A DNA stretch of 20,000 bases, from the IMG/VR virus record IMGVR_UViG_3300013005_004768; one strand, given 5' to 3'. Source of the stretch: an uncultured virus (IMG/VR IMGVR_UViG_3300013005_004768). Taxonomy: Duplodnaviria; Heunggongvirae; Uroviricota; Caudoviricetes. Below are positions 1 to 20,000 of this stretch, piece after piece. Positions within the stretch are counted from its first letter, which is position 1. Every line of letters begins with the position of its first letter. The notes beneath the pieces were generated by a model. It ran no database searches and was not told where the DNA came from. It worked only from the letters and a program-made list of their open reading frames with translations. The translations under genes were made by a program, and so were the position numbers.

Positions 1-956
1 GGAGTAGGAGTGCAACAACTGCAATTATCAAAATTGCCAACAAAACTCCAAATAGGAGGAGCGTTACATTGACAGGCTTCTTTTATTCCAGTAATTATTA
101 GACCAGTAACACAGGATATGGTTAATGAAGAAGTCCATTTATTTATACATGAACCTGATCCTGTGTATCTAGCATTTGGATCACATGTTATCGTAGAACT
201 AAAAGTATCTCCACATGATAAACTTCCACTAGCTTGCCATGTATTTGCTGCTGTTTTTGTATAGGCTACTGGAATGACTAAATTGCCACAAGAAGCATCA
301 AACTGTAAGAATGTATTACCGTCCCACTCACAACATGTAACAGTAGATGGGCTTGGAGTATTTGTCGGAGTAGCAGTAATTGTGATAGAAGGAGTAATAG
401 AGGGTGTTACTGTAGCAGTAGCAGATCTTGTGATAGTAACTGTTGGGGTTTGGCTTACTGTAATACTTGGTGTTTGCGTTGGTGTTTGCGTAGGTGTTGG
501 TGTCTGTGTATTGGTCTGAGTAATACTAGGAGTTAGTGTAGGGGTCGATGTAGCTGTTCGACTATTAGTGGGGGTTGCAGTTGGTGTTCTTGTATTAGTA
601 GGGGTGTTTGTTCTAGTTGTTGTTATGCTTGGAGTTACGGTAGGGGTTACTGTTCTTGTTAGTGTTCTAGTTGGTGTTCTTGTTGGGGTAACTGTTCTAG
701 TTACAGTAATGCTTGGAGTTATTGTAGGGGTAAGTGTTGGTGTCGGTGTTGGCGTTTTTTTAGGGGTTCTAGTTGGTGTTGGAGTTTTAGTAGGTGTCTT
801 AGTAGGCGTTTTACTAAGGGAATTTCTATCTATAAAAGGACACCCATCATCCGACCCTATCCTTGGAGGTTTTGGAGTTTCTGTTGGTGTTCTGGTTGGT
901 GTTGGAGATGGCGGAAGTATTTTCCGCTCATTTTGTCCGTTCATTCTGTTTGTCAT
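1..956 (-). CDS. Thr/Pro-repeat (mucin-like) protein with a Cys-rich domain; runs off the window edge
   Basis: Manual translation from ATG at 956 (3 nt after the actin-like gene stop) is open to position 3: [28 protein letters not shown]...(TPT/TPS/TRT repeats)...[21 protein letters not shown]...[26 protein letters not shown]. Absent from the ORF track because there is no stop in the window. Confidence 0.85.
336..914 (-). repeat. Low-complexity coding repeat (TPT/TPS/TRT units)
   Basis: The + strand shows recurrent gttggtgt/ggagt/ggggt units that encode Thr-Pro-Thr tracts on the minus strand. Confidence 0.85.
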
Positions 957-959
957 TTA

Positions 960-1961
960 TTACAATACTTTCGCAGCTATTAAACATCCTTTTGACACTG
1001 AATGTAACGGATCGGCGGCATGCTTAACTTCTTTAATAGACAAAGGAAAATTATTTTCTGATAGTTTTTTCTTAAAATGTTCAATATAACCACCAGCTTG
1101 TGATGTTCCACCAGCAATGACTATTGTTAGTGGGTCTTTAAACTTTGGTAAAGCTTTATGATCTGTTAGTGCTGCTGTTAATTGTTTAGTAGTATAATCT
1201 ATTAAACGATCATAATATGACGATACAGCTGCTAATATAGGATTATCATTATGCTGACCAACATTAAAATTTCCACCCTCTTTCTCAGCCTGTACGACAC
1301 TATCCGGTTCCCCTGTGGCTACGGCGCTCATTCTATCTACCCAATCCCCAGATTTAGTTGTGGAAAATACAACAGTGGGTTCACCATTTAGCATTACACA
1401 AACATTAGTCATACCAGCACCACAGCTAATAGCTATACCAGTATAATCATTATCCGCTAACTCAGCATAGCATAAAGCTTCAGCTTCATTAATTGATCTA
1501 GCGTTATATCCACAGCTATCTAAAATAGTTTTGACTACATCTTCATGATATCCAACATCAAAATCTTCATCTTCTTGGTCTACTGGTTGAGCAGGAACAC
1601 AAAAAACGATCTTTTCAAGGGGCTCCGAAGATTGCCCGACTACTTCCTTTAATATAAAAGCTAAGACTCTTTTCGCATCTTTCTCTTTTGCAGAAACAAC
1701 TCCTTTGTACATTGGTCTTTTAGCGGTGTCGTTTCTCTCAATAGCTTTTTCAATAGCATCTTGTCCGAGGATAATAAAAGAACCGTCTGTATCTTTAATA
1801 AAGACTTTTCCAGCCAATCCCTTTTCTATCATCTTTGTTGCTACTGGAGTAGATGGCTTGATGATATAAAAGGCATCTCTAAAGTCTTTGTATTGTACTT
1901 TATCTCCTTTGTCCTCAGATAAAACAATATAGCTTGTTCCTACGTCAAGACCCCTAGCCAT
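960..1961 (-). CDS. Actin-fold ATPase (MreB/FtsA/ParM-like superfamily)
   Basis: Phosphate-1 GLDVGTS, connect-1 INEAEA, phosphate-2-like SCGAGMTN, adenosine IAGGTS, connect-2 ADPLHSVSKG; 333 aa. Confidence 0.85.
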   Translation of the reverse strand: MARGLDVGTSYIVLSEDKGDKVQYKDFRDAFYIIKPSTPVATKMIEKGLAGKVFIKDTDGSFIILGQDAIEKAIERNDTAKRPMYKGVVSAKEKDAKRVLAFILKEVVGQSSEPLEKIVFCVPAQPVDQEDEDFDVGYHEDVVKTILDSCGYNARSINEAEALCYAELADNDYTGIAISCGAGMTNVCVMLNGEPTVVFSTTKSGDWVDRMSAVATGEPDSVVQAEKEGGNFNVGQHNDNPILAAVSSYYDRLIDYTTKQLTAALTDHKALPKFKDPLTIVIAGGTSQAGGYIEHFKKKLSENNFPLSIKEVKHAADPLHSVSKGCLIAAKVL

Positions 1962-1964
1962 AAT

Positions 1965-2276
1965 TCACCTCTTTAAATTTTGTAGTTTATTAACAGACTC
2001 GGAAATATTCTCGTTTGACAATCTTGTATTTCCTAATTCGTTATATTTTTTCTCCATCCCATCAACACTTATATCTGTAACAAATTTTCTGTCATCTATA
2101 ATAATCTTATTTTGACTTTTTTCATTATTATTATATTGTTTGTTTCTTTTTGATATTGGTTTTTCAATCATTGTATAACTACTATTGTTTAATCTTCCTA
2201 TAATATAACCAATTCCAAAAGAGACAAAATTAAAAAGTACCAATATTATACTTAACAGAGATGCAGTATCTATCAT
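1965..2276 (-). CDS. Hypothetical protein with an N-terminal transmembrane helix
   Basis: Hydrophobic stretch LLSIILVLFNFVSFGIGYIIG followed by a charged domain; AAGGAGG RBS upstream; stop is 3 nt before the actin-like start. Confidence 0.8.
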   Translation of the reverse strand: MIDTASLLSIILVLFNFVSFGIGYIIGRLNNSSYTMIEKPISKRNKQYNNNEKSQNKIIIDDRKFVTDISVDGMEKKYNELGNTRLSNENISESVNKLQNLKR

Positions 2277-2299
2277 GTGGATAGCCTCCTTACCAAATT

Positions 2300-2305
2300 T
2301 ACACC
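2300..2305 (-). promoter_or_regulatory. GGTGTA motif, putative phage-specific promoter
   Basis: Lies between the terminator and the AAGGAGG RBS; the same hexamer is intergenic at 6921, 15653, 17431 and 19053. Confidence 0.55.
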
Positions 2306-2312
2306 ATACTAT

Positions 2313-2343
2313 AAAAGAAAAAAGGAGCGATTGCTCGCTCCTT
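2313..2343 (-). terminator. Rho-independent terminator downstream of ruvB
   Basis: Minus strand AAGGAGCGA-GCAA-TCGCTCCTT: 9-bp stem with a GNRA loop, followed by a T-rich run. Confidence 0.85.
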
Positions 2344-2381
2344 AATTTTAAAAATGGGGTTGTAATCGGCCCGTAGTTTTC

Positions 2382-3272
2382 CTATATCGTACCCATGACT
2401 CTGCCCTTTTGGGTACGAACAACATAACCCTTACGAACCAAAAACGGCTCAATACTATTCTCGATAGTATCTAAAGCTATTCCAGTCATTGCTGATATAG
2501 ACTTAAGACCCAAAGGATTACCCTTGCTTCGTCTCAAAGCATCAATATAAAGCCTATCATACAGATCCAAACCCTTACTATCTATACCCTGAGTAGAAAA
2601 AATGGTATCAATTGTACATGGATCGGTATGGCATATCTTGTAGTTTTTATACCATAATAGTCTAGCATTAAGAATTCTCGGAGTACCCTTGCTTCTTTTT
2701 GCTATCTCAACCAAATCTTCATCAGAGATTTCTAGATCTAATTTAGCAGAGTTCAATCTTGCTACTTTAGCTAGATCATCATCCGTATAGAAAGAAAGAT
2801 GTTCTTTGATTGTAAACCTGTCATAAAATGGCTGACTTAAACTTCCCCCACTAGTAGTCGCTCCGATAAGAGTAAACATTGGAAGATCAATAGTTTCTGG
2901 AGCATCTTCTGATGATATACTAAGTACAAAATCTTCCATGATAGGATACAAAAACTCCTCTACTGTTTTGGGCAACCTGTGTATTTCGTCAATAAACAAC
3001 ACAGACCTAGCAGAGATTCCCATAATATATGGCAAAAGATTTTTTATGCTACGAATATTAGCAGCATTGAGAGTATAAAGACTGACCCCCATTTCGTTTG
3101 CTATAGCACTCGCTATGGTAGTCTTGCCAAGCCCAGGAGGGCCGTCTATTAAAACATGAGGCAGCACACTGCTAGACATTTTACAGCCCATAGCAGAGAT
3201 GCGTAGACGCTCAATAACGTCGCCCTGACCAATGATTTCATCAAAACTCTTCGGCCTTGTAACATTTGCCAT
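2382..3272 (-). CDS. ruvB: Holliday junction branch-migration AAA+ ATPase RuvB
   Basis: RPKSFDEIIGQ N-terminus, Walker A GPPGLGKTT, Walker B LFIDEIHRL, sensor-1 LIGATT, Arg finger DRF, sensor-2 GTPRI, winged-helix EPFLVRKGYVVRTQKGR. Confidence 0.95.
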   Translation of the reverse strand: MANVTRPKSFDEIIGQGDVIERLRISAMGCKMSSSVLPHVLIDGPPGLGKTTIASAIANEMGVSLYTLNAANIRSIKNLLPYIMGISARSVLFIDEIHRLPKTVEEFLYPIMEDFVLSISSEDAPETIDLPMFTLIGATTSGGSLSQPFYDRFTIKEHLSFYTDDDLAKVARLNSAKLDLEISDEDLVEIAKRSKGTPRILNARLLWYKNYKICHTDPCTIDTIFSTQGIDSKGLDLYDRLYIDALRRSKGNPLGLKSISAMTGIALDTIENSIEPFLVRKGYVVRTQKGRVMGTI

Positions 3273-3275
3273 AAT

Positions 3276-3692
3276 TCACATTCCTCCAAAAATTTTCAGA
3301 GCATCCTTCACTAACAATAAAGGATTATTCTGATTAGTAAGATCGTATACTTTATTTACCAAATCTACAGCTTCTTTGTTAGAAAAACCATAGTTTTCCA
3401 AAATTTTATATGCTTTTTTAAGATACTCAGGCTCCTCTTTCGTAACTATTTCAGATGACTTATTAGATTCTGTTCTAGGTTTTGTGGTCTTTTTTGAGAA
3501 TTGTGTTTTTATATTTGCTATCTGGCGTATCTTATAAACATTCCCGCAATCACATACAAGTTTAAAACCCTTCACTTGAACTTGATTCAAAAATAGCCAA
3601 TGTTCTGATTCGCACTCTGTATTTGTGCATTTATATTTAAACTGAGCATCTAGACTAATCGGTTTCAGGCTTTTGGTTTGATTTTGTATCAT
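3276..3692 (-). CDS. Zn-ribbon protein with a C-terminal RuvA domain III-like module
   Basis: N-terminal CTNTEC...CDCG (4 Cys), a Lys/Ser/Thr-rich linker, then KAYKILENYGFSNKEAVDLVNKV...NPLLLVKDALK, matching the RuvA C-terminal pattern (A..L..LG[YF]...EA...V...LI+.AL+). Stop is 3 nt before ruvB. Confidence 0.7.
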   Translation of the reverse strand: MIQNQTKSLKPISLDAQFKYKCTNTECESEHWLFLNQVQVKGFKLVCDCGNVYKIRQIANIKTQFSKKTTKPRTESNKSSEIVTKEEPEYLKKAYKILENYGFSNKEAVDLVNKVYDLTNQNNPLLLVKDALKIFGGM

Positions 3693-4134
3693 CTTCTTCT
3701 TTCACCCAAAAAATAAAATCGTTTTGATCACTATCGTACGCACTATCAAGAATTCCTTTATTAACCAAGGAATTTAATATATTACTAATCATTCTATTAT
3801 TCAGATCTTCTATAATAGTTTGAAGAAGTTTATCAGTTAAACAATATCTTACTTCTTTTGTTTTTTTATTTATCTGTTTCTTTGCGTGGTTTTTAATTAT
3901 AATAGCAGATTCATCATGGGTTAGTGTCTCATTCATCTCCTCTATTTCTTGTTTGCTCATTTCAGATATGGATGCCACCATAGAATCGTGTTCTACTTCT
4001 TTTATAGCTCCAAAAAATTTAAAAACTAATGATCTTGAATGGTCAACAAAGTCATCAAAATCATTTATAAAAAACCATTGTTCATTTTTCATTGAACTAG
4101 GGTTACTCCTTCGTACTTTGGAATCTCTGTCCAC
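3655..4134 (-). CDS. Hypothetical protein (start may be the internal Met of MKNEQW)
   Basis: ORF overlaps both neighbours in operon fashion; the C-terminal LNSLVNKGILDSAYD resembles a winged-helix end (weak). Confidence 0.7.
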   Translation of the reverse strand: MDRDSKVRRSNPSSMKNEQWFFINDFDDFVDHSRSLVFKFFGAIKEVEHDSMVASISEMSKQEIEEMNETLTHDESAIIIKNHAKKQINKKTKEVRYCLTDKLLQTIIEDLNNRMISNILNSLVNKGILDSAYDSDQNDFIFWVKEEDDTKSNQKPETD

Positions 4135-4328
4135 ATCAGTTTAGCAGAGAACTCTGGTTTGTACACTGTGACCACCCTATCTGTTTTTTTATCTTTTTCC
4201 ACAATTGCTTCTACTATTACTCTATCTTCATTAAGTCTTTTTTCTATCTCTCTAATAGAGTCAGACATACTATCGAATGTTTTATTGTATTCTGGTCTAT
4301 TAAATAGTGTTTTAAAATATGTGGTCAT
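4089..4328 (-). CDS. Hypothetical protein
   Basis: 79-aa ORF tightly packed in the minus-strand gene run. Confidence 0.65.
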   Translation of the reverse strand: MTTYFKTLFNRPEYNKTFDSMSDSIREIEKRLNEDRVIVEAIVEKDKKTDRVVTVYKPEFSAKLMWTEIPKYEGVTLVQ

Positions 4329-4330
4329 AA

Positions 4331-4582
4331 TTATTTATCTTTGAGTTCTGTTTGACAGTTATTGTGTTTGTCTACAAATGTTCTTTCAAATCCCAATTCT
4401 GCTAGTATGGGCATTTCGTAAAAGGTAATAGTAAATCTTACATTACCGGCATCATCTGTCATTTTTGTCCACTCAATTCTTTTTGCTTGGCTCATGTTGG
4501 TTGCAAGATCGTATGCTATTAACGGAGTTTCTGTCAAAGAACCAAAAGCCATCGCTAAATATAAAAATAATGCTGGTAACAT
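4331..4582 (-). CDS. Hypothetical protein with a hydrophobic N-terminus (signal peptide/anchor)
   Basis: MLPALFLYLAMAFGSL N-terminus; packed in the operon. Confidence 0.65.
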   Translation of the reverse strand: MLPALFLYLAMAFGSLTETPLIAYDLATNMSQAKRIEWTKMTDDAGNVRFTITFYEMPILAELGFERTFVDKHNNCQTELKDK

Positions 4583-4596
4583 AACATCCGTGTCTT

Positions 4597-5007
4597 TCAG
4601 TTTAAAATATCAAACATACCATCATAATAATTCGGCTGTTGTAAAAAGTGAACAGCGTTTGCTATTAAATGATTTCTATACTCAGTATCTAATTTGTTGT
4701 GAATAAAATATTTTGTTTTGTAAATTGGTTCTTTGTAATGATTGTTCCCCAAATACAGGGAGTTTTTGAAGTTCCCTGATTTGGAGAAGTAATCATTCAC
4801 AGGTAACGAACCTTTAGGAAAGCTCGGGCCAATATACCATACGTTTGAAGGATGTTCAACTATTTCATTTAGAGTATCATATAACATTTTTCCCCAAGCA
4901 TCCCAAGCGTCGGGGTCAAACTTGAAATACTTTTTATAATGACTCTCTAAATTGTCCTGACTATCACCATAGTCATCGTAGTCATCATCTTCATAATCTT
5001 CGTGCAT
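4597..5007 (-). CDS. Hypothetical protein with an acidic N-terminus
   Basis: 136-aa ORF starting 3 nt after the primase stop. Confidence 0.7.
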   Translation of the reverse strand: MHEDYEDDDYDDYGDSQDNLESHYKKYFKFDPDAWDAWGKMLYDTLNEIVEHPSNVWYIGPSFPKGSLPVNDYFSKSGNFKNSLYLGNNHYKEPIYKTKYFIHNKLDTEYRNHLIANAVHFLQQPNYYDGMFDILN

Positions 5008-5010
5008 ATT

Positions 5011-6168
5011 TCACCCGATACAAAATTTATCACTAATCTTAGACGCTAGTTCTTTAGCAGCATTAGAAAGAAACCTGTTGTTGCTAAAGTAGAGGGGTGT
5101 TGAGACTTGATTAAGGAACTCCACGACCGTTTTTAAAAGCTTGGTCTGGGAACCGTCAAGATCTAAATCTTCGCCCCCAGCGTCAACAGGAAGCGGCTCA
5201 ATAGCATCTGTATCGTCCTCAGTAACAGGAGATACTGGAGTAGGATCACCATAAGCCTTGTTGAACATACCATGACCAGAATAGACATACTTTGTCTTGA
5301 TATCTTCTGTGCTGTTGGTATATGTGTTAAGGTTTAAAGACTTCATCTGATTTGCAATAGTTGTAGCAACATTAATTGCAACTGGAACTCCAGTGATGTC
5401 AGACTTTTTATAAGCCTTGGCATATTCTTTAAACCATTCGTCGCTAGTCTTATTAGCAACAATATTAACAACAGCAGAAACTCCATCAAGAGCCTCTTTA
5501 AGTTGTTCAATATTTATCGGATTACCAGTTGATCCAGACAAAATACTGGTAAAATAAGGTTGCTTTCCTTCCCAACCCTTCCTCCACCAAGTATAAGGGA
5601 TTCTGTAAATCTGATTGATTTTGATAGCTCGGGCATCACCACCAAAATGATTTACCAGTTTCTTTTGAATACCATTCCAATAAGTCTTATGAGGACTATT
5701 AGTATTTGGGTTTAGAATCCAATAGCACTGATAACCATTACGAGTATCAACAACCCAGCTTGGCTTTACTGGAAAGTTATTGATATAATTCAAGAATCCC
5801 CTTTTCTTCTGCATTACGACACTGGGCTTAAAATAGTTACCGTTATCATCTCGTCCAGCATCCATATCAACAAAACAAGCACGAATTCTACTAATAGCAT
5901 ATTGTTTACGTCCACCATTAACGTAGAAATAAGCATCAGCACCTTGGTTATCATTTGCAATAGCAACGGTGGTGAGATGATCTGTATGATTCATGCTACT
6001 GATCTTCTTGCGAGGATCACCATTGTAACAGAAAATCTGCTGACCACCAAAAGACTCAAAAAACTTATTCCTCAAAGTAATCTGATCTCTTGTTCCAATA
6101 GCACTATGAGTCTTATCAAACGGATTAAAAGCCAAAGTATCGCTAAACATTTGTTTTCCTTTTTCCAC
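5011..6168 (-). CDS. RepB-type DNA primase (archaeo-eukaryotic primase superfamily)
   Basis: AYFYVNGG, RACFVDMD (DxD), PSWVVDTRNGYQCYW, FGGD and QIYRIP are characteristic of the RepB primase domain. The start could be ATG at 6150. Confidence 0.8.
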   Translation of the reverse strand: MEKGKQMFSDTLAFNPFDKTHSAIGTRDQITLRNKFFESFGGQQIFCYNGDPRKKISSMNHTDHLTTVAIANDNQGADAYFYVNGGRKQYAISRIRACFVDMDAGRDDNGNYFKPSVVMQKKRGFLNYINNFPVKPSWVVDTRNGYQCYWILNPNTNSPHKTYWNGIQKKLVNHFGGDARAIKINQIYRIPYTWWRKGWEGKQPYFTSILSGSTGNPINIEQLKEALDGVSAVVNIVANKTSDEWFKEYAKAYKKSDITGVPVAINVATTIANQMKSLNLNTYTNSTEDIKTKYVYSGHGMFNKAYGDPTPVSPVTEDDTDAIEPLPVDAGGEDLDLDGSQTKLLKTVVEFLNQVSTPLYFSNNRFLSNAAKELASKISDKFCIG

Positions 6169-6228
6169 TTCCTACCTACATTTTTGATATTGGGATAGTA
6201 AACACTACCATCAAAAGCAATATCGTAA

Positions 6229-6309
6229 AAGATGGTAACGGAATCGAACCGTTATTGTAGGATAGTAAAAACTATATAGGTACTATCTTACAAGTTCCAA
6301 ACACCACCT
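6229..6309 (-). ncRNA. tRNA-like structured element (non-canonical)
   Basis: Acceptor-like stem AGGTGGT/ACCATCT, canonical T arm AACGG-TTCGATT-CCGTT, reduced D region GTTTGGAAC, and a 12-bp stem TTGTAAGATAGTA/TACTATCCTACAA in place of the anticodon arm. Confidence 0.6.
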
Positions 6310-6312
6310 TGA

Positions 6313-6888
6313 CTATTTACTAACTCCATATTTATTCTTGAGACTTTCCATTGTTCTATTAATTTTCACTTCGCTTTTTTTGGTAAATTTATCACTATCA
6401 GATAGTTCATAATGCAACTCTCTATGACATCTATTACAAAGCAGTTTACACTTTTTTATTTCTTGTAACAGTTTTTCAAAATTTGTATTAATTTCTCCTA
6501 TCGCATACTCTTTGATCGCAGGATCTAAATGATGAAAATCTAATGCCGATTGACACTTATTGTATCCACATTTTTCACATCTGTTGCCCAGTTGTTCTAT
6601 TAGAATTTTTTTCTTTGCTATTTTAATGATTTTGTTAGCGCATTTACTACAAGTTTTCATTGAGCTTTTTTTATCACAAATTTCACAGTTGGTTATACCT
6701 AATGCTTTTCTGTTTGTTTTATCGTGTGGTCTTAAGTTTTTAGTTAAGTACCCTAGTCGTTTTTTAGCCTCATGAATAGATGATTTAGAACATCCATATA
6801 ATTCGGCTAACTCATACGAGGTTTTACCTTCAAGTATATGCTGCTTGAATCTTTTCTTATCCTTGATAATTTCTTTAATAGTCATCAT
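6313..6888 (-). CDS. HNH endonuclease with N-terminal HTH and Zn-binding motifs (homing-endonuclease-like)
   Basis: HTH GKTSYELAELYGCSKSSIHEAKKRLG; CEIC...CSKC; CEKCGY...ALDFHHLDP...LLCNRCHRELH. Start placed at ATG 6888 because the upstream 57 nt form a hairpin. Confidence 0.85.
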   Translation of the reverse strand: MMTIKEIIKDKKRFKQHILEGKTSYELAELYGCSKSSIHEAKKRLGYLTKNLRPHDKTNRKALGITNCEICDKKSSMKTCSKCANKIIKIAKKKILIEQLGNRCEKCGYNKCQSALDFHHLDPAIKEYAIGEINTNFEKLLQEIKKCKLLCNRCHRELHYELSDSDKFTKKSEVKINRTMESLKNKYGVSK

Positions 6889-6891
6889 AAA

Positions 6892-6942
6892 CCCCCGGAG
6901 AATGAAAGTATACCTTTTAATACACCTTTCAAACTCCGAGGG
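6892..6942 (-). promoter_or_regulatory. RBS-occluding hairpin containing the GGTGTA motif
   Basis: Minus strand CCCTCGGAG-TT-TGAAAGGTGTATT-AAAA-GGTATACTTTCA-TT-CTCCGGGGG, ending 3 nt before ATG 6888. Confidence 0.65.
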
Positions 6943-6955
6943 CATGATTTATTTT

Positions 6956-7825
6956 TTAGAAATTATCCTCATCCTCTTCATCGTCAAAATCGTCCTCATA
7001 ATCATCTTCGTCAGAATCGTCAAATTGAGACCAATAATCTTCATCGGTCAAGTGATCATCATTATCTTCGTCATCATTATCATCATAGCTAAAATTTTCC
7101 GAATACAGAGGCTTAAGTAATTCTCCTGCATATTCAGCAACAACTTCATATCGACAAGTACGAAGTTTTTCATAATTGCAATCACTTGGGACACTGACTA
7201 CATCTTTCGGGTTAATCTTGACGATCACAATTCGATCTCCATTCTCAAGACTACCATACCCAGCAACATAGTTTAAAGCCCCGGCATGAAGTCCATTTGA
7301 ACAACCCCTACCTCTATCGTCATCAACTTTAGATCGTGTCATTTCGCAAACCTTACCAACACTATTGTCGAAAACACCACGATACTTATCCTTAAAATCT
7401 GAACGAACAGCTTTATAGGCCAAAAAATATCCATCGGAAGTTACAGCCAAATTCTCATGTTCCAAGAAATCATACAGTTCCTTCTGACTCTGCATACTTG
7501 GATTTTCCATGAGATTATTCAGGAAATTAACAAGGGGCTGAAACGGCAATCCCTTGCTCATAAACTCCAGAATACGCTTACTAATACTACCATGAACTTC
7601 CTCACCCTCGTAGAGAACCTGACCGTTCTTGATCTCCACAAGACCATCGCTAAAAGTAGCAACAGCCTTTTGAACATCAACAACTTCCAAGAGTTCCTCT
7701 GCCGTAGCAGTAGGAAGTCTTTCCAGAATCAACTTATAGTTGATATGATCCGGCAACACCTGATAACTCTGGTTGTTAAGAACCAGCGTCAAATTACCAT
7801 CCACAAACATAAACGGAACAGCCAT
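6956..7825 (-). CDS. rIIB: rIIB-like protein
   Basis: FLNNLMENPS...ELYDFL...DGYFLAYKAV...CSNGLH...VKINPKDVVSVPSD...KLRTCRYEVV is typical of rIIB; it follows rIIA and has an acidic tail. Confidence 0.9.
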   Translation of the reverse strand: MAVPFMFVDGNLTLVLNNQSYQVLPDHINYKLILERLPTATAEELLEVVDVQKAVATFSDGLVEIKNGQVLYEGEEVHGSISKRILEFMSKGLPFQPLVNFLNNLMENPSMQSQKELYDFLEHENLAVTSDGYFLAYKAVRSDFKDKYRGVFDNSVGKVCEMTRSKVDDDRGRGCSNGLHAGALNYVAGYGSLENGDRIVIVKINPKDVVSVPSDCNYEKLRTCRYEVVAEYAGELLKPLYSENFSYDDNDDEDNDDHLTDEDYWSQFDDSDEDDYEDDFDDEEDEDNF

Positions 7826-7871
7826 AATCCAAACTCCTAATACTTTTAGTTACGATACCTGTGATACTGTC

Positions 7872-7899
7872 ATTTTACACTAATCGGCAAGCTTGTCAA
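7872..7899 (-). promoter_or_regulatory. Sigma70-like promoter for rIIB
   Basis: TTGACA-16 nt (contains TTGCCGAT)-TAAAAT in the rIIA-rIIB gap. Confidence 0.7.
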
Positions 7900-7920
7900 G
7901 GGGTCTTGAGAAATTCCTGA

Positions 7921-10605
7921 CTACTTGATCAAACTACTCAACTGAATCTTAAAAAGGTCAATATTCTCCTGACTCATCTGCTCAATCCAATCCTTGCTAG
8001 ACTTTCCATAATAGGAACTACGATCTTCAAGAATAGGATTCTGACTAGGCTTTAGGTCTGTCAGATTGCCGCTAACTTGATGAGTTCCCATCATATATTT
8101 CAGCATAGGATTCTTGTCTACTTCAGCCTTAATCTTCTCCCTAATTTCAGAGATTTTCCATCTCTTAAGATCTTCAGTAGAAGTTCCACGAATAATCTTG
8201 AGATAACCCTCTGCCTTGTCTTGATTAGTCACAGAATACAAACGAGTGACAATCATGTTTGTCAAGGTGTTATAGGCCAAATTAGCATTACGAATCTCTT
8301 TACTATCAACATCTTCAATCCCAGCCTCTTTCATAAGCTTAGAAATATGAGAAAGATATTCTGTTTGACTGAACTTAGTGATATTAAAAGGATGAATATG
8401 AACAGTATTAGCAAAGAACTCTGTTAGCATTGTTTTGTTCAAGCAATCAACAAGAGTCTTATTGCCAATAAACTTATCATAATCCAATCCAAAGATACTC
8501 AGAACATGAAACATAAACTGCTTATCGGTTGTTCCATACTGGCAATATCTATAGCCGCCAGTAGTCTTTTCTTCAGTTGCAAAATCTTTCTTGCAATATT
8601 CAACAAGCTTGTTGATAGAAGCAAGATTCTTAAAGTGCTTGTTAGCAACAACTTTAAGTTGACGCTTCAAGAAATCATTGAAGTTAACAAGATTATATCC
8701 GTCTTTCTCAAGCTTTTTAGCAAAAGCTGTTTTGATAGCATAAACCTTACTATCTCCAACCAAGTCCTTGACTATACTCTTGAGTTTATCATCACTAAGA
8801 GTAATAGCGATGTCATTAATCTCAGGATAACCAGACTCAGGCTCAGTCTTATAACGAAGCATAGGAACATACACAATCTCATCCTGTTCCAGAAAATCCT
8901 CTAGTTGTTCTTCTGAAAGAATTCTGAGACAAGTAGCATCATTATAAGGATTAGTAATCTGCTTACTGTCCTTATCATAACCGTGGATAAAGAATACATC
9001 TTGATCACTAACACTACCATTAGAATTTCTATTGTAAGACTTTCTTGGGCCAGAACTTTGTGTCAGATGTTTATAGTCTGAAACCTTGAGCAGATTTCCA
9101 GCCCCAACATCTTCGATCAGTTGATCAAAACCTTCTCCGCTTTTTGTATGATCCTTAGTGTCGATCATCAGATAAGCAAAGCAATCGTTTGCATTACAAT
9201 ATCTTGTAAGAATTTTCTTGGCACTTTCTTCACTAGCAACGTCGCAGACAAAGAAAGCCATCGTTCCCTTCTTTTTCTGATTATTCCAGTAATAGGAACC
9301 TTTACCAGTAAGAGTTTCATGATGGATTCTGTCTGTCAGAGCAACTTGGCGGCGAGAACGATAGCCAGCAGTCTTGTAATTAAAAACGTACAGACTCTTA
9401 CCGGCAGGAATTTTATATTCCAAGTCATTGCCAGAGTTGATAGGATGATCTTTACCCTTGGGATCAGTCCAAGTAGCACCAACACCCCAGCCGCCAGCCA
9501 ATTCATTCATAGCATAGTATGAAGTAATTGCTTCTACCTTGTTTTGGGCAGCTTGAATTTTCTTGGAGAATTCTTCCTTCATCTCCATGTAAATTTCTTG
9601 AGTCTTTTTACGCAGTGTCTTGATAACATCTTTAGTATACTGCAAACCTTCACGGCTAACATCCATTTCCAGTTCACCGATACCAAAATCAAGCTCAAGA
9701 TAAAGGCCGGAGTTCAGAATCTCTCCAACGAAACTCTTCCAAGAATCAATATCTGCTTTCTGGAAAGCCCTATTCCACTTCTGAATATGATCGGGCATCT
9801 CATCCTTCTCTTGACCAACAATCTGTGCGGTCTGAACAGGATAAGCGATATTGCCCATGATAGCTACGATACCACTATCAATTCGATGATAACCATTAGG
9901 GAAATAACTATTATCATTATTAAGTCGGCATACCCTCCAACCTTCACCACTAATGATGATGTTGGTATTACTATACTTATGATCTTGCAGATTATTTCCG
10001 ATACCACCTTCAAGGATGGGTTTCATGCGGAAATAGTGGAAGATTCTCTTAGCCTTGTCGGTAAACTCTTGGAAATCATGCTGCTTAACAGCGAAACTAA
10101 TTTCAAGACCATTAGGCTCAGACGTATCTGAAGTATTGAAAAGATTCAGAGTAGGCACTCCGCTCTCGTCAATCGCAGCAATATAGGTATACTTCTTACC
10201 GTTGTAATATGATGCCGTGGTGAAACTCTTGGTATACGCGAAGGGACTCTTAGACCCTAGACCAAGACAACCAACAAAATCATTACTATCATTCTTGTTG
10301 GACGCACCATAAGTTGTATACAAGTCCTCCATATCGGCCTGACTAAGACCAGTGCCATAATCTCTGACTACGAAGGTAGGATTGGCAGCGGTAGGCAAAG
10401 TCACCTTAAAGGGATTCTTATTCCCGGCAGAGATATGACTATCATAAGCATTAGTAGAAAGCTCACGAATCGCAGCCATAACCTTATCAGAGTAAAGAGA
10501 GTCTGAAAGGATTTTAAACATTTTGCTCGTCTGAGCAATATTGAACTGATTCCTGCTTGCAACTCCAACGCTGTGAGTCTCAATCGTCCTATCTGCCAAC
10601 TTCAT
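7921..10605 (-). CDS. rIIA: rIIA-like protein (N-terminal GHKL/Hsp90-type ATPase domain)
   Basis: LYSDKVMAAIRELSTNAYDSH, VRDYGTGLS, YGASNK, GCLGLGSKSPFAY, SREGLQY; 894 aa; directly upstream of rIIB. Confidence 0.9.
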   Translation of the reverse strand: MKLADRTIETHSVGVASRNQFNIAQTSKMFKILSDSLYSDKVMAAIRELSTNAYDSHISAGNKNPFKVTLPTAANPTFVVRDYGTGLSQADMEDLYTTYGASNKNDSNDFVGCLGLGSKSPFAYTKSFTTASYYNGKKYTYIAAIDESGVPTLNLFNTSDTSEPNGLEISFAVKQHDFQEFTDKAKRIFHYFRMKPILEGGIGNNLQDHKYSNTNIIISGEGWRVCRLNNDNSYFPNGYHRIDSGIVAIMGNIAYPVQTAQIVGQEKDEMPDHIQKWNRAFQKADIDSWKSFVGEILNSGLYLELDFGIGELEMDVSREGLQYTKDVIKTLRKKTQEIYMEMKEEFSKKIQAAQNKVEAITSYYAMNELAGGWGVGATWTDPKGKDHPINSGNDLEYKIPAGKSLYVFNYKTAGYRSRRQVALTDRIHHETLTGKGSYYWNNQKKKGTMAFFVCDVASEESAKKILTRYCNANDCFAYLMIDTKDHTKSGEGFDQLIEDVGAGNLLKVSDYKHLTQSSGPRKSYNRNSNGSVSDQDVFFIHGYDKDSKQITNPYNDATCLRILSEEQLEDFLEQDEIVYVPMLRYKTEPESGYPEINDIAITLSDDKLKSIVKDLVGDSKVYAIKTAFAKKLEKDGYNLVNFNDFLKRQLKVVANKHFKNLASINKLVEYCKKDFATEEKTTGGYRYCQYGTTDKQFMFHVLSIFGLDYDKFIGNKTLVDCLNKTMLTEFFANTVHIHPFNITKFSQTEYLSHISKLMKEAGIEDVDSKEIRNANLAYNTLTNMIVTRLYSVTNQDKAEGYLKIIRGTSTEDLKRWKISEIREKIKAEVDKNPMLKYMMGTHQVSGNLTDLKPSQNPILEDRSSYYGKSSKDWIEQMSQENIDLFKIQLSSLIK

Positions 10606-10645
10606 CTGTATTCTCCAAAAGTGTTATCGTTCCTGTGATGGCTCA

Positions 10646-10674
10646 AGTATACCATCGGCAAACCATCTTGTCAA
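10646..10674 (-). promoter_or_regulatory. Sigma70-like promoter for rIIA
   Basis: TTGACA-17 nt (contains TTGCCGAT)-TATACT. Confidence 0.75.
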
Positions 10675-10922
10675 GCATCACTTTTCTTTTGTTGTCTGTC
10701 TGAGATTATTTTAAAACCGATAGCTATGTCTATCAGACCCAAAACTTTTAAAAATGGCACTGGCAAAGTGAATGTCATCCCTCCGACAAGTATGCAAAGA
10801 AGTCCCATAATCCATACAACAAACTTTGGCATCCAATCAAATAATGACAAAAGATAACTCATTGGCCCTATAATTAGCACAGATAAAAAAATAATTGTTA
10901 CTAGTAGAGCTAAACTAGCCAT
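10671..10922 (-). CDS. Small membrane protein (2-3 TM helices)
   Basis: Almost entirely hydrophobic 83-aa ORF with TAATG coupling to the upstream gene. Confidence 0.75.
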   Translation of the reverse strand: MASLALLVTIIFLSVLIIGPMSYLLSLFDWMPKFVVWIMGLLCILVGGMTFTLPVPFLKVLGLIDIAIGFKIISDRQQKKSDA

Positions 10923-11221
10923 TAGTTATCTTCATTATCATAATCGCCTGGATCAAAATCCTCATCTTCATAAGGATTCCATTCTGTATTATATTCATCT
11001 TCTTCTTCTTCTTCGTCTATTTGTTCCTCCATTAATTCAATTGCGTCCATAACAACTTCAAATTCTTGAATTTTATTAAGAACAAGATCTACTTTTTTGT
11101 CTAGATTTTTGATAAGTTTCTTTAACTCGCTAATATCTTTTGAAAGATTGTCTTCTATTTGATGTATCTCTTTATTAGCTTTGATTATCTCTTTGTTAAT
11201 ATTCTCAATATCTCTTGACAT
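10922..11221 (-). CDS. Coiled-coil protein with an acidic tail
   Basis: Heptad-like I/L pattern followed by a D/E-rich C-terminus. Confidence 0.75.
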   Translation of the reverse strand: MSRDIENINKEIIKANKEIHQIEDNLSKDISELKKLIKNLDKKVDLVLNKIQEFEVVMDAIELMEEQIDEEEEEDEYNTEWNPYEDEDFDPGDYDNEDN

Positions 11222-11234
11222 AAGTAGTTACCTA

Positions 11235-11561
11235 TTATAGACGTTTATATTCTTTAATATCTCCATTTTCAATAATCTTCTTATCTTCGTATGAGCTTGC
11301 TGCACGACGATAAAATTCTTGCTTAATATTCTCTAATACACCAGTAATCATAGCAATCTTGGAGTATGAAATGTCTCCCATAATCCCACCTAATATTCGA
11401 GAAAAACAATAGTTAATTTTACCTAAAAGCATCATTGTTTGATTGTCTGTCAAGTTTTGTTGTTGGCAAATTTCTCCCTCTAAGGAGCATTTAAATACAA
11501 AAATTAAACTATCTATATGATTATCTAGTATTTTTCTATCTTGTTCTTTGATATATGGCAT
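11235..11561 (-). CDS. Conserved phage hypothetical protein
   Basis: The MPYIK...GKINY...GVLENIKQEFYRR...YEDKKIIENGD pattern resembles a recurrent phage family (from memory). Start placed at MPYI. Confidence 0.75.
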   Translation of the reverse strand: MPYIKEQDRKILDNHIDSLIFVFKCSLEGEICQQQNLTDNQTMMLLGKINYCFSRILGGIMGDISYSKIAMITGVLENIKQEFYRRAASSYEDKKIIENGDIKEYKRL

Positions 11562-11562
11562 T

Positions 11563-12087
11563 TTAAATTCCTTCACACTTACATTGGTATTTTAAACAAT
11601 ATGAACATTTTGGGCCGGGATCAGAATTTCCAAAATAATTAGCATAACCATCCCAGGTTTCTTTACCCGTGTCGATGCAAACCAATTTAGCTTTACCGTC
11701 TCTTATAATATAACCAATATTTTTTGTGTGACAGTCCCAAAATTTTAACTTTGTTTTGTCATATATAGATTCTACTAATTCTTGTATTTTCCATAGCTTA
11801 GTTTTTTCGCTACTTTCTTTAGCCAGTTCAGTAACATATCCCCAACCACTTATTTTATGAGGAAAGAAAGGCTCGTACCTCATTTTGCACAATTCAGAAC
11901 AGACCTTGGGAGCAAGATCATAACTACTTAATTTGGACTGAATTTGTCTGGCGTATGATGCTCTAGACTTAGAAATAAATTCTTTGAATCCTAAAGATGG
12001 TTCATTAGAGACTTTAAACAAAGTACAATAACCACCGTTTTCACTATAGTAGTCAGATAAATCAACTTTATATTTTGTACTTACCAT
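11563..12087 (-). CDS. Minimal protein-kinase-like fold protein
   Basis: Gly loop ENGGYCTLF, GFKEF Lys, LAPKV, YVTE hinge, catalytic-loop-like DCHTKN, DFG-like IDTG, and a Cys-rich tail. Start placed at ATG 12087. Confidence 0.7.
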   Translation of the reverse strand: MVSTKYKVDLSDYYSENGGYCTLFKVSNEPSLGFKEFISKSRASYARQIQSKLSSYDLAPKVCSELCKMRYEPFFPHKISGWGYVTELAKESSEKTKLWKIQELVESIYDKTKLKFWDCHTKNIGYIIRDGKAKLVCIDTGKETWDGYANYFGNSDPGPKCSYCLKYQCKCEGI

Positions 12088-12088
12088 A

Positions 12089-12412
12089 TTAATAAGAGAT
12101 AACTTGAGGAATTTCACCAGTTATATTATATAGAAAAGCTTTTGCCTTATCTATAGAATGAAACTCTCCAAGAAAAACAGTTCCCGGTAGACCATCACTA
12201 TCAACTGGTACTGATCCATATATTTGATAAAAGGGGTCATCATAAGCATCCTTTTCTTTTTCTAAAAATTCCGCAGATGTTCTGATTTCATCTATATAAG
12301 TACCTCCCTCATAATCACTATATTCTCTTACAGTAACCAGTAAAAAATATTCTATGGGAGATTTGGGATTATTATTCTTAATCCTACCATTACAAAGAGT
12401 ATTACCCATCAT
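12089..12412 (-). CDS. Hypothetical protein
   Basis: 107-aa ORF packed in the operon. Confidence 0.7.
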   Translation of the reverse strand: MMGNTLCNGRIKNNNPKSPIEYFLLVTVREYSDYEGGTYIDEIRTSAEFLEKEKDAYDDPFYQIYGSVPVDSDGLPGTVFLGEFHSIDKAKAFLYNITGEIPQVISY

Positions 12413-12812
12413 TTTTCCTATAAAGAGGAATTACAGTATTTTGATCAACATAAGGGTTGTTTTGAGTTCTTAAATCAAACAAATCACCACGACCATTAAT
12501 TCTGGCCCAAGCAACAGGCTTATCAAGAGAATCTTTTAAAGACTGCATCTGCTGAGACACTTCCAAGTATTCGTTTGTCTGTTCAACAGCAAATTCATTA
12601 GCTCTATAGACTTCTTCAGCCCATTCTTTATTTTTCTCTTTTAGTTTTTTCAATTCATCTTTGGCATTTTGCACAAAGAAAAGATCAGCCCCAGAAGCCC
12701 AAGCAAAATCAATAATACTCTCAAGAGGATTAGCGTGTTTTTCCATATAAGTTGCTAGTTCTATAAATGTCCTTCTTATTCCATCTTCCCAATTTTCATA
12801 TTCTTCGATCAT
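12402..12812 (-). CDS. Hypothetical protein with a central coiled coil
   Basis: 136-aa ORF overlapping its neighbours by a few codons. Confidence 0.7.
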   Translation of the reverse strand: MIEEYENWEDGIRRTFIELATYMEKHANPLESIIDFAWASGADLFFVQNAKDELKKLKEKNKEWAEEVYRANEFAVEQTNEYLEVSQQMQSLKDSLDKPVAWARINGRGDLFDLRTQNNPYVDQNTVIPLYRKNDG

Positions 12813-13029
12813 TCTTTAGCTGTTCTATTTCTCTTTCTAATTTAGCTACTCTTTCGTATATATCATGGTTAGCTAAACGAGGCAGGTCTTTTGCTGGTGT
12901 TTTGCCATCTCCAATTCTTGTATCCCACAACTCAGCAATGCTATCATACTGGTATAAGAAGAGTTCGCCAAGTCTTGGAATAACATCACAACCATTCTTG
13001 GCTTTTGGTAGACTAAAAGATCCGTTCAT
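12796..13029 (-). CDS. Hypothetical protein
   Basis: 77-aa ORF overlapping both neighbours. Confidence 0.65.
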   Translation of the reverse strand: MNGSFSLPKAKNGCDVIPRLGELFLYQYDSIAELWDTRIGDGKTPAKDLPRLANHDIYERVAKLEREIEQLKNDRRI

Positions 13030-13244
13030 TCTAAGACAGTAATTTCTGCTCCCTTAAATTCAGGCTTATAGAAGCCTGTCAAACTGTCCTTCTGATAAGT
13101 ATCTTCAACGATGAATCTAATATCATACTTATTCTCCATTATGGAAACTTCTGAACTAGTAGAAATCTTTTTGTTCTCAACAATATATTGAATAATTGCT
13201 ATCTTAATTTCTTCTTTAGTTAGATTGTATAGATTATATGTCAT
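13026..13244 (-). CDS. Hypothetical protein
   Basis: 72-aa ORF starting 3 nt after the upstream stop. Confidence 0.65.
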   Translation of the reverse strand: MTYNLYNLTKEEIKIAIIQYIVENKKISTSSEVSIMENKYDIRFIVEDTYQKDSLTGFYKPEFKGAEITVLE

Positions 13245-13247
13245 AAA

Positions 13248-13478
13248 TTAAAAGTCATCTCTTATTCGATATTCATCAAACTTTTCTTGACATTCTTCAT
13301 TAGCATCATAATATCCAACATCATAACCTTGTTCATGGCCCATAGCATACGCTGCCATCAACCATTTGATTATATCGTCAGTCTTTCCTTTTGCAACACA
13401 ATTTCTTATGTCGCTTATAGCTCTTTCGTGTCTGACGCTATATCCTTCAACTTCATTTATCCAGTGGTCGAATGTCAT
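13248..13478 (-). CDS. Hypothetical protein
   Basis: 76-aa ORF with an AY..G.EQGY..GY phage-type motif. Confidence 0.65.
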   Translation of the reverse strand: MTFDHWINEVEGYSVRHERAISDIRNCVAKGKTDDIIKWLMAAYAMGHEQGYDVGYYDANEECQEKFDEYRIRDDF

Positions 13479-13507
13479 AAGAGTAAACTCATTTAAAAAG
13501 GATTAAG

Positions 13508-13782
13508 TAGGAGCGGTGAGAATCGAACTCACACTGGATGGATTTTCTTGCCACTATAGTTTTCACTACCATTTCTGTTTGTGGTCTGGACTTTATCTTA
13601 ACCATAACTTTCGTTTTAGGTTCCTGCCGTCAAGTCTCTACACCTTCATAATATTTCTATTAAGCTTGGCTCGGTATTAGCAGTTAAGCCTCCACCGAAT
13701 TTGACAGGTTCTACATCAAAGATTTCTCTTTAAGCACTCAAATTGTATAAGTCCATTGTCTCTGCCGTTGGACTACGCTCCC
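13508..13782 (-). tRNA. trnL: tRNA-Leu(UAA), intron-containing (exons 13782-13749 and 13546-13508)
   Basis: Spliced sequence GGGAGCG TA GTCCAACGGCAGAGAC A ATGGA CTT^AAAA TCCAT CCAGT GTGAG TTCGATT CTCAC CGCTCCT A: 73 nt, anticodon UAA, discriminator A, CCA not encoded. Confidence 0.92.
13547..13748 (-). mobile_element. Group I self-splicing intron (IC3/trnL-type), 202 nt, no ORF
   Basis: Inserted after the first anticodon U. P1 ACTT/GAGT with U.G at the splice site; P AAATTCGGTGGA, Q AATACCGAGC, R GTGTAGAGACTTGACG, S AAGATAAAGTCC; ends in G. Confidence 0.9.
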
Positions 13783-13787
13783 GTATA

Positions 13788-13869
13788 CTTCCAAGCTACA
13801 TATCATAACGATTGGTTAGATGTTTGTCTATGTGTCTCTACCAATATTTATGAGGGATGTAGTTGGAAG
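13788..13869. other. Long imperfect inverted repeat / RNA hairpin upstream of the tRNA
   Basis: Nested pairs CTTCCAA/TTGGAAG, CTACAT/ATGTAG, TCATAA/TTATGA and ATTGGT/ACCAAT. Confidence 0.7.
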
Positions 13870-13889
13870 CATTTGGTTTACACTAAGAC

Positions 13890-14174
13890 TCAGCCGTTAG
13901 AATGAGCAGCCTTTAGACGGCGAACAGTCTCAGCCATAGCCTCGACATTATCCACAGTCTTTGTGGGCTTTGCTCGCTCCATCGCTGGCAGTTCAATGCC
14001 CTTCTTAGCCAGAGCGGCCTTTGTACGAGCATAACGAGCCATCGTACTAGCAACCTTCTGACCAGTCTTACTGGCAATCTCAGCATAGGTCTTGCTGGAA
14101 AAAACTGCCTCAAGGAACTGGTCATCACTGCAACGAACACGACTCTGCTTCTCAGTAGTAGTAACTTCAGCCAT
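13890..14174 (-). CDS. Small basic protein, possibly HTH DNA-binding
   Basis: GGAGG RBS at 14181-14185 supports ATG 14174; SKTYAEIASKTGQKVASTMARY resembles a helix-turn-helix. Confidence 0.75.
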   Translation of the reverse strand: MAEVTTTEKQSRVRCSDDQFLEAVFSSKTYAEIASKTGQKVASTMARYARTKAALAKKGIELPAMERAKPTKTVDNVEAMAETVRRLKAAHSNG

Positions 14175-14231
14175 AATCAACCTCCAAATTCTTAACCAAT
14201 CTACAACCAAGGCTCAGTCAAGCGACTGATC

Positions 14232-14852
14232 TTACCTTGCGTTGTTCCTTCGATTGTACAACATAGTATCGTCACTGTCAATGGGCGACCTTGAAATTTT
14301 TTTCGTTCTCGCCAGAAATTGCTGTTGAACGTCTTTAAAGCTCCAAGGAGTACCAAACTCCACCCCATCTCTTTTATTATCGACCCCTACATCAAGAGTG
14401 AGCGTTCCAGAAGCAACGTCCTCACGATGCAGTCTGCCATGAACATGACCATAAAGCATCCAACTTTTCCTATAGCTACCAGACCAACTTCTCATAGGAT
14501 AATGACACATAAATATCTTTTGATTAACATACAGAATCATTTTCTGATCAGACACACTAGAAAATCCACTAGTAAACTTAGTTGGTTCATCATGATTACC
14601 AAGAATAATGTGAACATTCTCACAAACTATTCTTTCTCTATATGAGAGAGCAGTTCCACCCTTATGACAGAAATCTCCTATAATATAAAGAATATCGTTT
14701 TGTCCAACTGTTTCGTTTATAGAAGAAATAATTTTAGCGTCCATCTCTCCACCAGTAGAAAATGGACGATTACAATATCCTATAATATTCCTATGTCCCA
14801 GGTGAAGATCAGCAGTAAAAAATACTTTCTGACCATCAACTATCTTATCCAT
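14232..14852 (-). CDS. Calcineurin-like metallophosphoesterase
   Basis: Motifs ADLHLGH, IGDF, LGNHD, CHYP and YGHVH. Confidence 0.9.
   Translation of the reverse strand: MDKIVDGQKVFFTADLHLGHRNIIGYCNRPFSTGGEMDAKIISSINETVGQNDILYIIGDFCHKGGTALSYRERIVCENVHIILGNHDEPTKFTSGFSSVSDQKMILYVNQKIFMCHYPMRSWSGSYRKSWMLYGHVHGRLHREDVASGTLTLDVGVDNKRDGVEFGTPWSFKDVQQQFLARTKKISRSPIDSDDTMLYNRRNNAR
14253..14281 (-). promoter_or_regulatory. Sigma70-like promoter inside the 3' end of the phosphoesterase gene
   Basis: TTGACA-17 nt (contains GACGAT)-TACAAT. Confidence 0.7.
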
Positions 14853-14856
14853 TAAA

Positions 14857-15042
14857 TTAATCCTCTGTTGGAAGAACCAGAGCCATTAGTAAATATGCCC
14901 AGAAAAGAATACTTCCGGTGAAAATCGCACCAGCAACAAATCCCAGCCTAACTACAGAAACATCTAACCCTAGACTTTCTGCTAGTCCTCCACAAACACC
15001 AAAGAAAACTCTATTCTTATTACTCTTGTGAAATTGGTTCAT
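14857..15042 (-). CDS. pspC: PspC-domain membrane protein
   Basis: KSNKNRVFFGVCGGLAESLGLDVSVVRL...AYLLMALVLP matches the PspC domain pattern. Confidence 0.85.
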   Translation of the reverse strand: MNQFHKSNKNRVFFGVCGGLAESLGLDVSVVRLGFVAGAIFTGSILFWAYLLMALVLPTED

Positions 15043-15142
15043 AAGTAGATCCTTTAATAATTTGTTGAATCTGATATTCTGAATAGCCAGACATTAACAT
15101 TGCTTGATGATAACCGATAACGGGAATGAGTTCTGAAATCAT
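15020..15142 (-). CDS. Small hypothetical protein (40 aa), not in the ORF track
   Basis: MISELIPVIGYHQAMLMSGYSEYQIQQIIKGSTYEPISQE*; ATGA overlap with the upstream stop and an AAGGA RBS; fills the gap before pspC. Confidence 0.55.
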   Translation of the reverse strand: MISELIPVIGYHQAMLMSGYSEYQIQQIIKGSTYEPISQE

Positions 15143-15432
15143 GATGTTTCCTTTGGTGAGTATAGAGTAACCTTAATTATTATATACCCATCCCGCCCAC
15201 TGTCAATATTCTGTATTGATGATATTCTTCCTTTACCCAAGAATGAATCACCAACTAACAAGAATGGCCCGCCGTCTAAGTTAGCAGAAGTTATTATTGA
15301 GATATCTGATTGACATCCAAATTTCGCCCAATCGCTTTCTCCCTCAACCAAATATTCATATTCCCCAATTTGTGTTATTATTCTTTTGTTTTTGTTCTTA
15401 GACTGTAAGCACTGGCTCATTAAAAGCCTCAC
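15139..15432 (-). CDS. Hypothetical protein (start possibly ATG 15420)
   Basis: ORF packed in the operon. Confidence 0.65.
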   Translation of the reverse strand: MRLLMSQCLQSKNKNKRIITQIGEYEYLVEGESDWAKFGCQSDISIITSANLDGGPFLLVGDSFLGKGRISSIQNIDSGRDGYIIIKVTLYSPKETS

Positions 15433-15613
15433 TATCGAGTATATAACCTTGATTATTTTCTGACGTTAGGTTAGCAAGAACGTCTTTTAGTCTTTGATTT
15501 TCTTTCTCAAGGGTATTCATTATTTTTTCAGCTTGATTTAAAGCTTTCTGAAGAGATTTAACTCTATTAGCTAATTGATCGTTCATATATTCTGTTGCTG
15601 TTCTGACAACCAT
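15398..15613 (-). CDS. Small coiled-coil protein
   Basis: AAGGAGG RBS; heptad pattern LQKALNQAEKIMNTLEKENQRLKDVL. Confidence 0.75.
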   Translation of the reverse strand: MVVRTATEYMNDQLANRVKSLQKALNQAEKIMNTLEKENQRLKDVLANLTSENNQGYILDSEAFNEPVLTV

Positions 15614-15652
15614 GATTAGCCTCCTTGATATGAGTTTGACAACCTTATATTA

Positions 15653-15658
15653 TACACC
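15653..15658 (-). promoter_or_regulatory. GGTGTA motif (GGTGTATAAT), putative promoter
   Basis: Intergenic, upstream of the AAGGAGG RBS of 15398..15613. Confidence 0.55.
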
Positions 15659-15937
15659 TTACAGGTTAAGTCCATTTAAGAATTTTTGTAAATCTTTGAG
15701 TTGTTTTTTGTCTAACACCATCTGATCAGCATAGGGCTTTTTATATGCTAAAACTTGAAAACAGTACCTTAGTCTCTGCCATAATGACATCTTATTACTA
15801 TAGTTTGTATAATGCTCAAATATAGCCAAATCTGCCAACTCAATTTCATGGTCATATTCTATTACCAATATCTCACTCTTACAAGAACACGGAATGAATA
15901 GTGTCTTATTTTCTTTTAGATTGGTTACGCTTCCCAT
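15659..15937 (-). CDS. Hypothetical protein
   Basis: 92-aa ORF with a CSC motif and LWQRLRY. Confidence 0.7.
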   Translation of the reverse strand: MGSVTNLKENKTLFIPCSCKSEILVIEYDHEIELADLAIFEHYTNYSNKMSLWQRLRYCFQVLAYKKPYADQMVLDKKQLKDLQKFLNGLNL

Positions 15938-16037
15938 GTTTCTTCTTTCTAAAAATTCTTTCGTAGTTTTTGTCCCAAGTATCTTGAGAAACTAGACTGA
16001 CTCTTCTTTTAGACCCTTTACCATTTTGGCTCATCAT
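15906..16037 (-). CDS. Small basic phage protein (43 aa), not in the ORF track
   Basis: MMSQNGKGSKRRVSLVSQDTWDKNYERIFRKKKHGKRNQSKRK*; AGGAG RBS; the GKGS.RR...NYERIF pattern resembles a recurrent small phage protein (from memory). Confidence 0.65.
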   Translation of the reverse strand: MMSQNGKGSKRRVSLVSQDTWDKNYERIFRKKKHGKRNQSKRK

Positions 16038-16212
16038 TTTCTCCTACATACAAAAATTCGTTCTCTTTTACAATATATAGTGTTGATGAATCCCCATAAA
16101 TTTCATACAAATAAGAACCATCTCCTTGAGGCATGTCTTTATTCAGATAACCATACTCTATTATCTCATTATCTCTCATAATAGCAACTCTAGGAAATCT
16201 CATTGGACTCAT
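16018..16212 (-). CDS. Hypothetical protein
   Basis: 64-aa ORF with ATGA coupling to the glycosylase stop. Confidence 0.65.
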   Translation of the reverse strand: MSPMRFPRVAIMRDNEIIEYGYLNKDMPQGDGSYLYEIYGDSSTLYIVKENEFLYVGENDEPKW

Positions 16213-16907
16213 GATTCTAGTACATAACTCCAGTAGCGACTATCTTCTTTCTTTTGAAGATCATCCCAATAGATCGACCTTGCTACATAGGATGGGACTT
16301 TCAATTTACCACAGTTAACCATCCAATGCCGCTCCATCTTCTTATAGATTTGTGAACCAATCTTGCTCTTATTATACTTCAGAGCCTCAACATCGTAAAG
16401 CCTCAGTTGATGAATATCTCCGCAGAGTACCCTAGCCTCATTAGGATGAATCATCTCAAGAGCAAAGCTAATCTTAGCCAGACCAATTCCGCTAATCTTA
16501 TTGAGGATACTATCACGTTTCTTAACATGATACTTCTTTGTGGTCAGATAAAAATCTTTAGGATTAGCCCAAAACTTGGTGCTAAAATCCCAGATATAAG
16601 CGGTGCGATTATTGTGCAACCCAACACCACTCTTGTGGAGTTTTGTCAAAAGAATTTCTTTACTATCTACCCATTCGCTAAAATTCTTGATAGCATTGTA
16701 TCCCTTGACATTACCCTGCCAAGTGGTATGCACTGAACAATAGGCAAAGAGATAGCGACGGAAAATATCTTCGTCAGTCTTGGGGCGAACACTCTCCCAA
16801 TAGTCTTTATAGGCAACTACCTTATCCTTCGGAAAATTCTTGAAAAACTCATCGGCCTTGCTGGTACTCATAACAATCGGCTTTTTCTCAACAACAATCT
16901 CTGTCAT
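16209..16907 (-). CDS. HhH-GPD superfamily DNA glycosylase-like protein (OGG/N-glycosylase-lyase-like)
   Basis: RDSILNKISGIGLAKISFAL (HhH) followed by VLCGDIHQLR (catalytic Asp-x-His) and a C-terminal IYW. The GAGGA RBS supports ATG 16907. Confidence 0.7.
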   Translation of the reverse strand: MTEIVVEKKPIVMSTSKADEFFKNFPKDKVVAYKDYWESVRPKTDEDIFRRYLFAYCSVHTTWQGNVKGYNAIKNFSEWVDSKEILLTKLHKSGVGLHNNRTAYIWDFSTKFWANPKDFYLTTKKYHVKKRDSILNKISGIGLAKISFALEMIHPNEARVLCGDIHQLRLYDVEALKYNKSKIGSQIYKKMERHWMVNCGKLKVPSYVARSIYWDDLQKKEDSRYWSYVLES

Positions 16908-16944
16908 AATGTCCTCAAAGGTTGGTTCCAAAGTGTATGCTCAC

Positions 16945-16973
16945 ATTCTACACTAGTCCTATCGTCTTGTCAA
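16945..16973 (-). promoter_or_regulatory. Sigma70-like promoter for the glycosylase operon
   Basis: TTGACA-17 nt (contains GACGAT)-TAGAAT. Confidence 0.75.
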
Positions 16974-16988
16974 GCCCCGTTTCTTGAA

Positions 16989-17399
16989 TCAATCCAATTT
17001 CGTAACGCCAGACTTATCTAAAATCTCATCTAATTTATAGTAGTATTCCCATGTTTTCCATTTCACTCTAACACTGCCAATATCTTTAATTTCTTTTCCG
17101 TTTTTGTCTTTGATCTTATAAACAGCCCAATAATGCTCTTCTCCTTTTACAAACTCATGAATAATTTCAAAATCTTTTGGACAGTCTAGGCTTGCCCATA
17201 ATCTTAATCGTCCATTAGATTTAACCCATTCTTCTATCCTTTCATCATACTTTATTGGAAAAAATATATTTCGTACTGATCTTTCTACAAGAACATATTT
17301 GTAGCCAAACCATTCTGAATTACAAATAAAACCTATAGAAAATCCTACGAATAGAATAAACCACGGATATATCAGAGAGCGAAGAACAACTTTGATCAT
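16989..17399 (-). CDS. Hypothetical protein with an N-terminal membrane anchor
   Basis: LIYPWFILFVGFSIGFIC hydrophobic segment; GGAG RBS. Confidence 0.75.
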   Translation of the reverse strand: MIKVVLRSLIYPWFILFVGFSIGFICNSEWFGYKYVLVERSVRNIFFPIKYDERIEEWVKSNGRLRLWASLDCPKDFEIIHEFVKGEEHYWAVYKIKDKNGKEIKDIGSVRVKWKTWEYYYKLDEILDKSGVTKLD

Positions 17400-17405
17400 T
17401 TAATA

Positions 17406-17447
17406 TCTCCAGTAAGGCGAGATAATTAAATACACCATTACTGGAAA
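17406..17447 (-). promoter_or_regulatory. RBS-occluding hairpin containing the GGTGTA motif
   Basis: Minus strand TTTCCAGTAA-T-GGTG-TATTTAATTATCT-CGCC-TTACTGGAGA; the 3' arm includes the GGAG RBS. Confidence 0.65.
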
Positions 17448-17451
17448 TTGG

Positions 17452-18432
17452 TCAATCGGTTTTATCCTTTACTTCCTTCACATATTTCATCAATGGATTT
17501 TCTTGTTTAGGTATAATGGTTTTATGATTAGTAGTCCATGCTGGCAGTTTACCAGATAGCTTAGTTTTCTTTTTAGCTTTTTGTTTTTGGTATTGTTCTT
17601 CTAGTCTTATTCTTTTTTGTTGAAAAGTTTCTTTCGGTTTATTTTTTTGGAAATGTGGCCTTATGCAACTTTTAAGTTTTTCACTAGCATTAGGATGATT
17701 CAATAGAAGATTTATAAAATATGGAAAAGCTTGACGTAGTTGTTTTTTAATTTCATCTTCACTAAGATTATTATAGTATTTTACTTTAGAATTAATCCAT
17801 GATTGATCTTTGTTTTTAAAATAATTGCTAATATCTTTATTGTCAACAGCTTTAGGCTTTTTTTTCTTTTTATGTTGCTTTATATAGTTATCAATTTCAT
17901 TTTTTATAACATCTAAAGACGATTCTTCTTTTTTCGATGTTGTATTTATTACTTCTGGTTTATTAGCATTAGTAGAGATAGGTTTCTTTTTGTTTTTATT
18001 CTTATGTTTCTTTCTCTTGATATGGTTATGCTCAAATAGTCTTTCTGAATTATATTGAATATCACTATTAAATGCTTGAGCCCAAATTTGCCATTCATCT
18101 AAAGTATTTTTGCTATTTTGACAAAATAATTTATTTAACAAGCTTTTCTTTTTACCAATATGCTTGTCTTGCTCAACAAAATTATGGCATGGTTCACACA
18201 ATGTAATTAATTCATGCTGATCTCCCTGACCCAGCATGATAATTTTTGTGTAATCAATATGATGAACTGTTTTAGAAGGAGTGCCACATACTTGACAACA
18301 TTTACCATCTCTTTCTAAGACTAATTGCCTAATATTCCACCATAGTCTAGATTTTATATAGGCATCATAACTTCTAAAACCTAGCTCTTTCCATGCTGGT
18401 GGCATAATTCTATATGTCTCTTTCTTCTCCAT
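17452..18432 (-). CDS. HNH endonuclease with a long Lys-rich C-terminal extension
   Basis: YIKSRLWWNIRQLVLERDGKCCQVCG...VHHIDY...LITLCEPCH. Confidence 0.85.
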   Translation of the reverse strand: MEKKETYRIMPPAWKELGFRSYDAYIKSRLWWNIRQLVLERDGKCCQVCGTPSKTVHHIDYTKIIMLGQGDQHELITLCEPCHNFVEQDKHIGKKKSLLNKLFCQNSKNTLDEWQIWAQAFNSDIQYNSERLFEHNHIKRKKHKNKNKKKPISTNANKPEVINTTSKKEESSLDVIKNEIDNYIKQHKKKKKPKAVDNKDISNYFKNKDQSWINSKVKYYNNLSEDEIKKQLRQAFPYFINLLLNHPNASEKLKSCIRPHFQKNKPKETFQQKRIRLEEQYQKQKAKKKTKLSGKLPAWTTNHKTIIPKQENPLMKYVKEVKDKTD

Positions 18433-19030
18433 GAAGAATCTTATTACTTTTCTTGATGTTGTCTATTGCCCACAATGGTTGTAAATTTGTATAGTGAAAA
18501 CATTTTTTTTGTTCTGACTCTTTGGACATATCAAATGATGAACATGGTAATATATGATCTATATGCCATTTTCCATAATTGTCCCAACTCATTCCAATTG
18601 TGAATTTAGTTTCTAGATGAATTTTTAACTCACTTATTGTGCATCCTAAATAATCTAAGGTCGTTGTCGTTTTTTTATTATTCTTGATGGCTGTTCTTAA
18701 TCTAGTCCTTAAATTATAGGCTATTTTAAAAGACACGTCCTGTTTTCTTCTTGCTTTCTCTCTTTTTGCTCTTTGTTGATATATCTTTTTTTTATGCTTG
18801 TCAAAATATTCTTGTACCTTGTCCTTATTTTCTTCTCTATATTTTTTAGCATATTCTAGCTTAGAGTCTTTATTTTGAATGTAATTATTAGTAACCCTAT
18901 CTAATACATTGGCTTTATTCTTTTTGTACCATTCTTGCTGACATTTTTTATTGCAATTTTTGCACCATGTTCCTTTTTTCCATTCATTATGTTCTACTTT
19001 ACAAGAAGAGCAGATTTTATTCTTTTTCAT
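18410..19030 (-). CDS. HNH-like (His-Me finger) endonuclease with an N-terminal Zn finger
   Basis: CSSC...CKNC; LGCTISELKIHLETKF..GMSWDNYGKWHIDHILP...HYTNLQPLWAIDNIKKSNK. Confidence 0.85.
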   Translation of the reverse strand: MKKNKICSSCKVEHNEWKKGTWCKNCNKKCQQEWYKKNKANVLDRVTNNYIQNKDSKLEYAKKYREENKDKVQEYFDKHKKKIYQQRAKREKARRKQDVSFKIAYNLRTRLRTAIKNNKKTTTTLDYLGCTISELKIHLETKFTIGMSWDNYGKWHIDHILPCSSFDMSKESEQKKCFHYTNLQPLWAIDNIKKSNKILHGEERDI

Positions 19031-19063
19031 TTGGTTTTCTCCTACTCATAGTTACACCAAATG
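19028..19063 (-). promoter_or_regulatory. Start-codon-occluding hairpin overlapping the GGTGTA motif
   Basis: Minus strand CATTTGGT-GTAACTATGAGTAGGAGAAA-ACCAAATG; the 3' arm ends in the ATG of 18410..19030. Confidence 0.6.
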
Positions 19064-19094
19064 TCCCAAATTGTTCCCAGTTTTTTGAAGAAGA

Positions 19095-20000
19095 TTAGGT
19101 ATCTCTAGAATCTCCATATAGGTATTTAAATGTAGGAAACCTCAAAGAGATACCGCCTTTTTCGTTCTCTGTCTCCTCAAAATATTGTACCAAAATAATC
19201 TTGCCAAGAATCTTCTTAGGGTTCTTATAAAACTCTTGTCTTTGTTCGATACTAAAACCAGACCCAACTCGTACAGTATGTCCCTTATGCTGAATCATAA
19301 CACAACTCAACATAGTTTCCTCACATTCTGCACCATCCTTAACATAACGGAATGGCCCCATTTCAGTATCTAGAACCTCATATTCATCATCAAAGAATGA
19401 CTTATATTTGAGTAGGTCTTTGGATCGCTTTCCTTTATATGGAGCATCTGATCGAAGCATAAGCCCCTCCCAGCCATTCTCAGTAGATTCTTTGACAAAT
19501 TCTTGGAAATGGTTTTCATCCTTAATCAAGGATTGCTCCAGAAGTGTCAAGCATGGACATTCGTTCTTCTTCATAATCTCTGTAAGATTCTTGAGCCTGA
19601 TACTAAATGGTCGATTTTTCTCTCCCTTCTGGCTATAAAACTCATCATGAGTAATCATATCAAAAATTTTATAGGAAGGATTGGGAATAGTATGATCCTT
19701 CTTGCGAAGTTCCTTCATTACTCCTTGAAAATCCTCGTTACCCTCTTCATCAACCAGACAAAGCTCTCCATCAAGAACTACATTAGTAAGTCCCAAAGCT
19801 TTAATCCCACCGCTAACAATATCAAGAGTATCAAAGATTTTTCCCGTGCGGGAATAAAAGGTAGTATTGCCATTACTATCAACAATAGCAATACATCTAG
19901 CACCGTCGATCTTCCTGCTAACATACCATCCATCCTTCCAGTCTACGATTTTAGGAACATACTTGTCCGCTAGAGCAACACTAAATGTTGGGATATGATC
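19095..20000 (-). CDS. ATP-dependent DNA ligase (5' part outside the window)
   Basis: The frame is open from 20000: DHIPTFSVALADKY...SRKIDGARC (motif I KxDG)...YSRTGK...LDGEL...FDM...WEGLMLR...LLKYK...VGSGF...LRFPTF. Confidence 0.93.
   Translation of the reverse strand, partial: DHIPTFSVALADKYVPKIVDWKDGWYVSRKIDGARCIAIVDSNGNTTFYSRTGKIFDTLDIVSGGIKALGLTNVVLDGELCLVDEEGNEDFQGVMKELRKKDHTIPNPSYKIFDMITHDEFYSQKGEKNRPFSIRLKNLTEIMKKNECPCLTLLEQSLIKDENHFQEFVKESTENGWEGLMLRSDAPYKGKRSKDLLKYKSFFDDEYEVLDTEMGPFRYVKDGAECEETMLSCVMIQHKGHTVRVGSGFSIEQRQEFYKNPKKILGKIILVQYFEETENEKGGISLRFPTFKYLYGDSRDT

What the first reader, a model, noticed from the sequence alone, without database searches (positions are those of the whole stretch)
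2382..3692. RuvB paired with a non-canonical adaptor: Zn-ribbon fused to a RuvA domain III-like module
Seen: the 138-aa gene in the ruvA position (3 nt before ruvB) has a 4-Cys ribbon, a flexible linker and a C-terminal helical module resembling RuvA domain III, but no recognisable OB fold or HhH motifs. Established: RuvA domains I/II bind the Holliday junction and domain III binds and activates RuvB. Inference: the phage kept the motor-loading module and swapped the substrate-recognition module. This would redirect RuvB to another DNA structure or a protein-DNA complex (forks, D-loops, promoters), making it a candidate undescribed RuvB system.
Basis: partly seen in the sequence, partly recalled or inferred. 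Interest (0 to 1): 0.8.

Follow-up and report, generated by a model that had tools for sequence, protein, structure and literature searches.

The report
Phage RuvB with zinc-ribbon mini-RuvA
A large uncultured lake phage encodes its own RuvB DNA motor next to a small protein that keeps only the RuvB-docking end of RuvA, joined to a zinc ribbon instead of RuvA's junction-binding domains.

Summary
Window 3276-3692 (-) encodes a 138-aa protein ending 3 nt before a bona fide ruvB (2382-3272, -). It has an invariant 4-Cys zinc ribbon, a disordered linker and a C-terminal three-helix module homologous to RuvA domain III. Support for that homology: Pfam RuvA_C in 22 of 145 family members; hhalign E 2.8e-6; the top structure matches are all RuvA domain III, Z 7.5-8.6. 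There is no OB fold or HhH, and no RuvA_N or RuvC in 4 complete related genomes.

The gene lies directly before ruvB in 77 of 79 related viral loci; the other 2 are cut off.

A third gene, 'up145' (145 aa, no recognised fold), precedes the pair in 79 of 79 and 80 of 80 loci. And the adaptor is missing from 13 of 80 RuvB-centred loci, with at least 3 independent changes on a quick RuvB tree. That includes 3 complete genomes. So it is an accessory partner, not an obligate one.

Verdict: a real, apparently undescribed variant of the RuvAB system in freshwater phages. The claim that RuvB is redirected to another substrate is still inference.

The parts
3276..3692 (-). Adaptor gene (138 aa + stop): zinc ribbon - linker - RuvA domain III-like module
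   Evidence: ORF. 36 close homologues and 360 clusters at 50% identity. AF2 model md1c7eba6d376.
3519..3668 (-). Zinc-ribbon domain, residues 9-58 (C22, C27, C47, C49; conserved P11, Y20, H31, W32)
   Evidence: Invariant or near-invariant columns in A1 and A2. It is the most conserved part: mean pairwise identity 0.49 against 0.29 for dIII and 0.21 for the linker. Only generic zinc-ribbon Pfam hits below cut-off. The Atlas gives generic Zn_ribbon_4/5-like neighbours.
3432..3518 (-). Lys/Thr/Ser-rich flexible linker, residues 59-87
   Evidence: pLDDT <50 for residues 68-85. Poorly conserved and variable in length in A1 and A2.
3279..3431 (-). RuvA domain III-like three-helix module, residues 88-138 (L98, Y101, G102, F103, E107, L127, K129 conserved)
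   Evidence: hhalign E 2.8e-6, adaptor 85-137 against RuvA 149-199. Foldseek top hit 1ixs_A: TM(target) 0.78, rmsd 1.4 A over 45 columns. VIA Z 8.6/8.0/7.8/7.5 to RuvA dIII. Pfam RuvA_C in 22 of 145 members.
3282..3287 (-). GGAGGA Shine-Dalgarno for ruvB, embedded in the adaptor's C-terminal Gly-Gly codons
   Evidence: Read directly from the sequence. It lies 9 nt upstream of the ruvB ATG at 3270-3272.
2382..3272 (-). Phage ruvB (296 aa)
   Evidence: Pfam RuvB_N, lid and RuvB_C. NCBIfam NF000868 at 286.4 bits, at or above the cut-off of 282. Walker A/B, sensor 1, Arg finger R152 and sensor 2 are invariant in the alignment with bacterial RuvB. The presensor-1 beta-hairpin is 4 residues shorter and the termini are trimmed.
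3655..4092 (-). 'up145': conserved 145-aa gene (start at M15 of the 159-aa ORF), overlapping the adaptor start by 38 nt. Acidic, with a basic hairpin and a conserved C-terminal EKPETD.
   Evidence: Present upstream in 79 of 79 adaptor-centred loci and 80 of 80 RuvB-centred loci. Alignment A6. AF2 pLDDT 80.9, pTM 0.69. No clear fold match. Weak DsrD and HTH_56 hits.

Best explanation
The 138-aa protein is a cut-down, domain-swapped descendant of RuvA. It serves as an accessory coupling subunit for the phage's own RuvB motor.

**Proposed mechanism.** Its C-terminal domain III-like bundle docks on the large ATPase domain of RuvB. [quoted passage not shown] Once docked, it tethers the RuvB ring and tunes its nucleotide cycle. 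The flexible linker lets it reach the ring. The strongly conserved, basic N-terminal zinc ribbon supplies the anchor that RuvA domains I/II normally supply, by holding DNA or a partner protein.

**Genomic setting.** The pair is translationally coupled. It sits with a third conserved gene (up145) in the early/DNA-metabolism region of a ~244-kb freshwater phage. That phage also encodes RecA, SSB, DnaB, a primase, a split DnaE, two endonuclease VII-like proteins and an ERCC4 nuclease. The most likely job is therefore branch migration or fork remodelling during recombination-dependent replication and repair of the phage genome.

**Accessory status.** The adaptor has been lost repeatedly while RuvB and up145 stay, so it enhances or directs RuvB rather than being indispensable.

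**What is shown and what is inferred.**
- Shown by computation: the domain architecture, the homology to domain III, an intact RuvB, the gene linkage, the absence of RuvA domains I/II and of RuvC, and the repeated absence of the adaptor.
- Inferred: docking on RuvB, the effect on its ATPase, what the zinc ribbon binds, and the DNA substrate.
For: **Domain III homology by independent routes.**
- Pfam RuvA_C is the commonest family among 145 diverse members (22 of 145, best E 3.5e-6).
- hhalign against 8 bacterial RuvA gives probability 88.4% and E 2.8e-6 over 51 columns. The RuvA-invariant A158/L162/G166/Y167/E171 align with adaptor A94/L98/G102/F103/E107.
- Foldseek ranks 1-7 are all RuvA.
- VIA ranks 1-4 are RuvA dIII, Z 8.6-7.5, rmsd 1.6-2.2 A, 48-51 residues aligned, then a drop to 5.8.
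- NCBIfam ruvA gives E 0.0017 on the window protein itself, matching profile positions 127-202 of 202.

**Linkage.**
- ruvB starts within a few nt downstream in 77 of 79 adaptor-centred loci; L037 and L067 end at the adaptor.
- 67 of 80 RuvB-centred loci have the adaptor, with a gap of -5 to +22 nt.
- The ruvB Shine-Dalgarno lies inside the adaptor's last codons.

**RuvB looks catalytically competent.** All ATPase motifs are present, as are the E113/D114/R152 equivalents of the trans-acting residues (roles as described in PMC9477746, passages read).

**No other RuvA-like protein.** RuvA_N gives 0 of 4 and RuvC gives 0 of 4 above cut-off in complete genomes. A whole-genome Pfam scan of 294 ORFs in G001 finds none.

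**Recombination context.** RecA, SSB, two Endonuclease_7 proteins, ERCC4 and PD-(D/E)XK are encoded.

**Mechanistic precedent.** RuvA D3 binds helix alpha3 plus the presensor-1 hairpin. There it acts as tether, nucleotide-exchange factor and ATPase activator (PMC9477746 and PMC10272136, passages read).
Against:
- The window protein itself does not reach Pfam's RuvA_C threshold, or even E<=10. It scores 18 bits against the 85-bit NCBIfam ruvA cut-off.
- Domain III has a UBA-like fold that many unrelated proteins share, at Z 4-5.8.
- The phage RuvB presensor-1 hairpin, the expected docking site, is 4 residues shorter than in bacteria. In some clade members it carries a 5-residue insert.
- The adaptor is absent from 13 of 80 RuvB loci. 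It is also absent from 3 complete genomes: 0 of 3, against a positive control of 4 of 4. The quick tree needs at least 3 well-supported independent changes.
- RuvB hairpins in adaptor-less phages look the same as in their adaptor-bearing relatives. This gives no sign of relaxed constraint on the presumed interface.
- The zinc ribbon matches only generic ribbons, so nothing points to DNA binding specifically.
Confidence: 0.55

Rival explanations
1. **Three-part RuvA surrogate.** up145 is the DNA- or junction-binding platform. The zinc ribbon of the adaptor binds up145 rather than DNA, so the adaptor merely bridges up145 to RuvB. RuvA's two jobs would then be split between two small proteins.
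For: - up145 is the invariant neighbour: 79 of 79 and 80 of 80 loci.
- It overlaps the adaptor start by 38 nt.
- It has a conserved basic hairpin, net charge +3 to +8 in 23 sequences, on an otherwise acidic protein of pI 4.8. The adaptor is basic, pI 9.2.
- There are weak winged-helix signals: DsrD in 10 of 23 members and HTH_56 in 6 of 23.
- One RNA-library contig bridges the up145/adaptor junction. This is weak, because contigs only show presence and DNA carry-over is possible.
Against: - up145 has no convincing fold or family match: VIA best Z 5.4; Foldseek E>=0.1.
- No interaction test was possible.
- In adaptor-less phages up145 abuts RuvB directly, so a bridge is evidently not required.
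Confidence: 0.17
2. **Host-directed decoy or hijacker.** The domain III module targets the host's RuvB. It either blocks host RuvAB or recruits host RuvB to phage DNA, and its position next to the phage ruvB is only operon organisation.
For: - The adaptor is dispensable and repeatedly lost.
- It evolves much faster than RuvB: 33-47% identity against 68-77% in the same loci, not counting loci nearly identical to the window. This is typical of host-interaction genes.
- The RuvA-invariant docking-motif positions are conserved.
Against: - Strict adjacency and translational coupling to the phage's own ruvB in every locus that has the adaptor.
- The host is unknown, so nothing could be tested.
- The zinc ribbon is the most conserved part, which a simple decoy would not need.
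Confidence: 0.13
3. **Unrelated small zinc-ribbon protein.** This would be, for example, a transcription or replication factor whose C-terminal three-helix bundle is a generic UBA-like interaction module with no RuvB role. The resemblance to RuvA would then be ancient or convergent.
For: - All single-sequence scores are sub-threshold.
- UBA-like folds are common (ranks 5-50).
- The gene lies among early genes of unknown function.
Against: - RuvA domain III specifically tops every search, by sequence profile and by two structure aligners, with a clear gap to other UBA-like folds.
- The gene sits exactly where ruvA sits in bacteria (for comparison).
Confidence: 0.1

Closest known systems
Bacterial RuvA (TIGR00084 / COG0632), partner of RuvB in the RuvAB branch-migration complex
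   Same: - The gene lies immediately upstream of ruvB.
- A C-terminal three-helix domain III is joined by a flexible linker.
- The L-x-x-[LY]-G-[YF]-x-x-x-E motif is conserved.
- Three homologues carry the name 'RuvABC DNA-binding subunit' from a source's own annotation.
   Different: - It lacks domain I (OB fold, the tetramerisation and junction-binding part) and domain II (two HhH motifs).
- In their place is a ~50-residue 4-Cys zinc ribbon.
- It is 138 aa against about 200 aa.
- It scores 18 bits against the 85-bit equivalog cut-off.
Isolated RuvA domain III in complex with RuvB (PDB 1IXS; 7PBL-7PBT; 7X7P)
   Same: These are the best structural matches to residues 87-138: Z 8.0 and 7.8, rmsd 1.6-1.8 A, 23-27% identity.
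   Different: Those are fragments of a full RuvA. Here the domain is naturally attached to a different N-terminal module. The cognate RuvB has a shortened presensor-1 hairpin.
Tethering adaptors of AAA+ motors in general (e.g. SspB for ClpX; recalled, not tested here)
   Same: The logic is the same: a cargo- or anchor-binding domain, a flexible linker, and a small motor-docking element.
   Different: This is an analogy only, with no homology. Those deliver protein substrates to unfoldases, not DNA to a translocase.
Phage branch-migration helicases of other families (T4 UvsW, recalled; T5 D10, PMC5180179, seen in a search listing only)
   Same: The likely biological role is the same: branch migration or fork remodelling in phage recombination-dependent replication.
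   Different: Those are SF2 helicases acting alone. This phage uses a bacterial-type RuvB AAA+ ring with small accessory proteins.

Membership tests
RuvA (TIGR00084 / COG0632) | Domain I: N-terminal OB fold (Pfam RuvA_N, PF01330) | tested here: not met
   No RuvA_N hit in the protein at E<=0.1. No RuvA_N anywhere in 4 + 5 related phage records, while the tool's control genomes ring in 10 of 14. The AF2 model shows a zinc ribbon instead.
RuvA (TIGR00084 / COG0632) | Domain II: two helix-hairpin-helix motifs (HHH_5, PF14520) | tested here: not met
   The window protein has only two spurious Pfam hits at E<=0.1, neither of them HhH. Residues 59-87 are predicted disordered.
RuvA (TIGR00084 / COG0632) | Domain III: C-terminal RuvB-binding three-helix bundle (RuvA_C, PF07499) | tested here: met
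   Met at family and fold level: 22 of 145 members hit RuvA_C, best E 3.5e-6; hhalign E 2.8e-6; VIA Z 8.6-7.5 and Foldseek top ranks. The window protein alone does not reach Pfam's threshold.
RuvA (TIGR00084 / COG0632) | Curated whole-protein score (NCBIfam equivalog cut-off 85 bits) | tested here: not met
   18 bits, E 0.0017, matching only profile positions 127-202.
RuvA (TIGR00084 / COG0632) | Physical binding to RuvB and stimulation of its ATPase / branch migration | not testable with these tools
This needs a complex prediction or biochemistry.
RuvB (NF000868 / TIGR00635) | RuvB_N AAA+ domain, RuvB lid and RuvB_C winged-helix head, with curated scores | tested here: met
   Pfam 9.5e-44, 2.7e-8 and 2.9e-16, all above their cut-offs. 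NF000868 scores 286.4 against a cut-off of 282. TIGR00635 scores 269.8, below its cut-off of 299.05.
RuvB (NF000868 / TIGR00635) | Walker A/B, sensor 1, arginine finger, sensor 2 | tested here: met
   GPPGLGKTT, DEIH, ATT, DRF (R152) and GTPRI are invariant across 20 phage and 4 bacterial RuvB.
RuvB (NF000868 / TIGR00635) | Presensor-1 beta-hairpin (RuvA domain III docking site) | tested here: inconclusive
   The region is present but 4 residues shorter than in 4 bacterial RuvB. Some clade members carry a 5-residue insert. Whether it still docks domain III could not be tested.
Zinc ribbon (generic; no specific Pfam family) | Two Cys pairs on beta-hairpin knuckles | tested here: met
   The pattern is C22-x4-C27 ... 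C47-x-C49. Three of the cysteines are invariant and C49 is 99% conserved in 145 sequences. Strands are predicted at 17-21, 30-34, 44-46 and 52-54. Only sub-threshold hits to IBR, Zn_ribbon_SprT and similar families. Metal binding itself was not tested.

The most novel reading that the evidence does not exclude
A family of large freshwater phages runs a three-component RuvB machine. In it, RuvA's two functions are split between two small proteins.
- up145 is a protein of unrecognised fold that is always present. It would be the DNA or branch-point platform.
- The zinc-ribbon/domain III protein would be a detachable coupling subunit, present in most lineages and lost in some. It would wire that platform, or a different DNA structure, to the RuvB ring.

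This would be a natural experiment showing that domain III is a portable 'motor plug' that evolution can move onto new targeting modules.
Probability: 0.2. Interest if true: 0.75.

Novelty: new variant of a known kind. Interest (0 to 1): 0.58.

Why it matters
**Why the case is unusual.** RuvAB is the textbook bacterial branch-migration motor. Recent cryo-EM work shows that RuvA domain III is not just a tether but operates the RuvB nucleotide cycle (PMC9477746, passages read). Here domain III occurs in nature without domains I/II, on a different N-terminal module. It is paired with a streamlined RuvB and is repeatedly lost. That gives a compact, testable system for two questions:
- What does domain III alone do to a RuvB ring?
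- Can the motor be retargeted?

**Phage biology.** A survey of 224 jumbo phages noted that their RuvC-like resolvases are not coupled to a RuvB-like ATPase (PMC7824862, passage read). This uncultured freshwater clade does encode RuvB, with endonuclease VII-type rather than RuvC-type resolvase candidates.

**Prior description.** My literature searches found no description of this adaptor. These searches cover open-access text only, so a description in a subscription journal cannot be excluded.

Tried and rejected
**Unavailable or delayed tools**
- Complex prediction (adaptor 84-138 with RuvB) was unavailable, so there is no verdict on binding.

**Searches for the adaptor and related proteins elsewhere**
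- Adaptor against 50,697 phage records: no match.
- RuvB against the same records: hits at <=41% identity. The 8 records inspected are bacterial ruvB regions filed as phage: 7 with an adjacent ruvA-like gene, and one (Javan141) with host-like flanking genes. I used these only as a source of 8 RuvA and 4 RuvB comparison sequences.
- The search for homologous proteins with an Acinetobacter RuvA returned only near-identical RuvAs. It was no use for a diverse profile.
- Fused or longer forms of the adaptor (250-2000 aa): none found, which is weak evidence. The 150 listed hits of the exhaustive search are all 76-184 aa; the other 210 were not listed.
- Bacterial and archaeal genome scan: a single 1.1-kb contig of a freshwater MAG. 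The first attempt, with alignment A2, failed because the alignment was too diverse.
- PADLOC: no defence-system match for the adaptor or up145.
- Our earlier findings: nothing.

**Fold and family of the two small proteins**
- BFVD viral fold library: nothing at E<=0.001.
- up145 fold: no convincing match. VIA best Z is 5.4. Foldseek gives E>=0.1, with only low-probability MarR/SarA rows. The profile against PDB sequences gives nothing below E 0.05.
- Zinc ribbon: the full-length model's fold searches were filled by the C-terminal domain. The Atlas gave only generic ribbons, all under the tool's naming bar.

**Comparative and expression checks**
- Rejected idea: that adaptor-less phages would show a degenerate RuvB hairpin. 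They do not.
- RNA evidence: two metatranscriptome runs each hold one ~220-nt identical contig, at 3712-3931 and 3535-3756. The rest of 1900-4400 is uncovered. Contigs cannot show level or strand, and DNA carry-over is possible.
- The careful maximum-likelihood tree did not finish in 300 s, so the quick tree was used.
Full report
**1. What is at the coordinates**

All genes in this part of the window run on the minus strand.
- The 138-aa ORF at 3276..3692 ends ...FGGM-TGA.
- Three bases (att) follow, then the ATG of a 296-aa ORF at 2382..3272.
- A GGAGGA Shine-Dalgarno (3282-3287) lies inside the last codons of the upstream gene, 9 nt before the downstream start. The two genes are therefore translationally coupled. 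The near-invariant Gly-Gly at the adaptor's C-terminus may owe part of its conservation to this ribosome-binding site.

The downstream gene is a genuine RuvB.
- Pfam gives RuvB_N 9.5e-44, AAA_lid_4 2.7e-8 and RuvB_C 2.9e-16.
- NCBIfam NF000868 scores 286.4 bits against a cut-off of 282. TIGR00635 scores 269.8, below its cut-off of 299.
- Aligned with 19 relatives and 4 bacterial RuvB, it keeps Walker A (GPPGLGKTT), Walker B (DEIH), sensor 1, the arginine finger (R152) and sensor 2 (GTPRI). It also keeps E113/D114, the equivalents of trans-acting residues described for bacterial RuvB (PMC9477746, passages read).
- It differs from bacterial RuvB in three ways. It lacks about 16 N-terminal and about 14 C-terminal residues. 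It also has a 4-residue deletion in the presensor-1 beta-hairpin. Some clade members instead carry a 5-residue insert there.

**2. The 138-aa protein**

On its own it matches no Pfam family, with only two spurious hits at E<=0.1.

It has 36 homologues in the 90%-clustered collection. Three of them are named 'Holliday junction resolvasome RuvABC DNA-binding subunit' by a source's own annotation. An exhaustive HMMER search with a 26-sequence profile found 360 clusters at 50% identity with E<=0.001. The 150 that were listed are all 76-184 aa long.

In an alignment of 145 diverse representatives, C22, C27, C47 and G102 are invariant. P11, Y20, H31, W32, C49 and E107 are at least 90% conserved.

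The AF2 model (mean pLDDT 68.6) shows three parts:
- a small beta domain at residues 17-54 (pLDDT 70-80);
- a disordered stretch at about 60-88;
- three helices at 89-100, 105-119 and 124-135 (pLDDT about 85).

The zinc-ribbon part is the most conserved. Mean pairwise identity is 0.49, against 0.29 for the helical module and 0.21 for the linker.

**3. Is the C-terminal module RuvA domain III?**

Several independent routes say yes.

| Route | Result |
|---|---|
| Pfam RuvA_C, members scanned singly | Commonest family among 145 members: 22 of 145, best E 3.5e-6. Also 3 of 26 close relatives, best E 4.6e-5. |
| Family profile against PDB sequences | Domain III of T. thermophilus, Salmonella and E. 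coli RuvA over its full length, but weakly (E 0.2-1.6) and behind two designed helical proteins. |
| hhalign against 8 diverse bacterial RuvA | Probability 88.4%, E 2.8e-6, 51 columns; adaptor 85-137 on RuvA 149-199. |
| Foldseek against the PDB | Ranks 1-7 are all RuvA. Best is 1ixs_A (domain III bound to RuvB): probability 1.00, target TM 0.78, rmsd 1.4 A over 45 columns, 27% identity. E-values are only 0.16-1.2, as expected for a 50-residue domain. |
| VIA-align against 48,161 chains | Ranks 1-4 are RuvA domain III (Z 8.6, 8.0, 7.8, 7.5; rmsd 1.6-2.2 A; 48-51 residues). The next match is Z 5.8, followed by generic UBA-like domains. |
| NCBIfam ruvA on the window protein itself | E 0.0017, 18 bits against a cut-off of 85; residues 58-133 on profile positions 127-202 of 202. 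|

In the hhalign alignment, the RuvA-invariant A158, L162, G166, Y167 and E171 fall on adaptor A94, L98, G102, F103 and E107. RuvA L165 falls on Y101.

There is no trace of domain I or domain II. The protein is therefore not a RuvA by any curated threshold, but it carries a homologue of RuvA's RuvB-docking domain.

**4. The zinc ribbon**

It matches only generic ribbons below threshold: IBR in 13 of 145 members, Zn_ribbon_SprT in 10 of 145, and similar families. The Atlas gives Zn_ribbon_4/5-like neighbours under its naming bar. The domain is basic, with pI 8.8 for residues 1-58. Nothing says what it binds.

**5. Linkage, forward direction**

A scan of IMG/VR with the adaptor profile returned 79 loci, with identity running from 100% down to 33%.
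- tblastn finds RuvB starting within a few nt of the adaptor's end in 77 of 79. The other two (L037, L067) end at or inside the adaptor.
- Leaving aside the loci nearly identical to the window, RuvB is 68-77% identical across these loci while the adaptor is only 33-47%.

**6. A third member**

The ORF upstream is listed as 159 aa from a GTG. Its real start is M15, giving 145 aa at 3655..4092. It overlaps the adaptor's start by 38 nt.
- It is present in 79 of 79 adaptor-centred loci and in 80 of 80 RuvB-centred loci.
- It is acidic (pI 4.8), with a conserved basic hairpin at residues 66-86 (net charge +3 to +8 in 23 sequences). It ends in a conserved EKPETD.
- Its AF2 model is fairly confident: pLDDT 80.9, pTM 0.69.
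- It has no convincing structural neighbour. VIA's best Z is 5.4. Foldseek gives E>=0.1, with low-probability MarR/SarA rows.
- Only weak winged-helix family hints appear: DsrD in 10 of 23 members (best E 5.5e-4) and HTH_56 in 6 of 23.

**7. Linkage, reverse direction: the adaptor is dispensable**

A scan with the RuvB alignment gave 80 loci, many from the same contigs as the first set. An HMM of the adaptor family finds it directly upstream of RuvB in 67 of them, with a gap of -5 to +22 nt. It is absent in 13. In those, up145 abuts RuvB and there is no remnant of the adaptor on either strand.

Five of the adaptor-less contigs are long records. None of the five holds the adaptor (E<=0.1), RuvA_C (E<=10) or RuvA_N (E<=1), and three of them are rated complete. 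The same adaptor search finds the gene in 4 of 4 complete adaptor-bearing genomes.

On a quick maximum-likelihood RuvB tree, presence and absence need 9 changes by parsimony. At least 3 of these are forced by well-supported branches. The tree has 70 distinct rows and SH-aLRT support; the careful search did not finish.

RuvB hairpin sequences in adaptor-less phages look like those of their adaptor-bearing neighbours.

**8. Genome context**

The window lies in a 90-kb fragment, G000. An identical locus sits in G001, a 243,821-bp record with direct terminal repeats that is rated complete.

A Pfam scan at E<=1e-5 of 294 ORFs of at least 70 aa from G001 finds:
- RecA, SSB, DnaB and a Toprim primase;
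- a DnaE split into two ORFs;
- a PD-(D/E)XK nuclease;
- two Endonuclease_7 proteins (E 2.5e-13 and 4.9e-13);
- an ERCC4 nuclease, UvdE, an Ogg-type glycosylase and an ATP-dependent ligase;
- ThyX, a class II ribonucleotide reductase, PhoH and a sigma factor;
- many sugar-modifying enzymes.

It finds no RuvA_N, HHH_5 or RuvC. RuvC was also absent above cut-off in 4 of 4 complete genomes.

Other context:
- Neighbours in the window include a primase-polymerase-like protein, an HNH endonuclease, rIIB and rIIA.
- No cultured phage in the 50,697-record collection has the adaptor.
- 22 lake or freshwater metagenome runs hold the identical stretch.
- The only cellular-genome hit is a 1.1-kb contig in a freshwater MAG.
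- The host is unknown.

**9. How it most likely works**

From established RuvAB biology, RuvA domain III binds a hydrophobic surface made of RuvB helix alpha3 and the presensor-1 hairpin. It tethers the ring to the RuvA-junction core and acts as nucleotide-exchange factor and ATPase activator. It reaches the ring through a flexible linker (PMC9477746 and PMC10272136, passages read).

The phage protein keeps exactly the two elements needed for that, domain III and a flexible linker. It replaces the junction-binding core with a conserved basic zinc ribbon. I therefore read it as a coupling or regulatory subunit of the phage RuvB, whose ribbon anchors it to DNA or to a partner protein. Given the phage's RecA, SSB and endonuclease VII-type resolvase candidates, it most likely works in recombination-dependent replication or repair.

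Its repeated loss shows that RuvB, with up145, can do without it. Binding, the effect on the ATPase, the ribbon's ligand and the DNA substrate are all inference.

Three rivals are scored separately:
- a three-part machine in which up145 is the DNA platform;
- a decoy or hijacker aimed at the host's RuvB;
- an unrelated ribbon protein with a generic UBA-like tail.

**10. Comparison and novelty**

The protein works like RuvA in one respect, the motor plug. It fails RuvA membership on domains I and II and on the curated scores.

I found no description of it. The searches were made, over open-access full text and bioRxiv only. [quoted passage not shown]

I rate it a new variant of a known kind. 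The feature is real and widespread in uncultured freshwater phages (360 clusters at 50% identity). It is of moderate to high interest as a natural dissection of RuvA.

The adaptor's dispensability argues that it is not the sole loader of RuvB.

Noticed in passing
window 960..1961 (-): A phage-encoded actin homologue matches Pfam Volactin full length (E 5.7e-66; MreB_Mbl only 3.3e-5), with weak NCBIfam BeeR, MamK and salactin hits. It lies within 5 kb downstream of ruvB in 39 of 79 related loci and is 69-90% identical in most of them. One literature search for 'volactin' with 'phage' found nothing relevant.
   Followed up: partly
window 1965..2276 (-): A 103-aa ORF lies between ruvB and the actin gene. 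It has an N-terminal hydrophobic segment and no family match. ORFs of similar size occupy the same position in many related loci.
   Followed up: no
window 3655..3692: The 38-nt overlap of up145 and the adaptor is conserved in both reading frames...EKPETD* in one and ...KSLKPI... in the other. Which protein drives the conservation cannot be told.
   Followed up: partly
window 3..956 (-): A long Thr/Pro-rich repeat protein (TPTxTxTPT...) with a Cys-rich C-terminal part runs off the window's low-coordinate end. This region has the window's only positive GC skew.
   Followed up: no
G001 (L088:281-1906, 1909-2607 and 2782-4650, all -): The phage DnaE-type polymerase is split into a PHP+NTPase ORF and a finger+HhH ORF, with an RNase_T-like exonuclease ORF between them.
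   Followed up: no
G001 L085:8-14068 (+) and L087:2702-10684 (+); G004 L083: Giant ORFs of 4686 aa and 2660 aa have almost no family matches. There is also a 5392-aa open frame in a related genome.
   Followed up: no
BFVD hits to model md1c7eba6d376: A 77-aa uncharacterised protein of T4-like phage RB43 (K0NXN6) matches one domain of the adaptor model: probability 0.99, rmsd 2.5 A over 50 columns, 26% identity. A Klebsiella phage KP15 protein matches at probability 0.80. The output does not say which domain is aligned. If it is the helical module, domain III-like modules may occur in phages that lack RuvB.
   Followed up: no
window 6313..6945, 17452..18432, 18410..19030 (-): Candidate HNH-type endonuclease genes are scattered through the early region. 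PHROG HNH families confirm only the first (E 7e-20). The other two are read from their Cys/His motifs.
   Followed up: no
GenBank 'phage' records behind L080, L082, L097-L102: Several records filed as phage are bacterial chromosome fragments carrying host ruvA-ruvB with housekeeping neighbours. Examples are Acinetobacter phage MD-2021a, Wolbachia phage WO (unverified) and wastewater and faecal 'Bacteriophage sp.' clones. Database 'phage RuvB' hits should be read with care.
   Followed up: partly

Follow-up and report, generated by a model that had tools for sequence, protein, structure and literature searches.

A tRNA-like element at the 3′ end of rIIB in uncultured lake phages, a candidate signal for host RNase P and RNase Z

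We describe a tRNA-like element (TLE), real and under selection, that is carried by a group of uncultured lake phages. It belongs to a new structured-RNA family absent from Rfam 15, which comprises at least 60 distinct sequences with very clean covariation. The structure of the element, its selection, its position and its independence from the neighboring HNH endonuclease and primase genes were observed in comparisons of viral genomes, and what selection retains is the upper half of the tRNA L shape. We give about an even chance to the reading that the element is a cis signal at which host RNase P and RNase Z would cleave, separating the rII message from the message downstream.

Results

Location and structure of the element

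The 20-kb stretch of DNA analyzed here (the window) comes from a 90,490-base IMG/VR virus record that is ~65% complete, and every gene in it lies on the minus strand. In the direction of transcription, rIIA (7921-10605; PHROG profile, E 2e-112) is followed by rIIB (6956-7825; phrog_609, E 3e-72), an HNH endonuclease gene (6313-6945; PHROG HNH families, E 7e-20), the TLE and a gene for an AEP-type primase(-polymerase) (5011-6150, ATG at 6150-6148), the last recognized by weak PHROG matches and a fold match. The gap between rIIA and rIIB holds a near-consensus sigma-70-type promoter (TTGACA, 16 nt, TAAAAT; 11/12; 7872-7899, minus strand), and this putative promoter would start a transcript through rIIB, HNH and the TLE. 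Further downstream, a 333-aa protein encoded at 960-1961 (minus strand) matches the Pfam family Volactin from end to end (PF25216, E 5.7e-66) and MreB weakly; it is a phage-encoded actin-like protein.

As delimited by sequence and covariation, the TLE occupies 81 nt on the minus strand (6229-6309) and consists of an acceptor stem, a mini D hairpin, a lineage-specific long arm, a T arm and a discriminator U. The 5′ strand of the acceptor stem, AGGTGGT (6303-6309), pairs with ACCATCT (6236-6230) through A-U, G-C, G.U, U-A, G-C, G-C and U-A in that order. This 7-bp stem is stacked, as in a tRNA, on the perfect 5-bp stem of the T arm (AACGG-TTCGATT-CCGTT, 6237-6253), which has a UUCRANY-type loop. 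Both the acceptor stem with its G.U third pair and the perfect T arm had been pointed out in an initial annotation of this DNA, and both are present. Its statement that a normal D arm is lacking holds for the length of the D region, which is 9 nt, but a reduced D hairpin (GTT-TGG-AAC, 6294-6302) is conserved with a covarying stem, and its loop has the GG of a D loop. The window TLE has no anticodon arm of a 5-bp stem and 7-nt loop. In its place stands the long arm (6255-6293), in which 6293-6281 pair with 6267-6255 to give 12 bp and one A.C mismatch; the 13-nt loop (6268-6280) contains CTATATAG, in agreement with the 12-bp stem and palindromic loop described earlier. Also as described, the TLE begins 3 nt past the HNH stop codon (TAG, 6315-6313) and encodes no CCA: the 3′ acceptor strand (6230-6236) and the discriminator (6229) are followed by TTT. 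CCA is likewise unencoded in the phage's own tRNA genes (6/6 seen). A CCA-adding enzyme was looked for in the 90-kb record (~65% complete) and not found.

Folded on its own, the sequence stands out only slightly (MFE −20.5 kcal/mol, z −2.36, 5/200 shuffles as stable) and the MFE fold lacks the T arm, so that the case for the TLE rests on comparative data. A repeat, TACTATCC, found in the long arm and in the downstream hairpin HP2 (see below), was considered as a cross-pairing or switch sequence and dropped, as its two copies compare with 0.6 expected (26/200 shuffles reach two) and no covariation links the two stems. An internal sigma-70-like promoter (TTGGAA, 18 nt, TATAGT, 6300-6271) matches the consensus at 9/12 positions; shuffled sequences are as rich in such motifs (8 found in a 9/12 motif scan against 8.6 expected) and other lineages lack this one, so the chance that it could serve as a promoter is remote.

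Standard RNA detectors do not recognize the element. ARAGORN called no tRNA or tmRNA gene in the window, and at default settings, with or without the intron option, it made no call in the de-duplicated upstream regions of the best 80 of 183 related loci; lowering its threshold to 80% produced 55 mutually inconsistent calls that were discarded as noise. The Rfam tRNA model (RF00005) scored the window TLE at 14.1 bits (E 3.5, threshold 29) with a different and poor alignment. No tmRNA model reached threshold, the best being a partial match of 24.3 bits against a required 70, and Y RNA and YrlA models had no match in the window at the gathering threshold or at E ≤10. The remaining Rfam families did not match the window TLE. 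Comparison with ARAGORN and Rfam had been suggested in the initial annotation, and the outcome is that no tRNA, tmRNA or Y RNA model reached threshold. The same results give no support to the mini-tmRNA offered there as one option: the 81 nt hold neither the tag ORF nor the pseudoknots of a tmRNA, ARAGORN was negative and the tmRNA models stayed below threshold.

Other tRNA-related sequences occur in the same record, which has eight ordinary tRNA genes elsewhere. An intron-split tRNA gene that ARAGORN misses lies at 13508-13782 (minus strand). Its 5′ exon comprises the acceptor strand GGGAGCG, the D arm and the anticodon stem and loop with anticodon TAT (Ile, standard table), and its 3′ exon comprises the anticodon-stem strand TCCAT, the T arm GTGAG-TTCGATT-CTCAC and the acceptor strand CGCTCCT; the interruption is an Rfam group I intron (13565-13758, 56.9 bits) that sits in the anticodon loop. 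Beyond the window, in the tRNA cluster, a custom scan found a second non-canonical tRNA-like sequence (G000:C1, ~86640-86725, minus strand). Its 7-bp acceptor stem is perfect (GTGTGTG/CACACAC), its D-like hairpin has GG in the loop and its T arm reads GTCGG-TTCAAAT-CCGAC; the middle region is odd, with a loop of ~20 nt. This sequence is called by neither ARAGORN nor the Rfam tRNA model.

Covariation among relatives

Relatives were collected with the primase protein, a search independent of the TLE that returned 183 loci, of which the best 80 (primase identity 58-100%) were kept. The T-loop motif was present 74-112 nt upstream of the primase start in 80/80 of these loci (best 80 of 183). This is the unbiased figure for the T loop; the sequence TTCGATT also occurs in 60/60 unique TLEs, a count for which both pattern scans were anchored on the motif. 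An exact 24-mer spanning the T arm and the 3′ acceptor strand was found in 55 IMG/VR stretches.

Applied to 38 close relatives (37 distinct), the hand-drawn structure had 99.9% of cells paired, against 33-62% when partners were slid, and double changes were seen at 7/42 pairs among the 37 distinct sequences. A covariance model built from this alignment gave 60 matches among 100 pattern-scan loci; the window TLE region (6182-6316) scores 164.2 bits with covariance model R1. In the wider alignment of 75 matches (66 distinct), which was fitted to the covariance model and is hence biased towards the structure, 98.2% of cells were paired and 33/42 pairs showed compensatory changes, compared with 37-55% pairing in slid controls; the observed pairing values of these 66 sequences were reached by 0/500 shuffles. 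Family-wide, compensatory changes occurred at 7/7 acceptor pairs, 3/3 D-hairpin pairs and 4/5 T-stem pairs. RNAalifold, run de novo on the 66-sequence alignment, recovered the acceptor stem, the D hairpin, the T arm and both HP2 helices and missed the long arm; 21 of its 27 predicted pairs had compensatory changes.

Furthermore, 243 of 2531 cells were G.U or U.G and 11 were A.C or C.A, an excess which indicates that the fold is selected on the gene-sense strand. Mean identity among close relatives was 93.5% for the TLE versus 81% for the primase coding sequence (68% at third codon positions). The window's own lineage strongly conserves the long arm with its loop, and among close relatives the arm shows one full compensatory pair (U-A 18 / C-G 19) and several G.U changes. 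Covariation of homologues was the point on which the initial annotation had staked its interpretation, and the homologues do covary, at 33/42 pairs. Its proposal of a functional tRNA mimic is supported: the pairing is intact and is kept by compensatory changes, which contradicts a decayed tRNA. In a relative of the window (L193 / L136), a second T-arm-like hairpin with loop TTCGATT lies ~50 nt upstream of the T arm of the TLE, and this arrangement may be two tRNA-like units in tandem.

Among deposited phages, megablast with 5900-6700 found no close relative and the primase protein matched a single record weakly. Four distant phages with rIIB at 39-43% identity (Xoo-sp13, PA5oct, Mwe-JY26 and LR756511) have no tRNA after rIIB, and the best TLE-model match in them was an unconvincing 12.9 bits (E 0.096). 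On these searches the TLE is therefore confined to the uncultured clade.

Conserved core and variable middle

An element parser yielded 60 unique TLEs of 50-106 nt in length, with two unreliable rows (L182, the one failure among 66 distinct sequences, and L264, with a wrong upstream start). These elements include 20 different T stems and 30 acceptor pairings. The D hairpin has 3-4 bp and a TGG, TGGT, TGGG, TGGC or TGGA loop in 56/60, and the tail begins with TTT in 47/60. The anticodon-arm region of the 60 unique TLEs spans 7-61 nt and varies in shape by lineage, from 7-13 unpaired bases through a 3-bp stem with a GNRA-type loop and a 6-bp hairpin to the 12-bp arm of the window and a longer branched arm. 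With no anticodon retained, the RNA cannot decode.

The G3.U70 pair is the alanine identity element of tRNA. At the third acceptor pair, 35 of the 37 close relatives have G.U (one has A-U, one G-C), and the 60 unique TLEs divide into 25 with G.U, 17 with A-U, 12 with G-C and six with a non-standard pair. The alanine identity associated with this pair is not a family trait, as other lineages have A-U or G-C. The elbow of a tRNA arises where the GG of the D loop docks on the T loop, and RNase P, RNase Z and the CCA-adding enzyme recognize the 7-bp acceptor stem stacked on the 5-bp T stem together with this elbow.

On the Rfam tRNA model the top relatives scored 26.4 and 25.5 bits, below the threshold of 29, and these two lineages retain a 4-bp D arm and an anticodon-like stem of 5-6 bp. 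With lineages lying just under the tRNA threshold, the family, to judge by these sequences, evidently descends from a tRNA gene. In other viral contigs (L263, L270, L274, L288, L296 and L298), apparent real tRNAs with anticodon loops and encoded CCA share with many TLEs an unusually small D arm (4-5 bp stem, loop TGGN), which makes the small D arm a natural tRNA variant in some phages.

Linkage to rIIB

An HNH homologue was found in only 7/80 loci (best 80 of 183), all of them 100% identical to the window. When the window is compared with an HNH-less relative (99% primase identity), similarity ends near 6971 and restarts at 6319, which identifies the HNH gene as a recent ~650-bp insertion between the rIIB end and the TLE. 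A 75%-identical HNH gene occupies the same site in locus L279, where the TLE is of a different structural type and the primase is 53% identical, and HNH relatives adjoin tRNA-Phe and tRNA-Lys genes in Klebsiella and Raoultella phages. Given its position beside different TLE types and beside tRNA genes, the HNH protein looks like a homing endonuclease with tRNA-like DNA as its target. An insertion present in so few loci does not fit the earlier idea that the TLE is an RNA partner of the HNH protein.

The constant upstream neighbor of the TLE is rIIB, which precedes it in 78/80 primase loci (best 80 of 183). A scan for the D hairpin and T loop returned 40 loci, made up of 27 members of the TLE family and 13 other tRNAs or tRNA-like sequences. 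Directly upstream of the 27 family members lay rIIB in 25, HNH in one and a flank too short to judge in one; downstream, 20 had HP2 and primase and seven had neither. Five records with a TLE (G001-G005, one of 105 kb) had no primase match, and in 5/5 of these rIIB (76-82% identity) ends just before the TLE. The gene after their TLE is a relative of window ORF 4597-5007, followed further downstream by relatives of ORFs 3655-4134 and 3276-3692 and of the RuvB-like gene. HP2 and the primase are thus a cassette that is present or absent, and the TLE stays with the 3′ end of rIIB. The location between HNH and primase given in the initial annotation is true of this genome, but the stable neighbor elsewhere is rIIB; of the two linkages it had raised, to HNH or to primase, neither is general (HNH in 7/80 of the best 80 of 183 loci, primase missing from 7/27).

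The TLE starts 3-17 nt past the upstream stop codon in 74/80 loci and 36-41 nt past it in six (best 80 of 183), and it lies on the same strand as the genes and ends a few bases ahead of the next gene's ribosome site or of HP2.

The primase gene and its leader hairpin

The product of the coding sequence 6150-5011 has conserved DxD and RVPYT-like motifs. Its predicted fold is of low confidence (mean pLDDT 52.7, core 60-90) and matches the AEP domain of cyanophage S-2L PrimPol (E 2e-5) and the primase RepB′ (E 5e-5); on this predicted model we accept the protein as a primase at fold level. The 5′ leader of the gene contains the second conserved hairpin, HP2 (6186-6224, minus strand), with covarying helices that are ~99% paired. 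An outer stem of 7 bp and an inner stem of 8 bp are separated by an asymmetric internal loop, which has 5 nt in its 5′ strand and a single invariant C in its 3′ strand, the flanks UGAU / AUCCC are conserved, and family-wide the two helices have 4 and 5 compensatory pairs. HP2 matched no Rfam family and occurs solely where the primase gene occurs. The hairpin probably serves the primase message as a leader element, such as a 5′ stabilizer or an operator, and it could conceivably be a single-strand initiation hairpin for the RepB′-like primase.

Discussion

A candidate processing signal

Processing by RNase P or RNase Z was one of the functions listed in the initial annotation, and it is the one that we prefer, at the even chance given above. 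We infer transcription through the TLE, the enzymes and the cleavage sites. A message starting from rIIB (here from rIIB and the inserted HNH gene) would run through the TLE into the next gene, and the GG of the D hairpin would dock on the T loop to form an elbow. Host RNase P would cut at the 5′ end, between 6310 and 6309, and an RNase Z-type 3′ tRNA endonuclease would cut after the discriminator at 6229. The rII and downstream messages would then be separated and could have separate fates, with the primase message in the window starting a few bases before HP2, and a small tRNA-like RNA would be released, to which the host could add CCA. With a gap of only 3-17 nt from the stop codon to the TLE, the 5′ strand of the element would lie under a ribosome that is terminating, and folding and cutting may be coupled to upstream translation.

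The covarying acceptor stem, D hairpin and T stem, together with the hypervariable anticodon region, support the reading of a tRNA top half by processing enzymes. The position of the TLE suits punctuation: it is on the same strand, directly past a stop codon and before the next ribosome site or HP2. The missing CCA is no objection, since the phage's own tRNA genes also lack an encoded CCA and their transcripts need endonucleolytic 3′ processing and CCA addition anyway.

Some observations sit less well with a processing signal. The A at position −1 can pair with U73 in most variants, giving an acceptor helix of at least 8 bp, which could shift or weaken RNase P cleavage. The 90-kb record has a TLE-like element at one gene junction only, so the TLE is no general punctuation system. 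Simple punctuation also leaves unexplained the conservation of the long arm within the window's lineage. Two lake metatranscriptomes (shares 0.10 and 0.09) contributed one contig of 151 nt (6056-6206) and one of 181 nt (6712-6892), both identical to the window, neither overlapping the TLE and neither showing RNA ends.

A released RNA with a function of its own would be expected to show this conservation as well. In that case the small RNA would be the product: it would act in trans as a stable mimic of a tRNA's top half, for example by soaking up or recruiting a host factor that reads the acceptor or elbow (a defense toxin directed at tRNA 3′ ends, the CCA-adding enzyme or a modification enzyme are proposed targets) or by serving as a scaffold similar to Y RNA. 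We hold this to be a tentative possibility, somewhat on the unlikely side. It shares the conserved core with the processing signal, conservation of the TLE exceeds that of coding sequence, the TLE is strictly tied to the rII locus and to no single downstream gene, and lineage-specific yet well-conserved arms could bring extra functions. The tRNA-like domains of bacterial and phage Y RNAs are, according to PMC4201824, processed and modified as tRNAs. However, the TLE has no recognizable promoter or terminator of its own (the internal promoter-like matches being no more frequent than the 8.6 expected), the arm that should confer specificity is hypervariable or absent, and the 90-kb record (~65% complete) contains no Ro/TROVE gene. 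A decoy role would be a more specific form of the same idea. Here the TLE would belong to an rII counter-defense locus and, once excised by host tRNA enzymes, act as a CCA-tailed top-half tRNA that occupies or diverts a host factor attacking or sensing the acceptor end or elbow, with nucleotidyltransferase-type abortive-infection toxins or other defenses directed at tRNA ends as candidate targets. The strict linkage of TLE and rIIB would then reflect shared function; we regard this version as distinctly improbable.

It is rather improbable that the TLE is instead a 3′-end element of the rII transcript, either a terminator or a 3′ structure of acceptor helix and U-rich tail that protects from exonucleases. 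Such an element would account for a start always a few bases past the upstream stop codon, most variants have the U-rich tail, the A-rich leader lets the helix extend, and a consensus scan flags the T arm and CCATCTTTTA as terminator-like. Yet such sites are about as frequent in shuffled sequence (1 found, 0.7 expected), only 3-5 U follow the helix, and a terminator could do without an invariant T loop and without a D hairpin that bears GG. In the primase-less relatives the next ribosome site is ~5-15 nt on, without a promoter-sized gap, which suggests read-through. A feature acting at the level of DNA, be it a homing target of HNH, a hot spot for recombination or a site at which the RepB′-like primase initiates on a single strand, is very unlikely. 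An HNH gene does occupy the site in the window, one of 75% identity occupies it beside a TLE of another type in L279, relatives of the HNH lie beside tRNA genes, and the primase fold resembles RepB′, which was solved with hairpin initiator DNA. Compensatory changes, with G.U tolerated in the sense strand alone, indicate a single strand that folds rather than a duplex, 73/80 loci (best 80 of 183) have no HNH, seven TLE loci have no primase, the primase travels with HP2 and not with the TLE, and the T loop and the D-loop GG are tRNA features of RNA type. A functionless decaying pseudo-tRNA or integration-site fragment, finally, is scarcely credible. Descent from a tRNA is plain and some relatives reach 25-26 bits on the tRNA model, but 33/42 pairs are compensatory with 98.2% of cells paired, conservation exceeds that of coding sequence, and both acceptor strands are present and covary. 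An exact search of 185,579 bacterial and archaeal representative genomes with a 21-mer of the T arm and acceptor strand gave no hit, and thus no support for a copied host tRNA 3′ end (attachment site).

If the processing reading holds, the TLE would be a signal of the t-element type in a bacteriophage, one that borrows host RNase P and RNase Z to cut a polycistronic message. Its natural variants show what a tRNA can lose with selection still acting on the top half. There is also a caution for annotation, in that tRNA finders overlook the TLE and the adjoining HNH gene is a late arrival and not a partner.

Comparison with known tRNA-like systems

Cutting at t-elements is a principle known from organelles and put to engineering use in archaea. 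The closest analogue of the TLE is the plant-mitochondrial t-element. According to PMC1920247 and PMC5499578, t-elements are degenerate tRNAs that mimic the acceptor and T arm and keep a conserved T loop, and in which the D arm is degenerate or the anticodon arm missing. Located beside coding regions, they direct cuts by RNase P and RNase Z from which mRNA ends arise, and the excised RNAs gain non-encoded C or CCA. The TLE has the structure that these texts use to define t-elements (PMC1920247, PMC5499578). Its GGTTCGATTCC fits the motif GGTTCRANYCC given there for t-element searches, and like the t-elements it is embedded in what would be an mRNA precursor right beside coding regions. The settings differ, organelle as opposed to phage, without sequence homology, so that the TLE is an analogue and not a relative. 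Cleavage of t-elements was mapped experimentally according to the same papers, whereas cleavage of the TLE is conjectural, and the TLE is one conserved locus with strong covariation across many genomes. Engineered t-elements have also been used in Haloferax to release RNAs via RNase P and RNase Z (PMC6546412).

Bacterial Y RNAs offer a second comparison. YrlA of M. smegmatis, with a 7-bp acceptor stem, is reported in PMC4201824 to be an RNase P substrate that is also given CCA, and its tRNA-like domain as presented there resembles the TLE in being non-decoding and in having a T arm, D-loop features and an acceptor-like stem. In the TLE, however, the 5′ and 3′ ends form an acceptor stem and not a Ro-binding helix, the GNCGAA-type motif mentioned in that text (PMC4201824) is missing, and there is neither a Ro60/TROVE gene in the record (~65% complete) nor a match to the Rfam Y RNA and YrlA models. 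The tRNA-like domain of tmRNA likewise has an acceptor stem, a T arm and a reduced D region, and the window's lineage shares its G3.U70 pair. The TLE differs from it in total length (50-106 nt), in having no tag frame or pseudoknots and in not conserving G3.U70 across the family. The mascRNA and menRNA of MALAT1 and NEAT1 are tRNA-like structures released enzymatically from a longer transcript (PMC9777231). Unlike the TLE, they belong to eukaryotic nuclear lncRNAs, are unrelated in sequence and lie outside operon gene junctions.

Ordinary phage tRNAs share the acceptor and T-arm geometry of the TLE and, in this phage, the unencoded CCA, and apparent tRNAs in other viral contigs have the 4-bp/4-nt D hairpin AGTC-TGGN-GACT of many TLEs. 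The TLE departs from them in having no 5-bp anticodon stem with a 7-nt loop, in scoring below threshold in Rfam and in going uncalled by ARAGORN. Our search of the openly available literature found no description of a phage element of this type. The TLE is of a known kind, that of tRNA-like processing signals and mimics, and the novelty lies in its occurrence in a phage, in the family as such and in the natural series of anticodon-arm losses that this family presents.
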